Shown here piece by piece: positions 1 to 64,000 of a stretch of DNA of 64,000 nucleotides. The stretch spans positions 1,707,032 through 1,771,031 of the forward strand of contig MU004182.1 in NCBI GenBank assembly GCA_010093605.1, written 5' to 3'. Position numbers and translations under genes: made by a program. Position 1 is the stretch's first letter. Every line of letters begins with the position of its first letter. The DNA is from Lophium mytilinum (lineage: Eukaryota). A model generated the notes under the pieces. The model searched no databases and was not told the origin of the DNA. It worked only from the letters and a program-made list of their open reading frames with translations.

Positions 1-649
1 CCGTGGTTCAAAAATCTCATTTCTCTAGGTCCGTTTAAAAGTGTCGTGCAGAGATCTGCCAAAGACAATTGTAAATTGCATGGAATGGCTCATGTTGGTG
101 CCTCTTAACACACTATGACTTGGATAAACTCCTATGTCATGATTCAGAGGGGCGTAGCGTCTATTCGTAAGAGCCTGCTGGATCATGCCTCGAGGGCGAT
201 TGAAAGCGAGGGACGGCAGATTGGAACATATCTGGAACGAAAGTGCTTTAGTATAAAGAATACGGACTCCCGTTTACGCTTCTCGTTGTTAGCCAGAAAG
301 CGTCTCTCATCACAGGTTCCTAGATCTGGGATCCAATAACCGGTGTAGAAGAGGGCTGTGATAAAGGACAAAAGACAGAAAGAAGAAGAATGAAGGGGAG
401 TATCGTATGCATATCTCATCGTAGCCGCACGTCTATAGTAGTCACCCATACCCAAGCAGCAGCCATGACCCTGCTCACCGACCCATCCAGCCCCAAGCGT
501 TCCCAATTACTTCCACCCGAGCGGAGCGGACTCAAGCTGTCAAATGCTCTGTACGTCACTAGCACCGCGACTCAGCTCTAGAACACCATCCTGAGTCGAG
601 GTAAGGATGGTATTCTAGGATCAATCTATCGCCTCCAGCCGCCCCCAGC

Positions 650-2496
650 TTATGCACTACCCAGAGGCGGTGACGAATCCTTCGACCTCTCCTTCTCCTT
701 TTCCTTCTTGCTGCCCTTTTTGTCGTGCTTGTGCTCTTTCTTGGCTGCGGCCTCGGCCATGAGCTGCTCGAAGGCCATGTAGTCGCCTTCTTCGTCTGGG
801 TCTCGCGCAGCCTATCCGAAATGTTAGCTGCTAGAATCCCACTGAAACAAAAATGACACGGGCGAAGCTTACCTTGCTGTGCATCTCCCCGATAATCATC
901 AGCGCCTCCGCCCTCTCAATCCTCTTCTCCAGCTTGACCTTCTTATCGTTCAAGACGCGGTCGCAAACTTCCCGTAGCACACTCTGGATCTCAAACTTGC
1001 TCCCCCGCCACGCCGCCGCAAGAATCTTGCCCGTAACCCTCTTCTCATACTCGGCCTTCTTCTCATCCGTCCAGTCCTCACCCCCCTTCTCCTCCATCTT
1101 CGCCATCTCCTCCATCGTCATCTGCGCATCAATCGCCGTGCTAATAGTCGTCCACGTCTCCTTCGCCAGCGTCCCCTTATCCTTAACTCTAGAAAAGAAC
1201 CCCGCAATCCCCAGAAACTTCTGACTCTTCAAGAACCCCGACGCCTTCTGCAAATACGTCGCACCAATCGCATGCATGATTTCCAGCCCAAAGCTCTCCA
1301 TCTTCAGATTCTCAATCTCGAGCTGCGTCTTGTCCTTGAACGCTTTCGTGACGTCCGCGCCCTTGTCCGTCTCGGTCCACACGCTGATGCGGTCGATGAG
1401 CTTCTTTTGGAGATTCGAGACGCGCTCTTCGCGGATCTTTTTCCGCTCGAGCTCGTATGCGGCGAGTTCTTCGCGCTGCTCTTTGCTTAGCCCCTTCCGC
1501 TTCTCCTTCGCGCGGAGCTCCTTCTCGGCATCCGTCACGCCCGCTGCTTCCAGTCGCGCGTCTTCTTCTGACCGGTCCATCACGGCGAGGCGGGTGGGGA
1601 GCCCGCGGCCGCTGCGGGGCGTGCTGGTGCCCGAGGCCGAGGGGGTGATGGGGGTGTTTACGGCCGCGGCGTGCGCTGCGTCTTTGGCGGCCGCATCGTC
1701 TGCGGCTATGGGCGTGTCTACGGAGACAGAAGGGGGAGGGGGCGCGGCGAAGGGAGTTGCGCCGGCTGCAGGTGGGGGAGAGGAGGACTTCGAGCCCTCG
1801 GCGGCATCTGGGTATGAGGGCTCGGCAGAGGCAGAGGCAGCGGCGGCTTGAGCTTCCTGTTCTTCCGCCTCTCGCATCGATATATCCATGGTTTTTGTGA
1901 GGTCCTTCATGAGTGATATCTCTCCGATCCTGGTGTCTGTTAGCCATGCTCACCCATGAACTCCCCAGCTCATCTACGATTATGGGGAGATTGGGGTGGT
2001 TCGTACCAGTCCACAAACGCATCGCCACCGAATATCATCCCAAAGAACTCCGCCGGATCCTCTGTCTAGCGTCAGTATTCCATCTCACATCGCGGCGGGG
2101 AGATCAGAACACGTACCGAACCCACTATGCGGCACCGCACCCTCTTTCCCAAACTTATCATATTGCTTTCGTAGCTGGTCATCGCTGAGTACCTGATATG
2201 CCTCTCCAATCTATCCCTCCGTAAGCCAAGGTCCTGCGCGACGAATTTCTCCCAGATAGCGGGGCAGCCGTTCCAGGGCACATACGATCTGGAATTTCTC
2301 GTGGGCAGTAGCATCGTCCGGGTTTTTGTCTAGACATCTGGTCAGGAGCTGCGAGAGACGAAACACAGAGTGGTGGGCGGTGGTGTTTACCAGGATGCAG
2401 CTTTATCGCGAGTTTGCGGTATGCTTTCTTGATCTCGAGCTCGGTGGCCGTAGGCGGGACCTGCAGCGCATCGTAGTATGCCGTGTCGACGACCAT
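650..2496 (-). CDS. DnaJ/Hsp40 protein with DnaJ-X domain (Djp1/Caj1-like), multi-exon
   Basis: Start [41 protein letters not shown], with the HPD motif split by an intron. DnaJ-X region [17 protein letters not shown]...[22 protein letters not shown]. Last intron 812-872, then [21 protein letters not shown] to TAA at 650-652. Confidence 0.92.
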
Positions 2497-3296
2497 GGTT
2501 GTAGGGATAGGGCGTTGGGAGAGGGAGAAATGAGGAATAGGGTCGAGGGTGTTGTTGCTGGTAGAGCAGCCTGGCTTTCGTTGACGCGGCACAGGGCTGA
2601 GTAGGTTGACGTTTTTACTCGGCTTCACCTGCAGTTCAGTGACGTCCTTTGCAACCGAGAATTTTGGAAGGTGAGACAACAGGCCACCTTTTTGCTTTGG
2701 TCTGCGTGGTGTCGGATTCATTGATATATTCACAAGCAAAGGAACAGTAGGTTTAAATCATGCACTCATGATTTCATATCGGTAGGAATCTATCAACACA
2801 GGTATCCACCTCCACCACTTCCGCTATCACACGGACAGCCCAAAAAGGAAAATGACCACTAAGGGCTGAAATGACATCGCATGCCCATGCCACCCATAAA
2901 CCCTTTCAACGCCATGCTAACCGGGGAATGTGTTGTTCCTGATCGACCAGTATACAGAAACCCACTTTTGCCCCTTGTCCCATCGAGGATTCACAAGCCC
3001 ATGATGATCCTTCCATTGTCGCAAATGAGGGGCCAGAGGCTACAACGCCACGCAATACCCTTCGATTGGGATCGGATCGAGTTGTCGTTCAGGAAATCGG
3101 GGGATAGTGAAGCTGAGTAAATGAAATTTGGGTAATTACCTTTGTTGGGAGTCGATAGGTCCGATGTCAGCGACGTAAACGTCGAAGGCGAAAGCGTACT
3201 GCGTGAGGCAAGCGAGCCTCAGACGCACCATTTCTTGCCCATCTGTCGTCCATACATCGACGCCTAAACCACCAACTCGGTTAGTACCGCCCCGGC

Positions 3297-4206
3297 TTAC
3301 ACCGTCATCTTCGCTTTTGCGCGGGTACTTCCCGCATGAGCACTGTCGGTGTGTCCTGAGAACTCGACCACCTCATTGCTGCTCTCCAGGCCCAAGGCCT
3401 CTTTGAACTTCTTGCCGATCCGCATCAGAACCTCCTTTCCTTGCTCCGGCGTACGAGCCTTGGCGGTGCCGTTCTTTCCATCGCCTGCCTTGCCAACGGT
3501 GCGGGTCCACAAGCCGATGCGGTAGAACCCTTTGCGGACGTTGACCACTACGCCCATAACCTCGTTGTCGCCATCCTCCTCCAGGGTCTCGCCGATGGCA
3601 GCGAGCATGACATGCAGCCAGAGGGCGTCGATGTTGATGGCCTTCTTGTCCTTGAACTGGAAAGCCCACTTGCCGCCGTGCTTGTTCTGCGAGTCCTCCC
3701 ATTCCGGACGAACGCCTTTCTTGAAGAGATGGTAGTCGGACTTGAGGGCGAGCTCGGACGTCGAAGTGATGTTGTTCTGTCAAGCCAAAGTATCAGCACG
3801 GTTTCATAATGTCAGGATGCGTAGCTACAGTGAACCCACGTAGATGCCCCAGAACTCTTCGACTGAGTCGAACGAGATGACTTCTTTAAGCAAGTCATTC
3901 CAGTTGTCGCCCTATAGTACGTCAGTTACCGGCGCACCCTTTAGACCCACACATATGGCGCTCGGGAAGCATGCATACCTTGCCGCTTGGGGGCTTGGTG
4001 AACCACAGAGTCCAGGTGTTCATGAGCGGATGCTTAACATTGAAGTTGTCGGGGTCGTGGAATACGGTGACGGGCGCATCGTCGACGGTGTCAGCACTTC
4101 CGTTGCTCTTAGAGTTATCAGTGCCGCTGGTGGACTTGTCTCCGTCGGGGGAGATTGGGATGGTGTCAAGCGGGACCGGCTGCTGAGCAGATGCAACTTC
4201 AGCCAT
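3297..4206 (-). CDS. eIF4E: Eukaryotic translation initiation factor 4E (cap-binding protein), 3 exons
   Basis: KHPLMNTWTLWF, FDSVEEFWGIY, DYHLFKKGVRPEWED..NKHGGKW, LAAIGETLE, VMGVVVNVRKGFYRIGLWT. Two short GT-AG introns. Confidence 0.95.
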
Positions 4207-5218
4207 GTTGGATGTGTTTTCGGAAGGCGAAATCAGACAGGCTTTTCAGGCAAAGAGCTTCTTCGCGGACGATCGGCGAAGCGGTTCTCAGTAGCGAGCC
4301 AGTGCTTCAGTGAAACAGAGCAGTGACTGAAGATAAAGACGGACTCGATTCTCGCTCTCGCACCGGGCTGGCGAGTAGAAAACGGGGCGCAGGAGATGGA
4401 AGAGGGTGATGAGGTAGTGTTTGTAGGCGACAGGTGAAGAGGGTAGTTGTGGTGTTGTTTGTCGAGGAAAGCGGTGGTGCTATTCGCGCCGTCTCCAACA
4501 GAGAAAATGCAGCAGGACCGGGTGCATGAAGGCTAGCGCCACCGCCCGGAATCCTTGGCGCCTTTCAAAACACCTCGCTTATGTCATCGCCCATTCCCGT
4601 TTCAGCACAGTCTGCTTTCTTTACGTATCGCGGCAAAAGGACAGCACAACAGTGTGGCAGCTTCAAATACGTTGGCATTTTATAGACAATGTGGTTGCTT
4701 ACAGGCTACATAACATCTCTCGAGCGAGTAGGTTCTCAAAAGCCACTCAGGCAAGAAAACGCGCCAACTGTGATACTCAGATAGCAACGTGAAACACTTT
4801 CACCACATGCTATGCACCAGCCAAGAGTCAGGTCAAGTCATAAGGAACTTCAAGATTTGATTGATAGACAGCTATCCAAAGTTGGTAGGTATGTCCACGT
4901 CCCCACAACGCACCAACCCCACTGAATCGAGGGTCGGCCCGTCGCAGTCTCGTTTCCAAGCAAGACGCGATTTCCATATAAGCACTTCTAAAGCGGCACA
5001 ACCGCAGCCATTGGTAAGGGCTGAATTGCAATTTGACATCCGTGCTAAAGCTCAACACCCGAACACATCGAATGTTGAATAACCATCGCCCACAACTCAT
5101 GATCCTGCAGCAGAGAGAAAGTAAACGGAAGGAGACAAACGTATTCAGGGTATGAAGGAGCGGCACAAGGCAGGCCAGCTATTATTGTTACAGGTCGGGA
5201 TATCATCAGTCTATTTAG

Positions 5219-6901
5219 CTACAGCTCCCCGTGCTCAGGCGTGAGTGCATTCTTGAGGTTCTCGTTGGTGAGAAGGTCGTTTCCAGCGAATCCAGAGCCG
5301 AATATGGTGTTTCGGATCTGGCTGAATGCGATGTCGAACCTTGCGCCTGCGAACCATGCGATCGTGACCTAGATGGTTGTGTCAGCAATACGATTTGTTT
5401 GGATCGGAATTGGAGACGTACCATGAAAGCAGTAATGACAAATAGTGTCAAGAAGACGGCGAGGCCCATGTAGATCATGTCCTGCTTGGCCTCCGCTGCC
5501 TCCTCCTTCTCCTTCGCCTCTTGTTCGGCGCTAATAAGCTTGGGGCCGCCCTTGGACTTCTGCGTAGGGAAAATGGATTCGATGAATTGTTCGATCTATA
5601 GACTTAGTTAGGTGCATCAGAGATATGCGCAGCTATGAACATACCTTGCCGCATGCAATGCTGATATTGAGGAAATTTGGGTCTTTGGGATTGTTCTTCT
5701 TGGAGATCCTTCGGGCGTACTTCCTGAAGGTATCGCAGACCATCTGAAGGTTTTGAGTTGAGTCCACCATGAGTTGGCAAGCCTGTCCTTTAGGAATCTT
5801 GACGTTCGTCTTCAAGACGTTTGGATTCCGGAAGCATACTTCCATGGTGGCGATGGCCATGGCTTGTGGAATTGCGCAGAAGTTGAACACGCTCTGCTCT
5901 TTGAGACCGGCGAGGTAGTAGAGACACTCGTCCGCACGTTGAAGGGAGATCAAGATCATCTCCGACGTGCAGTTGAGAGCTGCTTGCTGGTTCTCGGGCT
6001 TGAAGAGGTCCTCGAATTTGTCGACATGCTTTGACCAGATCTCCTTCGGGTAGAAGCGTCGCTTATCATCGAAATCTTCCTTGATGTCGCGCATTATGTT
6101 GACTTGTTGTAGGAACTGGCCCATGGATTCCATGAGCTCTGGCTTCTGCAGCAAGGCGGGGTTCGCCAGACCGGCCTCCACGAACAGGCGTGTGCAACCT
6201 TCTCCGACAAGACCTGCTACGTAGTGGCAATATAGTTCGTAGTCCTTGATGGTATTGACGCCGTGAATGTTGTGTTCAGCGTTGTTGGCATAATCAGCCA
6301 TACCGTTGCCCATCTTCTTTGTGATATCCTTGATGATTACCTTGTACGCAGGCTTGATCTTCTTGAACTCAGAGATGACGACGTTGAAATGTACGCAAAG
6401 CTCTCTGTCCTTTTCGTTCGGTCCGTTCTCGGTGAAGGTCCAGCCGTCCTTCTCCAGTATGGTGTCGAACCCTCGAAGCAGAGGTTCTTTCTTCTCAAGT
6501 GGTATTGTCATGTCATCCTCGATTGTGTCCAGCCCTCGTAGGATGAGGTAGAAAAGGCAAACAGGCACGAGGAGTTCGGGGTGTAGTTCTTTGATGACAG
6601 CGGCAAAGCTACGGCTGGTCATGTCGAGGTAGAAGAAGCATTGCTTCAGAGTCTCGCACTCTTTCGCTTCGTTGCGCTCATGTACGGGGTTGTGCCAGAC
6701 TTTCCTAAGCTATGTCAGTACTGAGGTTGTGCTGCTCGTGTCTCTGAGTTTTCAGATTGAATAGGACAGCAACGACCTGCGTCGTGAGCCCAGTCCTAAG
6801 TGAAGCTCTGGAAGGTATTGTCAGGGTGCGTACCATTGAATGATTGACCTCAACTCTGAGGGGTGGATGCCGTAGTAGGCGATGCTCGATAGTTTAACCA
6901 T
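5219..6901 (-). CDS. ERG9: Squalene synthase (farnesyl-diphosphate farnesyltransferase), multi-exon
   Basis: [56 protein letters not shown]-terminal transmembrane helix, ending ...EHGEL*. Confidence 0.95.
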
Positions 6902-7489
6902 GGTGAAATGTCTGCGTTTGTTTGTGGCTACGGCGAAGTAGGGAGGAGGAAGAACTGCTCAATTGTCAATTGCCCACAAGAAAGAGCCCGGCAGGTCAAG
7001 ATGAAGAGAGATTAGAGAAGAGCACAGCTATTTGTCGCGGACGCTGACGGTTCAAGTCCGACACGGTGTTCTGGAGGTCGAGGTTTCTCCGCAGCTCGCA
7101 GTTTGGATTTGGGGGTTAGTGCTGATCGGCAAATTTACAGAGCGTCTTGCCGCAAGAAGACGTCGCTCGATGGACTACAAATGCAGGCTGCTGCTCAGAA
7201 TACTCGTGTCTTTGGGAGGACGCAGAGCAGGGTGAATTGTTCCATGCCTAGTCGCTACGAAAAAATCCAGAGGCTGGGTTGTGGGTGGCAGAGCCTGCAC
7301 ACCTCAAACCCACCCGTGGCTAGTACCGCCGCGATTGGCTATCTACTCCGCGTAAGCTCCTGAATCCACCTCCGTTTGCCGAGCCTGTAGCTCCTTGCTG
7401 CGTCGCTGCATCCGTCCCGGCCGACGACCGCCTGTCAACTGTATCTACACCCAGAAAGGCACCATGTTTGACCCGAGGCTTCGAGAGTG

Positions 7490-7660
7490 CAGACCCAAAG
7501 ACCAAACCCCAAGACTCAAGGCCAAAGAAAAAGACCCGAGATAGAACCCCCAAGAAGAAGACCCCCATGAAAAGACCCCGTGAAGAAAATCCAAGAGACA
7601 TGCCCCAAGAGACAGTACTCAAGAGACAGACCCCAAAGACAAGACCCAACAGACAAGACC
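7490..7660. repeat. Degenerate A/C-rich repeat (AAGACCCC/AAGACAGA-like units)
   Basis: About a dozen imperfect AAGAC-core units immediately downstream of the stop of ORF 7679-8467. Confidence 0.6.
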
Positions 7661-7678
7661 GTCATAGGGAAGAGAAAG

Positions 7679-8467
7679 TCACCAAACATCTCCATTGTCC
7701 ACGTCCTCACTCAGCACCACATCGTATAGCTCTTCGTCATCCGCCTCGCAGCGAATCGTCATAAGACGAAACATCCCCTCCAGCCGCATACCAAGCGTGT
7801 TGACCTCAATCCGTCCCGAGACCTGCGTACTTCTCTGGAATCTTCTGATGCGTTTCCCTCCATTGAACGAAGCGTCGTGGTGCTCCGAGGAATGGCAGCC
7901 AATTTCGCTCAGCGCCTCTGCTAGCGAGGGGAACATCTTCAGTTCAGGCTCCGTGTCGTATATCATTGGCCAGGGAACTCCGGAATCCTCTCTCTTCGAC
8001 TTTGCGCTAATCACGAGCCGGGTGCCGTTGGTCAGATGGAGTTTTATGCGCTGTGGTGCTTCCAGAAACTCGCAGCAGCAGATGACTTGACCCTTGAGAC
8101 CATCCAAGTTGTCAAACTCCACTACGGCGCTTTGCGGACGGTCTAGCGCCGGCTGCTTCTCAGCGTAATGGAGCGTCGCTGCGGCAAAGACATCGGCATA
8201 AGGTTCGTGTGCTTGACCGGCTATTGTCTGCGGACGGGGAGCTCTGTTGTTCTTGTTCTTCGCGTTCTGTCGGCTACGCACACCCGCTTCAAATGTCCTG
8301 TTGCGTCCAACGGGTCCAAGAAAATCTGCCCTAGGTCGCTCGTTCGAAGGTCTCGGGGGCGTCAGCGGCGACATGCTTGGTCGCTTGGGGCTCAGTGGCT
8401 CTGCGATCGGTCTGTTTGGCTCGACCCAAGCTCCCTCGAAGGGGTTCTTCCACCTGGTAAGGCTCAT
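7679..8467 (-). CDS. Hypothetical protein, 262 aa
   Basis: Uninterrupted ATG-initiated ORF with plausible composition: disordered N-half and globular-looking C-half. No recognised domain. Confidence 0.5.
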   Translation of the reverse strand: MSLTRWKNPFEGAWVEPNRPIAEPLSPKRPSMSPLTPPRPSNERPRADFLGPVGRNRTFEAGVRSRQNAKNKNNRAPRPQTIAGQAHEPYADVFAAATLHYAEKQPALDRPQSAVVEFDNLDGLKGQVICCCEFLEAPQRIKLHLTNGTRLVISAKSKREDSGVPWPMIYDTEPELKMFPSLAEALSEIGCHSSEHHDASFNGGKRIRRFQRSTQVSGRIEVNTLGMRLEGMFRLMTIRCEADDEELYDVVLSEDVDNGDVW

Positions 8468-10340
8468 GCTTTGGCCTTCAGTGACCTACCCGTGGTTAGA
8501 AAGATACCCTCAAATTGACCAAAAAACCTACGTTGGGAGCTCTTCTTCTTCAATCGCGCGCTTTTCGCGTAAATCGGGTTCGTTCAAACAGCTGGACGCT
8601 TCTATCATCATACACTTTGAACCGTTAGCCCAGTCGGATTAGTGCAAAATCTGAACCTCCACGGCGCGGCGCAATGGGAGGCGGCGGCGGACGGTGTTGA
8701 GGAGCAAATGGCACCAAACGCCGATTTGCAAAAGTAGTGAACGCCAAGGGATATCACGTGCCTTCATTCACCATTTCGAGAGCAGCCACCCAACGCTTCG
8801 TCCAACGCTTTGCGTCCATCTCACCTACTATGTAGGTAGCAAACACATATGAAACTCTCGTCGTAGGTACCCTCTTTGTCTGCAGGAGATACATAATGGC
8901 GAATGCGCTCAGACCGGTTGTTGTTCACATTCGCAGCGCTTGCTGTGAAGTGAAGGGCCCATAGTACCACACTGAGGTGTAGTACGTGAAGGTACAATCA
9001 TGCTCTCTCCGAGCATCCCCTCGCCGATAGCCACGCGCGGTGGTGAAAGTTTGCGTGTTAATGCATCTTCCGCTCTATGCGGTTTAAGAAGTTCTGGAGG
9101 TCTCCTCTGCAGGAGTACGTAGAGCAGGTTTGCACTGTGCCGATTGTGTAGCTGCTTGTAGTTGAACAAGTCTTGTTGTCCGTTTGGCCTTTGACGGTAC
9201 GAAGCGTGAGCAGCGCGGTTGCTGGAACCTGTCAGGACGTGGTCTGTGATGTCATGGTAAGAGAGCAGACCTTGAACCTCACCTCTGCCTTCACGGTCTG
9301 GTGACTTGCGTTTTGCCACTCCTCTGCCACTGCTTGGGGTACCCCAACGGCTGTTTCAAATGCAAAGCACGATGTAGACTTCAATGCAGTGGGAATTATG
9401 CCACCTTTTGACTGACTGGGAACTTGCTAGCTGGAGGACTCCTCGCAGCGGCGTCACGCGAGCAAAGTTGCAGAGCTTACGCTGTGAAATACATATATCA
9501 CTACTTCATCAGCCTGAATACAAAGTGAAGATCGACACAGTAGGAATCAGACTATCCTGTAACTCGCGAAATGCCTGCTAGCTGTACTTCGCCCCACAGC
9601 GGTATCCATTCAGCAAAACTAGAGAGCTTGCTCAAGATATTGGAGGCATTATGTGATGACGGATATGAATGATTGAGGCGAATGACTGCTGGGGAAGTCC
9701 GCGAGGTGTCCCTTGATGGTCCAATTAAACTGTACTAGCGCTAGCGAACCATACGTGAAGGCACAGCCGAAGGAACTGAAAAAATAGGGAATAATTGAAT
9801 TCGATGATACTAACCACGACTACATACAATCCAGAACCATGTATCTCTTTGAAAATGCGGCTGTGTTCAAGGTTGTGGTGATAGAAAGGTACAATTCACG
9901 TGATCTCTCAGCTTACCACTCTACAAATTGTACCGAAGTGCTGGCACTCCACACATCCCTGCAAGTGCTGGCTCTCGGGCCCGAAGCAAGAAGGCGGCCG
10001 ACAACGACACAGGCAGCAACCGTCTCACTCACTGATACGCGGCCGGTCTGAACCATGTCACGGGCAGGTTCAGCCACTGAAGACGCTCGGAGGATATCGA
10101 GGGACCGATACCAGTAGCGGTGGCCCGTCTGCCTTCATGTCTGTGAAGTATAAGTAACTCGCGAGTCCGCTTCCTGATATCTCCTTCATCATCCTACAGT
10201 TCAAGCTTCATCTCAACGTCAATCGTCTCAAGCACCTATCATTTCATCACAAAAGCTCAGCTCTTTCTCCAGTCAAAATTTCAACCATCAAACATTACTA
10301 TTTCCACCCTCCCATATATCTCGCAAAACTCAACCCTAAA

Positions 10341-11561
10341 ATGGCTTCCCCAACCTCGAAACCCACCGTCGCTATCCTGGGCGCTGGACCTGCAGGTCTT
10401 ACCCTCGCCTCCCTGCTCCGTGTGCAATCAATCCCTTACACTATTTTCGACCTCTCCTCCGCCATTTCCACCGCCGGCGGAACGCTCGACCTGCACCCCG
10501 CAGCCGGCCAAGCCGCCCTCCGCGCCGCAAACCTCTGGACGCCCTTCACCAAACACGCGCGGCCGGAGTCCGACGTCATGAAAATCGTCTCCCCCGCCGG
10601 CGTCGTCCTCTGGGACGAGAACAAAGGCGCTGCGGACGAGCAACCCGCCGCAGAAACCGAAGACGACCTCTTCGGCGGCCGCCCCGAGATTGACCGCAGT
10701 GCACTCCTCTCCATCCTACTCGAGGGCGCTGGAGGCGCCGACGCCGTCACCTGGAACAAGAAGCTACTCGAAGTCATCCCAGCCGCCAACGGCACGCACA
10801 CTCTGCGGTTCGCCGACGGCACGGTTTCCGAGTCGTTCGATCTAGTAGTCGGCGCCGACGGCGCCTGGTCCAAAGTCCGCAATATCTTGTCTGCGACCAA
10901 ACCACACTATTCAGGCATCTCATCCCTCGAACTATGGTCCCTCGACGTCGCGAACCGCAACCCTTGGCTTGCCGCCTACGCCGGCGCCGGCAACTGCTTC
11001 ACGTTCGACGCCGACTGCGCCATCCAAGCCCAACGCAACGGCGACGGCTCCGTCCGCACCTACGCCAGCCTGCGCGTCCCCGAGACCTTCTTCGCAGACT
11101 ACGGGGTCGATTTCACCGCGCCAGACGCCGCGAAACACGTTCCAGCGTACGTGGAGAAGTACTTCGGCAATGTCGGCGATGATCTAAAGAAGATGCTGCT
11201 GTCAAGCACCGACAAAGTTATCCCACGCACGCTCTATCACCTTCCTCCCGGTTTCTCCTGGGAGGGCAAGCCCGGCGTGACCTTGTTGGGGGATGCGGCG
11301 CATGTGATGACTCCGTTCGCTGGAGTGGGTGTCAATGCGGCGATGTTGGATGCGCTGGAGCTTTCGAAGGCGATAGTGGCAGCTGCGCAGGAGCCGGAGA
11401 AGGGGGGCTTGGTGGAAGCTATTCAGGGGTACGAAAAAGAGCTGTTTCCTAGAGGAGAAAAGTATGCACGGAAGACGCTAAAGAATTTGGATGGCCACTT
11501 CAGGAAAGGGGGGAGTGAGGATATTGCGGCGATGATGAGGATGGTACATGCGCCGCATTGA
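10341..11561 (+). CDS. FAD-dependent monooxygenase, TetX-like, intronless
   Basis: GAGPAG Rossmann motif, GGTLDLH...GQAAL, RPEIDR, DLVVGADGAWSKVR, LLGDAAHVMTPFAGVGVNAAMLDA. TATAAG box near 10149. Confidence 0.92.
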   Translation: MASPTSKPTVAILGAGPAGLTLASLLRVQSIPYTIFDLSSAISTAGGTLDLHPAAGQAALRAANLWTPFTKHARPESDVMKIVSPAGVVLWDENKGAADEQPAAETEDDLFGGRPEIDRSALLSILLEGAGGADAVTWNKKLLEVIPAANGTHTLRFADGTVSESFDLVVGADGAWSKVRNILSATKPHYSGISSLELWSLDVANRNPWLAAYAGAGNCFTFDADCAIQAQRNGDGSVRTYASLRVPETFFADYGVDFTAPDAAKHVPAYVEKYFGNVGDDLKKMLLSSTDKVIPRTLYHLPPGFSWEGKPGVTLLGDAAHVMTPFAGVGVNAAMLDALELSKAIVAAAQEPEKGGLVEAIQGYEKELFPRGEKYARKTLKNLDGHFRKGGSEDIAAMMRMVHAPH

Positions 11562-11766
11562 AATGTGTTTCTTGGAGCGTATTAGCGATCGTTCTGTAGG
11601 ACTGGGATGCTATGCAATAGATACCTTTTTGTACTAGGCGTTTTCGTTCGCTTAAGAACTTAATTGAAGATTGGCTTCACTGAATAGACTTCCAAGGTTT
11701 GTCCAATGCACTTTCTGACTAATGATATTGGAAGACGTGCTATGTTTGACCTCCTACTGAACCACC

Positions 11767-14700
11767 TCATGCTGCAACTAATGGCGTTGCCTCCTTGAAC
11801 ACAGTCTCAAGATCCTCCGCAGTCACCTCGTCCTCCAACCACATCCTCGCCTTTTCGACCACCAACTCCCACGTATCCTTCTCCGCCACAGCCTTCGTCT
11901 CCAAATACAACACCACCAGCGCCGTTGCGACTACCATAGCCGCACTAATCTCATCCTTGAAAGAACCCAACGTCGCGATCCTCACCAAAAGGTCACGTGC
12001 CTTCTCTCGATCAATGCCCATACCATCGCACTCCAAGTCCTCACGACCCCACGACCCATCGAATGCCTGCTTGTGGACCAATCGCTCCAGCAACGTCTCG
12101 CCGTGCACCTTACGCTTCTTAGCCGGCTGGGCGGCCGGGCTCTTCGACCTCTTCTTCACCGCTGCATCGGCAGCCGGCGCAGGAGGAGCGAGATCCTCGG
12201 TATCGAAGAAACCAAAGCCCATATCTTCGTCAGAATAGTCCACAAGATCTTCATCCTCACTCTCTTCCTCTTCTTCCTCATCCTCGTCCACTTCAGCCTC
12301 TACGTCTGGGAGGATCTTTCGATGACGCATAGCACCCCCTACAGCCAGGCCTCTACCTCCTCTTCCCCTGCCTCCAGATGGAGTAGGAGGCGGAGGTGCA
12401 AGCGAAGTAGAAGGCGCCGATTTCCGCGCGGCCTTGCTGGCGAGCTGCTTCCGGGGCGCCGCGCCGCCGGTGGACTTGCGCGCTGTTTGTTTGGTTCTTC
12501 TACTGCCCCTTACTTGTGCTGGCATTGCTGCTAACCCACGGTTAATATCGCGATCGCAATGGAGTGTAGCACTCGCAGTAGACTTACCATTATCAGAAGA
12601 CTCGGTATCCACCATTTCGAAGCCATCGTCGTCGTCTCCCGAGGCCTGGTTCCCGATCATTTCGAGTGCCTGTTGACGCTTTGCTGCGATCTCGGCCTCG
12701 TTGGCCTCGACGGCTACGAAGGAACAGTACTTCCCTCCGACCTGGAACTGGACTCCGAGGCGGACAGCTTCGCGCTGGACAATGGCGTCGAAATGTCCGG
12801 CGTACTCGTTTCGGACGAGTTTGCCGTCTTGGCTTTCGGCCTCATAGATCCATCCGCGGCCTTCTTCGAGCTCTTGGGTTGCTTTACGAGCAGCTAGCTG
12901 ATGGATGGTAGCACCAGGGGCTTCAAGTACTTGCACTGGTATTACCAGTTCGAGTGGTCCTTGCGGGGCAGTTCCACGTAGGATTACAGACGTGGGTGCT
13001 GCGTTCGAGGTTTCCGGCGACATCAACACGTAAACAGATGTGCGGTTGAAGGGGTAAAGCGGCGGAATGATGTGAGGCGTCTGCAGCAGCTTTGGGTGCG
13101 AGATCTTTGGCAAGTGGCCGAAGCGGTCCTCGGATACGACTTTGTTTTCCTCTTCGTCTTTTTCGGCTGCGTCTGCATCGTATAGAGAGATCGGCTTGTT
13201 GCGGAGTGCATATCTCTCCGAGGAGTCTTGATTGCTGTCATCGTCTGAGAAAGCGAGGTTGAGCTTGAGACTATCAGACACCCGGTCAACAGCGTCGTCT
13301 GGGTATTTGATATCCAGAGAGTAGTCCTTGATGTGTGGGGTGAGGGCTCCTTTCAGCATGCGAACAACCTTGCCATTGATTTGCTCTCCGAACCCAACCA
13401 TTTGTGCGAACCCGTTTCCAGCGCGGGCGATGCCTTCGATGAGTGAACTGGATACTCCACTTCCGATGCCGAGAGGAAAGAGTCGCACGGCCCCGTCCCT
13501 GGTGTTATCCTTGATGTAGTCGAACAATGTCTCTTGCGACCATATGTCGCCATCAGTGAGCAGCAAGATCTCTGTCTCGAGATCTTTAGTGCGAGTCTCA
13601 AAAGCTTCTTTGATTGCTGCAAAGGTCTCCGTGCCGCCAAAATCAGCAGAGAACTTGCCGACGTACTTCATGGCTTCGTCCAGGGCGTCTTGACTATATA
13701 GCTTGCTTTGAGGCCAAAGCAGCTCGTGATGTGAGCCGAAAGAGAGGATATTGAACCTTACGCCCACTGGGAGGGACTTCAGAAAAACCTGTAATGCAGA
13801 GATCAAAGTCTTCATGGAACTACCAGACATACTCCCGGACCTATCGGCAATGAAAACGATCTCGGGTTTGGATGGCTTGAGTGCGAACTTGGGTACCAGA
13901 CTGAGCATCAATGCGCGGTGGTTCGGGATGGATGAGTGGGTCTCCAAGAGGGCCTGTGGTGCTCCGACGTCTTTAGCGACTACCTGAAGGACGAAGTCGG
14001 CATCTAACTCTGTTTCTCCGAGAGCTAGAGTAGCCGAGGCCTTATTGGAGCTGAATAGTGCGTCACTAGGCGACGTTGACAAGGTGCCAAGAGATACAGC
14101 GATAGGGTGAGTTGGAGACTGAATCTTCTGAAGCGGAGCATCCTCGGACATTGTGATGTCGACTGTGATAGAGATCCCGCCCCCGGAAAGAGTAGATGCA
14201 GAAATAAGTTGACCAGGGTAATTTCCGTAGCGAGGGGCGATAGAGGTTGGCAGCGTGTAACGAATCCCATCAACCTCGGCGTCGTGCTTGAGCTCTCCGA
14301 TATACGTGATGGTCACCACGACCTGAGAGTCCCCCGGGATGTTACCAATCGTCGTAATGAACACGTCGGCAGCGTCAGGTAGTTGCTCCAAGAGCGCAGC
14401 CTTTTCTCCACGCTTCACCGCTTCGTTGTAAGCTTTCTTAGCTTCGTCCTTTTCCTTGACTAACCCATAGACGGTGCGGTCCCCGACCTGGCACTTGAAG
14501 TCCACTACACTGACGCCATCAAAGAGTGGAAAGGCGTATCTAAAGCTATTAGCAAGACTGACAATGTGTGAATAGGGATATCCTGCTTACTTGATTTCGT
14601 CAATCGGTCTCGCCGCTTCGAAGGTTTGCGTTAAAACAGTACTGAAAGCAGTAGATAAGATGGTCGTATGTGCATCTAGATGCGTCTGCGGAAGGTAGAC

Positions 14701-14805
14701 CCGCGTTGACCCTCCGGATGGCGTAGGTTGGAGAAAGTAGCAACTGCAAATGTGCCCGCCATAACGTAGCAAGCCACCACGAGGTGGTTCTTTAGTCCGG
14801 GCCAT
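11767..14805 (-). CDS. VIT + von Willebrand A domain protein (VWA5A/PARP4-C-like, about 995 aa) with a histone H3/H4-tail and P-stalk mimic linker
   Basis: Exon1 14805-14591, intron 14590-14540, exon2 14539-11767. VIT ([26 protein letters not shown]), vWA MIDAS ([16 protein letters not shown]), C-terminal helical domain ([29 protein letters not shown]). TATAAA near 14916-14921. Confidence 0.92.
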
Positions 14806-17215
14806 GATGGGTAAGTCGAATCAAAGGAGGAGGACTGGAGAGTTGAGAGACACTGGTTGAGTGCTTTCAGGTTGTGGAGAGACAAGGAGTTCGTTGGGGT
14901 GGGCAGTGCACATGGCTTTATACCCCTCAGCCCTGTCTCGCGTAGTTGCCTAGGGCAATTTTCCGACCACACTACTGGTCATCCAGGTTTGCATCATATC
15001 AAAGAGAGGTGTGACTCATAGAAAATGCGCCAATTTCATGACCTGATGCAGACTGCCAATGCTAGGATTCTGCACCATGATGCGGTTGATAATACTGTCC
15101 TTGGCCTCTTAGTCAGGGGGCCATGCTCTCACCCCCCCTCACCACTCTCACCATCCGCACCGCGCCACCTACAGAAGGATTGGAGATTATGACGAAAGAG
15201 AACGGTTTGAGACTTGAGGGAAAATAGAAGATATGTTTTGTCTATCTGTAAGGACTGGTGGGTAGATACACGCATGTGCATTAAAACCCTCTGTCTTGGT
15301 TTGCCGGTGCATGAAGACGCGCAATATCTTACCCCGAGCCGAGAACTTATACCTCCGTTTGTGCTGATTGAATCTCTATGCTTTTGACATGGAGATAGCC
15401 CTTCGTAGCCTAGTTTACCACAAGCTAAAGGCACAATCCTTTCCATCGCGGTTGACGTCTTTGAGAAATTTCGGTACTTAGTCTACTCTGTACCCTCTTC
15501 ATTTAATGGGAGAAACTTCACTGTATCAATATCAAGGTTGTGGCTGTCTGTACAGAGATGGATAGAACGTAGAGCATTTGGTGAGGTGAGGAGAAGTCAT
15601 GGCGCTATGCCTCAGCAGGACTAGTCCAACCAGCACGTGCAGTCTGAGAGTCATCCCAAACGTTCACGAAAACATGATCGTCACTTTAGGAGTAAGGGGG
15701 GCTCTTATTTTAGAGCATTCGAATTCAACTAAAAGGTCAACGGGTGATGTAGATGGCATATTGTTGTTTGGAAATATAGTCACGTGCTCGTCACATACTC
15801 CTCCTCTAACCTTTAAGGATTTCACATCATTCTTGTATCAAACTGTAACGAAGCCTTTGAACTATTCGAGGGCTTAAAGGCAGCCATTACAGCGAAATAT
15901 TCTACAGCAAGCCTTTTGGGAAAAGAGCTACTTATTTCATATCTCACACTAATAGTAATTCACGATACAAAATACATAGCACCCCCTCCCCGTTACCTCT
16001 CACCGTTGAAGAGAGCCAAAACAAACGCGTGTTCCGTAGCCGTTAGCGATGCGCCGCCAACGTGCCGTCCTGTTAATCCTCCATACGCTTAGCTTTGCAT
16101 CAGCGCCTCTCTACGCCGCAGCACCATCACCGACATCATTTCTTTGCCGCTTCAACAAATCCTTCCCTCCAACTCCAATAACAAGCACCTGCGCATAAAG
16201 CATTTGTGGCCCTTGCACGACCACCCCTGTAGTGAAATCCTTCAATCCGCGGTCCAGGGTCCCAATCCTTCGACAAAGCGATAGTTAGGGTTATACGTTG
16301 CCGTTGCCGTTGCAATGGATCCTGGTTCCTGGTCACATTGGAAGAGGCGTGGGATCCTCCGCGGTTACTCCAGGATGCCTGGAACCGGAGAAAGCTGAAA
16401 CTACACTAGAGTGCCGACTACACGCTAAAGAAATCCAAGGTCGACAAATGGACTATAAGATTACATCGAAAACACTTCTACAAAATAGCCAAATTTTCCA
16501 GCTCGGAGTCAGGAAGTGCGTGGGCAGCGTGATGGTAACACAACCTGGAGCTAGTAGCGGTAGGGTAAAACAATCAGCTGTTAACCCGGAAGCAGTCCTA
16601 ACGTTCTAAGCTCTATAATGCACAGACAAACGAGTCCGGCATGGAGATAGATTAGCTAAGCACTTCGAATATTTGCTAGACAGCTATTCAAGACCCCATC
16701 GAACAGGCTATGTAAAGCTGCTAACCCCGAAAAGCCATATATGCAACGAAAGCAACGTGAACGGCATCACAAGGTGCATAATTGCAAACGGAATAAACGT
16801 TCTATGCGTGACAGCAGGTCGGTTCGCTCTTTCGTCCCTCTCTTCGCCTTCAAAGGCGACGCAGCCTCATAGCTGCATCGTTCCATTTCGATGCCTGTGC
16901 GTACTTTACACTTGAGATGGTAGATGATATATGCGAAAGGATGCTCTCATACTGATATATAGGATCCGAATATGGCGCTTCGTAAGTTTGTCTGTTGCAA
17001 GTCAGTCATTGCTCACTGCTGAAAGGGCACACAAAGGTATACTCACAAGTTTTCGATCCGCGAACAGTCATAGAGCCTGGTCCTTAACCATCCACACTGT
17101 CGGAAGATTCTTTCGCTGTATACGATGATGTGCTTGCGGATGCTCATCCCTTCTAGCCCTGAAATTGAGTGGAGGAACAACAGGGAAAGGAGAGAATAGA
17201 TCCTCCATAACTCTC

Positions 17216-20038
17216 TCATGGCTGCAAGGGAATCGGGTTTTGTGCCATGGCATATACAGTCGTCTGTACCGATGTTACCGTCGTCCAGACAAGACTGATC
17301 TTCCTCAACAGGCTCGCAAAGCGCCCCATAAGCTCCTCGTTATTCGCGCGATAGAGCCTGAGGTCTTTACCACGGGTAGCAGCCGAGTCCTCCATATCTA
17401 GCTTGGCGGATGTCGGCGTTGTATGCGTGCCCGCATAGGCCCACACAACAACGGCAGCGTGAAGCAGCGCGACGTTGGAGAGAATGTTGAAGCTGGCGCG
17501 GCTATCCAATGGCCGCTCTGCTTCCGTCATGATCAAAGACCAAGTAGCGCACGCATGCTCAGTCGCATCCCATGCGTCTGTAGTTGTCGACCATCGGTAA
17601 ACGGCTTCGAGGGACGAGTATTGGGGTTCTCCCTTGACGACATCGAGAAATAGTCGGTGAATGGTAGGAAGATCTGATCGCAACTGTATGAAGCTGAGGT
17701 TGTATAGGAGGTGGCTTGCTAAAAGTGTGTCGCGATGATGTGCTATATGCAAACGGGTCGAGTTAGCTACCATGGCCCGCTTCCATTTTCTCAGAGCACT
17801 CAAGATTCTGTTGTAGTCGTTGCGCAGATCGCTCATATGACGGCGAGAGTGATCCAGCAAGTCGATGCGGCCAGTCTCTCGTCTGCTTAGCCATAAGTCC
17901 GAGTCGGCGATTTGCTTCTGGCTCATAGGGGATGCCGGACTCGCTGACGACCGCTCGTTGGAAGTATCGTATGAGCGCTCTGACGTCGAGCGGTCACTGG
18001 AGTTTGGAGTCGCGCCAAGACGAGACATCAGACCTGGGTCGTGACTGAAGCGCCAGACTTGTATGTTTAAGCCAAAGAGAAGCAATTCCAGGTGGTGTGG
18101 AGAGAGCACTGGTAGCTCCTCTTCTTGTTCTAGTGCTATGTTTACTAGGTCGCAGTACACGTACGAAGGCTGCTCGTCTACCAGGTGTAATAGCTCCTGC
18201 GCTAATTGTTGCTCTCCTCCGCATTGGTCGAACAACGCATTTGGGCAGGGGAGGCGCATTTTGATTTCCTCAAACGATACCAGAGGGCGCGTGCCGAGCA
18301 GGATGCTAATGAAGACCTCCAATCGGAGGATACCAAATGCGAGACGTTTGCGGGATTCGCACTTGATCCATCGTCGAACCAAGTCATCAATTGGCTTCCC
18401 AGAGTTTTTACGTTCAGTCAATGCGGGAATGATGTCCTCGCTCTCGCCGAAGAGGTTCATTTTTCGGGCGAGAGAAACAACAATACTGCCAAGTTGCTGG
18501 GCTGTTGAGAAGGCTCTGCGATGTCCGAAGTAAAGGGTTGCAGACTGGATCTGAACAAGAGACTGGCAAAGAGACTCGTCGGGAAGAGACTGTTTGAAGC
18601 TGGCCATGACAAAAGCCATACGCAGGCCGTCTAGCATTTGAAGATGAAAATTTGCAGCCGCCTTGCTAGCGTAGACCGCACCGATCGCGCTCAGGGTAAT
18701 GTAAAGATGCGGATGTATGTCGTTGTAGGCAAGGTCATGTCTCCAGAACATAGGCCAAAGGGGATGGAAGTTCTCCAGAAAGAGCTTAATAAAGTATTCG
18801 AAAATGTGGCTAGATGGCCCATCGGCGGGTAGTATCCCTTGTAGATCGAAGGCTTGTTCAACTTTGATTGCAGCGACTCGCCAAAACCGAGCACGATCGC
18901 AAATGCCATCTGCCGAATCTGTCAACTCAAAACATTTATGTATGAGCCACGTCTTCGTCTGCTCCTGAGCAAGATGGCCCTCGACTGGTGTCCCATCCTC
19001 ATCGAGCGCGCCGGCAGTACGAGCGTTGGATGAAGGTGTGGTGGTGCCTGTGGAATTAGATATGATTTTGTCAAGCTCAAAAGGGCAGTTAGACATGTCA
19101 GGCTCGTGCGAAGAAGCAGATGGTTGGGCGGCCTGTCTCTCCCGAGAAACAACAGGGGGTAATGAGTGCAACGGTGGTGGTATGGTGTGCTGTGGGGTCA
19201 GCGATGACGGGTGCACGTTCTGGGGTGTCGACCCCATTGAGGAGTGCCATGTGGTGGCTGGTGTGTCAGAAGCAATCGTAGATTCCCACGGCATTCTAGT
19301 CTGCAGGGTAGCCGTTGTTGCAGGTGTCAAGAGCTGAGATTGGTCGTCCCATCCAGGGTCCTGTGAGAGATACATAGCCTCGTGTAACCATGGCCACGCA
19401 GCGTTCTGGGACCAGAGCTCGCCTGTCCATGCAGAAGACAGGGCTAACTCGGGCGTCCAATCCATCTGGTGCGAAGCGTCCGCATTTAGCATTTGAGCCG
19501 GGGATGTCACGTTAGAATTCGGGAATGGACCCACGCCTCCTGCAACGAAGGGACCAATGGATTGGCCAGCTTCACTGGGCATGCCGAATGAGCTCTTTGG
19601 CGGCGAGATGGGGCCACCGGGGAACAAGGTGGTCGAGGCGTCTGATATCGCGCGATCACGATCCCTGTACTGGCAGCGATAGTCGCCGCGAGCACATCTG
19701 GTGCAAGGGACGAGGCGATCGCACTTGATCTTGAGCTGGGAGCACCGCACGCAGGCGCGGTTGTCCCGCCGCCGCGGCTTTGAGGCCTCTCGCGACGAAC
19801 TGCGCTCGTGAATCTGCATGTGGCGGTCGAGCAGGTCCTTGCGCTTGAAGCCAGCCTGGCAGATGCGGCACACGTGATCATTGCTGTTGGAGTGGTTCTT
19901 GCGATGCCGGTTCAGCGTCTCGACGGCCTTGTAGCCTCGACTGCACTCGGGGCAGTAGAAGCGCGGCGAGCTGGGCGGGCCTCCATTGACGCCCGCAGCA
20001 GACGGGTCGGACGACGAGTGGCGGTCCATGTCGTCCAT
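17216..20038 (-). CDS. Fungal transcription factor: two C2H2 fingers + Zn(II)2Cys6 cluster + fungal-specific TF domain
   Basis: CPECSRGYKAVETLNRHRKNH, CRICQAGFKRKDLLDRHMQIH, CVRCSQLKIKCDRLVPCTRCARGDYRC, FLENFHPLWP, WIKCESRKRLAF. Start codon uncertain; the ORF is open to 20143. Confidence 0.92.
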   Translation of the reverse strand: MDDMDRHSSSDPSAAGVNGGPPSSPRFYCPECSRGYKAVETLNRHRKNHSNSNDHVCRICQAGFKRKDLLDRHMQIHERSSSREASKPRRRDNRACVRCSQLKIKCDRLVPCTRCARGDYRCQYRDRDRAISDASTTLFPGGPISPPKSSFGMPSEAGQSIGPFVAGGVGPFPNSNVTSPAQMLNADASHQMDWTPELALSSAWTGELWSQNAAWPWLHEAMYLSQDPGWDDQSQLLTPATTATLQTRMPWESTIASDTPATTWHSSMGSTPQNVHPSSLTPQHTIPPPLHSLPPVVSRERQAAQPSASSHEPDMSNCPFELDKIISNSTGTTTPSSNARTAGALDEDGTPVEGHLAQEQTKTWLIHKCFELTDSADGICDRARFWRVAAIKVEQAFDLQGILPADGPSSHIFEYFIKLFLENFHPLWPMFWRHDLAYNDIHPHLYITLSAIGAVYASKAAANFHLQMLDGLRMAFVMASFKQSLPDESLCQSLVQIQSATLYFGHRRAFSTAQQLGSIVVSLARKMNLFGESEDIIPALTERKNSGKPIDDLVRRWIKCESRKRLAFGILRLEVFISILLGTRPLVSFEEIKMRLPCPNALFDQCGGEQQLAQELLHLVDEQPSYVYCDLVNIALEQEEELPVLSPHHLELLLFGLNIQVWRFSHDPGLMSRLGATPNSSDRSTSERSYDTSNERSSASPASPMSQKQIADSDLWLSRRETGRIDLLDHSRRHMSDLRNDYNRILSALRKWKRAMVANSTRLHIAHHRDTLLASHLLYNLSFIQLRSDLPTIHRLFLDVVKGEPQYSSLEAVYRWSTTTDAWDATEHACATWSLIMTEAERPLDSRASFNILSNVALLHAAVVVWAYAGTHTTPTSAKLDMEDSAATRGKDLRLYRANNEELMGRFASLLRKISLVWTTVTSVQTTVYAMAQNPIPLQP

Positions 20039-22894
20039 GGCGGACGCGGCGGAGGTGGTTTGGGCGATATGTACGGAGGGTGAAGTAGTCTGCATGCAGT
20101 GGGGGCCGCAGCGGGAGGATGGCGATAACACCCCGCTTCTCAACGGTCGATGCGCCCAGGCGGGTGCTGTGCTGCGTGTCGCGCTGGGAACAGGTGCTCT
20201 CGCGTCGTGGGTCGTGGTGTTGCACGATCGTCGGCTTAGAATAGGCGGACTACTGCAGCGTTACCATAGCCGCAGGCGGTGAAGCATGTCGTGACAGGTT
20301 GAGGTCTGTAGCGTTGAGAGATGGATCCCGACGAGACGGTCGGAGTACAGGTGGTTGGGAGGCAGAGTGGATGGCTTGCAGGTGGGGCCGGAGAGAGGAG
20401 ATGGCCGTGTCGTGGTCATGGAAGTGGTCATGGAAGGGCTTCCTGGCCGGCGCTTCCGAGTGTTTATCTACTCAACGAGCCTGGGGGAGGGGCGGGTACG
20501 CGTTCGAGGGGCGCGGGATGGCAGGCCTCGTGCTGGCAGCGCTGTCGCAGGCTTGCCGTCCGGCCTCGATGTTGAAGATGCTGTGGGCGCCTTAGGTAGC
20601 TTGGCAACACGGGAAACGCCATCAGCCACCCATGACGCCCTGCCTGAAGGATGTGCGAGGGTTCCGGGGCCGTTTGAAAAGGCAGCCTATCACCATGCGT
20701 CACCGCGCTTCCATTGCGGCGAAGGATTCCTGATGAAACGCCGCCTCTGCTGCCGCCCTCTCTCCGCCAAGCCCTGCGGTGCTTCCCACTGATATCAACC
20801 ACGGACTAGCACAATCAGGCGAAGACTGCAGTCGTATCCCACACCTAATTAGCACATCGTGCAGTGAACGCCAGCGTGCATCCAAGCTGGTGGTAGACTT
20901 CCGCAAGCTTACCCTGGGGAAGGATCTCGATCGCCTGGAAAGGGGCAGGCATCAGCACCGCCGATTCGACTGCAGACAGTGCAAGGATGCGCTCCGTAGT
21001 CAACGACAGGCTGTAACATTCTACAGATACTCAATATTCTAGTATTCCTATTCGAGAATATCGCGCAAGCAACGCAATTGTCCAGACACGACTGCGCCGC
21101 CGCTCTCGCCGTATGCCGCGTGAACCTGCCATAACCGCCGTCTCGACGAGCAACCTGTGTACTTCCAGGCGCGAAAGACCAGCAACCCCTTGCCTCAACA
21201 TGCGAAACAATCGTGCACTCCTCCTGTGGCAATTTGGAGATGCCTGGGCGCGCCAGTTGGTCCCAATGGTCTTCGAATTCAAGTGTGCGAGCGGCCAGGA
21301 ATAGTTCAGGACTCTAGCTGCCACCGCCCGCTAGTTTGCTGTGCCTTAAATATTGCCCAGGCTAGATCTCGCCATCTAGACTACCCAGAGCATCCTAACG
21401 AGGTGACCAAGGTTGAGTTAAGGTTCGTATCTACCAAGATTTAGTGTGGGTCTTCGATATGGTCGAGTCTCACGTGACCGACCCGCTAGCATAGGCGCTA
21501 TTCCTACCTAGTCCATCCCCTTCTCTCGCTAGACAGCGGATAACTTCTCGCATGCTTCAGAGCTGTAAGTTCCTATATGAAGGGGTAAACAGCCGTTTGT
21601 GCACCGGTCTCACCCTTTGACTTCAATAGTCATATGTGTTAATATTAACGCGTAAAGGGCACCAGACGACCAGTGGCCCGCTTTGGGGTACGTGGGGGCC
21701 AGTCGTTGAGTTCTGGAGAAGTTGCAGTAAGGGGGGATCTCTCCAACGCATCCCCGGAACACAGGTGGCAAACATGCGCGACTGTCAATGTCACAAAACG
21801 GCACACTGCCAAGGCTCTCCGCAGTGGCGATGGCCATATTCTTTGCTGGTCGTAGAGTTGCCTGAGTGCAAGAATAAGCAGGGTTCTACTCCAACAGGCA
21901 CACTATCTCTATTCGTGGCAATCGATACAGTCCTTGGCCATCGGGAAAACTCGCCGCACCGAGGAACGACGAACCGTAAGAGGAAGATCACGCGCAATGC
22001 TTCATCCTGCAAGACTCTCACGATTGAGGTTGCTGCGAGTGACGTGCTATGTAATTATTGACTACGCCTCGCCGCCGCGTCAGTCTGCACAGATATGCAA
22101 ATATATCCCCTTCCTGACGCCGCAACTGCACGAGGCTCGTACTCCATGTGCCAATAACATCGCTATTAGCGTCCTCTAGATATAGATGGCGGCCGTGCGC
22201 ACGGCGAGGTGCCGCTAAACGTGGGCGCCGAATCCTTACCTCGTATCCTCGCGAGCGAATCGCTCCGTCAAGCCACCTCGATCGACCTCAGGGCTGCACC
22301 TCTGTGGCTCCCATCGCCATCTTGGCGGAAGCTTCACACGAATACGACCTGTGGTACCCTCCCATCTTCTTCTCCTCTGTCGTTCCATTTGTTCACTATT
22401 TGCGGGTGCCACTTCTCCTGCAGCACACTTCTCCTCGTCTCTTATCACGCCGTGTGGTATTTGCAACTGTCTCCTTAACATTGCATGCATTGTCCTATGT
22501 GGCATTCTCGACAGCTTCTCCTAGAGCCTCCAGCTGATGCAAGGAGATGGCGCGCCGGGAGAGCAACCTTGAAACGGGCAATCCCCCGCGTGAGCTCTGC
22601 AGCATGGCGTCCTGCATCATAGCATGGCCCTCTGCATGTCCTCTAGAATTTGGCCTATTAGGTGCGCGGAGTAGATATCTCATAGCGGAAATGTTTTCCT
22701 GCGGCGGAGGTAGGTGGGTTATGGAAGATATCCATAGACGCTAACATCTAACCCTCTACCTCGCCTCCTAATTCGCTTCCCTTGGATTACACGCGACGCA
22801 AACAGGTAGCTGCGACAGTAGAACGAAGGAAAGTTTGATGCTCGCATTAGTGTCTACAATAGCATCACGATAACATGTTCAGATGCTTTCGATT

Positions 22895-24538
22895 TCAACA
22901 CTTTGGTTTGATCTCTAGCACAAGGTCATCTTCAGGCATTGGTCCCATCAGCCCCAGATTCGGATTCATAACATTGAGTCTCGGGAACGTTTGCTTCCCG
23001 AACTCTGGACTGACCAGTTTCAGCTCATACCTTGTCAACACACTCCCCACAAACGCAAATGCCTCCCTCTTCGCCACGTGTCTGCCTGAGCACATAGAGA
23101 TCCCTCCGCCAAACGGCCTGAAGCTAGTGCTATTGGCTAGCTTCCTGTCCCGCATGAAGCGTTCTGCGTCAAAGGTGGCCGCATTCTCGCCAAAGACCGA
23201 CTCGTCGAGCAGAGTCTGGCGCTGCGGGATGAGCAGCTTGCGTCCAGCACGGAATGTCTTTCCGCGAATAGTCGTGTCGGAGACGACGTGTCGGTACGTT
23301 GATGAGGAAGCGGTGAGGCGGAGGATGTCGTTCCAGATAGAGTCCAGTAGTGGGCATTGGTTCAAGAGGTAGTTGATATCAAGATCAGCATTTTGCGAAG
23401 GAAGCGCCGCAGAGATCTCCGTGATAACTGCCGCCTTCAACTTCTCCGAGTGCATGATGTGCGCTAGCATCCAAAACGCTATCTTGAAGGAATTTGCGTT
23501 CGTGCTAAACCGTTCTCGTCAGTGTCCTGTAACTCGCTAACACAGGCGAAATAGGAGAACTTACACCCAATACTGCTGCATCGTCCGAATAGCACGATCC
23601 CTTACCCCCATCCCCAGCTCCTCCTCCAACCTATCAGTCTCCCGAAACCACCACGCCTTCTCCGTCTTCTTATCCGACAACTCCACATACCTCATAAAGA
23701 CCCGAATCAGCTCCTCCTTCAGCCGATACGTCTCCTTCGCAAACACCTCCGGGTAGTTATAAATCACCATCCACGACTTATCATCGAACCTCAAAAACGT
23801 GTCCGTCAGCTGGGGTTCCATCTCCAACAAACAATGCCCAAACAACGCGTGCGTCGTCGCCCGGATCAACGACTGCGCCGCCCAGTTCTTCACTGACACC
23901 ATACGCGCCCCTCCTCCGGCCGATCTGAGCACATACGCCCCCTCTGGCGTCCCACCCCGCATCTCGACCTCAAACAACCGCATGAAATCCCGCGATAACA
24001 AATCCATTTGCGGCCCAGGGAGCAGCTGCGCATGCCGTATGCGCTCAGACATATCATTATAATCCCTCAGCCCCCCCTTCCCCCCCTTCGCAGCATCCAC
24101 AAAAGCCAGCCGCGTCATCTGCTCCGTCCCCGCGTCCGAGACGCCGAAAGAGCGGTTGATGTTCACCTGGTCTGTAGACAGCGTCGTAGTCTCCTTGAAA
24201 ACGCCAGAGACGTCCCGCGGCGACGTGAGGATGTAGATGGTCTCGCCGAACACCGTGATCGCAAACGGCTCGCGGGAGTTGGCGAAGTGGAGGCGGCCCG
24301 CTGTGAAGAGCGCTTGGCTGTCGCGCAGGAAGCGGAGCCCGTGGCCGATTAGGGGGAGCCAGTAGGGGAGGGGCCGGGGTTCGCTTGGGTGGAGTAGGGG
24401 GCGGAGGGTGAAGGTCCACAGGCGCCATGTTAGAAGGCTTGATAGTATTGCTATGCTGGCTATTATGGAGTTGAAGAGAGTGTGGCCGCAGGTGGTGGCG
24501 GCGTCGGTGTATGACTGGTGGATGGTAATGAGGATCAT
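22895..24538 (-). CDS. Cytochrome P450, CYP7/prostacyclin-synthase-like group, 2 exons
   Basis: N-terminal TM helix plus PRPLPYWLPLIGHGLRF. Intron 23505-23564. I-helix TNANS, FDAERF, heme motif FGGGISMCSGR. Confidence 0.9.
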
Positions 24539-25824
24539 TTATACGGTTGCGCAGTTGCTAGCGCGCGACACAGAAGAGCTGTGTAGGATGAATAGATAAT
24601 AGGAATTTTGCGACATTAGTATACTTGCAGCGTGTACCTTCCAACACTTATGTTGAGTTCAAGAGTAATATCATTATGCAAGGTTAGTAGAGGGTGTGTA
24701 GGTGAGCATTTGGCTTGTCACACCATACGGTCAGACAAGTATGACAGTATCTGAATTCGGTCGAACCCCCACCACGTCTGAAATCCGGGGTAATGTGGGG
24801 AAGATACGAGAGTGGGGCCATACTATAATACTAGGACACAAGCTTGGGCAGGCTGCCTTTTCATCTTGTCCTAACATATAATGAGGTGCTAAGGCCCCAC
24901 AAACTGCGGCAAGTACGCCAAGTTTTAGCATGTAAAACTTCCCCAATCCATGCTCTCAGGAACTCCGCGTCTCTCCAGTATGGTAGAATGCCACGAAGCA
25001 CGCCCAACGGTATCGAGGAAGTCTGTCCAGACGTTCAGCAACGCACTGCAGCGTTTCGGAACTATCACAACAGCTGAGATCGGGTGTTGCGTCAGACGAC
25101 GAATCCCTCAATACGAATCAAAGATGAGCGTAACACCCCTGCCGTGTTCGAGTAAATAAGCACGCAATGTCACGCTCATAAAACAATAAATCAGACTGGT
25201 TGGAATTAGATATGTTTTCCATGCGTTCTAACAGCGTCAGAGGTGCCCCATACTTGTACTTAGTATTTAGGCGCCATGTGACGTTTGCGGAACGCTGAAT
25301 TGGAGAGGGATAAATGGGATAGGCTGAGATCACTGCGCCTCCAGTAGGTCCTGATACGCAGTGGCGTCTCGTGATTTTGCTTGGAGGGGTGGGCGTGTTG
25401 GTGTTTTTGGGCACCCTTAGAGTAAACGAAACTGAGATTTGACCTTTCAGAAGCTTTTAAATGGACAGGCTGAAGTCAGGGTTCCTGTTCACTCGACTAA
25501 TGCCGTCGACTGTGCCCAATTTAAATTATTGAGAGTAAAATGTGCTATAAAGTCTACGGAGCTGCAGACTAAATATAAAGAGTTGGTAAGAACTTAGGCA
25601 CAGGATAGGGGCACTAGGTGTTGTCATCTAACGAAAGGAGTTTCAAAATTGTAGGTATATAAATTGGAGCCCCCAAAGGTACGAAATTTCAGGTCAATAG
25701 AATCATGATATCCACCCCTACCCACTTCGTTCCGAACGACAAAGTAACGTTCATACCTAAGCCTATACAATCAGCTCACTCATTTCCGACCTCTAATTCT
25801 TCAATCCATTGTCGCTTTCCACGG

Positions 25825-28295
25825 TCATCGATAGTGCCACCCTGACTCGAACTGATTCCCATAGTAATCCACAGGCTCAGTCGATATGGGCTGCCGAACA
25901 ACGGTAATTTCGCCCGGCCAATACCCTTCGACAGCAGGTTCGACGTCTCCCCGGCTAACTGCAGCTTGAAACGCAGCCTTGCGATCCTTACGGAACTTGG
26001 ACAACTCGGCAATAACATCGATCGACGGTGCAACCTGATTGTGTTGCGATTGATGCTGGCTAGCAGCGACGGGAGGCGGCGCAAGCATCAAGCCGCTCAT
26101 AGCAGCAAGTGGCAAATGACGGCCAGGCTCCTGGTTCGGCAAGCCGCACTCTTCATCACCGAAAAAAGAGAAGTCGTGCGTAGCGGCGTCCCAAAATTTC
26201 TCGGAGTCCGTGTCTTCGGTGGAGGACTTGGTAGGGTACTGACGCCAACTTGTGGATATTTTCTTCAGAGGTGCGGGCGGCGGGGCCATTTCGAGCACGA
26301 TCCGTTGGAGAGAAAAGAGGCTGCGGGCGTACTCGCGCTCTGCTACCGCTCGACTGCGTCCTGGTGGTAGGGCGTATGTGTGTTGGGCTCGGAGCTTGGC
26401 CATTTCGGTTTCTTCGGCGCAGTCTTGGATGAACTGGATTAGTCGGTGGACGACTTCGGGGCGGCTGGTCTTCAAGGGTACGTCGGTCAGCGCTAGCGTG
26501 TGAAGTTTTGGGAGCATCCCCGGATGTAGAGAGTTTTCTCGGGATTGCCGTAACTCGAGTCGGGCACGGCGGTCTTCGATGTAATATATCGAGTTTCTGC
26601 CTGACCTTATGCTGCTTGGTCGCTCGTCGAGGCTATTCAAGGAAGGACTCCTTGGTCTTCCCTCAAACACGGGGGAAACTGGCGAAAGCCCACCGGTAGC
26701 ATCAGGGAATGTCCCAATTGGGGATAGCACATTGTCTAAGGACACTGGCTCAGGAGCAAAAGCACTGCCTCTTCGGACGTCAAGAACCTGGTCTATGGTG
26801 ACTTCAAAGGTTGGAGCACGCTTGAGTCCAGGCGGATTCTCGTCTTCGGGGCCAACCTTGTCCGGCTTTGGAATAGTACCGCTCAGCTCGGAGGGTTGGG
26901 TGTAGTCCCCAGGGAGCTCGAGTACTGCCGGTTCAAGTGCGTCAAGCTCTGGTGGACGAGGTTGAACGGCTTCGAGTTCGTGAGCGTTAGTCGGAGCATA
27001 TGCTCCTAAGTCTCCTTCCATCTCCGCTCGATGTGGAGAGTTGGGCGTGAGAGTAGACTCCTTTGTAATTACGGCGTGGTTGATTCGAAGATGTTTCATG
27101 CCAGCTGAACCAGATTCTGCTAGAACTTGAGTAAGCTTTTCAGCACCAGGAAGCGAAAATGCCTCGTCACTCTCCCCCATGGACATGGATCGAGGCCTCC
27201 GCAGGGCTCGAGATAATGTTCCGACATCAAGAAAACTTAATCTCTTAGACCGTATTAAGCCTGAAACCCCTTCTACTGTCATGTCATTGTTGGATATGTG
27301 AAGGTGTGTTATGCCGACGTCGTCAGTATCTTCAATGGCAAGGCGGGCAACGAATCCTTGAGTTAACTTGATTCGCAAGTAACGATCAAGGTCTTCAACT
27401 CCATTGTCCATGTCTGCTTCAGGGAATGTGTTATATCGTGAATCGTGCTGTTGGTTCCGTTGTGACTGACGTCTCGCTTCTTCATCTTTCAAGCAGTGGT
27501 CTAGGAGCATCCGAGCGCTAGCATCCGTCAAGTTGTTGTCGCGTAGGTCTAAACTGGTTACCTTCGTTCCAATCGACTGGGCAACCATCTCGAAGTCGCT
27601 GTCTTTCAGGCCGAGGCCCCTGAGCTTTAGAACACGGAGACCGGATATAAATCCGAGCTTGCTAAATACAACGATGTCCCGTGCCGCAATCGTCCTCGAT
27701 AAATCAAGAGAGATCAATACGGGGAAATGAATCAGTGCTTCGGCCAGGCCAGTCGATGTCGAGTTTGAGCAGTTGGAAGCATCCAGCAAACGCAACCCAT
27801 AGACCGGGAATCCTCCAGGCTGCGATGCATAGCTAGAGCTATACCGCAGCGTGAGCAAAGATGAATGGTCGAAGAACGGCAATCCGTCTACAATGAGCGA
27901 TTGAAGGCGAGGTAAGCGCTCGAGAATATCTCTCAGCCAGTCGGAGTGCGGTCCGCCGTATATCTCGGCGTGCGCTGGAGGGAGGTGAAGCGTGTGAGTC
28001 AATTCCCGTACACAGAGACGTGCCCACGAGAGAGTTCGTTTGAAACGAGTCAAGGCGACTGTAGGACGTAAGCTATGGGCTTGATGAGAGGTGCTGGATA
28101 CATACCATACACAGTGTCATTTTGTGCTCCGAAATGAGAGGCTGGATTACCCCAGAGATGTGGGGCAAAGATCTCATGCCATCTCTCGCAAACAAGCGCT
28201 GCCGAACATAGATCGCGCGAAGGAATATAGCGAGCTATGATTTTCCAATGGTCTTTGGTGATGGCCGTCTCGTAAGACGGAGGAGCGTCGTCCAT
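25825..28295 (-). CDS. F-box and leucine-rich-repeat protein, 2 exons
   Basis: F-box-like IARYIPSRDLCSAALVCERWHEIF. LRRs: LISLDLS, LRVLKLRGLGL, VTSLDLRDNNLTD, ITHLHISNNDMT. Confidence 0.85.
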
Positions 28296-29263
28296 GTTAT
28301 GTTGGGTGGAACGCAATAGTTGAGGTTGCTACCTCAGCGACATCAAGAACGCAGAGCCTACAACGAGGATCACCATCAAGGCTCATTTCAAGGCACATTC
28401 TTGACGCAATGGAAGATCCAAGAGTATGAGTTGGGTGGGGCGCAGTCGCATTTACCCTTGCACGTATAGCAGATGACTGCTGTACCTAAGGCGACTTAAT
28501 GGCGCAGGCAGTCCTGGCAGTGGCAACTTCGGACGAGAGACCGAGGGCCGTGCTGATCACGTGATACGAGCAACGCAGCCTCTGAAGGTCTTCATCTGGG
28601 TTCTCTAGTCTGAAACAAATAGATGCACTTCACTCACATCACTCATCAAAACGACATCAATGAAGAAGGCATCAAACGACGCCGGGTATACCATTCGCTC
28701 CCATGTCTCCTTGGCCCCCCCTCCCATGTCCAACCTAACTCCCCACCCCAAGCTTAATCTCATAAGTTGCTTCCTCAGTTCATACCCGCTACCATAGCGG
28801 CAAAGGTATCTAAAAATACGATCGCGGCCTCCCCCGGCGCATAGATGCAGAACAGTATCCTCCATATACGAAGTTCTATCCCTATACCCAGATCCCAAGA
28901 ATAGAAAATAAGGCGGCGAGTATTTTCTTCCCACCCGCAGACTCGAATCGTACAAGACATCATTCATGCTATCGCTCAGCTCGCTCCAGTGACAAACGAA
29001 ACAACGAAAACTCCACGATCGCTGGTACGGTACATGCGCCCTGTATGCCCGAACTTAGCTTTCATGAAAAAACATAAACTACACCGGAAAGCACACTTCT
29101 TCACGCGGACCAATGATCGATGAGACGAGACCGCCCTCGACCTTTGGACCCGCGATGGGAGGAGTGCAGCGTCCTCAGCCTCCGGATTGTTTTTCGAAGA
29201 GGCGTGAGCGCTAAAGAAGAAGAAAATGGTTTCAAATCAGCCTTAGATGATTATTTATATCTT

Positions 29264-32200
29264 TCATGCAGGAAGGGGTTCAGCGGCTTCAGTCGGGGGT
29301 GGGGGTGTTGCTGAGTCCCCACCATCGCCTTCAAGGGCTGTCATTGTTGTCTTTGGAAGTTCGGCCTCGTCGGCTTCAGCCTTGGCGATCTCAGCCTCGC
29401 GCTCAGCGTAGATCTGGTCTTTGCGGACCTGGGCAGCGTTGAGCGAGTCGATGTAGGTGCGGAATTTGACGATTTCGCGGAGCAGGTAAGAGGACTTGCG
29501 CTCCCAGTTTGCCATGGCTTTGCTGGCGTTGGGGTGGCGTGGGGAGAACTGTGCGTGATCGTCAGCATGTACTTTCTTTTCGAGCAACATATTAAGCTTA
29601 CGGCAATCAACATGGGCGCCCGTAGGTCTTGGTGACGCCCAAGCTCCTCCTCAACGTTCTTCACGTAGGCGGTCAACGCTCTCAGTTGGTCGACTTCCAT
29701 CAAGTTGCTAGGCAACATGCTCTGGGTAGGTGGAGTCCACTCGTTTAGGTTGACTTTATCGCCTGCAAGTCTGGCTTTGACAGTCCCGGTCGAGTGATCG
29801 ATGGAGCTGCGAATCGAGCTTTGCATGCTGGGACGCGGCATCGAGACAGAGGGTGCGCTGTCTTGACGGATGAGAGCGGGATTGATGACATTATCACCCC
29901 ATCCGTACTCAATGTTGCTGACTCCACCCATGAGGGGCTCCTTAGATAGGCGTGCCGACCAGTAGTTCGCTGTCGTGACAAACTCTTTCACGATATCTGG
30001 AGTGCCGACTTGGAAGAGGTGGACTGCCCCGGTGGGTAAAGACAATGCCCACACATGGGGCCGTGATTTGGAGTATCCTGGAGGTGGAAGAGCGCTGGCA
30101 ATTGATTGGCGAAGCAAAAAGCTGTCTAGAGCTTCTGCGTTGTCCATCCAATTACCACCGCCAACTATGCTGCCAGCGGAGGGACGAGCCTTGTTCTTCT
30201 GCCGTACTGACTTCGAGTTCATGCTGAAGGAGAAGAGACGCATGTAGCCTTTCTCGATAACTGCGAAGCTCTCATTCCAGTTCCTATCCTTGGCTTTCTT
30301 GTCGAGGGCCTCAAGGTGGTGCTTGTGTTTCAAGATTCCCTCTTTGGCCCAAGGTGCGCCTACCAGCTCAAGAGTTTCGTCTTCCAGAAGGGGGACCACG
30401 CGGCCGTACTCTTCCGAACTCGCGATGGTCATGCCTTCTTCGCGAATGATGGCTTGACTGAGGGCATTGGCAAACCCAATAGACTGTTGGTAGTCGCCCC
30501 GGGCAAAGTGGGAACCAAGTGACTCCATGGACATAGAGGTCTGAGTCTTGCCAAAGGAGTACTTGCTCCACGTACTCGAGCCAGCAGGACTCCATACTGA
30601 CTGGTCGTCTAGACTCGTTCGGCTCGATCCAATGGTAGAAGTTGGATATAGGCGCGGTCTTGAGCGAGTCTTTGTATTCCACCGAGCAGCTACGCTTCGG
30701 AAATCTGTCTGAGACCGGCCTCGGTAGCTGGTACTGTCCGAAGGGGCTTTGCTCAACACGCTTGGTGTTCTCCGCAACATGGAGCTTACTGACAGGTTGT
30801 TGGTGGAGGGCGGGTCGTGACGCTGGATCGTTGAAGATCCGTGAAGCGGCAGTCGTTGCTGGCGGATTGAGTTGTAAAACTCTTTGAGCACAATCTCGAC
30901 CTGGAATTCCCATCCCTTCGCAGAGCCTTCGAATGGCGACTTGACGAGGACGTTGCAGTTGTCCGCGGGTGCGGCATCGGGCGCCGATAGAAGACCATCA
31001 GAACCAGTACGAGCTGCCGGTCTGATAGATAGGCGGTTACGAGATCGCTTAGTCTCGAGCGAAGTCCGAGCTTCAGTAGCTTCTGGAGGAAAGGTGGGAG
31101 ATTCAGCTGCAGGCGAGCTAGGTTCAGACCACGGGATGGAGCCCCTGGCTTGCGTGCTCTGCGGACGTAGGGTCTCTTCAGCGGGCTCGAGGAGTGCGTC
31201 CGCGCATACACGACGAATAGTCGGGAGGGTATTTCTGACGAATTGGGTTCGAGTCATCCTCGATTCGATGTCAGCAAGATGCAGGTCGGTGTTTAAGAGC
31301 AATACAGAGTAGCAAATGGTATGGACAACGTCTGTAGAAGGTTAGCTAAGCTGCTTGTATTTGATTGGACGTGCTGACTTACCTGTGGCCTTGAAACCGT
31401 GGCTAGGGTTGCACTCGCACCACCGTTCGGTAAACGCCATCAGAATACGGTCGACCTGTTGTGTTTCAGCCTTCAAAACGAGCTTCCCGCACAAGTCTCG
31501 CATGGCAAGCAAGATGTTGAAGCCAGACCAGTCGAACAGGTCCATGTACGCCTTGCGAATGCGTGCACCGCCGGCGGAGACGTCACCCAGGACCGTGGCG
31601 GCCTGTGCTTTGCTCGTGAGCTCCTCGTCTCCGCTGAAAATCTTCAAAGCATTCTCCCTGTCTTCGTCGGTCGGCTCTTCAGACATATCCGATGCCTTGG
31701 GGTCAGCCAGCACTGTGTCGTCTGGAAGGTCATCGCCGTCTACTTGCACGACGGGCAGACTGGTGGCTGATTGGAAGATGTCGCTCGTGGATGTGGGCGT
31801 AGTCTCGGCGGTCGTCGGCGAAGCTTTCTGCGAGGACCGCACGCCCTCGAGAGGAAGCGAAAGACCAGAGTCGGCCAGCCTCTCTTCTGAAGGCGTGGGT
31901 TCGAGCCAGACCCGGTTCGGCTTGCTCACCGCAGTCTGGACGGCCGGCCTCTTGTGGACGCCCCCAGTGACAACCCAGCCTTCGTCTTCGGCATCGCTCG
32001 CTGAGGACGGGCGTCGGTCAGAGGCGTGCGGGCTGAGCAGCTCGGACCGCTTCTCGCCGGTGTTGGCCTTCCGCGGCGGTGCTTCGTTTTCGTTGTTGCG
32101 AACGGGGAACGACGCGCGGAATGAGGGGGAGTTTGGACTCGTCTTGGGCCGTCTCGCGTCGTCGGGCAGGCCAAAGTGGGAGTTGGAGCTGCGGGCGTCG

Positions 32201-34215
32201 TGTTGGCGGTCCTCATTGCCGCTGCTGTCGGCCAAGAAGGAGTCGTCGTGGGGATTGGCGAGGCTCGTCCGGCCGCGCTTCATCTTGAGCTTGAGCTTGG
32301 GGCTGTGTGTTGCAGCGGCATGCGAGCTCTTAACCGCCTCGCCACGAGATGACGGGGCGCTGTTCTCAGTGCCACGCGAACCCGGCTTGACGGGACGCAC
32401 CGTTGCATCCTTGTGTGGAGTGTATCCGGGCGAGAAGCCGCCCATCTCGTCTGCGTTCTCGTCCTCTCCGCCTGGCTGGTGCTCCCGAGACTCAAAGTAC
32501 GTCTCGTGTGGGCTCGTGACGTCACTCAGATAGGGGTTCATCACCTTGCGCAAACTACTAATTGACGGGCTGGGCAGGGCGGGCGCGAGATCAGTCCGAG
32601 TCGGCGCCAGCTGCATCGGCATGGCGGGCGGCTGCGACGCCTCCGACACCGACTTCTTTCGCCGCCGGAAGAAAGACGAGGGCTTCTTGTTCAAGATCGC
32701 AGGCGGAGGCGGTTGGTGCTGCGGCTGCGGTTTGCGGACAGGGGCAGGGACGGGCTGGGAGACGGGCTTGGGCTGTGGTTTGAGCTGGGAAGCAATGTGA
32801 TTATGGGCAGTGCCTTGGGTGGTCTTGGGGCGGCTGGGGGAGTCGTAGGAGTCGGTGTTTTGGGCGGGAGACGCATCTTGGCTTTGGCCAGAGGGGGACG
32901 CATGATTAGCTTTGGACGAGCCAAAGACGCGGCGGAAGAAGCCCTGCTTTTCCTTTGGCGCGTTTGCCAGTGGTGTCGTCGGTGCAGCAGGAGAGGCGGT
33001 CGAGGGCTTGCGGATAGCTACATTTGGGCTGGGGGCAGGTGGGTCTACAAACGCCGGAATCGGGGGGAGGTCGCGGAAGTGGCTCGCATTGACAAAGTCG
33101 CTGGCCTGAGCCCGCATGCTGGCCATGGATTCCTGCGACTGCATCTGCGATTGCGCCTGGCTCCTACCCTTTCGCAATGTCTTCCCGCTGGACGACCGGA
33201 TGCTGTTCTTGCGCGACACTGGTGCCTGCGGGGGCGCGTACGTTGGCTGTGGTGGATACGACGGGGACGTGATTGGGGACTCTGGCACCCGTCGTGGTCC
33301 TACCGGTACTGTGGGCTCTGGCGCCGCGTCGTAGTTGTTGTATGCCCCTGGCGGCTGAGGCCGTCCGCGATCTAACATGCCGCTCGATGTCTGTTTTATT
33401 GGTGATGGCCGCGCCCGATCGCCATAACTATGATCAAAACTCGCAGATCGGTTTCCAAGTCCTAATCGATGTGTGCCCATGGCCTGGGTGTATCCAAAAT
33501 CCATGCTGGAAGAGCCGCTGCCCTTGCTGCCTTTCTTTCCGCCGCTCCTAGTATGCGCCGACGCGGGCGGATCAAATATGCTTCTAGATTGCGTTTCACT
33601 GCTAGTCTTGGAGGAGCCGAATGGGCCTCGTAGACTTTCTTTCCTCGCGAGTCCAGCTTGAAAGTTGGAGCTGCTGTTGCTTCTCCGTCCCCGTGAATGG
33701 TGGCTCGAGTATCGGCTCGCGGTATCGTCGATGTGCACGTCATATTCCGACGAATATGAAGAGGTGTAAGTATGGCCGCGGTGTCGAGATGCTTTCGGGG
33801 GAGCATACGGAGCATTGCTGGCGAAGAAGTCGTCGTCGAATTTCGAGTAGAGCGCGTTGATCGGGAACGATGGCGCGCCCATGCCCATTGGCATCGAATC
33901 CAGCGACATGAGCATGTTGTCCACCACCGAGTCTCTTGTGCCATCGCCGAACGACAGGTCGTGGGAGTCCCTTGACCGGGAGCGGTCGAAGTCTCCATCT
34001 TCTACTCTCAAATTGTCCACGGGGGTCGAGTCGTCAAAGAAGGTCTGGTTGTTCCGGGCCGGCCGAGTGTTGAGCGCGCGCATTGGGGCCTTGCCCTTTG
34101 CCTGTCTCGAGGTCCTGGGTGTCCGTGGAGGAGAGTCCTCACGCCGGCGGCCGCGCGAGGTGCCATCTTCTAGCATTGTGTGGTGCGGCTCAGATGTCGG
34201 TAGTGTCGCGTCCAT
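29264..34215 (-). CDS. Sec7-domain ARF guanine-nucleotide exchange factor with PH domain (Syt1/EFA6-like), 3 exons
   Basis: Sec7 motif LVLKAETQQVDRILMAFTERW...LLLNTDLH. PH domain KEGILKHKHH..RNW..RPHVWALSLP..TANYWSARLS. Introns near 31333-31382 and 29550-29601. Start codon uncertain. Confidence 0.9.
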
Positions 34216-37200
34216 GGTATGGCATGGCGCAAACAGAGAATACGAAGTCTCGGGTTCTGGGAGGGGGTGCACGGAAATGTGCAGATGTGAGGCTCGCCGA
34301 GTCGGGCACAGTGGAGGTCGCGGTCAGGGGGTGAGGAGCGCGTTGGATCTTTCCGGCACAATTTGAGGGTTGCTCTGGGCGTATACCCGGAGAGAACAGT
34401 GCCGCAACCAAGTGCACGGAATATGTATGTATGGCAGGGCAATGTGCGGTATTGCATAGAAGAATATACGGGCGAGAATGTGCAGTCTTCAGCGACAGCA
34501 AAGAGCGTGGACATACCCCTGTCTCTTTACATGCCCAGACCTGGGTCGCAAAAAGTGGCAGTTCCCCATGGACGACACCATGACCTTGCAAGAAGTCTTG
34601 AAAGTCTAAAAGCAGGAGCTGAAGAGCCGCGGTGCGCCTTCATAAGCTTTTCCGACACTCCTTGGGATCTTCTGCTACATTTCGAAGAGTCTGGGCACAA
34701 TTGAAAGCGACAGCGCTGAGGAACTCGGTGGGCCAGCACACAACAGCTTTCAGTGACTACCACTTTTCGGCGATGCAGTGCATCTGGATTTGGCCGGCAA
34801 ACCAGGGCCTGCATTCGCTGAAACGAATCGCCCCTGAATAGTGCTCCCGAACACGCAGACTCGGGGTCAGAAAAAGTGGCAGTCGTACACTATGCCAGTT
34901 TCTGTGACGCGCTACGAAATATTGAATTTCATAGCCAGCTTGACCCCTCTCCAATCACATCGGACCGTACCTCATCACGCCTCATCGCGGGTGCCGAACC
35001 CTGCCTGAACGCGAGGGGCGCAGAAAAGCAAACACCGCCAGCTGCCTGCCTCTCACCTCGCCAGAAGCAAAAGGGAAGCCGTGTTGTGCGGCTAGGGCAG
35101 CGCTTGCGGGGATCGCTTCCTGGGTGCTGCTGTGAGCAATGCTGTGCCAGGTGCCGTTGTGCACTCTTGGCCTGCAGGCTCCAGCATCGTGAAACCACCA
35201 GCGAGGTGGAAAAACTGCGTCGTCCGGGGGCTTGGGTTACGCTGTTTTTAGGCCGGAGAACACCCTCGGTCTTGCGGTGGAGGGGTGCTCGCCCGCACTT
35301 TGCAAACCCACGCGCTGTCACCTGTTCTGGAACCGTTTCGCCTTTGTCAGACTCTCCAGCTTTCTCGCAGGGACATCCCCGCGCCCTTGTTCGCCGTTCA
35401 AGCCTCTCTTCCATGCATCCCAAGTGCGCCTGGACCCCATCTTCTCCACACCTGCCTACCTAGTCCCCTAGTGTGTGCCCTAGCAAACTGACAACTGACA
35501 GCTGCCGGTATCTCCAACAAGGATGACTGCATTGCGGCCTCGAACCACCGGAGTGGCCTCAGAGGCGACGGTGTACAGCTCTCCAGAGCAAACCCCTGGC
35601 ACGAGACGCCGCATCCTCGTATTGCTAGGCTAAACACCTCCATCCTTGAGACGAAGAAGACTCAATTTGCAGTGATTGGTTATCTATATGCCGGCAGCTC
35701 GACATCAATCACCCGGATGTGCTTCCCAAGCATTCTCAAGAGGATCATCACTAGGAACAGCACCAACCACTCGTCTCCCAGAAGCTTATTATCCTCATAG
35801 CAAAATCCAGGATCAACCTCGCATCTAGAGTATTCTATGTAATGCAGACATCGATCACTGGAACGTACCGTCAATGACCGATGATCCCTGACCTGCATGG
35901 CATTTGAAGCGACGCGATTGCCGCTAGACACTGCGACTTCGACTCACCATTGCTGGGCCAAGACTCCTCTGACTCGAAGGGGTTGAAGATATGGACAGAG
36001 ACCGACATTGGGAGCCGCGACTCCCTACAATACTATGTTACCAGGAAAGACCTGTTTGTCAATCGGTTTCGAGGCATGCATTACTCCTTCAGCCCTCGAG
36101 AAAGGTCGACATTACAAAGCGCCTTATAAGACCGTTCTGCTCTAGACAGCCGGTTGTCTCCGCGTTTTACTTGGCCGTCAGCACTTGACTCGATACCTTT
36201 TCATGGATCCGAAACCTTTTCACCCATGCTTTATTATAGGCGGTGCAATTTATAACCGGTCTCCAGAAACCTGAACGTGGCTTCTGCTAACAATGGGATG
36301 GCACTCTTCACGATAAAGCAACTGACTTGACCCTCTACAAGGTAATAGCGCCTGCAACAAAAACAGGCCGAACCGAACTGCATTGCGCGCAAGTTGCTTC
36401 CGGTGGTCCAGCGGCCGGGGCTGAACATTTAAATATGGCTTGAGCGACCGGGAGGTGTCCTGCTCCAGTGCCCTGCAAGTTAACAGTATCCTAGTACGCG
36501 AATGACTGATGTGCACGAATTGTACTGTACTAGGACGATTTGGTAAAGCCTATAGCCTTTACTGCTCTCTTCGACATCCATGCTTCTCATGTCTGAGGAT
36601 CAATAAGCGGAAGTATCCCACTTCCCCGACGGTGCTGACCCAACGGGACAGGAAAAGCTGATGACTGGATAGCTGGCAAGGCAGAAGACCGTTGACGGAG
36701 AGGAAGACTAATGATGGTAGAATGACTAAGGGTTGCTTTTGCAGGCAAAGGGAAGTACCACTGGCTAAGGATTGAAGGAGTGCCAAATGATGCAGACGAA
36801 CGAGCGAATGGTGATGGCTAAACGCCCTAGAACTACCTTCCAACCATGTAGCCCTACATGGGCTTTGGAAATATAAAGATCCAAATGCTAAATTCCAAGA
36901 CTCTCTTTCTGTTCTATAAAATCCGCGCTTTAGGCATCCTATCTACCTCCCCATGTTCACTAATAACCCATGCTCGTCTCATATGTACGCTTACCTGTAA
37001 CTCTTTGGGGTGTCTCAATAGACTATCATACAGCGCAAGGTGAAGAGCTCCCATTGCGCTCAAAAATTAGGAGAATGCATTGGAGCACCCCACGCAGTGG
37101 CATACACACATTACTTTAAACTCACCCGACGTTTTGCGCGATATATGATTTTAGTCCACTGACTCCTAACTTGAAATTCTGATCCACGTCTAGCACGTCA

Positions 37201-37686
37201 AAACTCTTTCAGATGCACAGTTGATAGAGGTATGCCAGTGTCGCCTTACCACCTACTATATTTGGAGATCACGTGACAGTGCCAAGATCTGGCGACCTCC
37301 GAGCTTCTTACTTATTAGGATCTTTCTCAAATCAACAACATCACCTATGAATTGGGAACCTTGATTCGTTTGTATCATCATGTAAGTAAACTTCTTCTGT
37401 AACCCTTGACAAGGATGCTCTGGATGAGGAACATATCAATAAAGACTCAGCCGGACTTCCTTATCAATTGGAAATTTGCGTATCATCTTTTTCCTTTTGC
37501 TCTCATCCTTTCGTTAAAGGGGCCGACCTCCTTGGGAGCTATTGCAGCATCTATCTTTGCACTTCATGTGCTCGTATTTCTTATTTTATTACATGTGATC
37601 TGTGCCTCAATGAAGCTATCTCACAACGAAATCTCCTTCTTGTCCTACTGCAGAACACCCAGCTAACTCGACCATGTGACATTAGC

Positions 37687-39235
37687 ATGGTCGCCCTTGA
37701 ACCTGTCCTAAAGAAGGCATATTGGACTTTAGCCAGTCTTGGAGGTGTATACGCAATTTTCATCATCGCCCTACTCAATCCATGGATACAGCACCAGTAT
37801 GTCCAACATCGACGTCATCATACTATAGACTGTACTGAATCTCGCGTCAGTGCGCTTTACGCGCATAAGATCCATAGCGGCTTCTGGCACGACCTCAACA
37901 AGCCAGAATCATTTGGATTTGCAAGTACGATCACCATCTCGATCACTTCTTCAAGGATAGGCAGACGCTGATCAGAACCAGGAAACCAAGTTACCCCTTT
38001 CAACCTGTCTACGCCCGACGGAGAGACTTTGTACTGCTGGCACATCTTGCCGGTGGATGCGTATGCTGCCCATGAACGAGAGATCGCCAGAGCACCAGCC
38101 GGCCCATCAGACGACTTCAGCACCACTATTGGCTACAAGCTCCTCCGAGCAGACCCAGAGAGCCATATCGTCATCAACTGTATGTCACTCTACCAAGATC
38201 CCACTTACTCATCAGCAAGCTAACCCGGCTCTCTCAGTCCACGGAGTAAGCCTCCCCCATCCAACTCTAAACCCCTTTTCCACCCCAACTAACCGCCCAC
38301 CCCAGAACGCCGGCCACCTCGCCCAAGGCTGGCGCACCTCAACCTACAGCTCCCTCGCCTCCCTTCCACACACACACACCCTCGCCTGCGACTACCGCGG
38401 CTTCGGTTTCTCCACGGGTCGCCCCTCCGAGCCCGGCATCCTCACAGACGGCATCGCCCTCACGCACTACGCTCTCACCTCCCTCGCGCACCCAGCCTCC
38501 CGCACCGTCCTCCTCGGCCAATCCCTAGGCACGTCCGTCGCCGCCGGCGTAGCGCTGCACTTCTCCGCCCCCTCCACCCTCGACCTCCCCCTTTCCATCA
38601 CCCGGCCAGCGGAAGCCCTCCCACCCCAGTCTTTCGCCGGCATCGTGTTGGTAGCTACTTTCCCGTCGCTGCCGGAGCTGCTAACGTCGTATCGTATCCG
38701 CGGCGTGGTGCCTGTCCTCGCGCCCCTCCGGCCTTACCCGAAGATCGGGAAGTTCGTGGAGAAGTGGATTGTCGATACGTGGCCGACTGCTGCGCGGCTG
38801 ACGGCGCTAGTGGCGGCGGCGAAGGAGGGGAAGTTGGGGCTGAGGCTGTCGGTCTTGCATGCGCGGGATGATCCGGATATAGATTGGAAGCTTGGCGAGA
38901 AGGTGTTTGAGGCGATGCAGAAGGAGATGCTGAGGGATGGGCAGGTGGCGCAGGTGGAGGAGCGGCGGAGTGTGGTAGGGGTGGAGCGGGTGAGTAGGGG
39001 CGCGTTTGTGTATCGGGCGGTGGAGGATGTGGTGGTGGGTGTGGCTGATGAGGAGGGGGCGGAAGGGAAGAGGGGGCGGTTTGTGGAGTTGGAGGTTGTG
39101 AGGTATGGAGGTGAGTTGGTCGCGAGTACATCTCTTTTGTGTTGACCATAGCTAACCCCACTCACAGGACACAATCGCGTGGTGACCTACACTCCGGTCC
39201 TGCTCGCCGTCAAGCGAGCTTTTGCGTCTGTTTAG
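37687..39235 (+). CDS. Alpha/beta hydrolase, ABHD12/ABHD13-like, multi-exon
   Basis: N-terminal TM helix, TPDGETLYCWHILP, spliced FHGNAG, DYRGFG.STG.PSE.G, nucleophile GQSLG, HARDD, GGHN. TAG at 39233-39235. Confidence 0.88.
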
Positions 39236-39845
39236 ATGACAGGCTGAATCTGGCCCTCATCCACCGTATTGACATCGCAAGTCTGGAAATCGGCCCCTCG
39301 CTTCTTTAATTCTCCTACACTCTAAACTATCGAAGCACCCCCAACCCACCTTAGATCTTAGACTCGTGTTACCATAGACTTCGCGCCTGATACTCACCCC
39401 GTAGACAATCACATCCCAGTTCAGAGTCAACTTGCCCTGTCTTTTGACTTTGACCCAATAAAGATCCAACCCGAGGGGTCAGGCTAGCTCTCGGTTACAT
39501 CTTGAAGCATCGAAATATCCAGACGGTCCCAAGACTCAGCACTTTCCTAAGCTGCCAGGACCTGCCTCTTCTGGATCAAACAGTACAAGATTATCAAGAG
39601 TCGAGTTCGTAAGATTGCCTACAAGATACTTATACACCCATGCCCAATCCATTATTAATAACCAAAATGCCCAACCCCAGCCCTCTAAATGCAGCCCTAC
39701 AGCGCTGTCAAGTACAGAGAAAAGCCCAGATCGTCACTTTTGTACACACATTCCCTCGGGCATCGCCTATCCATCAGCATCGCTGACCCAATCCCAAATC
39801 CACAAACATAGTTTCCGACAGCCCTCGCTCTTGCTCCCACATCAT

Positions 39846-42587
39846 CTACTTATTCCTCTCCTTCTGCGCCTTCTCATACTTCGTAATCAATTCCCGCTGC
39901 AACTGCGGCGGCGCCGGGTTGTAATGGCTAAACTCCATGCTAAACTCGCCCTTGCCCTGCGTCGCCGCCCGTAGCTGCGACGAAAACCCAAACATGCTGT
40001 TCAAACTGCAATCCGCATAGAGCGTGAAATCCTCCGGGCCGATTTCCGTGTCGTTGATAACCGCGTTACGCTTGTTCAACAGCCCCACGATGTTTCCTTG
40101 AAACTCGTTGGGGGCCGTGATAGTGGTTTTCATTAGGGGTTCGAGGACTTGGGGCTTCGCGGCCAAGAAAGCCTTGCGGAAGGCTTGCTGGGTGGCCATT
40201 TTGAAGGCCATTTCGGAGGAATCGGTCATGTGCGTTGCGCCGTCGTTGATGATCATGCTGGTGCCTAGCACGCGGTGGCCGAGCATGGGGCCGTTGCGGC
40301 AAGAGAGATCAAACCCTTTCTCGCAGGCGTACAAAAACTTCTCAGAGATTGTGCCACCGACGATGCGGTCCTCGAACTTGTTTTCGGCGAGTGACTCGGA
40401 TGGCTCCATGAAGCCGACGACGCGGGCGAAGTCACCCGCGCCACCGGTTTGCTTCTTGAGCGTGTGGTCGAATTTGACGTGCTCGGTGACGGTCTCGCGA
40501 TATGCGACTTGCGGCTGGCCGGTTTCACATTCGACTTTGTACTCGCGGCGCATGCGCTCGACGTAGATGTCAAGATGGAGTTCGCCCATGCCGGAGATGA
40601 TGGTTTCCTGGCTTTCGGGGTCGACATGGACGCGGAAGGTGGGATCTTCACGCTGGAAGCGGTTCATGGCTTTGGAGAAGTTGGGGGTGTCTTTGGTGTT
40701 CTTGGGTTTGATGGAGAGAGAGATGACGGGTTCGGGGACGAACATCGAGGACTGTATATATCAGAATCCAGAGTGTCGTTCCTAGGTGGAGGAACACTTA
40801 CCATAGAGTATCCTAATTGACCGTCAGTGAAGGTATCACCAGACGCACAATCGACACCAAACACAGCGCAGATCTCTCCAGCACCAATCTCCTGGACCTC
40901 CTCCATATCATTCGAATGCATACGAACAATCTTCGGGATCTTGACCTTCTTGTCTGATCTGGCATTGAACACCATCATGCCCTTCTTCAACGTTCCTTGG
41001 TACACTCGGATATACGTCAGTTGCCCGAAATTGCTCTCTTCCAGCTTGAACGCCAATCCCACAAATGGTAGCGAGTTGTACGAGACCAGCTTCACCGGTG
41101 CCTCCTTTTGCCGTCTGTCCAAAGCCATGTTCTCGACCTCCGCGGGATTGGGTAGGTAATCGCAGACACCATCCAACATAGGTTGTACCGACTTATCAGC
41201 CAACGCAGAACCCATCATTACAGGTGAGAACTTGAGGGCGATAGTCGCGCGCCGGATAGCAGCTTTGATCTGCTCGTTGGTCGGTTCGCGTTCGTCTAGG
41301 AAAATCTCCGCAATCTCATCGTCGACATCAGCCAGCGTCTCGATAAGCTTCGCCCTCTTTTCGTTCGCCAAGTCTACTAGATCTGGAGGAATCACGTCTG
41401 TCTCTACAATCTGCTCTCCCTTGGGCCCCTCGTTGTAGATAGCCTTCATCCTGATCAGGTCGACCACTCCCAGAAACCCGTCTTCGCGGCCAATGGGCAC
41501 CTGCACTGCTGCAGCCGGTATCCTGAGCTTGTGGTTGATTTGTTCGACAGCCTTCCACGGGTTCGCGCCCATGCGGTCCATCTTGTTGATAAATGATATC
41601 CTGGGCACATTATATCTCTTCATCTGCCTATCCACTGTGATACTCTGACTCTGGACACCAGAGACAGCACAGAGAATCATAACAGCTCCGTCTAGCACCC
41701 GCAGCGCTCTCTCCACCTCAATCGTAAAGTCGATATGTCCAGGTGTATCGATCAGGTTTATATGATATTTCACATCCTCGCCATTCTCCTTCTTTATCCA
41801 GTCGCAAAACGTCGCGGCGGATTGGATGGTGATACCCTTCTCGCGCTCGAGGTCCATGCTATCCATTTTGGCCCCCACGGCGTCTTTCCCGCGGACTTCG
41901 TGGATCGAATTGATACGGCCGGTGTAGTAGAGGACGCGTTCCGTTGCTGTGGTCTTACCCGAGTCGATATGTGCCTATCAGATTAAGCCTGTCAGCCTTG
42001 CGTTCTGACATACACACAGAACAATACATGAGGCCCCCAAAGCCAACATACTTACAGTATATGGCAACTGTAAGTACTCAACAAGTTTTGAAAAATAAAG
42101 GCTCCACGTACCGCAATCCCAATATTCCTAACCTTCCTCAACCTCACCGACTCCAACGGATCCAGATTCTCCACAATCGTCGACTGCGACAGCGTAGTAG
42201 GGTCCGCAATGGCTTGATCGAGTCTATCCTATCAATTAGCAAACATCCACCAGCAAACACCTCACAATCCCACCCAACGCAAAACAACACAACCCCAGTT
42301 CCTTCTCATCCACCTCTTCACCCCCCTCTTAATTCAACACCAAAAAAAACAGAGAAAAGAACTCACACCGCCGCCGCCGCCCCACTCTGCCACCTCCTCT
42401 GCCCCATCCCCACGCTCCTCCTCCTCCACGCCTCCAAACACTCTACACCCCCTCTCGCGCCATCCTCCCCTCTCCACCTCGCCGCCGCCACGCTGCTATA
42501 CGCACTCCGCCTCGCGTTGGCCCTCACGCCACACCGCAGCGCGCTCACTGCGCCGGCCTGCGCCCGGACGAGCCCATTGACCCTCAT
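39846..42587 (-). CDS. MEF1: Mitochondrial elongation factor G1, multi-exon
   Basis: Arg-rich presequence, [70 protein letters not shown]. Confidence 0.95.
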
Positions 42588-43330
42588 CGTGTGCCCGCAA
42601 AACGAGCGAGCGACCGATAAACCCAGTCACTGCGTAAGAGAGCAAGAGAAGAGAATAAACCGCGGGTTGCGAGTTCGTTGATGGGACGACGAGAGACGGC
42701 TCGCGATTCGAAAAAAGTTTAGGGCACGGCCTCGGGGGTCCGGAGATTTCGCGGGGTGCACGTGACCTTAGAAGAGAGAGCACTCGAAGGGGCGGTACTA
42801 ACGCATTGGCTTCATTTCTCACTGAACTCAATTCATCAGGCTTCAATCACGGGGTATGTCAGGGTTTGATACACTAAAGCTATTTTTCAATGTCAGTGGA
42901 TGATACTCGTCGACGACATCCCACTAGCACAAGTACCGAATACAACATGTCGCAGGTACACCCCAGTAATCCAACCAAGACGGCTCAACCACTCAGCCCA
43001 AGATCTGTATTAAGCACTCTACAAGGCTACGTAGAATACACGGATGAGCTTAGTGCAAACAATTTTTGAGAGAAAAAGACCCATCCAAACTGCGCTTCCG
43101 TGTCCGCAAACAATACCGTACGACAACCACCCACCCCTTTAGCACCGGCCTCTAACGAAGGAAGAGGTTTCCATGGTAGAGTGTGAGAAAGAACAATAGA
43201 CTCGGCTCCTGCAATGCTGGGCAATCCACTCCGGGGCTCAGAACGCTTGGAATACAGGAGGAAAATAGTGATGGAGGGGAGACGTGGGTTGCGAGAATGG
43301 TCCCAAAAGGGGGCGACGGGGATGGCGCGT

Positions 43331-45640
43331 TTAGCGAATGGTCTGGCCTTCGAAGTTGGGGGTCTGCAGTATATCAGCTGGTGCAGCTTCGGTCTGATCG
43401 AGTGGTGTGGATTCGCGATCGGGCTCTTCGTGGCCAGCGGTTGTGTCTGCATCGTCGACGTGAGCGGGTTCAGCCGGCACGGCTTCATCCTCATGGTGGT
43501 CGTTGTCTCCATTAGTCGAGACCGCATCCTTGGCTTTGGCGGCACCCTCTGCCAGCTTCCTCTTTCCCTTGGCCGCCAGACCCTCATGTCCCGTCTTGGG
43601 CTTGACATGAGCCGCAGTCTTTCGGGGCGGAGAATTGACCTTCTCGTGGGTCTTGCTAGCAGAACTGGCAGTTGGCCTCATCATCCTAGCCAAGAATCCC
43701 TCATCAGGCCCCTTCAGTGACTGCCTGGAGTCCGGACGCTTTGCGGGCTGTGCAGGAAGAGACACCCGCGATGTCTGCTTTCGCACGGCGGCAACAGGCT
43801 TTGGTGCAGCGCGAGAGTTAGTCGAAGGCCGGCGGGTGAGATTCTGAGGCGCCGATCCGTCATCGACCTTGGCTGCGAATGATGCGGTCGGAGCAGTCAA
43901 ATGAGATGGCAGTTTGAGTGGACGGGTTGGCGACTTCGGTCGTGGCTTCTTGAACGGAGGCGTAGACGCTGTCGTGTCCTTGACGGGAGCTTTAGGCTTG
44001 CTCGCTGCCGGAGCAGTAGCAGTAGCTGTCGATGTGCGTTTCGGCTGGGCGGCTGGTGCCTTCGCCTTTGAAGCCGCAGGAGCTGCTTGCTTCGGTGTGA
44101 TAGGCGTCCTCGGAGCCTTGGACACCGCTGGCGACTTTGGTAGCGCGTTGCTTTGGGAGGCAGTGGCCTTGGTGGTATCCTTGGTGGATATCGTAGGAGG
44201 TTTGGTGGCTGAGGCCTTAGCTGGAGCCTTTCCTGAAGCAGGAGCATGGCTGGAGGCGCCATTGACCTTAGCCTTTGGATGTGTTACACCAGCCGATGAT
44301 GCTACGGGTGCCTTCGGCTTGGGCTCCTCTGAGATAGTTTCTGTTGGCTTGGGTTCCTCAGTGGGTGCCACAGCGGATGCCTCAGCGGGGGCTTCGGCGG
44401 GTACCTCAACGGGCTCGGTGGGTGCCTCAGCGGGTGCCTCGCCAAGTGCTTCAGCAGGTGCTTCAGCAGGTGTCTCAACGTGCTCAGCGGATGCCTCAAC
44501 GGGCTCAGCGGGTGCTTCAACGGGCTCAGCGGGTGCTTCAACGGGCTCAGCGGGTGCCTCAACGGGTTCGGCGGGGGCATCAACGGGTTCGGCGGGGGGA
44601 TCAACGGGTTCGGCGGCGGCATCAACGGGTTCGGCGGGTGCCTCAACGGTTGCTTCGATGGGTGCTTCAATGGGTATTTCAGCGGGTGCCTCAGTAGTCG
44701 CTTCGGCGGGTACTTCAGCAGGCGCCTCAGTGGGTGCCTTAGCGGGTGCTACAGCGGGTGCCGGGGGTGGTGGCGGCATCTCACTGCTCGAAGCCGCCGC
44801 TTGATCCTTGACCTCTGTAGGGACCTTCTCTGGGGCTTTCGCTTCCTCGACCGCTGGTGCAGTCTTCTCTGGAACTGCCTTGGAAGCCTCCTTGACTGGC
44901 ACCTCCTTGACTGCCTTGGGAGCCTCCTTGGCTGGCACCTCCTTGACTCTCTTCAACTTCGCTGGTGCTTTCTTGACAGGTGCCTCTTTAGCTGGCGCCA
45001 GGGGCTCCACAGCCTTCTCAACGGGCTTCAATTCCGCCATGAGATCTGCCGCCTTGCCCTTCTGTTGTGTGCCTTCTGCCTCCGGGAAATCAGACCCCTT
45101 CATTATTGATCCCAAATTGACCATGTCGCTAGGTGACGTCTGTTCTCGTATTTCTGTTGCCGGTCTCGATGAAGGTCTGCTCTCGATAGCTTGCTCTGGG
45201 ATGGTCTCTTCTATCTCCAAGCTCTTCTTGCGATCCTCCTTTTCTAGGCTAACCGTCTTCTTGAGCTCTAGCACTGTTTCTGCCTGGTCGTTACCAAGGC
45301 TGAAACTCTGGCGTCGATGCGCCGTGGGACTATTGATGCCGTCTGGCGTGCCCTTTACAGCACCAAGCTCCTTCGATGGGGAGAAGAACCCGGGAGACGC
45401 AAGTCCTGGAGACCCAAGGCCAGGAGACGCAAGCCCGCCACCGATACTCGGCTCGACAGAGACGAAGCTGGCGCGTATCTTAGACCGCGGACGGCCTTCG
45501 AGGTCGGTGTCGCTGGCGAGGCTGGAGGCAGCGGGAGAGCGTCCGCGGGGTTCAGGGGAGGAGGGCGCGGCGTGTTGGTTCTCGAACATAGCCCGGAGGT
45601 TGCGAACACCTCCGTTACTGCTGGTGCGATTCGAGGACAT
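43331..45640 (-). CDS. Disordered Pro/Ala/Glu/Lys-rich protein (mucin-like or MAP-like), 769 aa
   Basis: Long ATG-initiated ORF. Conserved-looking N-terminus VRNLRAMFE..RASFVSVE, acidic PAEPVEA repeats, basic C-half with PTAS motifs. Confidence 0.85.
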   Translation of the reverse strand: MSSNRTSSNGGVRNLRAMFENQHAAPSSPEPRGRSPAASSLASDTDLEGRPRSKIRASFVSVEPSIGGGLASPGLGSPGLASPGFFSPSKELGAVKGTPDGINSPTAHRRQSFSLGNDQAETVLELKKTVSLEKEDRKKSLEIEETIPEQAIESRPSSRPATEIREQTSPSDMVNLGSIMKGSDFPEAEGTQQKGKAADLMAELKPVEKAVEPLAPAKEAPVKKAPAKLKRVKEVPAKEAPKAVKEVPVKEASKAVPEKTAPAVEEAKAPEKVPTEVKDQAAASSSEMPPPPPAPAVAPAKAPTEAPAEVPAEATTEAPAEIPIEAPIEATVEAPAEPVDAAAEPVDPPAEPVDAPAEPVEAPAEPVEAPAEPVEAPAEPVEASAEHVETPAEAPAEALGEAPAEAPTEPVEVPAEAPAEASAVAPTEEPKPTETISEEPKPKAPVASSAGVTHPKAKVNGASSHAPASGKAPAKASATKPPTISTKDTTKATASQSNALPKSPAVSKAPRTPITPKQAAPAASKAKAPAAQPKRTSTATATAPAASKPKAPVKDTTASTPPFKKPRPKSPTRPLKLPSHLTAPTASFAAKVDDGSAPQNLTRRPSTNSRAAPKPVAAVRKQTSRVSLPAQPAKRPDSRQSLKGPDEGFLARMMRPTASSASKTHEKVNSPPRKTAAHVKPKTGHEGLAAKGKRKLAEGAAKAKDAVSTNGDNDHHEDEAVPAEPAHVDDADTTAGHEEPDRESTPLDQTEAAPADILQTPNFEGQTIR
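44370..44760. repeat. Coding minisatellite, 21-nt unit encoding (P)AEPVEA(P), plus 12-nt PAEA variants
   Basis: TCAACGGGCTCAGCGGGTGC(C/T) and variants repeated in tandem at about 44480-44650. Confidence 0.9.
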
Positions 45641-46668
45641 GGCTGTAGGGCGGACGCAAGGGGAGGATGTCAGTGGATGGTCTTCAACAAAAAGCTATTG
45701 GGGAGTTCCCGATGTTGAGGTCGGTCGGGTGTACGTGGAATGCTGGTCGAAATTGTGACCGGGATCAGACGAGTTGCCTGAAACGCGGTTGCGGTTTGAT
45801 GTTTACGGGCGGGGGGAGGGGAGAGGCTGCGGGAGGGAGGTATCAACAAAACAACTTACAACGATGGTGAATACAGGGCGGTACGTGTGTTCCCGAGACG
45901 GGCCTTGGGGTCTGCAGCGGTGTGGTGCGTGGGCGAGGACTGAAGTGCTGGCTGAAGTCGGTGAAAGGAGATGCGGTGGCCTTGCTGAAGGTCCGTCCGG
46001 GATGCGCTCCTTGCCAAGAACAATTCCCGATGGCAACGCACTGCAAAACACCCCAGCGATGGCGCGGAAGTCGGTAGTTATAGGCACGAAGAGCGAGAAC
46101 GAAGCTGCGTTCAATTGAGTGTTGTTGCTGCCGCCATTGGAGTCTGCGAGACTTGCCGGGCGAATATTGAATGCACTCCGATAGCCAATCAGGGGCCTCA
46201 GCACATCAATCACTTCCAAGGTTCGCATGCGGATAGGCTCCCGAAGTCAATCTGGTAATTTGACGTCTCCAGCCGCTCGGAAACGACTAGCGTAGAGCTT
46301 CATCGTAGCTGTTCTCGAAGGGAGGAGCCGATGAAGTATATGTATGCATGATATCTAATATTGACTTATATCAAACCAATTGCATTCAGAGAGTCCTTCA
46401 TAATAGAGATCGATCCCGTCTTGGAAACTGTAAACGCCTTTCCCGAGTCAGGGACGTATCCACCGCTCCCATATAAGGGTCCCACGGTCAAAAGGCGCCA
46501 GTGTCTCGAAAGCACTTTGAGGGAGCCGATTGCAGCTTCTCTTAGCAAACGTCGAATGACCAGATGATCTCTGTGCTGAGGAGCTCTACCGCGGCCCGCG
46601 TAGGCTCCTGTGAGATTGCGTTTGGCTGCTCGCTGGCTTGACCATAACTTATTCGTCCTGACCTTCCA

Positions 46669-47852
46669 TCAGGTGCAGTCTCCAACTATGCAATCCACCT
46701 CCACAATATCGATCTCCCTCCAATATTCGGCGCACGAGTGCTCTTTCCAGATATGATCAATTAGTGCTGGTATGCTCTCACAAACTGTATCCAAGGGCTG
46801 CTCGCGCGTGCAGAGCACACACGCAAAATTGCCGCTCTCTCGGTGTGACTTCACCACAAGGCGATTCGTTACGCGGAACGCCCAGTCCACCTTCATGCCC
46901 GTATCGTCTTCCTTGACTAATTCCCAAGCCCGTCCAGGCCTCGTGTTGACTATAGTGCTGCAGTACGGGCAGCGTCCATCTCCCCCTTCTCGGTAATTGT
47001 CCGCCAAGGGCTGATCAATATGCTCCTGGAGGTCCAGCGAGTACAAGCAGTATAGGCCATGCGGCGCTGAGCGAGTAGTGATTGATGTTGGACCTGTGTT
47101 TGTAGTGACCATGGAATCGCGAGAGTCGTTTCGAGGTCGGCCGCGGATTGTGAGGGTTTTATGGGCTTGCGCCGTAGGTGGTAGCGGCACTGCAGGTAGG
47201 ACAGGTGCTTCAGTGAGCATTCGTTGATATTGCTGCGCGAGAGCTTCTATAGATCCTGTCCTGGCAGCTCGTGCGGTGTCGAGGAGTCGAGCAAGGTGGT
47301 GGGATATGGGATTGTGGGCCGGGCCGTACACGAGAGCGCTTTCTTGGAAGATGGTGATAATCGTCTTCTGCAATACGATTGCTTGGGCTTGCAGCTGGTT
47401 TTGCGCAATGACTAGAGGTGTAGAATTAGCAGGTAATGACTACTTTCAGTAGAGGCAGAATTCTCACTATCCCCTACAGCAAACTTGTGCCTCAGGTGAT
47501 GATAACCACGCTCATATTCCCGTTCTATGAGCGACCGCGAAGTGTCTATAGACTCCTCATCGCTGTCGTAGTTGTAGTCTCGGTCTTTTCGATGTCTTCG
47601 GCTTCTGCTTCTGCTACGGCGCGAAACACGAGAGGAGTCCTCGTCGCCGCTGTCATGTCGAGACCAGATGCCATGCTTCTCTTTCAACTCCTCCACATCT
47701 CCCTTAACCTCCTCTTGCTTCTTCTTAAGCTTCCGATACAGATCGCTTGTAGACCCAAACGTGTCCGTGATCAATCGAACCAAAGACACCACAGGGACGG
47801 CCGTCTGGAGGGCGCCTTTGGCCTGGTCGGCAACCACTGAGTACTTGGTCAT
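46669..47852 (-). CDS. Fungal hypothetical protein with Cys/His-rich (possible Zn-binding) C-terminus, 2 exons
   Basis: Exon1 LITDTFGSTSDLYRKLKKK..FAVGD spliced (intron about 47412-47467) to IIAQNQLQAQAIVLQ. CPYC, KSH, FACVLC and HIWKEH motifs. Confidence 0.8.
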
Positions 47853-48399
47853 AGCTATGATATTAGAAGGCGCGATGTACTGACTGAGTTGACATGGTCC
47901 ATGTTAGTGAAGCTAAGTGTTCGCAGTAGTGAGTGAGGAAATATAAAGCTTGTGCTAGGCAAACAGGTGGTATTTGGCTCAGCAATCACTCCACCAGGCA
48001 GACGTTTGATTTGCTTCCTGCATGAGCGCAGTCCCAAGCACCCGCTACTGCATGTTCTAGAATGACTGAACCTGCATTAATGTGTGTTGTTCCTGTGAGA
48101 TCGATTGGTGGCAGGCATGGCTGTGCCCTGAGCTGAGAGGCACAGTGCCTGGAACAGTTGTCGGGCGTCCATATCAGATGGTTGAGTCAAAAGTAAGACG
48201 TCGGATTCAGCCTTGTTCTGGGGCAGTAAAAGCCAAAGAGCGTTCGTATTCCCAGCCACGAGATCCGGTGTAGGTCTTGAGTGCATGTGAGCTGAGGTGT
48301 GAAGGGGCAAGGTGCGTGGCTGAGTCCAAGTCTGCCGACTTCAACACTAAACCGTACCTTACCGCGCTAAGCCCGTACGCGAGCACGATGCTGTGATGA

Positions 48400-48880
48400 T
48401 GTGGGAATAATTATCAAGTATAAAATGATTTCAAACCTAATTACCTTTACTAGCCATGTTGTAAGAAACGTATGTTGTAAAGAAATAATTTTTTTGGCCG
48501 AACATCCTTTTAGCCGAAAATTACTTTTCCCTGCGAACATTATTTTGCTCTTGAATATTATTTTTTCATTGCTTATATAAGCGTGTAAAATACACAAATA
48601 CAAAGTCTTAATATAAGGGTACCCACATTGCGCCACCTAGGTGGGCCAGCCCAGGCAACTAATATGGGATAAGCCGGCCTAGGGTAAACTTTCTAAAACA
48701 AGCATTATTAAGAAAGATTTAGCCTTATAGCGTTAGTGTGGCAAAAGATGTACTACTACCGAGGGAGCAAAAGAGGGGTACCCCGGGTGCCTGAAAGATA
48801 CCTGGTTCCAAACATGGTTTTGCCGCCAGAACATAATTTTTAGCCGAACATTACCTTTTAGCAGAACATTTGTTTGTTGC
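48400..48880. repeat. AT-rich block with imperfect TTTTAGCCGAACATT tandem units; possible degraded repeat or transposon relic
   Basis: Abrupt AT enrichment. Unit clusters at about 48490-48550 and 48820-48875. Confidence 0.5.
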
Positions 48881-49627
48881 AAAATGCCTGCGAAATCTGA
48901 ACTAAATGAATACTATGGCAGATATGAATTAACATCGGTCTTAAACATCATCTCCTTAAAACAGGCTTAGGCTACAATAGCCCACAAAAGATACTTACCA
49001 AGATCATCTCAGCATTATGCTAGCATGCTGCTCGCGGCACAATCATTACAATACGATGCTCGGGTATAGGCTTGGCGCGGTAAGGTATCTAGCACATTCC
49101 GCAACGGGGACAGCATTTCCCAAACAGACTTGAATGTTGATTGTTGGCGGCTTAAGGCCTTGATAAGAAGAGTAAGGATACATATGTTTTGCTTTTGCTC
49201 CTACTATCCTCATTGTTCCACGAAATAAACCTCCTGTGCCAACTTCAATCAGCAGCGTCCCAGAGTTTCTTCTTTACTTACCGTGTAAAGTATACCACAT
49301 ATGAAAGGGCGAAGTACAAGAACGTCATGTCGCATTCGGAGCACAAACAATTTTCCGACCGACACCAGAAGAGCACGCGGTCACGTTATACTAGGACACG
49401 AGAGCATGCCATAGGCTACTAGCGGATCATTGGTGTGCGACATGGTTCTACAGACGCATATGATATATCCATTGATAATAGACGCGCCAACTCCATGCAG
49501 TATGGAGAAGTGCAAGCGTAGAAAACGCCTTGGGAAGAAAGCAAGAAAGCACCAGATAATCCCCTAATATAAGCCCCATCTCTATTAGCAAATAACCTCC
49601 AACTCCAAAGCGCAAGCTCAGCCCTAC

Positions 49628-50803
49628 TCAAAATCTCTCTACCACCTCTACATCTAAGTCTCTCTTCGGCAAAAGTGAATTGATGTAACACTGCGCAATC
49701 GAATTGAAGTACCATGTATGTGCAAGGATGTCGGTGACAACCCATGCATTATTGCCGCCGAATATAGTGTTGGTTTTGTACTCCTTGATATCCGACACAG
49801 CAACCGCTTTGAAGTTCGGCTTGTTGATATAATACTCCGGAGTAATGTGGACATATCCCTGAACGAGAGTCGGGACCCGGGGGACGATGTCGTTGTAATG
49901 AGTGATACGGTAATTGCCGCCAGATTGACTTGAGACAAAGTCACTGAACGCGCCGTTTCCAACACGAGGTGATCCAAAGGTGTAAAGAGCGACATCACAT
50001 CCAGACTTCCTCAGCTCTGCTGCCGCCAGGGCTGAGATAGCACCACCCAGGCTGTGACCGACGACAACGATCTTGTAGGATGGATTCGAGGCGGCGGCAG
50101 ACTTGATTGCGTTCAAGACTCCGTCTCTCGCCTCGGTCCAAGAGTCCCAGAAGCCTTGGTGGACTTTGCAGCCCTTGCAGATGTCGGTCGTGATTTGCGT
50201 CATATCGAGATTGGCGATCCAATTCTTGATCGATGCGGAGCCTCGGAATGATACAACGGTGATACTGTTGGTATGGTCTACAGCTACGAAGCCGGTGACA
50301 TCGGTTTTGAGAGAGCTACGAGTTGCATATAAGCTCGGTCACATATATTCAAGATGCATAGACATATGGCAAGAAGCATTGAAACATTCTGATTAAAGTG
50401 CAGTTCTAAACGCGAGAATACGAATGTAACTTACTTCTCAAATTCTACTAAAGTATTCGTGGAAGCGGCCTGCACCAAAGGGCAATTGCCAGCTGGACAA
50501 GTGACCTCCGTGTTGGGTGTCTCATCGTAGTTTGGTGAACAGTATGAGGCGGCAGCATACCTTTGCTTCAGTCAATTCATGCCCGCGAGAAGAGGAATAC
50601 CAGGGATACGTACTGTTCCATCAACTGAAGGGTCGAAAACATATCAGTGCTGATGGCTGCAAGGAAAGAGAGGTCAGCGAAGCTAAGAGGAGGAAATTTG
50701 AACTGAACGTACACCTCCCCGTAAGTCCAGCAAGTGGAGCAGCATAGCTACCCTCCCCGGCCAGCAGAGCTATCAGAAAAGAAAGGGAAAGAAAAGAACG
50801 CAT
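49628..50803 (-). CDS. Secreted class 3 lipase (Lipase_3; mono/diacylglycerol lipase-like), multi-exon
   Basis: Signal peptide MRSFLSLSFLIALL, YAAASYC, VVSFRGS, VHQGF, GHSLGG, TFGSPRVGN, DIVPRVP, HTWYF. Confidence 0.92.
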
Positions 50804-52582
50804 GTTGTAAAGTGAACGACTGAAGTGGGAGATACTTGGAAAGCCATACTTGCAGAGGTATCAGCGCCTTTTATCACGCTGCCAATGCTGCATTGCATTC
50901 CGTTAGTGCACATTCACGGACTCGCAGAAGGCAGGACCTCGAATCGGAGGACAGTGCTTCAGACAAGCCATGACCGCTAGTCGCCGTGGGGTGAAGGGAT
51001 GAATTGATAGTCAGCTGGCAAATAGCCTGCAAAGGAAGCATGCCGTCGAGTTCACCTTATTTCCCCTGTGAAGAGACGCTATGCATCCCCGCAGCCCCAT
51101 TGGCCGCCAGGCATTCCGTGATTCGCGATGGCCCGGCGGCTCGTCGTCTCCCAGCCCCTGCACACGGGAACGTCTTCTCGACTGGGTCTACCTCGCGTGT
51201 TATCGTCCGACGGCCAGGAACAAGGCGTCAAAGGACGTCTCGACTTGCTTGTTCGCGGGAGGTGTTGAGGAGGTGGAATCGATCGTCGCCAGTTCTCATT
51301 TCAATACCGCCCCAGAGCTAACGCCTTCTAGCCTAGGTCGCCGAATCGTCGTGTCGGCCTTACGCCTCAATTCGGGCCTTGGACCTTCAACCTTTTCACC
51401 TCCGCGACGCCCACTTGCGGGGTTCTCCACGAGGCCTCGTATTCTCCGCGCTCCGAGAAGCATTGATCATTACCCCAGACTACTCGATATTAAGTGCATG
51501 AAGGCGTGACCTTTCTCTATTTAGGCACCCAATAGCAGTAAGGGATTGTTCCGACACCGAGGCTCATGCCCACTGTTGTATGTATATTTCAAATAGCTTT
51601 TCCCTCTAGAGTCGGGCAAAAAGTGGACTATACGACTCTCCGAGAGAGCTCAACCCTGCGATGGAGTGCGGAGGTACTTCTAGCAGGCATGATATGACTC
51701 CTGGCCCCTAACACCTTCCACATGTTGCTCCCAACGCGTCAATCATCTGACCGCAGCACTCGACATCATCCATCGTGACCTGAAGATGAGGATCCGTCGT
51801 TCGACCATCAGGGTTACATTAGCCTTTGGGCGCCAAATAAGTATGGCGCGGCATATTTTAGGGTCGAGATAGAGCTCTATCACATGAAAGAGATATGGAC
51901 CCCTGGAAATCTGATCCTCGGCCTCGAACCGCTGTCGACCTATGGCTGCCATCCTGCAGAACGCGATCATATTCTTTTAGCTTGCCGAATTTCTCTTCCA
52001 GATTATTAAAGGAGTACGTACACCAAGATTATGTAAGACCTTTTAGCGTCAAATTTCAACGTCTGCCGTAGCCCCCTGCGGATCTGAAGGCTACCACTGC
52101 ATTCATGTTCTCTGTAATGATCCTTATTGGTGAGAAAGTGAGGCAGATAGGCTTTTGGTAATCTCGTTAAGTTCTTCAATGGCTTACTATTGGATTCTTC
52201 GTCGTCTTGCGACAAGGGCGCGTTGTTTCACTCGTGTTCTCCTTTTCAATCATCCAAGTCAATGTATGCAGTGATCAACCTCCACACAAACATCACAGAG
52301 TGCATTCCTCATAAGCCTTTAGAACCGTTAAGTAAGATTCTCTAGCCAGTATAGAATCCCATAGAGCATTGACTCCGTTCCCAGTCTAATCAGATTCTTA
52401 CCCCGTGACGCCCCGCTATGCACAGGAGAAAGACCCCGAGAAAAGGAAATGTATAAGCCCGGAGCTATCGCCGCTCCGCCAGGTCACCTGTAATCACCAC
52501 CCATATCTATCGCCGTCTCTACCAGAGCACTCCCATCGAACCCCCAGAGTGCCGATGTCGAGGTCGAGATCGAGCTCGCAAT

Positions 52583-53065
52583 CTACGAGTCGAAGCACTT
52601 GTAGGATGAGATCTTGTCCTGGAAGCTCGGGGCCAGAGCCGACTGATCAGTGGGGCCCCTGAAGACGACCCAGCCCTCTCCTTCACCGCAACCGTAGGCG
52701 CTGTACACATATCCATTAGCATTCCCCTCAACTTCATCTCACCGCATAGCAAAAACTTACTTGTAGAGATTGCAAGTGGATCCGTCGTAGACCTTGAGCG
52801 AGGACGCGGCGTCCTGCAAGGCGGAGCCCAACGCATGGCAAGTGTCATCGTCGACGTACATGTCTTCGCGTAGGCCACCGAAGTTCAGGTCCTGATAGAC
52901 CGAGCCCTTCCTCGAGCGTCAGTATGGGTTGAGTAGAGGAGGTGAGGAGGCACTTACGCCATAGTAGTTGCCGCGCTTCTTGGCCTCGGGGGCCTCGGTT
53001 ACGGGTGCGGCGTACACACCAGCGATGAAGGCACCGGCCAGAGCGAGCATGGTGGAGACACGCAT
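52583..53065 (-). CDS. Small secreted beta/gamma-crystallin-like protein, 123 aa, 3 exons (absent from the ORF track)
   Basis: Exons 53065-52958, 52906-52761, 52700-52583. Signal peptide, KKR site, VYQDLNFGG..DAASSLKV..CNLY..C..FQDKISSYKC, 4 Cys. TATATAA upstream near 53207-53213. Confidence 0.8.
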
Positions 53066-53625
53066 CTTGGAGTGGATAGAAGTAGTGTTGAGGGTTTGAG
53101 TAAAAGAGTTGTTGTTATTGAAGAGTTGAAGTGATAGAGTGGTGGTTGTGTTGGGTGTAATTGATGTGAGGTTGATGAGAAAGGGAGAGGCGTGGATGAG
53201 GCCTCTTATATAGATAGACTTACGGAAACTCCTCCGGCAGTGAACGGAGATATATCATCACGGGGGGCGTCTTGAGCAGCGGCACAGCGGCACAACAGCA
53301 GCGGCGCAGTGGGTCACAGGCAAGCAGCGGCAACAGGCGGGCGACAGGCTGAGGAAGGAACGGAGTGAGTGAATCGAGAGCTCCCTTTGAGAAGGACGGT
53401 CAAGGAGGTTACTGGCGAGGCGGGTAGCAGGGGGTATTGCTTATTTGGACATAGCTCTTGAAAGGTATCTACATTCATCTACCGCTGCTAAGGGGCGTTC
53501 TACTGTATTTTAGAGCATGATGCCTACATGGCGCTGCCCCCTGAGTATCAAATGATCTATAGCGAGGCCAATATCAGAACACACGTCGCTTTCCGGACAA
53601 ACCCGTCACTTTTGATATGCCGAGC

Positions 53626-56600
53626 TCACTGGAAAACACTGACGCTTCCGCTGTGAACAATGGCTTTCAATCTCCCGTCAATAGCCAACGGGCTCCCTTC
53701 CCAAATCAGCCAATCCTCCTGCGCCGGCCCATCTACTCCTCGATCACCTAAGCCCAACATCTCAACAAGATTGTCTCCTACAAGCGCCAGAGCCTCCTTC
53801 TCCGTCAATCTTCCTTCGCTATTAGTGTAAGCCCAGCTCGCCAATAGCCCCATTTCCCTACTCTGCCACGTCTCCTCGGCACCAATTGCAAGTTTCCCCT
53901 TAGGGAATCCGGCATCGATGAGGTGTTCGAGATTCGTCAGGTTGGTCAAAGGCGCCCCGGTCAAGCTTCGCCGCTGGTCCCAGGACTGAGAGTATGGGAG
54001 AAGTGGAGCGAGGACAATACCAGCAAGAGAAGAATCGGCGAGAGAAGAGGCTACAAGGTGGCATTCGGCACAACCGTGAATAACCAAACGGATCTTGGGG
54101 GCGGTTCCGGAGAGGGGGTATGATTCAGACATTGCGGATTCTACATCAGCTTTCAGTCGAAGAATTGATGCGACTGTGTCCGCGCTATGGACAGTGATAA
54201 CAAGGGGTAGTGACCCGGCTACTACTTTCTTGAGGGAGGCTTCTTCCGTGAACTCATAGTTGGCATCTTTGGCTGTGGAATGCTCGGCGGTGATACTCGA
54301 GTTCTCTTTGGTCGATGTAGCATCAAGGAGCTTCTTCCGTAGCTCTGCTAAAACTGCTGAGATAGACGGCGTTTTGTCGGTCTTCGAATTGAGCGTAAGG
54401 GAGTAGTGGACTGCTATCTCATCCGCCCATATCGCGCCCTTTGCCAATGCATGCTCAGCGGATGTAGAGAATCCGACGCTGACGCCCCTTGCATCAATGC
54501 CGCCTGTGCTGGGAGCGGTGATGGCTCGTGTGACTCCATGCTCGAAGGCTGCAGCTAGTTGCTTTCCGCCAAAAAGTAACCCGTCAAGAGCTCGAGTCCA
54601 ACTATTCCAGGGTTTGCCATCGTGTGTATCGCCCTCAGCATCAATTTCAGACAAGCCAAGGCCGGAGCCAAAAGCTATGAATGCCGGAGAAATAGATCCA
54701 TTTTGAAGAGCAATGACTTGATACTTCTGGCTGGTTTTTGCGATTTCCAGCTCAGCTATACAGCTTCCAGCGCATTCTACTGCGCCTTTTGTGATGATGA
54801 CTGTCCCGGGAGTACTGTGTTCTCCCTGCAGAGATGCAGCTTGGCGTTCCGTGAAGATACGATCTGTATCGACGCCTGTGAAGATGACATTTCCATTTGC
54901 GGCATGGCCCAGTTTGCGATCAACAGAGAGTGTAGCCTCTGGCTCAATGGGTAATGACGATGGTTTTTCAAGTAGCACAGGATCCGAGAATTGAGGAGCA
55001 CCATCAATCCAGACCTGAATCGGCGCTGCTCCAACTGACAGTGGGTCAGAGTCCCATACTACGATGTCGGCATCGAACCCTGCTTTGACTTTTCCGACTC
55101 TTTCTCCAAGACCAAGAAGTTCGGCTGGCGCGCTCGTTACCCCTGATAGAGCAGCATGATAAGGCAGTCCAAACCTATACGCCTTGGCTGCTTCAAAAAG
55201 GACATGCTGTGCGTTCAATACAGGGTTATCGCTGACATATGTAGGAGTAATCCCATTGGCGTATAGGATCTTCCCTGCCTGTTCAGACGCCGTGTAGGCT
55301 TCTACTTTGTAGTACATATTGTCCGCGAACAACGCAGCCGCAGGTGTGCCGCCATAAGTTCGCTTGAGGACTTCGGGGACGAGGAACGTTTGGTGTGCGT
55401 GATGAAAGGCGTAAAGGCGAAATTTGAACTCATTGGTATCTAAGGGGGGCAATAGAGTTAGCAAATCTTTCAGAGCTAGAGTAGGAAAGCCGATATTAAT
55501 GACAGGTTATGCTGCGTAAGACACTCCTTTAAGGCATTCCAAGACACCACTGTCCAATTGGCCCACACAATAGCACTGTTAGGGGCAGCCTGACTGCTGA
55601 GCAGGCAATCAGTCAAGAGGTAGTCTAACCTGCACTGCTTGAACATTGACATCGCCCTTAAGTCTTCAAAACCCTGTGGGTGTACCCCAAGCAGTGGCGT
55701 ATAGTTACAAGCCACAAATTTAGGCACACTGCTTTGCTACTGCTTGGGGTACCCCATAAGGTTATAAACCTCTAACCGCGATGTCAAAATTAGACTGCCG
55801 TTTGATTGATTGCCTGCTCAGTAGCCAGGTTACCCCCAGCGGTGGTGTTAAGTGAGCAAATCGGAGCTGAACGGGATTCAGTCCGTGTGCCTAGACTTAT
55901 GGCCTAGTACTGTACCAGTGGTTGTCTTGGAATACTCCCTGAGCGGTTTTTCCAACAGACTTGGAAACTTTTTATCTGTGTTGGGGGCTTACGTACACCG
56001 AACGAAGTCTTCCAGGTCGGGCACTGTGTAGCAATGCGTATTCACACGAACTTGGCCTCGGAGAACGGCACCAAGTGCTTCCCACTTAAGATCTTGAGAG
56101 AGATAGTGGTCCATGTTTTCTGCTCCAATGGTATCGGCAGCTTTACACCAGTCATTCTGAGATTCGACATACGCCTTTGCCTGTTCGAACGCGTGACGAA
56201 ACTCCCATGCTTCTCCGAGGCGACTTGTAGGCCCCTGCTTTCCAAACCTACCGTATACTCTCTTAGCATTCTCGCCGCAAGCCATCTTCATATATCGCCA
56301 GTTGCTGTCGGGATCTGCTAGCATATCGGCTTGACTAATCTCGGTACGTCCGTTCGATTTCCCCGTGGCAAGCTTCACAACGTAGGCTTGGCCTCCTATG
56401 TTGTTCCCGCTTCCAGGCAGAAGCAAAGAAGTAGTAACGCCGCCAGATTTGATCCATTGAACTTCCGGAGCCAGAGGGTTGAAGCCATCAATCGATCGAA
56501 CATACGGTGTAATGTCTGCGGAAAGCTCGTTGGTGTCGTCGTCCAGGTTTGCGAAACTCCCTAGACCGGCATGACTATGCATATCGACAATGCCAGATGT

Positions 56601-57110
56601 AAGCTGCCTTCCTTCCGCTTCGAAGATCTCAGTATCGTGAGGAAGGTCTTTGACGTAAATTCCAGAAGATGCTTGTTTGATCAACCCGTGATCCAGAAAT
56701 ACGTCAGCCGAGATCCAGGACCATCCTTTTCCAGCTCTTGCATCGTCTTGGCTAGTCCCATCTTCCGGGTCTCCGACCCATACAGTAGCATTGCGGATCA
56801 AAATGGGCTTCGTTCCATTGACCCATCTCTTGTTGTAATCTCGAGGACCGCTTGGGTCGCTCGGTATGCGTCTCAAAGCGCTACATTGGGTATAATCTTG
56901 CTGGAGACGGTCTAATGAAAGAAGTTGGGGTTTCTTGGCGGTATTGGAGGCAATTTTGAACACGCTGTAAACAAAGTAGAGTAAGATCGCTCCAGATAGC
57001 AGGCGAATAGCGCGGCGGTGACGACGCCGATGGGTCCATGGCCGGACAGCGTCAGAATATGTGGGTAGGTGATCCCCTGGGAGAAATTGGGCCTTTTCCA
57101 TCTCAGCCAT
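53626..57110 (-). CDS. Metal-dependent amidohydrolase (two-repeat fungal type) with N-terminal membrane anchor, 2 exons
   Basis: GIVDMHSHAG, KSGGVTTSLLLPGS, KMACGEN, VNTHCY, AFHHA, SDNPV, GKVKAGFDADIVVWD. Intron 55440-55996 joins FVR-Y-TNEF. Confidence 0.9.
55530..55935. mobile_element. Fold-back / MITE-like element inside the amidohydrolase intron
   Basis: Nested imperfect inverted repeats, e.g. 55588-55628 vs 55790-55830 and 55668-55698 vs 55736-55766. A related 25-mer lies at 9322-9346. Confidence 0.7.
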
Positions 57111-58330
57111 AGCCTTAATGATTGATGTTTGATGGATGGTGGTTGAAAGAAGGGCAAATGCAGGTACAATCGCCCGGGCGTCATGACTCGCGCAGATTGC
57201 ACCAATCGTCCTCGGTCGCACGTCTTCCACGAATCTCCGTGTCCCCCCTGCTGAACTTCCACAATACACAGCAGTACCAAGAAACAGCTGAATGTCCGCC
57301 CTGAACATCACCATCGTCGTCCCGGTCGAAACATTCGAAACATGGACCGATACGGCTTCACAGGCACGCTGGGCATGAAAAAAATGGCACACTCATCAAG
57401 ATCTGTCCTTTGCAGTCATGTGTACACCTATCTGCCACTGCTTGGAGTGCTTCAACCAGTTTCCAGATAACCCAAAGCCAAGAGTAAGGATCACATTCGT
57501 ATGTTTAGAGAATGCGTTGAAGCACCACAAACAGCGGCAAACAGGTGTCGAGAAGACGGCATGCCTGCCAAGTGTGCCACCATTTTCATGCTCCGCGTGA
57601 AAGGCTATATCACAGGCTATGTGTACGACATGTTCAGTGATTAGAACAGTCCTCCAGTCATCTTTTGACCTGTTCGTATCTACTTACTTTCACGCGGGAC
57701 ATCTTCAGGCATGTTCATCTCCACCACTATTCTTTCATTATGGCTCGATTACCATCCTAGTTCAGCGCGTCGAAGTAATACAGCTATGTCCTTGAGACTA
57801 TGTACTCGCATATAACACTTCAAAACTCTGTCCGCCTCTTAGCACTGCATTGATGAAAGAAGCAGTATCTCCGTTATGCCGGCTTGTAAACAATCGTAGC
57901 TTTGTCTAACCAATTAGGATCAAAGGCAGAGTAGAAATTGTAGCATATCGCTCGACCATTCGTCGTTTCAAAAGCAAGATGGTTATCTGATAGCTTAGTC
58001 AATCGTGGCTTTAGAAGCATTTGATTGAGAACATGAACCTGCCATTCATAACTTTAAAAGCAACTGATGTAATTAGCTCATAACTCAGACATTCGTCACT
58101 TCGAAACTACAAACGTCAGCACATAACTTGACTATTCGCGACTTTGGAAGCAATCAACATGGTACATAACTTTGGCGATTCGTCACTTTGAAAGCACCAT
58201 TTTGACGAGAGTGGCAAAGTCACGTGCTACTTACTAATTGCCTTCACCTTTACATATACATATAAACGGATAGCATCCACCCTATCCCAACCATCCAACA
58301 ACCCATCAGTCAACTCCAAGACTCTCCACC

Positions 58331-59221
58331 ATGACGACCGCAACATTCAAACACATCGACCTGGCCTCCTACACCGGCACACCCTGGAACAAAGTCGACG
58401 GCCCCGGCACCTCCTACACCCTCGCCAACCACACCCGCCCCGTAACCAACATCCGCGCCCAACAAAATGCCTTCACAACCGACAACTCCGGCTTCCAAGT
58501 CCTGCACTCCCCCGCCAACGAGCGCCTCTTCACCGACGACGCCGCCGTCCGAAGCAGCTACTACGCCGAAGTCGAGTCCCTCCTCCGCAAGGCCCTCCCC
58601 GGCGTCAAGAAAGTCGTCATCTTTGACCACACCATCCGCCGCCGCCAGAAAGACTCCCCGCGCCAGCCCGTCCAGCAAGTCCACGTCGACCAGACCCCCG
58701 CGGCCGCCGAAGTGCGCGTGCGGCGCCACGCGCCTAAAGACGAGGTCGAGGCGCTGCTGAAGGGGCGGTATCAGATTATCAATGTGTGGCGGCCGATCGA
58801 GAACCCGGCGTCGGATTTCCCGCTCGCGGTGGTCGATTGGCGGAGCACGAAGCCGGAAGACTTCGTGGGTGTGAATCTGCTGTATCCGAAGCGCGATAGC
58901 TTTGATGGCGATGATGATGCCAGGGGGAAGGAGGTGCTGCCGGATGCGGCGTCGCATGATTCGACGGTCGGGTATGAGGTGAAGGGGGAGACGATGGCTG
59001 TGGCGCCGAGTGAGGGGCATCGGTTTTATTATGTGAAGGATATGACGCCCGAGGAGGTTATGCTGCTGAAGTGCTTTGATTCGAGGGGGGAGGGGATGGA
59101 GAAGGGAGTGGAGGGCATTGCGGTTAGGACGCCGCATACGGCTTTTGTGGATCCCGAGACGCCGCAGGATGCCCCTGGGAGGCAGAGTATTGAGGTCAGG
59201 TGTTTGGTATTTTATGATTGA
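58331..59221 (+). CDS. AsaB/CmcJ/GA4-desaturase-like putative non-heme iron oxygenase, intronless
   Basis: YYAEVE.LL, VVIFDHTIR, VHVDQT, RYQIINVWRPI, PLAV.D, LLKCFDS, TPHTAF, RQSIEVRCLV. TATAAA near 58261. Confidence 0.88.
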   Translation: MTTATFKHIDLASYTGTPWNKVDGPGTSYTLANHTRPVTNIRAQQNAFTTDNSGFQVLHSPANERLFTDDAAVRSSYYAEVESLLRKALPGVKKVVIFDHTIRRRQKDSPRQPVQQVHVDQTPAAAEVRVRRHAPKDEVEALLKGRYQIINVWRPIENPASDFPLAVVDWRSTKPEDFVGVNLLYPKRDSFDGDDDARGKEVLPDAASHDSTVGYEVKGETMAVAPSEGHRFYYVKDMTPEEVMLLKCFDSRGEGMEKGVEGIAVRTPHTAFVDPETPQDAPGRQSIEVRCLVFYD

Positions 59222-59497
59222 GTTTAGCGAATGTAGAGACATTGCGTTTGGGAACTCTGTGGATTATGCGGCATTCTATGTCCTTGGTTACTAGTAGATA
59301 CGTTTATGAAGATTATGTTACATGTGTTTGCACATATGTGGTTATAGAGCGTGCTTGTGTTTAGGTGTTGTCAATATCAAGACATGGCATCCATCAATTT
59401 CGAGTAACGAAAGACTTCATTATTACGTTTAACTACACGTAGTCAACGCATTGGAGATCCGTGATCTTGTACAACTTGGAGAACAAACAAAGGGAAA

Positions 59498-59650
59498 GCA
59501 ACCGAGAACAGCAACCGAGAACAGCAACCGAGAACAGCAACCGAGAACAGCAACCGAGAGAATAGCAACCGTGAGAAAAGAAGCCGAGTAGAAAGAAGCC
59601 GAGTGGAAAGAAGCCGAGTGGAAAGAAGCCGAGTGGAAAGAAGCCGAAAG
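59498..59650. repeat. Two adjacent minisatellites: 13-mer GCAACCGAGAACA (4 perfect copies plus degenerate ones) and 15-mer AAGAAGCCGAGTGGA (about 4 copies)
   Basis: Directly visible tandem repeats downstream of the F-box gene stop codon. Confidence 0.92.
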
Positions 59651-59728
59651 AAAAGAAACCAAGTGGAGAGAAACCAGAAGGAGAAAGGCCCGAGCATGCT
59701 GAACGCGGTTCTTGGATCTGGTCGAATT

Positions 59729-61756
59729 TCAAACGTTGGGAAACGAAGGGTAAGTGTCCATGTCCGGATCAGGCCTGGACGTAGGAAGTGGCCACCACCA
59801 ATCATCAACGCGATCGTTGTCCGGATCCTGAGGAGAGTGCTTCGTGGTGTGCGGCCCAGCGAGCGGTCGGCCGAAGTGGTCGAAAATCCCGAAGTCCACG
59901 TTGCACCCAGCCAAGTCGGTCTTCAGTGGGGTATACGCAGGAAGAATTGCAACTAGCTCAACATCTTCAAAATCCTCAGACCAATTACCCGAATACTCGA
60001 AATCCACGTGGACGGTTTTGAGATTTGGGAAGCTGCCTGCTTGAACGCGCTCGCATAAAGCGCGCAGGTGGAGAAGCAGGTTTGCGTGCGCGCGACAGTA
60101 GGTAATCTTGAGAGCTTTCAAGCCTTGAGGTAAGAGCGTTGGCAGTGGAGGACCGGCCGTGAAATTGATATCAAGCAGAGCGCCCATGTCGATGGAAAGC
60201 TCTTCCACTTGAGGAAAGTTGGCGAATGACATAGCTATAAGCCGGTGTTGAGAAGGCATAGTGGGGAAGGGCCCTGCTATCCCGCAGAGTTTTACAGCGG
60301 TCAGCGTATCTTTTGCTTGAGTCACGGCTGACCTGACGATGCTGAGATTTCTTGGGAGGTATCCATCAAACAAAGTAATGCGTTGAAGGGCAGGAAATTG
60401 GCTGATGAAATTGTGAAGCGCGTTGCCTCGAAAGACCGACTCTCGCACTTTCAAATCGATGACGGATGATTTGTACCATCGAGGGGTCAACTTTACGGGG
60501 GCGGTCTCCGAGCGCTTTGGATACTGCTGGAATGCCAAGTTGGGGTAAAATGGCATTCGATAGTGTCGAGAAAGGTACGAGTCCGGATGGTCTGAAGATA
60601 GATGCATGTTGTGAATTCCGTAGGCTGAAGGGTGTATGCCGCCGGATGGTCGTGGCATATATACTTGAGTCTGGTCCAGTTTGATTGTGCCCAAGACGAT
60701 ATTCGCATGTTCGATCTGAAACTGGCGAACGCTCGGTAGGAAGAGCCATGGTGTGTCCAACAAAACGTCACCGGTGTATGATTGACCATAGAAAAGGAAT
60801 GGATGCATCATATCCACACTACCAGGGTCTGCAGCGCCATGTATTTGTCCAGAGAGCGTCAGGCGCTGGAGATGGCGAAACAGCTGCCGAGGTGCTGGCC
60901 CATTCTCAAACAGTGACTTCAACGCTGCTTCAGCGGTTGCTGAGGTTGCTGTGCTCTCACGCCCAGTGTGCAAATATAGTTCTCTAAGGTTCGGCACCAG
61001 AGTGAGGAACATGGCAATTAGCGCGTCAATCTTCGCAGCTGCTGAGTCGTACGGGGACCAGGTTTCCAGGGGGCGTAGGAAATGACGGGGCGTAGTCGCG
61101 CTGTTCTGACTGGTCATGGGAGCTAGCGGTAGACGCGCATCACGGATGACGTTTGCCAAAGTCGCTATCTCTTCCTTGGAAATGTGGTGGTATACAGGTA
61201 GTGGGGGGCCGTCATTGTCCTTATCGTCGAGCGCTGGATTTGGATGTTTCGAACTCCAGAATACTGCACTCTCCACGGTCGCAGCTAGATCTGGATAGTT
61301 CGCTAGTGTGCAAACCAATTGACGTAAGTGTGCTAGGTTGCACTTGCGGCCAACCCGCACCACCACCTTCTTATACAGCAACGCGTCAGTCCGCTCATGG
61401 AGCCTACGCGATGTCAGAGTAAGAGAATGTACGTTCTGTACGTGCACGAGAATCTGATACAATAGCTCGTTTGGGAGGCCTTCGAGAGAGGCGGGAGCCG
61501 GTTCGGATGCAGACTTGACGGGGAGGTCCCAAGGAATCAGCTTCCAAGGACTCGAGGTGGCGGGCGGACGATTGAAAGTGGGGTGCGGTGGATGGTTCCA
61601 GGGAGACGGGGCCCACGGCAGAGAATCGGCGGAAACTTGGGCGGATGCTGGTGCGGCATTCTCTCGCTCGGCCAGGAGCGTAGTTAAGATGTCGCGCAGA
61701 TGGCCGGAAGGAGGCTGGTGCCCCATGTCTTGTCTAGCCCCTGTCTGGCGAGGCAT
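59729..61756 (-). CDS. F-box protein with degenerate LRR-like C-terminus, intronless
   Basis: F-box LEGLPNELLYQILVHV..LTLTSRRLH. LRR-like VPNLRELYL, FRHLQRLTL, FPALQRITL, LPQGLKALKI, FPNLKTVHV. Confidence 0.82.
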   Translation of the reverse strand: MPRQTGARQDMGHQPPSGHLRDILTTLLAERENAAPASAQVSADSLPWAPSPWNHPPHPTFNRPPATSSPWKLIPWDLPVKSASEPAPASLEGLPNELLYQILVHVQNVHSLTLTSRRLHERTDALLYKKVVVRVGRKCNLAHLRQLVCTLANYPDLAATVESAVFWSSKHPNPALDDKDNDGPPLPVYHHISKEEIATLANVIRDARLPLAPMTSQNSATTPRHFLRPLETWSPYDSAAAKIDALIAMFLTLVPNLRELYLHTGRESTATSATAEAALKSLFENGPAPRQLFRHLQRLTLSGQIHGAADPGSVDMMHPFLFYGQSYTGDVLLDTPWLFLPSVRQFQIEHANIVLGTIKLDQTQVYMPRPSGGIHPSAYGIHNMHLSSDHPDSYLSRHYRMPFYPNLAFQQYPKRSETAPVKLTPRWYKSSVIDLKVRESVFRGNALHNFISQFPALQRITLFDGYLPRNLSIVRSAVTQAKDTLTAVKLCGIAGPFPTMPSQHRLIAMSFANFPQVEELSIDMGALLDINFTAGPPLPTLLPQGLKALKITYCRAHANLLLHLRALCERVQAGSFPNLKTVHVDFEYSGNWSEDFEDVELVAILPAYTPLKTDLAGCNVDFGIFDHFGRPLAGPHTTKHSPQDPDNDRVDDWWWPLPTSRPDPDMDTYPSFPNV

Positions 61757-63050
61757 TCCCAATTGATCAATTACGGATTTGCGGTAGGTGGTCGGTTGGT
61801 GCTTGGTGGTCGGTGTTTGGTGTGGGTGTTGTGGAGGTTGGAGTGTGATGTATTGCGGCGAGGAGGAAGACGATTTGGCGTATTTATGCCACTCGCGGGC
61901 GGTGAATCAACAAATGTTGAATGAAAACAACCAGCCTCGCCGACAAGTGACTAGCAATTCACCCAATATTTCCCTGCTTTAGAGGCGGGGGCCGCACATT
62001 AACTGCGACGTGTTTCAGTGGATTGCAGTGCTCATACGGGTAGAGGTTTGATGAAAAAGAAGTTCAGGCCAAGAGCCGTCGCCAGCTGTTAGGAAAAGAG
62101 AAACCCTGTATAAATTACTGTATTGATTCCGTACATAATTTGTTGGGACTACTTTCACGTGTTTTGATGGGTTTGGAGAGGAAGTCCGTTATTGTGAACA
62201 GGCTGTAACCTCACCGGCGACCTCAGACGTCTATATCAAAGTATTCGCCGCTCTTGACGCCTGCAGGATTCTAGAAAAAGTGTAGGATTACAGCGAGTCG
62301 GAAGAAAGTGCCCAAACCTATCACGTGCTGTTGCAATCGTTGTACCATAGCCTGGAGAAGAAGATGGAGAGGGGGAAGGCTACTATGTGAAGAGGCTTTA
62401 GGAAGATAATACTGATATTACTTGTTTTCTCGATGGTTACCTTCTCTATCTAGCTGGAGCTCATTGTCGACCGCCAGCATCAAGTCCTGGACAGCTCACA
62501 CCCGTATATACCACTGTCGAGGTGCCACTGTTGTTTGCTAGGGACTACCATCAAGAGCAGTGCTCCCTTCCAGTAGCTGGCCAACGAAGAAGCATTCTGG
62601 ACTGGTAGTCCTTATTTTGGATGCATCAAACTCCGCCTTGCGTTCTGGAACTCTGAAGCCTACGGGGCACTCTAAGCGGTGACCATGGAGAGTACTGAAT
62701 CTGGCAAAACATTATAACTCACTTACGAAGTACCTAGTCCTTGAATCGACTACGTTGCTCTGAGCAATGAGGGTATTTCTTTGCCGCGATGTCCCTTGGA
62801 ACATACGAGCCATAGAGTCGCTGAAGCAGGTGGGGCTGGACATGGCAGTGGCAGTGTAATAGGCAACAGTCCACTAGGCGCAGATACGAGGGTCTTCAGG
62901 CTTCATATATTCACGAAAGGCGCAGTGTAGGGCGGCCTCGTTGCAAGGGCGGGGCGGGTTTGGGCGACGAGGTTGGAGTTTGCAAGGCTGACGGCGAAAG
63001 AGGCGCTGGTTGGCCAGAGCGACCCGCCCGGGCCACATCGAGCAGATGCT

Positions 63051-63069
63051 AGAACCTTCCGAACCTTTC
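63051..63069 (+). promoter_or_regulatory. Heat-shock-element-like GAAnnTTC repeats upstream of hsp90
   Basis: AGAACCTTCCGAACCTTTC, with additional TTCnnGAA sites near 62269 and 62643. Confidence 0.45.
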
Positions 63070-63421
63070 CTCAAGGCACAAATCGCAACTATTTCAGCTT
63101 CACCACCAAACTCATCTTCCTTTCTTCTTCCTCACTCGCCCTCCAACACAACCCAAATTCCACAACCTTCACTGCGCGCCCGCTGCTTCAGCCCAGCTTC
63201 CACGCACCCGCAAAGCATCGCTTGCCTCTCAATCGTGAGTCTTCTCGTCCATTACTGCAGCCTCGTCTATCTCTAGGTAGACTACATCCCACACAGCACT
63301 CGAAGGCGACTCCAGCCGTCTGAGTGCACATCCATTTTCTCACGGGCTTCAGCTTAAGGGCCTTGATTTTGAAGCTAACAAAGTCGTCGCAGACACCCTC
63401 GACACCGCCCCTCCTACAATC

Positions 63422-64000
63422 ATGCCTGCGGAAACTTTCGAGTTCCAGGCCGAGATCTCTCAGCTCCTCGGCCTGATCATCAACACTGTCTACTCAAACA
63501 AGGAGATTTTCCTGCGGGAACTGATTTCCAACTGCTCCGATGCTCTTGACAAGATCCGATATGAGGCCCTTTCCGACCCCAGCAAGCTGGACAGTGGCAA
63601 GGACCTCCGCATCGACATCATTCCCGACAAGGAGAACAAGACAATCACAATCCGCGATACTGGTATCGGCATGACCAAGGCTGTAAGTAAATATGGCTCG
63701 TACTACTCAACGCAACTGCTAACGATAATTGCAGGATTTGGTGAACAATCTCGGTACCATCGCCCGTTCCGGTACCAAGCAGTTCATGGAGGCCCTGACC
63801 GCCGGTGCCGACGTGTCCATGATTGGCCAGTTTGGTGTCGGTTTCTACTCCGCCTACCTCGTGGCTGACCGAGTCACTGTCATCTCCAAGCACAACGATG
63901 ACGAGCAATACATCTGGGAGTCGAGTGCCGGTGGCAGCTTCACCATTGCACAAGACACCGACGGTGAGCCGCTAGGCCGCGGCTCCAAGATCATCCTCCA
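63422..64000 (+). CDS. HSP90: Hsp90 molecular chaperone, 5' part (runs off the window)
   Basis: [67 protein letters not shown]. Intron about 63683-63734 and a probable 5'UTR intron about 63235-63392. Confidence 0.97.

Follow-up and report, generated by a model that had tools for sequence, protein, structure and literature searches.

The histone mimics known so far, in viral proteins and a small number of animal ones, are short motifs 4 to 12 residues in length. In JARID2 and G9a, endogenous ARKS-like motifs either act as competitors for the H3K9/K27 machinery or are themselves modified and read by it, and SETDB1 is reportedly a self-methylating histone mimic. Endogenous mimics that bind PRC2 or JMJD3 provide a published precedent; the mammalian EZHIP (CXorf67) is described as an 'oncohistone mimic' whose peptide, similar to the K27 region of H3, engages PRC2, and NOP16 as an endogenous protein with an ARKS-like motif engaging the H3K9/K27 machinery. 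The H3 N-terminal mimicry proteins (H3TMs) are defined in the human proteome and by the rules of Met removal, R2 and K4. Kap123 holds H3 via K14 and K23, and H4 via K16 aided by K5 and K12, and its binding is lowered by K14A, K16A and K5Q/K12Q.

The locus described here lies in a window of 64,000 nucleotides, the whole stretch of DNA that was analysed, and consists of a gene carrying copies of the H3, H4 and ribosomal stalk tails, an arrangement suggestive of chromatin and ribosome signals being mimicked from within the protein. Its product shares with EZHIP the presence of a conserved H3-like peptide in a non-histone protein, and in the copies of its relatives some lysines have given way to Met; the EZHIP peptide, however, comprises about a dozen residues with Met at the K27 position, whereas the window copy spans 31 residues, 30 of them identical to H3, keeps K27, and is paired with an H4 copy in a fungal VIT-vWA protein. 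The motifs of NOP16, JARID2, G9a and SETDB1 measure 4–10 residues, in contrast to the whole tail copied in the window protein, of which even the conserved block (H3 16–31) is longer; the first-pass annotation had likewise set the copy apart from the short mimics by its length. The N-terminus of the window protein, MARTK, and those of relatives with MARTKQTARAS conform to the H3TM rules, although that definition belongs to the human proteome and one close relative of the window protein begins with MVRTNQ. The stretches bound by Kap123 as import signals, H3 1–28 and H4 1–34, are the same ones copied here.

Regarding the scaffold, PARP4, the ITIH heavy chains and VWA5A have the combination of VIT and vWA in common with the window protein, whose end domain may also be of the kind bound to the vault in PARP4; the window protein differs from PARP4 and ITIH in having neither a PARP nor a BRCT domain and, by eye, no obvious N-terminal secretion signal, and to our knowledge no histone or ribosome tail copies occur in PARP4 or ITIH. 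The placing of unrelated host pieces at one position of one carrier family recalls the NLRP1 tripwire and the decoys built into plant NLRs, but the window protein lacks a nucleotide-binding oligomerisation domain and a known executioner domain, and no NB-ARC or NACHT domain was found by Pfam in it or in the 10 relatives scanned. No published description of histone or P-stalk tails in VIT-vWA proteins was found in the literature searched, which took in few of the subscription journals, and the copy-specific strings, a 14-residue string and ARMSTGGKAPRKQLA, returned 0 papers there.

The carrier gene and its folded domains

The neighbours in the window (a Zn2Cys6 factor, Sec7 and mitochondrial EF-G) mark it as normal fungal chromosomal DNA, and the copy is carried by a VIT-vWA gene that belongs to the fungus itself and is neither viral nor foreign. 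The hint of a 'host' origin for the tail in the first-pass annotation finds no support. No conserved partner genes were detected when the 112 flank ORFs of the window were compared with 79 metagenome loci (tblastn, 1e-8; 0 hits). The gene is organized as follows.

11767..14805, minus strand: whole gene, with three exons and two introns; spliced product of 976 residues
14591-14805, minus strand: exon 1
14540-14590, minus strand: intron 1, with GT..AG ends, skipped in the run X3 contig
12588-14539, minus strand: exon 2
12531-12587, minus strand: intron 2, with GT..AG ends, skipped in the run X3 contig
11767-12530, minus strand: exon 3, stop included, which houses the H3 tail copy
14791..14805, minus strand: protein N-terminus MARTK, the first four residues being those of H3 once Met is removed
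14302..14709, minus strand: VIT domain, split by intron 1 (Pfam VIT E 2.2e-18 for the ORF, VIT_2 E 5.1e-4 for exon 1)
13402..13863, minus strand: vWA domain (Pfam VWA_3 E 8.2e-31)
13831-13845, minus strand: MIDAS motif DRSGS, within the vWA domain
12103..12639, minus strand: disordered linker, ORF residues 623-801 (179 residues), housing all tail copies
11770..12102, minus strand: C-terminal helical domain, ending in WELVVEKA (AlphaFold2 pLDDT 92.2, pTM 0.86)

The ORF at the locus, on the minus strand, has 912 aa. A 3731-base minus-strand contig from run X3 (presumed RNA) joins the exons over both introns and covers the H3 copy, in frame, with no other letters; the spliced CDS amounts to 2931 bases with the terminal stop as its sole one, and an in-frame TGA is located six codons upstream of the ATG. 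The best match of the product is a Lophium mytilinum protein with 100% identity, and the public protein model of the gene is labelled 'partial' and ends before the linker; most surveys, relying on that protein set, would consequently not encounter the feature.

The protein belongs to the VIT-vWA family by its succession of VIT and vWA domains and by a MIDAS motif in which DxSxS, T and D are conserved. The MIDAS is intact, with D221, S223, S225 and D318 invariant and T292 nearly so in 66 sequences. The core matches ITIH1 (6fpy) with an E of 4.6e-21 across 650 columns. AlphaFold2, run on a 66-sequence alignment, gives confident models of the core (ORF 1-621) and of the end (802-912), with a pTM of 0.71, while the linker 623-801 remains at pLDDT <50 (32-42) and without secondary structure. 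The end domain is structurally closest to an axonemal protein of T. brucei (9e5c_4t), with 109 residues aligned at a Z of 12.0 and an rmsd of 3.6; the likeness of the end domain to residues 1570-1706 of PARP4 in the vault (9bw6_B) reaches a Z of 6.9 (rmsd 3.5, 101 aligned), a value that helical bundles attain by chance; by Foldseek the same PARP4 chain is matched with a probability of 0.91 and an E of 0.34, the search with the end domain giving 0 matches at E<=0.001.

Tail copies and other modules of the linker

The linker presents, in this order, the H3 tail copy, the H4 tail copy, an acidic tract, a P-stalk-like end and a basic NLS-like run, in addition to an acidic-hydrophobic motif.

12607..12636, minus strand: acidic F-x-x-V motif, 10 residues, read from the sequence
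12406..12498, minus strand: H3 tail copy, H3 residues 2-32 with K14A; ORF 670-700, equal to 734-764 of the spliced protein
12304..12378, minus strand: H4 tail copy, H4 residues 1-24, 25 residues (phmmer vs PDB)
12235..12303, minus strand: acidic tract, 23 residues, like the Spt5 N-terminal region (Pfam Spt5_N below cut-off)
12202..12234, minus strand: motif like the C-terminus of ribosomal stalk P1/P2, 11 residues (phmmer vs PDB)
12106..12156, minus strand: basic run, 17 residues, resembling a classical NLS (read from the sequence)

The minus-strand translation and the PDB alignments agree on a copy of H3 2-32 with 30 of 31 residues identical and K14 changed to A, which is what had been read from the DNA in the first-pass annotation; the plus strand of 12406-12498 encodes an unrelated peptide. 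The copy begins 32 bases past the acceptor (3') site of intron 2 and is the only H3-like stretch in the 64 kb window. When the surrounding 163 residues were compared with all PDB chains by phmmer, 205 distinct sequences were retrieved at E<=10, the best 60 of which are H3-type chains throughout (best E 7.8e-11). In particular, the S22/S31-type H3 chains 8qyv_A, 7e9c_A, 6gej_A and 4kud_A align at 30/31 (E 2.4e-10), with K14A as the sole difference, in agreement with the annotated fungal-type S22 and S31, and the alignment displays the retention of K4, K9, S10, K18, K23, K27 and S28 that had also been proposed. The likeness ends after T32, where the copy continues with SLAPPP and H3 with GGVKKP; together with the pLDDT below 50 and the absence of any histone family by Pfam in the window protein, even at E<=10, this bears out the earlier statement that the match stops before K36 and includes no histone fold. 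The copy is thus an H3 N-terminal tail sequence without the fold of PF00125.

The copy was correctly described as richer in GC than its immediate flanks (0.677 against 0.602 and 0.495 for the 93-base flanks, and 0.532 for the whole window). GC at codon positions 1 and 2 is 0.645 in the copy and 0.521 in the gene, and GC3 0.742 and 0.59, respectively. The higher value at the first two codon positions follows from the richness of the copy in Ala, Arg, Gly and Pro, and a foreign origin is therefore not demonstrated by GC alone.

The adjoining H4 copy was recovered with a 37-aa piece, for which phmmer against PDB returned 63 sequences at E<=10, H4 accounting for 59 of the best 60 (best E 9.8e-6). 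It is identical to H4 at 17 of 23 residues, without the fold domain; the four acetylatable lysines, K5, K8, K12 and K16, are replaced by R, R, V and M, respectively, and the RHRK basic patch and K20 are retained. None of the 19 distinct H4-like copies has K at position 16 (M in 11, L in 3, F in 2, and I, W and A in 1 each), and G7, G9, L10, G11, G13, G14 and A15 are retained.

The similarity of the acidic tract to Pfam Spt5_N (PF11942) is a lead only, with an E of 0.0023 and 19.3 bits, under the cut-off of 24.2; a PDB sequence search with the FIDVEAEIDD-type acidic stretch of P0167 gave 0 matches at E<=10, and so the Spt5 likeness comes down to this sub-threshold Pfam match. For the P-stalk motif, 8 of the 9 PDB matches found by phmmer are P1/P2 (E 0.15–1.2), aligned to their final residues SDDDMGFGLFD, of which 9 of 11 are present (E 0.15), and the ortholog P0121 matches Pfam Ribosomal_60s at an E of 2.1e-5 and 25.4 bits, under the cut-off of 28.1. 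In P1/P2 proteins (PF00428) the sequence is terminal, whereas the motif is internal in the window protein and in 31 of 31 distinct family copies, and no P1/P2 N-terminal dimerisation domain was detected by Pfam in the window protein. The possibility that the P-stalk-like end is released by cleavage, as in ITIH, was considered and dropped because the residues past ..FD vary (DGP, GPP, TED, SPV, KAS) and no conserved cleavage site is present. The basic run may confer a nuclear localisation on the protein. The acidic F-x-x-V motif, which we take to resemble an Atg8-interacting motif, has counterparts at the same place in relatives (DDWEMVE, DDDWEVLE and EDDEFEIVD).

Conservation of the copies and their possible roles

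In a search with the linker, all 7 VIT-vWA proteins among the 120 matches listed have an H3-like stretch at the same place, and the named carriers belong to Dothideomycetes, Sordariomycetes, Lecanoromycetes and Sareomycetes. The only invariant columns of the linker in a 14-sequence alignment are R17, Q19, L20, A24, R26 and K27 of the H3 copy. Between the window and L017, which are distant relatives, 15 of 15 core residues are the same and 10 of the 15 codons differ, with 0 changes at positions 1 and 2 and 10 at position 3; between the window and L004, 14 of 15 residues are shared, again with 0 changes at positions 1 and 2 and 10 at the third. In a relative with about 90% identity (run X4), a partial list gives 8 synonymous changes and 3 replacements in the modules (three), versus 3 synonymous changes and 7 replacements in the spacers. 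The near invariance of the H3 16–31 core while synonymous sites are saturated indicates purifying selection centred there, and the H3 copy is, judged by these alignments, old and kept by selection across four fungal classes; a recent neutral insertion, the case that would have refuted the first-pass annotation, is contradicted by the same-place copies in these classes and by the identity of the core protein alongside third-position codon divergence between relatives.

Among 35 distinct H3 copies, R17 is found in 34, P30 in 32, K23 in 29, S28 in 28 and P16 in 27. The N-terminal part is looser, with K14 in 13 of the 35 and K9 in 5, the latter position being often M or A; Met replaces K9 in 6 of the 35 copies, 5 of which were picked out by visual inspection, and K18 and K23 in 2 each. 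In a close relative codon 14 of the copy is AAG (Lys), and K14A is therefore peculiar to this lineage and affects a residue under little constraint: the substitution stands as first annotated, the emphasis laid on it does not.

The reading preferred here, to which we assign a probability of about 0.45, is that the H3 copy is a selected histone-tail mimic engaging tail-binding chromatin factors, by a mechanism that we infer as follows. The linker between the folded core and the helical end domain would hold out the H3 and H4 tail copies; the protein would be nuclear, and factors whose usual substrates or ligands are histone tails would bind the copies and perhaps also modify them. Candidate partners are proteins that bind the H4 basic patch, together with those that write, erase or read marks in the K27/S28 region. 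The outcome might be either competition with nucleosomes for such factors or recruitment and regulation by them, for which EZHIP, NOP16, JARID2 and the reportedly self-methylating G9a and SETDB1 would be the animal parallels. The protein has one hallmark of an endogenous histone mimic, namely a conserved histone-like peptide, of predicted accessibility, in a non-histone protein. The P-stalk motif in the linker and the synaptobrevin, FG nucleoporin and AGC-kinase tail pieces in paralogs are not explained by a purely chromatin-centred reading.

Fragments of unrelated proteins gathered at one linker position (H3, H4, Spt5_N-like and P-stalk in the window), further pieces in paralogs that exceed the Pfam cut-offs (Synaptobrevin with 31.0 bits in P0180 and 28.2 in P0212, for a cut-off of 26.4; Nucleoporin_FG in P0183, 36.6 versus 32.2; and Pkinase_C, the AGC-kinase tail, in P0185, 26.6 versus 20.9), and a patchy gain and loss, labels changing 40 times over a 202-row tree, would also suit an array of baits, in which copied pieces of conserved host machines serve as decoys, tripwires or a sponge for enzymes or toxins of competitors or parasites; we regard this as unlikely. 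Integrated decoys or tripwires are used by plant NLRs and NLRP1, and ribosome-inactivating proteins dock on the end of the P-stalk. A hit on a bait would, on the same slender odds, alter the relation of the VIT-vWA core to the anchoring end domain. By analogy, the fungal VIT-vWA family could conceivably constitute an unrecognised bait-display system, a doubtful proposal in which a PARP4-like anchor and an ITIH-like core present a hypervariable linker; onto this linker, by a similarly doubtful extension, H3/H4 tails, the stalk end, the Spt5 acidic region, the R-SNARE motif, FG repeats and AGC-kinase tails would have been repeatedly pasted, and it is with little confidence that we envisage it sensing, soaking up or misdirecting enzymes or toxins acting on the copied machines. 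Within this frame, the residues found at H4 16 (Met, Leu or Phe) and the repeated replacement of Lys by Met in the H3 copies might, rather speculatively, act as natural 'oncohistone-like' traps for lysine-modifying enzymes. Nevertheless, neither NOD/NACHT nor death-fold nor other known signalling or killing domains were found by Pfam and structure searches, nor a conserved partner gene nearby; the H3 core shows conservation and not rapid change, the proposal rests on analogy, and we know of no toxin that targets fungal H3 or H4 tails.

Quite unlikely is the use of the H3 and H4 tails as borrowed import signals carrying the 105-kDa protein into the nucleus through histone karyopherins: H3 1–28 and H4 1–34 are Kap123-bound signals, the linker also has a classical-looking basic run, and FG repeats, which bind transport receptors, occur in some paralogs, but of the lysines gripped by Kap123 only K23 is kept, the others being A14 in H3 and R5, V12 and M16 in H4, for which a Kap123-type signal was rejected as the main reading; besides, the family keeps K14 in 13/35 and K16 in 0/19 copies, the fixed Q19, L20, A24, A25 and P30 are not needed for a generic import signal, and the P-stalk motif is left unexplained. 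The vicinity of the basic H3 and H4 modules to a 23-residue acidic run and to the acidic-hydrophobic motif, as well as the intact MIDAS residues (the MIDAS of other vWA domains binds an acidic ligand residue), would permit a charge-patterned linker that folds back on itself or onto the vWA metal site as an internal switch, or provides condensate stickers, the histone ancestry being no longer relevant; this is improbable, as the linker stays undocked from the folded domains along its whole length in the AlphaFold2 model (pLDDT 32-42) and charge patterning could not alone hold 15/15 residues over saturated synonymous change. Abundant histone messages would be a likely source of captured fragments, and yet a neutral relic, an H3 gene fragment inserted recently or a likeness kept by gene conversion with the H3 gene is largely refuted and has a very small probability, in view of the same-place copy in four classes, the intron that separates the acidic F/W motif from the copy in the window, the shift of reading frame at the same place in L001 and L004, the restriction of changes to third positions, and codons in the copy such as AGA, AAA, CAA, ACA, GCG (five times) and CGG, while conversion would erase consistent family departures (H4 16 never K; K9 often M or A). 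An assembly or annotation artefact, to which the 'partial' public model ending before the linker could point, has a negligible probability: the same sequence recurs in contigs of one sample (two runs) and of a separate study (one run), a third study has it in diverged form, and the copy is encoded by more than 30 relatives' proteins and by 8 of 79 metagenome loci.

Here a fungus's own gene has a nearly whole H3 tail beside an H4 tail, conserved across long-separated classes, and if the copies are read and written like histones, they would constitute an unrecognised layer of control or buffering for H3K9/H3K27 methylation in fungi. These methylations have been reported to govern fungal secondary-metabolite and effector genes. 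The natural Met-at-lysine variants would serve as a ready-made probe series, and the ribosomal, SNARE, nucleoporin and kinase fragments raise the wider question of why one family collects exposed tails of unrelated core machines.

Spread in the family and the H3-like N-terminus

In metagenome scans, a single-protein query produced 155 pattern matches, 0 of them confirmed, and an alignment query the 79 loci mentioned above. Among the source-sample contigs (X1), only the locus itself matched 12406-12498 at at least 80% likeness, a result not used as evidence since contigs of conserved genes may be filtered out. At E<=1e-30 the family counts 1848 representatives. The sampled full-length family members score as H3-like in 20 of 219 cases, H4-like in 27 and P-like in 39, with minimum state changes on the tree of 21 for H3, 12 for H4 and 16 for the P motif; given these patchy copies and repeated state changes, many lineages do without the motifs.

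The minus-strand reading, the adjoining H4-tail copy, the acidic tract, the P-stalk-like motif, the NLS-like run, the H3-like protein N-terminus and the family-wide pattern are additions to what the first-pass annotation had recorded. Regarding the N-terminus, that of the public model P0123 is identical to the MARTK start, and M[AV]RT[KRN][QEP] opens 11 of 266 family proteins.

H3 tail copy and the other modules of the linker

The minus strand of 12406–12498 encodes a 31-residue copy of the histone H3 tail (residues 2–32), and the plus-strand reading of the same bases is a peptide without relation. In a phmmer comparison of the 163 residues around the copy with all PDB chains, 205 distinct sequences matched at E ≤ 10, the best 60 of which were every one H3-type (top E 7.8e-11), and identity was 30/31 with the S22/S31-type chains 8qyv_A, 7e9c_A, 6gej_A and 4kud_A (E 2.4–2.9e-10), the sole mismatch being A at K14. 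The H3 tail copy with K14A described in the first-pass annotation is therefore real, as is its stop short of K36: the resemblance ends past T32, and no histone fold was found downstream by Pfam or PDB alignment. The GC content of the copy, also correctly noted as above that of its immediate flanks (0.677 against 0.602 and 0.495), reflects in part a composition rich in Ala, Arg, Gly and Pro. No other such H3-like stretch was found within the 64-kb window.

Features of the carrier gene
12406–12498, minus strand: H3 tail copy, 31 residues (PDB phmmer, 30/31)
12304–12378, minus strand: H4 tail copy, 25 residues (PDB search, E 9.8e-6)
12235–12303, minus strand: Spt5_N-like acidic tract (Pfam E 0.0023, below cut-off)
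12202–12234, minus strand: P1/P2 stalk-end-like motif, 11 residues (PDB search, E 0.15–1.2)
12607–12636, minus strand: acidic F/W-x-x-V/L motif, 10 residues, also in relatives
14791–14805, minus strand: MARTK N-terminus (in-frame stop codon six codons before it)

The H4-like copy begins eleven residues past the H3 copy; a 37-residue piece searched alone matched 63 PDB sequences, histone H4 accounting for 59 of the best 60. It is identical to the 23-residue H4 stretch at 17/23 positions, with R, R, V and M at K5, K8, K12 and K16, and with the RHRK patch and K20 retained. The acidic tract that follows reaches 19.3 bits, under the Spt5_N cut-off of 24.2, and has RFLxVEAEVDDED-type versions in relatives. 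Ribosomal stalk P1/P2 proteins make up 8/9 of the PDB matches of the next motif, which aligns with their final residues yet stands internal in the carrier protein, and whose equivalent in the ortholog P0121 matches Pfam Ribosomal_60s at E 2.1e-5, under the cut-off; a basic run of 17 residues comes after it. The linker opens with the acidic F/W-x-x-V/L motif (DDWEMVE and DDDWEVLE in relatives), which we take to resemble an Atg8-interacting motif. In an AlphaFold2 model from 66 aligned sequences, residues 623–801 of the open frame, all tail pieces included, have pLDDT below 50 and zero secondary structure, and the core (1–621) and end (802–912) are confidently modelled (pTM 0.71).

Carrier gene, splicing and scaffold

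The H3 copy sits inside a 912-residue open frame (11767–14505, minus strand) with VIT and vWA domains (Pfam). The top database match is a 683-residue 'partial' Lophium mytilinum protein (100% identity across 66% of the query), followed by a Mytilinidion protein (91%). The public models from these two fungi, P0123 and P0124, are 'partial' and end in ..FVAVE just ahead of the linker, and thus are without the tail-bearing linker and end domain (11767–12639, minus strand). The remaining genes of the window are ordinary fungal ones (Zn2Cys6 factor, Sec7, PH, mitochondrial EF-G, squalene synthase), and the suggestion that the carrier is foreign or viral, hinted at earlier by the word 'host', was therefore dropped.

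A 3731-base contig from sequencing run X3, which comes from a different sample and study and whose RNA label is a guess, matches the minus strand of the window without any differing letter and omits 14540–14590 and 12531–12587, both GT..AG-ended on the gene's strand; the source-sample DNA contigs continue through both. This contig resembles a spliced message; the only alternative is that the organism behind run X3 has a DNA copy lacking the introns. The resulting gene model has three exons and an open, 976-residue product, in which the H3 copy forms residues 734–764 and lies 32 bases past the splice acceptor. Intron 2 (12531–12587) is 57 bases long, stop-free and in frame, and because it is read through, the naive frame gains 19 residues absent from the spliced contig. 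The protein itself has an H3-like start, MARTK; 11/266 family proteins begin M[AV]RT[KRN][QEP], some with MARTKQTARAS, and to judge from sequence this start would be a second, N-terminal type of H3 mimicry within the family.

The core aligns with inter-alpha-inhibitor heavy chain 1 (6fpy; E 4.6e-21, 650 columns), and the MIDAS residues of the vWA domain are conserved. The end domain, modelled on its own (pLDDT 92.2), is nearest to the T. brucei axonemal protein 9e5c (Z 12.0), which matched the core too, with the vault-bound PARP4 domain 9bw6_B second (Z 6.9; Foldseek probability 0.91, E 0.34); in helical bundles, scores like these are no more than suggestive. The overall architecture, as modelled, looks like PARP4 minus its enzyme part.

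Distribution and constraint among relatives

A search with the linker only gave 196 matches; among the 120 listed, 113 were proteins with a histone fold, for the most part fused gene models, and the other 7 were VIT-vWA proteins, all 7 with the H3-like stretch in the same position. From 266 family proteins fetched, 219 possess the end domain, and among these simple patterns found the H3-like motif in 20, the H4-like in 27, the P-stalk-like, commonest of the three, in 39, any of the three in 58, and at least three FG motifs in 34. The 79 metagenome loci, which include some duplicates, hold the H3-like core in 8, the H4-like core in 7 and the P-like motif in 15. Named carriers of the H3 copy belong to Dothideomycetes, Sordariomycetes, Lecanoromycetes and Sareomycetes, and the H4 copy occurs additionally in Arthoniomycetes. 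In a FastTree phylogeny of 202 cores the window falls within a well-supported 55-row clade in which 38/55 have one motif or more. Further carriers are spread over other parts of the tree, which requires a minimum of 21 (H3), 12 (H4) and 16 (P-stalk) state changes. Either the motifs are ancient and were lost many times, or they were gained repeatedly, the former being favoured because motif order and place are constant.

Between core and end domain, a 14-sequence alignment has invariant columns only at R17, Q19, L20, A24, R26 and K27 of the copy. Over the 15 codons of H3 17–31, the window and metagenome locus L017 share 15/15 residues with 10 codons different, all changes falling at position 3 and 0 at positions 1 and 2; the corresponding values are 14/15 residues, 10 and 0 for L004, and 14/15, 9 and 2 for L001. 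Synonymous divergence with protein identity, proposed beforehand as the mark of selection, is thus present, and relatives carry the copy too. Among the differences listed from the relative in run X4, whose identity to the window is about 90%, the three modules show at least 8 synonymous changes and 3 replacements (toward X4, A14 to K, H4-copy A11 to G and stalk-motif F to L), against at least 3 and 7 in the spacers. In L001 and L004 the reading frame changes between core and copy, just as the window's does at intron 2, and this fits shared descent.

In 35 distinct H3-like copies, found with a pattern that included positions 19–22 and 24–27, R17 occurs in 34, P16 in 27, K23 in 29, S28 in 28 and P30 in 32, with K14 in only 13 and K9 in 5 (at position 9, Met and Ala stand in 6 copies each); M replaces K18 and K23 in two copies each. 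The K14A change, earlier considered a notable feature, is therefore no hallmark, and the X4 relative reads AAG at codon 14, two changes from GCG in the window. A second X4 contig of greater depth (12449–12555) spans this site (depth 52, 2 contigs) and may be an allele, a paralog or the true H3 gene of that organism. K9M was identified by eye in five relatives; two have K18M, and K23M occurs in two proteins and in one locus (P0103, P0125, P0127, P0128, P0149, P0221, P0287, P0372; L045), recalling the lysine-to-methionine 'oncohistones'. Certain H3 copies extend through GGVKKP. Position 16 is K in none of 19 distinct H4-like copies and hydrophobic in 18 (M 11, L 3, F 2, I 1, W 1), with Ala in one; G7, G9, L10, G11, G13, G14 and A15 are retained. 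The 31 distinct stalk-like motifs are internal in 31/31, often with DGP or GPP next.

Possible roles of the tail copies

In the openly accessible articles searched, no paper was found that connects VIT-vWA proteins with the tails of histones or stalk proteins, and copy-specific strings occurred in 0 papers. The conserved H3 16–31 block around ARKSAP and the H4 basic patch, taken with known endogenous mimics, suggest a selected histone-tail mimic, to which we assign a probability of roughly 45%: block and patch would be recognized by tail readers or modifiers, and the mimic would compete for, or recruit, such factors, the carrier protein presumably being bound, modified and nuclear. Comparable mimics have been described: EZHIP blocks PRC2 by a K27M-like peptide, NOP16 competes over H3K27 methylation and demethylation, and H3-like N-termini are bound by PHD fingers and NuRD. 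Kap123 holds H3 through K14 and K23 and H4 through K16 with K5/K12, and a role of the tail copies as import signal is weakened because K14, K16, K5 and K12 are the residues replaced in the window copies and the family.

The mimic reading accounts neither for the stalk motif nor for the other fragments of paralogs, and a wider and bolder view, in which the linker is a bait or decoy display, appears improbable. No signalling domain was found by Pfam in the window protein and the relatives scanned or by structure searches with the end domain, and no partner gene on comparing window flank ORFs with the 79 metagenome loci. What suggests such a display is the mosaic of unrelated fragments that paralogs have at one linker position: P0180 and P0212 carry part of a synaptobrevin R-SNARE, P0183 has FG-nucleoporin repeats, P0185 the C-terminal tail of an AGC kinase (FQGFSY) and P0238 an RA domain, all above the Pfam cut-off.

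Follow-up and report, generated by a model that had tools for sequence, protein, structure and literature searches.

Can a fungal protein that is not a histone carry a genuine copy of the tail of histone H4, and, if so, what would such a copy be for once the acetyl-lysines have been replaced? The question arises from a gene in the window, i.e., the whole stretch of 64,000 nucleotides of Lophium mytilinum DNA analysed here. The initial annotation of this stretch described an isolated mimic of the H4 tail. We find that the mimic is real and that it belongs, as one of several mimic modules, to a loop in a VIT-vWA protein. Below we describe the gene and its folded parts, the two tail copies, their fate in the family, and the readings that these data suggest.

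The tail copies lie within one spliced gene

The gene has three exons (Table 1). Its stop codon occupies 11767-11769, and the exons, joined by coordinates, make up 2931 bases, which correspond to 976 codons plus the stop, with no internal stops; an in-frame stop lies 18 bases 5' of the ATG. The N-terminus encoded by exon 1 is of the H3 type, and 11 other family members start with M-[AVTS]-R-T-[KNH], six of them with MARTKQ. Splicing is documented by a 3731-base contig of the public run X1, which extends from 11708 to past 15000 on the minus strand and spans the whole gene. X1 is the sole run found for the gene, its type is a guess, and we used it only for the gaps that its contig bridges. The contig leaves out two GT..AG introns, and the frame stays open across the H3 and H4 copies. 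The gap at intron 1 matches 14540-14590 exactly, with CT..AC ends on the plus strand. Intron 2, located just upstream of the H3 copy, is overlooked when the open reading frame is simply read through, and it leaves the H4 copy untouched. We ruled out that gene prediction had fused a histone gene to its neighbour: the H4 copy lies inside exon 3 of a single contig-supported transcript. An artefact of this kind is also countered by the presence of the histone-like stretch in relatives from many assemblies. A tblastn search found no genuine histone gene within the 64-kb window.

Table 1. Features of the VIT-vWA gene, in positions of the window.
Feature	Positions	Strand	Basis or remark
Whole coding region, 976-aa VIT-vWA protein, three exons	11767..14805	-	Open reading frame and translation
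Exon 1	14591..14805	-	First residues after Met are those of histone H3 (ARTK)
Intron 1, 51 bases, GTAAGC...TTTAG	14540..14590	-	Sequence prediction and X1 gap
Exon 2: remaining VIT, vWA, middle beta/alpha domain, start of loop	12588..14539	-	Pfam, AlphaFold2, Foldseek
vWA domain with complete MIDAS motif	13402..13863	-	D221-x-S223-x-S225, T292, D318 (P0001 numbering)
Disordered loop, ~185 residues before splicing (~166 after)	12103..12657	-	Joins body to C-terminal domain
Intron 2, 57 bases, in frame, GTAAGT...GTTAG	12531..12587	-	X1 gap; splice-site letters checked
Exon 3: mimic modules and C-terminal domain	11767..12530	-	X1 gap, exon joining
H3 tail copy, residues 2-33, K14 to A	12403..12498	-	PDB phmmer, tblastn
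Proline-rich spacer LAPPPPTP	12379..12402	-	Translation
H4 tail copy, residues 1-24: K5R, K8R, G11A, K12V, K16M, R23P	12304..12378	-	Spliced residues 776-798
Acidic run; its end (12202-12231) resembles the C-terminal tail of ribosomal stalk P1/P2	12202..12303	-	PDB search
KKRKV basic cluster	12106..12120	-	Sequence
C-terminal helical domain, ~110 residues, Q-x-F-x-G-x-W ... WELVVEKA, family-conserved	11770..12102	-	AlphaFold2

Two folded parts flank a loop of short modules

The protein consists of a VIT domain, a vWA domain with an intact metal site, a middle domain, the loop, and a PARP4-like C-terminal helical domain. Its Pfam content is limited to the VIT and vWA families (VIT, PF08487, E 2e-18; VWA_3, PF13768, E 8.2e-31) plus a weak acidic match to Spt5_N. 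With VIT followed by a vWA that has the MIDAS residues, it belongs to the VIT-vWA type (ITIH, PARP4, VWA5A). In an alignment of 67 sequences, D221, S223, S225, and D318 of the MIDAS are invariant, and T292 is kept in at least 90%. AlphaFold2 models residues 1-616 (P0001 numbering) with pLDDT mostly above 85 (pTM of the full model 0.74), and the best Foldseek match of the model is ITIH1 (6fpy_B, E 6.4e-22, 644 columns).

The C-terminal domain, modelled alone, reaches a pLDDT of 93.2 and a pTM of 0.87. VIA-align superposes it on the C-terminus of a Trypanosoma brucei axonemal protein (9e5c_4t, Z 12.1), whose sister chain 4s matches the entire query model, and on residues 1570-1706 of PARP4 in the vault complex (9bw6_B, Z 7.0). 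The latter is also its best Foldseek match, yet with an E of just 0.54, and no Foldseek match of this domain was found at E<=0.001. Helices of thioester domains and of terpene cyclases also matched (Z 4.5-6.5), within the range expected of helical bundles, and these matches were discarded. Pfam finds neither a PARP catalytic domain nor a BRCT domain in the query, which is consequently not a PARP4, and no signal peptide-like start is seen when the sequence is read by eye.

Between these parts, AlphaFold2 gives residues 617-774, 776-782, and 784-801 of P0001 a pLDDT below 50 and no secondary structure. The H4 copy is thus predicted to be exposed, in a loop flanked by two confidently folded parts. 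Along this loop lie the H3 tail copy, the proline spacer, the H4 copy, the acidic run with its P-stalk-like end, and KKRKV, which looks to us like a classical nuclear localisation signal. The P-stalk likeness is weak in the query, where 8 of the 9 PDB matches at E<=10 are P1/P2 (E 0.15-1.2), 7 of these 8 aligning through the last residue. The homologues P0003 and P0234 match PF00428 at E 2e-5 and 9e-5, under the gathering score, and a regular expression for the motif hits 33/121 sequences and 20/150 cluster representatives.

The likeness to H4 is in register and is not explained by composition

The minus strand of 12304-12378 encodes 25 residues, 23 of which align without gaps to residues 2-24 of H4 with 17 identities, as the initial annotation had stated and as translation and phmmer confirm. 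When a 27-residue query (12304-12384) was searched against all PDB chains, 61 distinct sequences matched at E<=10; the best 60 of these 61 comprise 59 histone H4 proteins or H4 peptides and one GFP-SUMO fusion construct (best E 3.3e-5). The alignment to the 34-residue H4 peptide 5w0v_C (0 gaps over 23 residues, 17 identities) bears out the substitutions that had been reported, to R, R, V, and M at K5, K8, K12, and K16, with R3 and R17-H18-R19-K20 intact; the remaining two of the six differences are G11 to A and R23 to P. Given six random differences on 23 positions, all four of these lysines would be hit with P=0.0017.

The BLOSUM62 local score against the H4 tail of the database protein P0096 is 90, and none of 20000 composition-preserving shuffles reaches this value (mean 28.2, sd 5.4, maximum 60). 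Even the non-RG half of the copy, with a score of 51, lies above all of its shuffles (maximum 41). The 95th percentile of 259 control windows that contain RGG, drawn from family members, is 38; generic RGG sequence, the rival that had been named at the outset, thus does not score equally well. Composition fails to account for the H4 likeness, and the segment is not simply RGG/RG low-complexity sequence. It is not a histone H4 either, since the likeness ends at residue 24 and the histone fold is not in the Pfam result. As far as sequence can tell, it is a histone-tail mimic, with register-true likeness to H4 and H3 in an unrelated protein, and it resembles the K-to-M type in placing a hydrophobic residue at a lysine site within a conserved context. 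A PP1 RVxF motif, a cyclin RxL motif, and a PY-type import signal were also considered for the core near position 16; all of them fit poorly.

The H3 copy (12403-12498) matches H3 in the PDB with a phmmer E of 3e-11, and, among the matches listed, all 60 are H3 or H3 chimeras. Over residues 2-32 of the fungal-type H3 8qyv_A, K14 is the sole mismatch, in agreement with the K14A change noted earlier, and 28/31 residues are identical to an animal H3 (tblastn). The query copy thus retains K4, K9, K18, K23, and K27, K14 alone being changed.

Lysines are replaced position by position across the family

The family numbers 1849 members at E<=1e-30, and relatives in several fungal classes carry the loop modules patchily. 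H4-like copies occur in 45/261 family proteins and amount to 28 distinct copies. Their frequency depends on how the homologues are sampled: our first list was chosen by 5-residue words shared with the query region that contains the tail copies, and its fractions (H3-like 56/120, H4-like 42/120) therefore overstate the frequency of the modules. In a loop-blind sample, made of the best 150 cluster representatives at 50% identity, an H4-like copy is present in 6/150 and an H3-like copy in 15/150. The closest relative found, P0002, is 73% identical overall and has kept the H3 copy and lost the H4 copy, which is therefore dispensable. Many relatives have degenerate H4 versions, e.g., GGHFRARKI in one Alternaria group.

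Among distinct copies, H4 position 16 is M in 12, F in 6, L in 5, W and I in 1 each, and K in 2 (M/F/L/W/I in 25/27). Position 8 is R in 12, K in 10, and another residue in 5; position 12 is Q in 8, V in 7, K in 6, R in 4, and another residue in 3; and K5 is kept in 2/14. Position 20, by contrast with these, is K in 14, R in 10, and M in 1 (K or R in 24/25). Lysine is kept in 7% of the copies at K16, 14% at K5, 21% at K12, 37% at K8, and 56% at K20, and the conservation of lysine columns differs from that of the other H4 columns (Mann-Whitney p 0.0007): R17 is found in 27/27 copies, R19 in 26/27 (96%), and G13 in 28/28. The flanking residues are thus conserved, and the lysines are replaced according to position: 5 and 8 by R, 12 by Q, V, or R, and 16 by M, F, or L. 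This tabulation supports the claim that the lysine changes are not random. The loss of all four acetyl-lysines holds for the query and is not a family rule, given that 6/13 distinct four-position copies are lysine-free; no lysine is left at 8, 12, and 16 in 13/26 distinct copies. The term "constitutively unacetylated" also needs qualifying, for R5 and R8 keep the charge, whereas V12 and M16 are neutral and make the copy at least as similar to the charge-neutralised state.

We mapped these changes on a tree of the folded bodies (a quick FastTree). Position 16 is hydrophobic in 40/43 rows, for which a single change suffices, and the presence of the H4 module requires at least 13 changes. In Alternaria and its relatives, insertions and deletions abound in the loop, and the columns of the H4-like core stand out as invariant. 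The core with a hydrophobic residue at 16 occurs in members named from Dothideomycetes, Sordariomycetes, and Lecanoromycetes.

The H3 copies of the family show a comparable pattern at other sites. K27 in its ARKSAP context is among their best-kept parts, and a hydrophobic residue there is rare (1/58 distinct rows). At K9, K14, K18, and K23, lysine is replaced by Met more often than by any other residue. Met makes up 30/125 lysine replacements in the H3 copies (62 distinct rows), compared with 18/784 in the folded parts of these proteins, counted over 33 columns with a lysine consensus (Fisher p 5e-16, without correction for shared ancestry). On the tree, the changes between Met and other residues number at least 4, 5, 7, and 3 at K9, K14, K18, and K23, respectively.

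The loops of relatives hold fragments of other proteins as well. Our Pfam census covered 60 of the 150 family representatives (13 + 47). A synaptobrevin SNARE motif lies in the loop of P0111, P0123, and P0146 (Pfam, E 2e-7 to 4e-6) and of P0160 (blastp), an AGC-kinase C-terminal tail in P0054 (PF00433, E 1e-5) and P0030, an NF-YA fragment in P0158 (PF02045, E 3e-6), and an RA domain in P0082 and P0108; nucleoporin FG repeats are found in 8/60 of the proteins scanned. The modules follow a nearly constant order: H3 precedes H4 in 19/23, and the end that resembles the P-stalk always closes the series, ahead of the C-terminal domain.

The tail copies as a possible decoy

We favour, at a probability of roughly 45%, the reading that the H4 and H3 tail copies are a non-modifiable pseudo-substrate or decoy for tail-directed proteins. 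The H4 copy would be a selected short linear motif, a non-acetylatable decoy frozen in one charge state, offering the H4 region 7-21, with the basic patch R17-H18-R19 and K20, to proteins that bind the tail. In genuine H4, this region is engaged by MYST acetyltransferases and sirtuins (at K16), by Dot1, by ISWI remodellers, and by the K20 methyltransferase Set9/KMT5. At position 16, the hydrophobic residue could occupy a lysine or acetyl-lysine pocket without turnover, and the partner would therefore be held or competed off real nucleosomes. The adjoining H3 copy, and the Met residues of relatives at K9, K14, K18, and K23, would likewise block H3-directed enzymes. Candidate partners are the fungus's own enzymes or the factors of an antagonist. 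This reading is consistent with the H4-specific similarity, the spliced gene in the X1 contig, the predicted exposure of the loop, and the patterned loss of lysines throughout the family.

K-to-M histones and EZHIP may serve as a model for the holding action, which they exert on SET-domain enzymes. The likeness of K16M to K-to-M histones, already drawn from the query, extends to the whole family, because a hydrophobic residue occupies position 16 across the copies. However, H4K16 is an acetylation site and no known site of SET-domain methylation, and the precedent is for this reason an analogy that is not directly transferable. The patchiness of the module and its absence from P0002 also speak against a decoy, and a single protein must compete with highly abundant nucleosomes.

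A doubtful but broader version of the same idea would take in the H3 and H4 copies, the P-stalk-like end, the SNARE motif, and the hydrophobic-motif tail of the kinases. The loop of the VIT-vWA family might then be an array of "frozen" tail copies, with reactive lysines changed to Met and similar residues, in which traps of the K-to-M style evolved independently of EZHIP. Such an array could work as a buffer for the cell's own enzymes or as a sink for foreign factors, a decoy arm of fungal cell-autonomous defence; we advance it tentatively.

Alternative readings of the loop

The variety of hub-protein fragments in one and the same loop (SNARE, AGC-kinase tail, NF-YA, RA, FG repeats, P-stalk), combined with their patchy turnover (at least 13 changes for the presence of H4), would be expected of a conflict system more than of a protein with a fixed regulatory function, and the loop is predicted to be suspended between two folded parts as a bait loop is. 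The protein might then stand guard, its loop displaying host tails on which proteases, toxins, or modifying enzymes of bacterial, viral, or mycoparasitic origin would act, and its VIT-vWA body and C-terminal domain reporting or neutralising the intruder. Parallels are alpha-2-macroglobulin with its bait region, NLRP1 as a tripwire, and plant NLRs with their integrated decoys. We regard surveillance of this kind as unlikely: a tripwire has to be acted on, and changing Lys to Met or Arg makes a poorer substrate; Pfam detects no death, pore-forming, or signalling domains in the query or the 60 relatives scanned; and the near-fixed order of the modules (19/23 H3 before H4) resembles one old arrangement in decay more than modules that are freely shuffled. 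The variety itself is drawn from a census that spans only 60 of the 150 representatives, and we know of no antagonist aimed at fungal histone tails.

The retention of K20 (K/R in 24/25 distinct copies) and R3 leads to another objection to the decoy, since the H4 copy could therefore be a true substrate and not a dead end. The fungus's own histone enzymes would modify the copies, e.g., by methylating K20, the RG arginines, or K4, K9, and K27 of the H3 copy, which would recruit readers or link the protein to chromatin complexes. The automethylation motifs of G9a and SETDB1 and the proteins with H3 N-terminal mimicry offer parallels. In favour of such a docking handle, the query H3 copy keeps K4, K9, K18, K23, and K27, the ARKSAP around K27 is among the best-kept parts, K5R and K8R add RG sites, and the protein's own N-terminus is H3-like, many H3 readers needing a free N-terminus of the H3 type according to a published account (PMC8166343). 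We nonetheless find a substrate role quite improbable, as conservation is lowest in the columns that correspond to the most-modified sites of real tails, Met, Phe, and Leu are neither random nor conservative replacements, and the P-stalk-like, SNARE-like, and kinase-tail-like modules of relatives would be left unexplained. There is still less to be said for copies that merely carry the VIT-vWA protein into the nucleus. H3 and H4 tails are import signals for histone-specific importins, only tail parts have been copied, and they adjoin KKRKV; but with a classical basic cluster already there, 55 further residues are redundant for import. Moreover, the lysines reported to fill the pockets in the Kap123 structures are H3 K14 and K23 and H4 K16, all of which are among those replaced in the query and its relatives, and import leaves the enrichment in Met unexplained. 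Finally, it is hardly credible that the copies are without specific function, either RG-rich low complexity or the decaying relic of a captured histone sequence. The RG-rich first ten residues, the degenerate versions in many relatives, and the lack of the module in P0002 would fit a relic; against it, 0/20000 shuffles reach the observed score, the non-RG half beats all shuffles, the core is invariant amid variable flanks in the Alternaria relatives, and the core with hydrophobic 16 is common to members of Dothideomycetes, Sordariomycetes, and Lecanoromycetes.

Implications

Histone mimicry has been described for short motifs of viruses and cells, and the one protein for which natural inhibition of the K-to-M kind is known to us is the mammalian EZHIP. 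In the present case, a fungal family has nearly complete copies of two histone tails, with a patterned replacement of lysines that was repeated many times in evolution. Should the copies bind tail-directed enzymes as in the decoy reading, they would amount to inhibitor peptides, ready to use and already tried by evolution, against the fungal chromatin enzymes that control secondary metabolism and development. Trapping by Lys-to-Met changes would then be an old natural strategy that goes beyond an accident of cancer, and a function would be assigned to the fungal proteins related to PARP4, VWA5A, and ITIH, which are unstudied. With fragments of P-stalk, SNARE, and kinase tails in one loop, the long-standing question of hub-protein decoys in fungi would become directly testable.

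Comparison with known systems

The folded body of the query matches ITIH1 (6fpy, Foldseek match described above); ITIH proteins are secreted, whereas the start of the query does not look like a signal peptide. PARP4 has a moderately similar C-terminal domain (Z 7.0, Foldseek E 0.54), and its PARP catalytic and BRCT domains are missing from the query. The T. brucei axonemal protein resembles the query in the body as well as in the C-terminal domain. We found no description of tail copies in the linkers of VIT-vWA proteins (ITIH1, PARP4, VWA5A) in the literature covered, which does not extend to subscription journals.

Mimics of histones with short motifs include influenza NS1, SARS-CoV-2 ORF8, Twist (an H4 motif), the automethylation sites of G9a/SETDB1, and the proteins with H3 N-terminal mimicry (PMC13165374, PMC8166343, PMC6028506, 10.1101/2025.01.21.634156). 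They imitate a histone tail from within a non-histone protein by means of a short linear motif, through which they engage readers or writers of that tail, and the copies described here are likewise tail-like. The known motifs are 4 to ~10 residues in length and mostly retain the lysine that can be modified, whereas the fungal copies reproduce two histone tails almost in full, one after the other, with lysines replaced. Few of the mimics described copy H4 together with its basic patch; the AutoN motif of ISWI is one example.

EZHIP (CXorf67) is the closest precedent for the changes at lysine sites. It inhibits PRC2 "through a H3 K27M-like mechanism" (10.1101/585729). It shares with the fungal protein a tail-like peptide in a non-histone protein, with Met at the site of the substrate lysine (10.1101/585729). 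EZHIP copies about a dozen residues around H3K27, is found in placental mammals, and acts on PRC2, a SET-domain enzyme. The fungal protein differs from it in copying ~24 residues of H4 and 32 of H3 within a VIT-vWA body. The positions also differ: the fungal family has its hydrophobic residue at H4K16 and, in relatives, at H3 K9, K14, K18, and K23, and rarely at K27.

A copy of the histone H4 tail within the loop of a VIT-vWA protein

The H4 copy, 25 residues in length, is part of a long reading frame on the minus strand. We compared the translation of 12304-12384 with all PDB chains using phmmer (E ≤ 10). Among the 60 matches listed, of 61 distinct ones, 59 come from histone H4 or are peptides of it, and the remaining one is a GFP-SUMO fusion construct (best E-value 3.3e-5). 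The printed alignment with an H4(1-34) peptide has 17 identities over 23 positions and no gaps. The mismatches are K5R, K8R, G11A, K12V, K16M, and R23P, and R3 and R17-H18-R19-K20 are unchanged, exactly as the initial annotation had described. Six random differences over 23 positions would take in all four acetyl-lysines with a probability of 0.0017. The composition of the segment does not account for the match: aligned locally with an H4 tail cut out of a database protein, the segment scores 90, for a mean of 28.2 (sd 5.4, maximum 60) in 20000 shuffles. The half devoid of RG scores 51 (shuffle maximum 41), and the 95th percentile of RGG-containing control windows from relatives is 38.

Pfam recognises two domains in the host protein, VIT (E 2e-18) and vWA (VWA_3, E 8.2e-31), and matches none of the histone families; nor is there a real histone gene in the 64-kb window. 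From the sequence, we predicted that translation begins at the ATG at 14805, which has an in-frame stop 18 bases upstream, and that the first exon is followed by a 51-base intron. A contig of X1, the only public sequencing run found to contain this DNA, leaves out exactly this intron and a second, in-frame stretch of 57 bases that had not been predicted beforehand; both have GT..AG ends on the minus strand. X1 is only presumed to be RNA, but two clean gaps with the shape of introns are as expected from a spliced transcript. The three exons joined by coordinates give 976 codons with 0 internal stops, and the H4 copy corresponds to residues 776-798 of the spliced protein. The gene is real, and the contig covers its spliced form. 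The second intron, separated by 32 bases from the H3 copy downstream of it, is hidden in an apparently continuous reading frame and was revealed only by the X1 contig. The convergent neighbouring gene looks like a FAD-dependent monooxygenase (GAGPAG start), and another X1 contig reaches as far as 11694, 14 bases short of the end of the VIT-vWA contig.

Features of the VIT-vWA gene and its surroundings
Feature	Position	Strand	Remarks
X1 contig	11708 to beyond 15000	-	3731 bases
N-terminus MARTK	14791-14805	-	first residues of histone H3
Intron 1	14540-14590	-	predicted; absent from X1 contig
Intron 2	12531-12587	-	GTAAGT...TAG; absent from X1 contig
H3 copy	12403-12498	-	H3 residues 2-33; PDB E 3e-11
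H4 copy	12304-12378	-	
Acidic run	12202-12303	-	with P-stalk-like end
P-stalk-like end	12202-12231	-	resembles P1/P2 C-terminal peptide
Basic cluster KKRKV	12106-12120	-	just before C-terminal domain
Neighbouring gene	10341-11561	+	406 aa

Organisation of the loop and fold of the host

The translation of the loop reads, in order, the H3 copy, a spacer (LAPPPPTP), the H4 copy, the acidic run, and KKRKV, which resembles a classical nuclear localisation signal. The initial annotation had also reported K14A in the H3 copy; this is indeed its sole mismatch with fungal-type H3 over residues 2-32. The ribosomal stalk proteins P1/P2 make up 8 of the 9 PDB matches of the acidic end, 7 of these 8 being aligned to the last residue, with weak E-values (0.15-1.2); the Pfam profile PF00428 matched two homologues below its cut-off. 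The protein itself starts with MARTK, and 11 relatives start with M-[AVTS]-R-T-[KNH], six of them with MARTKQ (e.g., P0053, P0076, P0095, P0117, P0127, and P0140). Judged from these residues, the start is probably a second H3 mimic, placed at the free N-terminus.

We built an AlphaFold2 model of P0001, the translation of the long reading frame before removal of intron 2, with a 67-sequence alignment (mean pLDDT 77.9, pTM 0.74). Residues 1-616 and 802-912, in long-frame numbering, are modelled confidently, and residues 617-801 have pLDDT below 50 and no secondary structure. The loop carrying the two near-complete tail copies is therefore predicted to be exposed. The top structural match of the body is the inter-alpha-inhibitor heavy chain 1 (6fpy, E 6.4e-22, 644 columns), and the metal site of the vWA domain is complete in the alignment (D221, S223, S225, and D318 invariant, T292 at least 90% conserved). 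Modelled alone, the C-terminal helical domain (pLDDT 93.2) matches the C-terminus of the Trypanosoma brucei axonemal protein 9e5c_4t (Z 12.1), whose sister chain 9e5c_4s also matches the whole P0001 model. It further matches residues 1570-1706 of PARP4 in the vault complex (9bw6_B, Z 7.0), also its top Foldseek match with a weak E-value of 0.54. The host is therefore a fungal protein related to the ITIH/PARP4/VWA5A group that lacks a PARP domain.

The modules are recurrent and patchy across the family

A word-seeded search with the C-terminal third retrieved 477 proteins at E ≤ 1e-3. The 120 matches listed are nearly all VIT-vWA proteins, and their named sources include Pleosporales and other Dothideomycetes, Hypocreales, Sordariales, Leotiomycetes, Eurotiomycetes, and lichen-forming Lecanoromycetes. 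Counting the query P0001, 56 of the 120 have an H3-like and 42 an H4-like stretch, in a list that is biased because its candidates were picked by words common to the region of the query containing the copies. An unbiased sample was taken as the best 150 of the 50%-identity cluster representatives from a whole-protein full scan (14780 matches at E ≤ 1e-3). It has 15 proteins with H3-like stretches, 6 with H4-like ones, and 20 matching the P-stalk-like expression (33 of 121 in a separate count among relatives); 36 have any of the three. The modules are thus real and recurrent, and their distribution is patchy. P0002, at 73% overall identity the closest relative found, has kept the H3 copy and lost the H4 copy. 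The modules follow an almost constant order: the H3 copy precedes the H4 copy in 19 of the 23 proteins having both, and the P-stalk-like end, where modules co-occur, is always the last one ahead of the C-terminal domain. The complete H3-H4-P set of the window is found in 5 of the 261 proteins obtained by pooling both samples. In Alternaria (P0008-P0017, P0026), the second half of the H3 copy and a basic stretch (RKSAPS...KKP...KRK) are present or absent, which could be a real polymorphism by insertion or deletion, or arise from differing gene models. One entry, P0096, came into the list through H3 words alone: this 709-residue database "protein" joins pieces of animal H3, H2A, and H4 head-to-tail and is evidently an artefact of assembly or gene calling.

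Reactive lysines are replaced in a conserved context

In the pooled set, 45 proteins have an H4-like copy (28 distinct ones) and 68 have an H3-like one (62 distinct ones). Among distinct H4 copies, the context is highly conserved (G7 24/26, G9 26/28, G13 28/28, R17 27/27, R19 26/27), and conservation is lower at lysine columns than elsewhere (Mann-Whitney p 0.0007 for H4, 0.0015 for H3). K5 is retained in 2 of 14 copies. Position 8 is K in 10 of 27 and R in 12; position 12 is K in 6 of 28, with 8 Q, 7 V, and 4 R; and position 16 is K in only 2 of 27, the others being M (12), F (6), L (5), W (1), and I (1). Position 20 has 14 K, 10 R, and 1 M. Across the family, the recognition context is thus preserved, with R standing in for the reactive lysines at 5 and 8, Q or V at 12, and M, F, or L at 16. 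This patterned replacement bears out one part of the expectation from the query. The other part, the lack of all four acetyl-lysines, does not hold as a family trait: only 6 of 13 distinct fully aligned copies are without K5, K8, K12, and K16, and 13 of 26 have no lysine at 8, 12, and 16. Hence, what characterises the family is not a loss of acetyl-lysines but a hydrophobic residue at 16 together with a retained basic patch and position 20. On a FastTree phylogeny of the folded bodies (86 module-bearing proteins; four of the 90 were dropped for their short bodies), the hydrophobic state at 16 (40 of 43 rows) requires one change, and is thus an old, fixed feature of the module. Among Alternaria and relatives, the columns of the core G-x-G-L-G-x-G-G-A-[ML]-R-H-R-K are invariant and stand out from a loop rich in insertions and deletions.

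The H3 copies follow the same logic. Conservation is 27% at K4, 47% at K9, 57% at K14, 71% at K18, 80% at K23, and 81% at K27, for 91% at R8, 96% at S10 and P30, 97% at P16, and 98% at R17, Q19, and A24. Methionine is the commonest replacement at K9 (7), K14 (8), K18 (8), and K23 (6), and accounts for 30 of the 125 lysine replacements overall. Of 784 replacements at 33 lysine-consensus columns in folded parts of these proteins, 18 are Met and 270 Arg, i.e., Met is in excess in the copies (Fisher p 5e-16, uncorrected for shared ancestry). The tree of folded bodies requires at least 4, 5, 7, and 3 separate changes between Met and other residues at K9, K14, K18, and K23, respectively.

Possible functions of the H4 copy

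The reading we favour, with a probability of roughly 0.45, is that the H4 copy is a non-acetylatable pseudo-substrate or decoy, frozen in one state. Its targets would be proteins binding H4 residues 16-20 or enzymes acting on K16, by which it would not be turned over. Equally, the neutral M16 and V12 could mimic acetylated lysines and so address readers of acetyl-lysine, or Dot1, which K16 acetylation stimulates. The copies might instead be true substrates or handles for docking readers, which the retention of K20, R3, and H3 K27 would fit; we hold this to be improbable. An import signal is less probable again, given that the lysines contacted by importins on histone tails are the very ones replaced. 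A functionless relic is very hard to reconcile with the scores of the shuffles and RGG controls and with the invariant core among Alternaria and relatives.

The strongest rival, itself unlikely, is that the loop serves as a bait or tripwire. It draws on the loops of other family members, which hold fragments of quite different hub proteins. The 60 of the 150 representatives that we scanned for such fragments include eight with nucleoporin-type FG repeats. In other loops, Pfam recognises a synaptobrevin SNARE motif (P0111, P0123, and P0146), as blastp does in P0160; P0054 and P0030 have the C-terminal tail of an AGC kinase, hydrophobic motif included, P0158 has an NF-YA fragment, and P0082 and P0108 have an RA domain. 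However, a lysine changed to Met makes the substrate worse, neither a signalling nor a death domain turned up in the query or the 60 relatives scanned, and the order of the modules appears inherited rather than shuffled.

Comparison with known histone mimics

From its sequence, the finding appears to be histone mimicry of the K-to-M type. The nearest precedent for the proposed decoy would be EZHIP, an imperfect analogy, as H4K16 is a site of acetylation. EZHIP is described as a non-histone protein that inhibits PRC2 via a K27M-like peptide (10.1101/585729). Histone mimics described so far are short motifs in which the lysine is usually kept, e.g., NS1, ORF8, the H4 motif of Twist, the automethylation sites of G9a and SETDB1, and proteins mimicking the H3 N-terminus (PMC13165374). 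We found no description of tail copies in VIT-vWA proteins in the literature, subscription-only papers being outside the scope of the search. What is unusual here is the tandem of two nearly whole tails, the family-wide pattern of lysine replacement, and the P-stalk-like companion. In a wider reading, which we consider rather doubtful, the loop would string together tails copied from hub proteins and frozen; if true, this would be a new kind of system.
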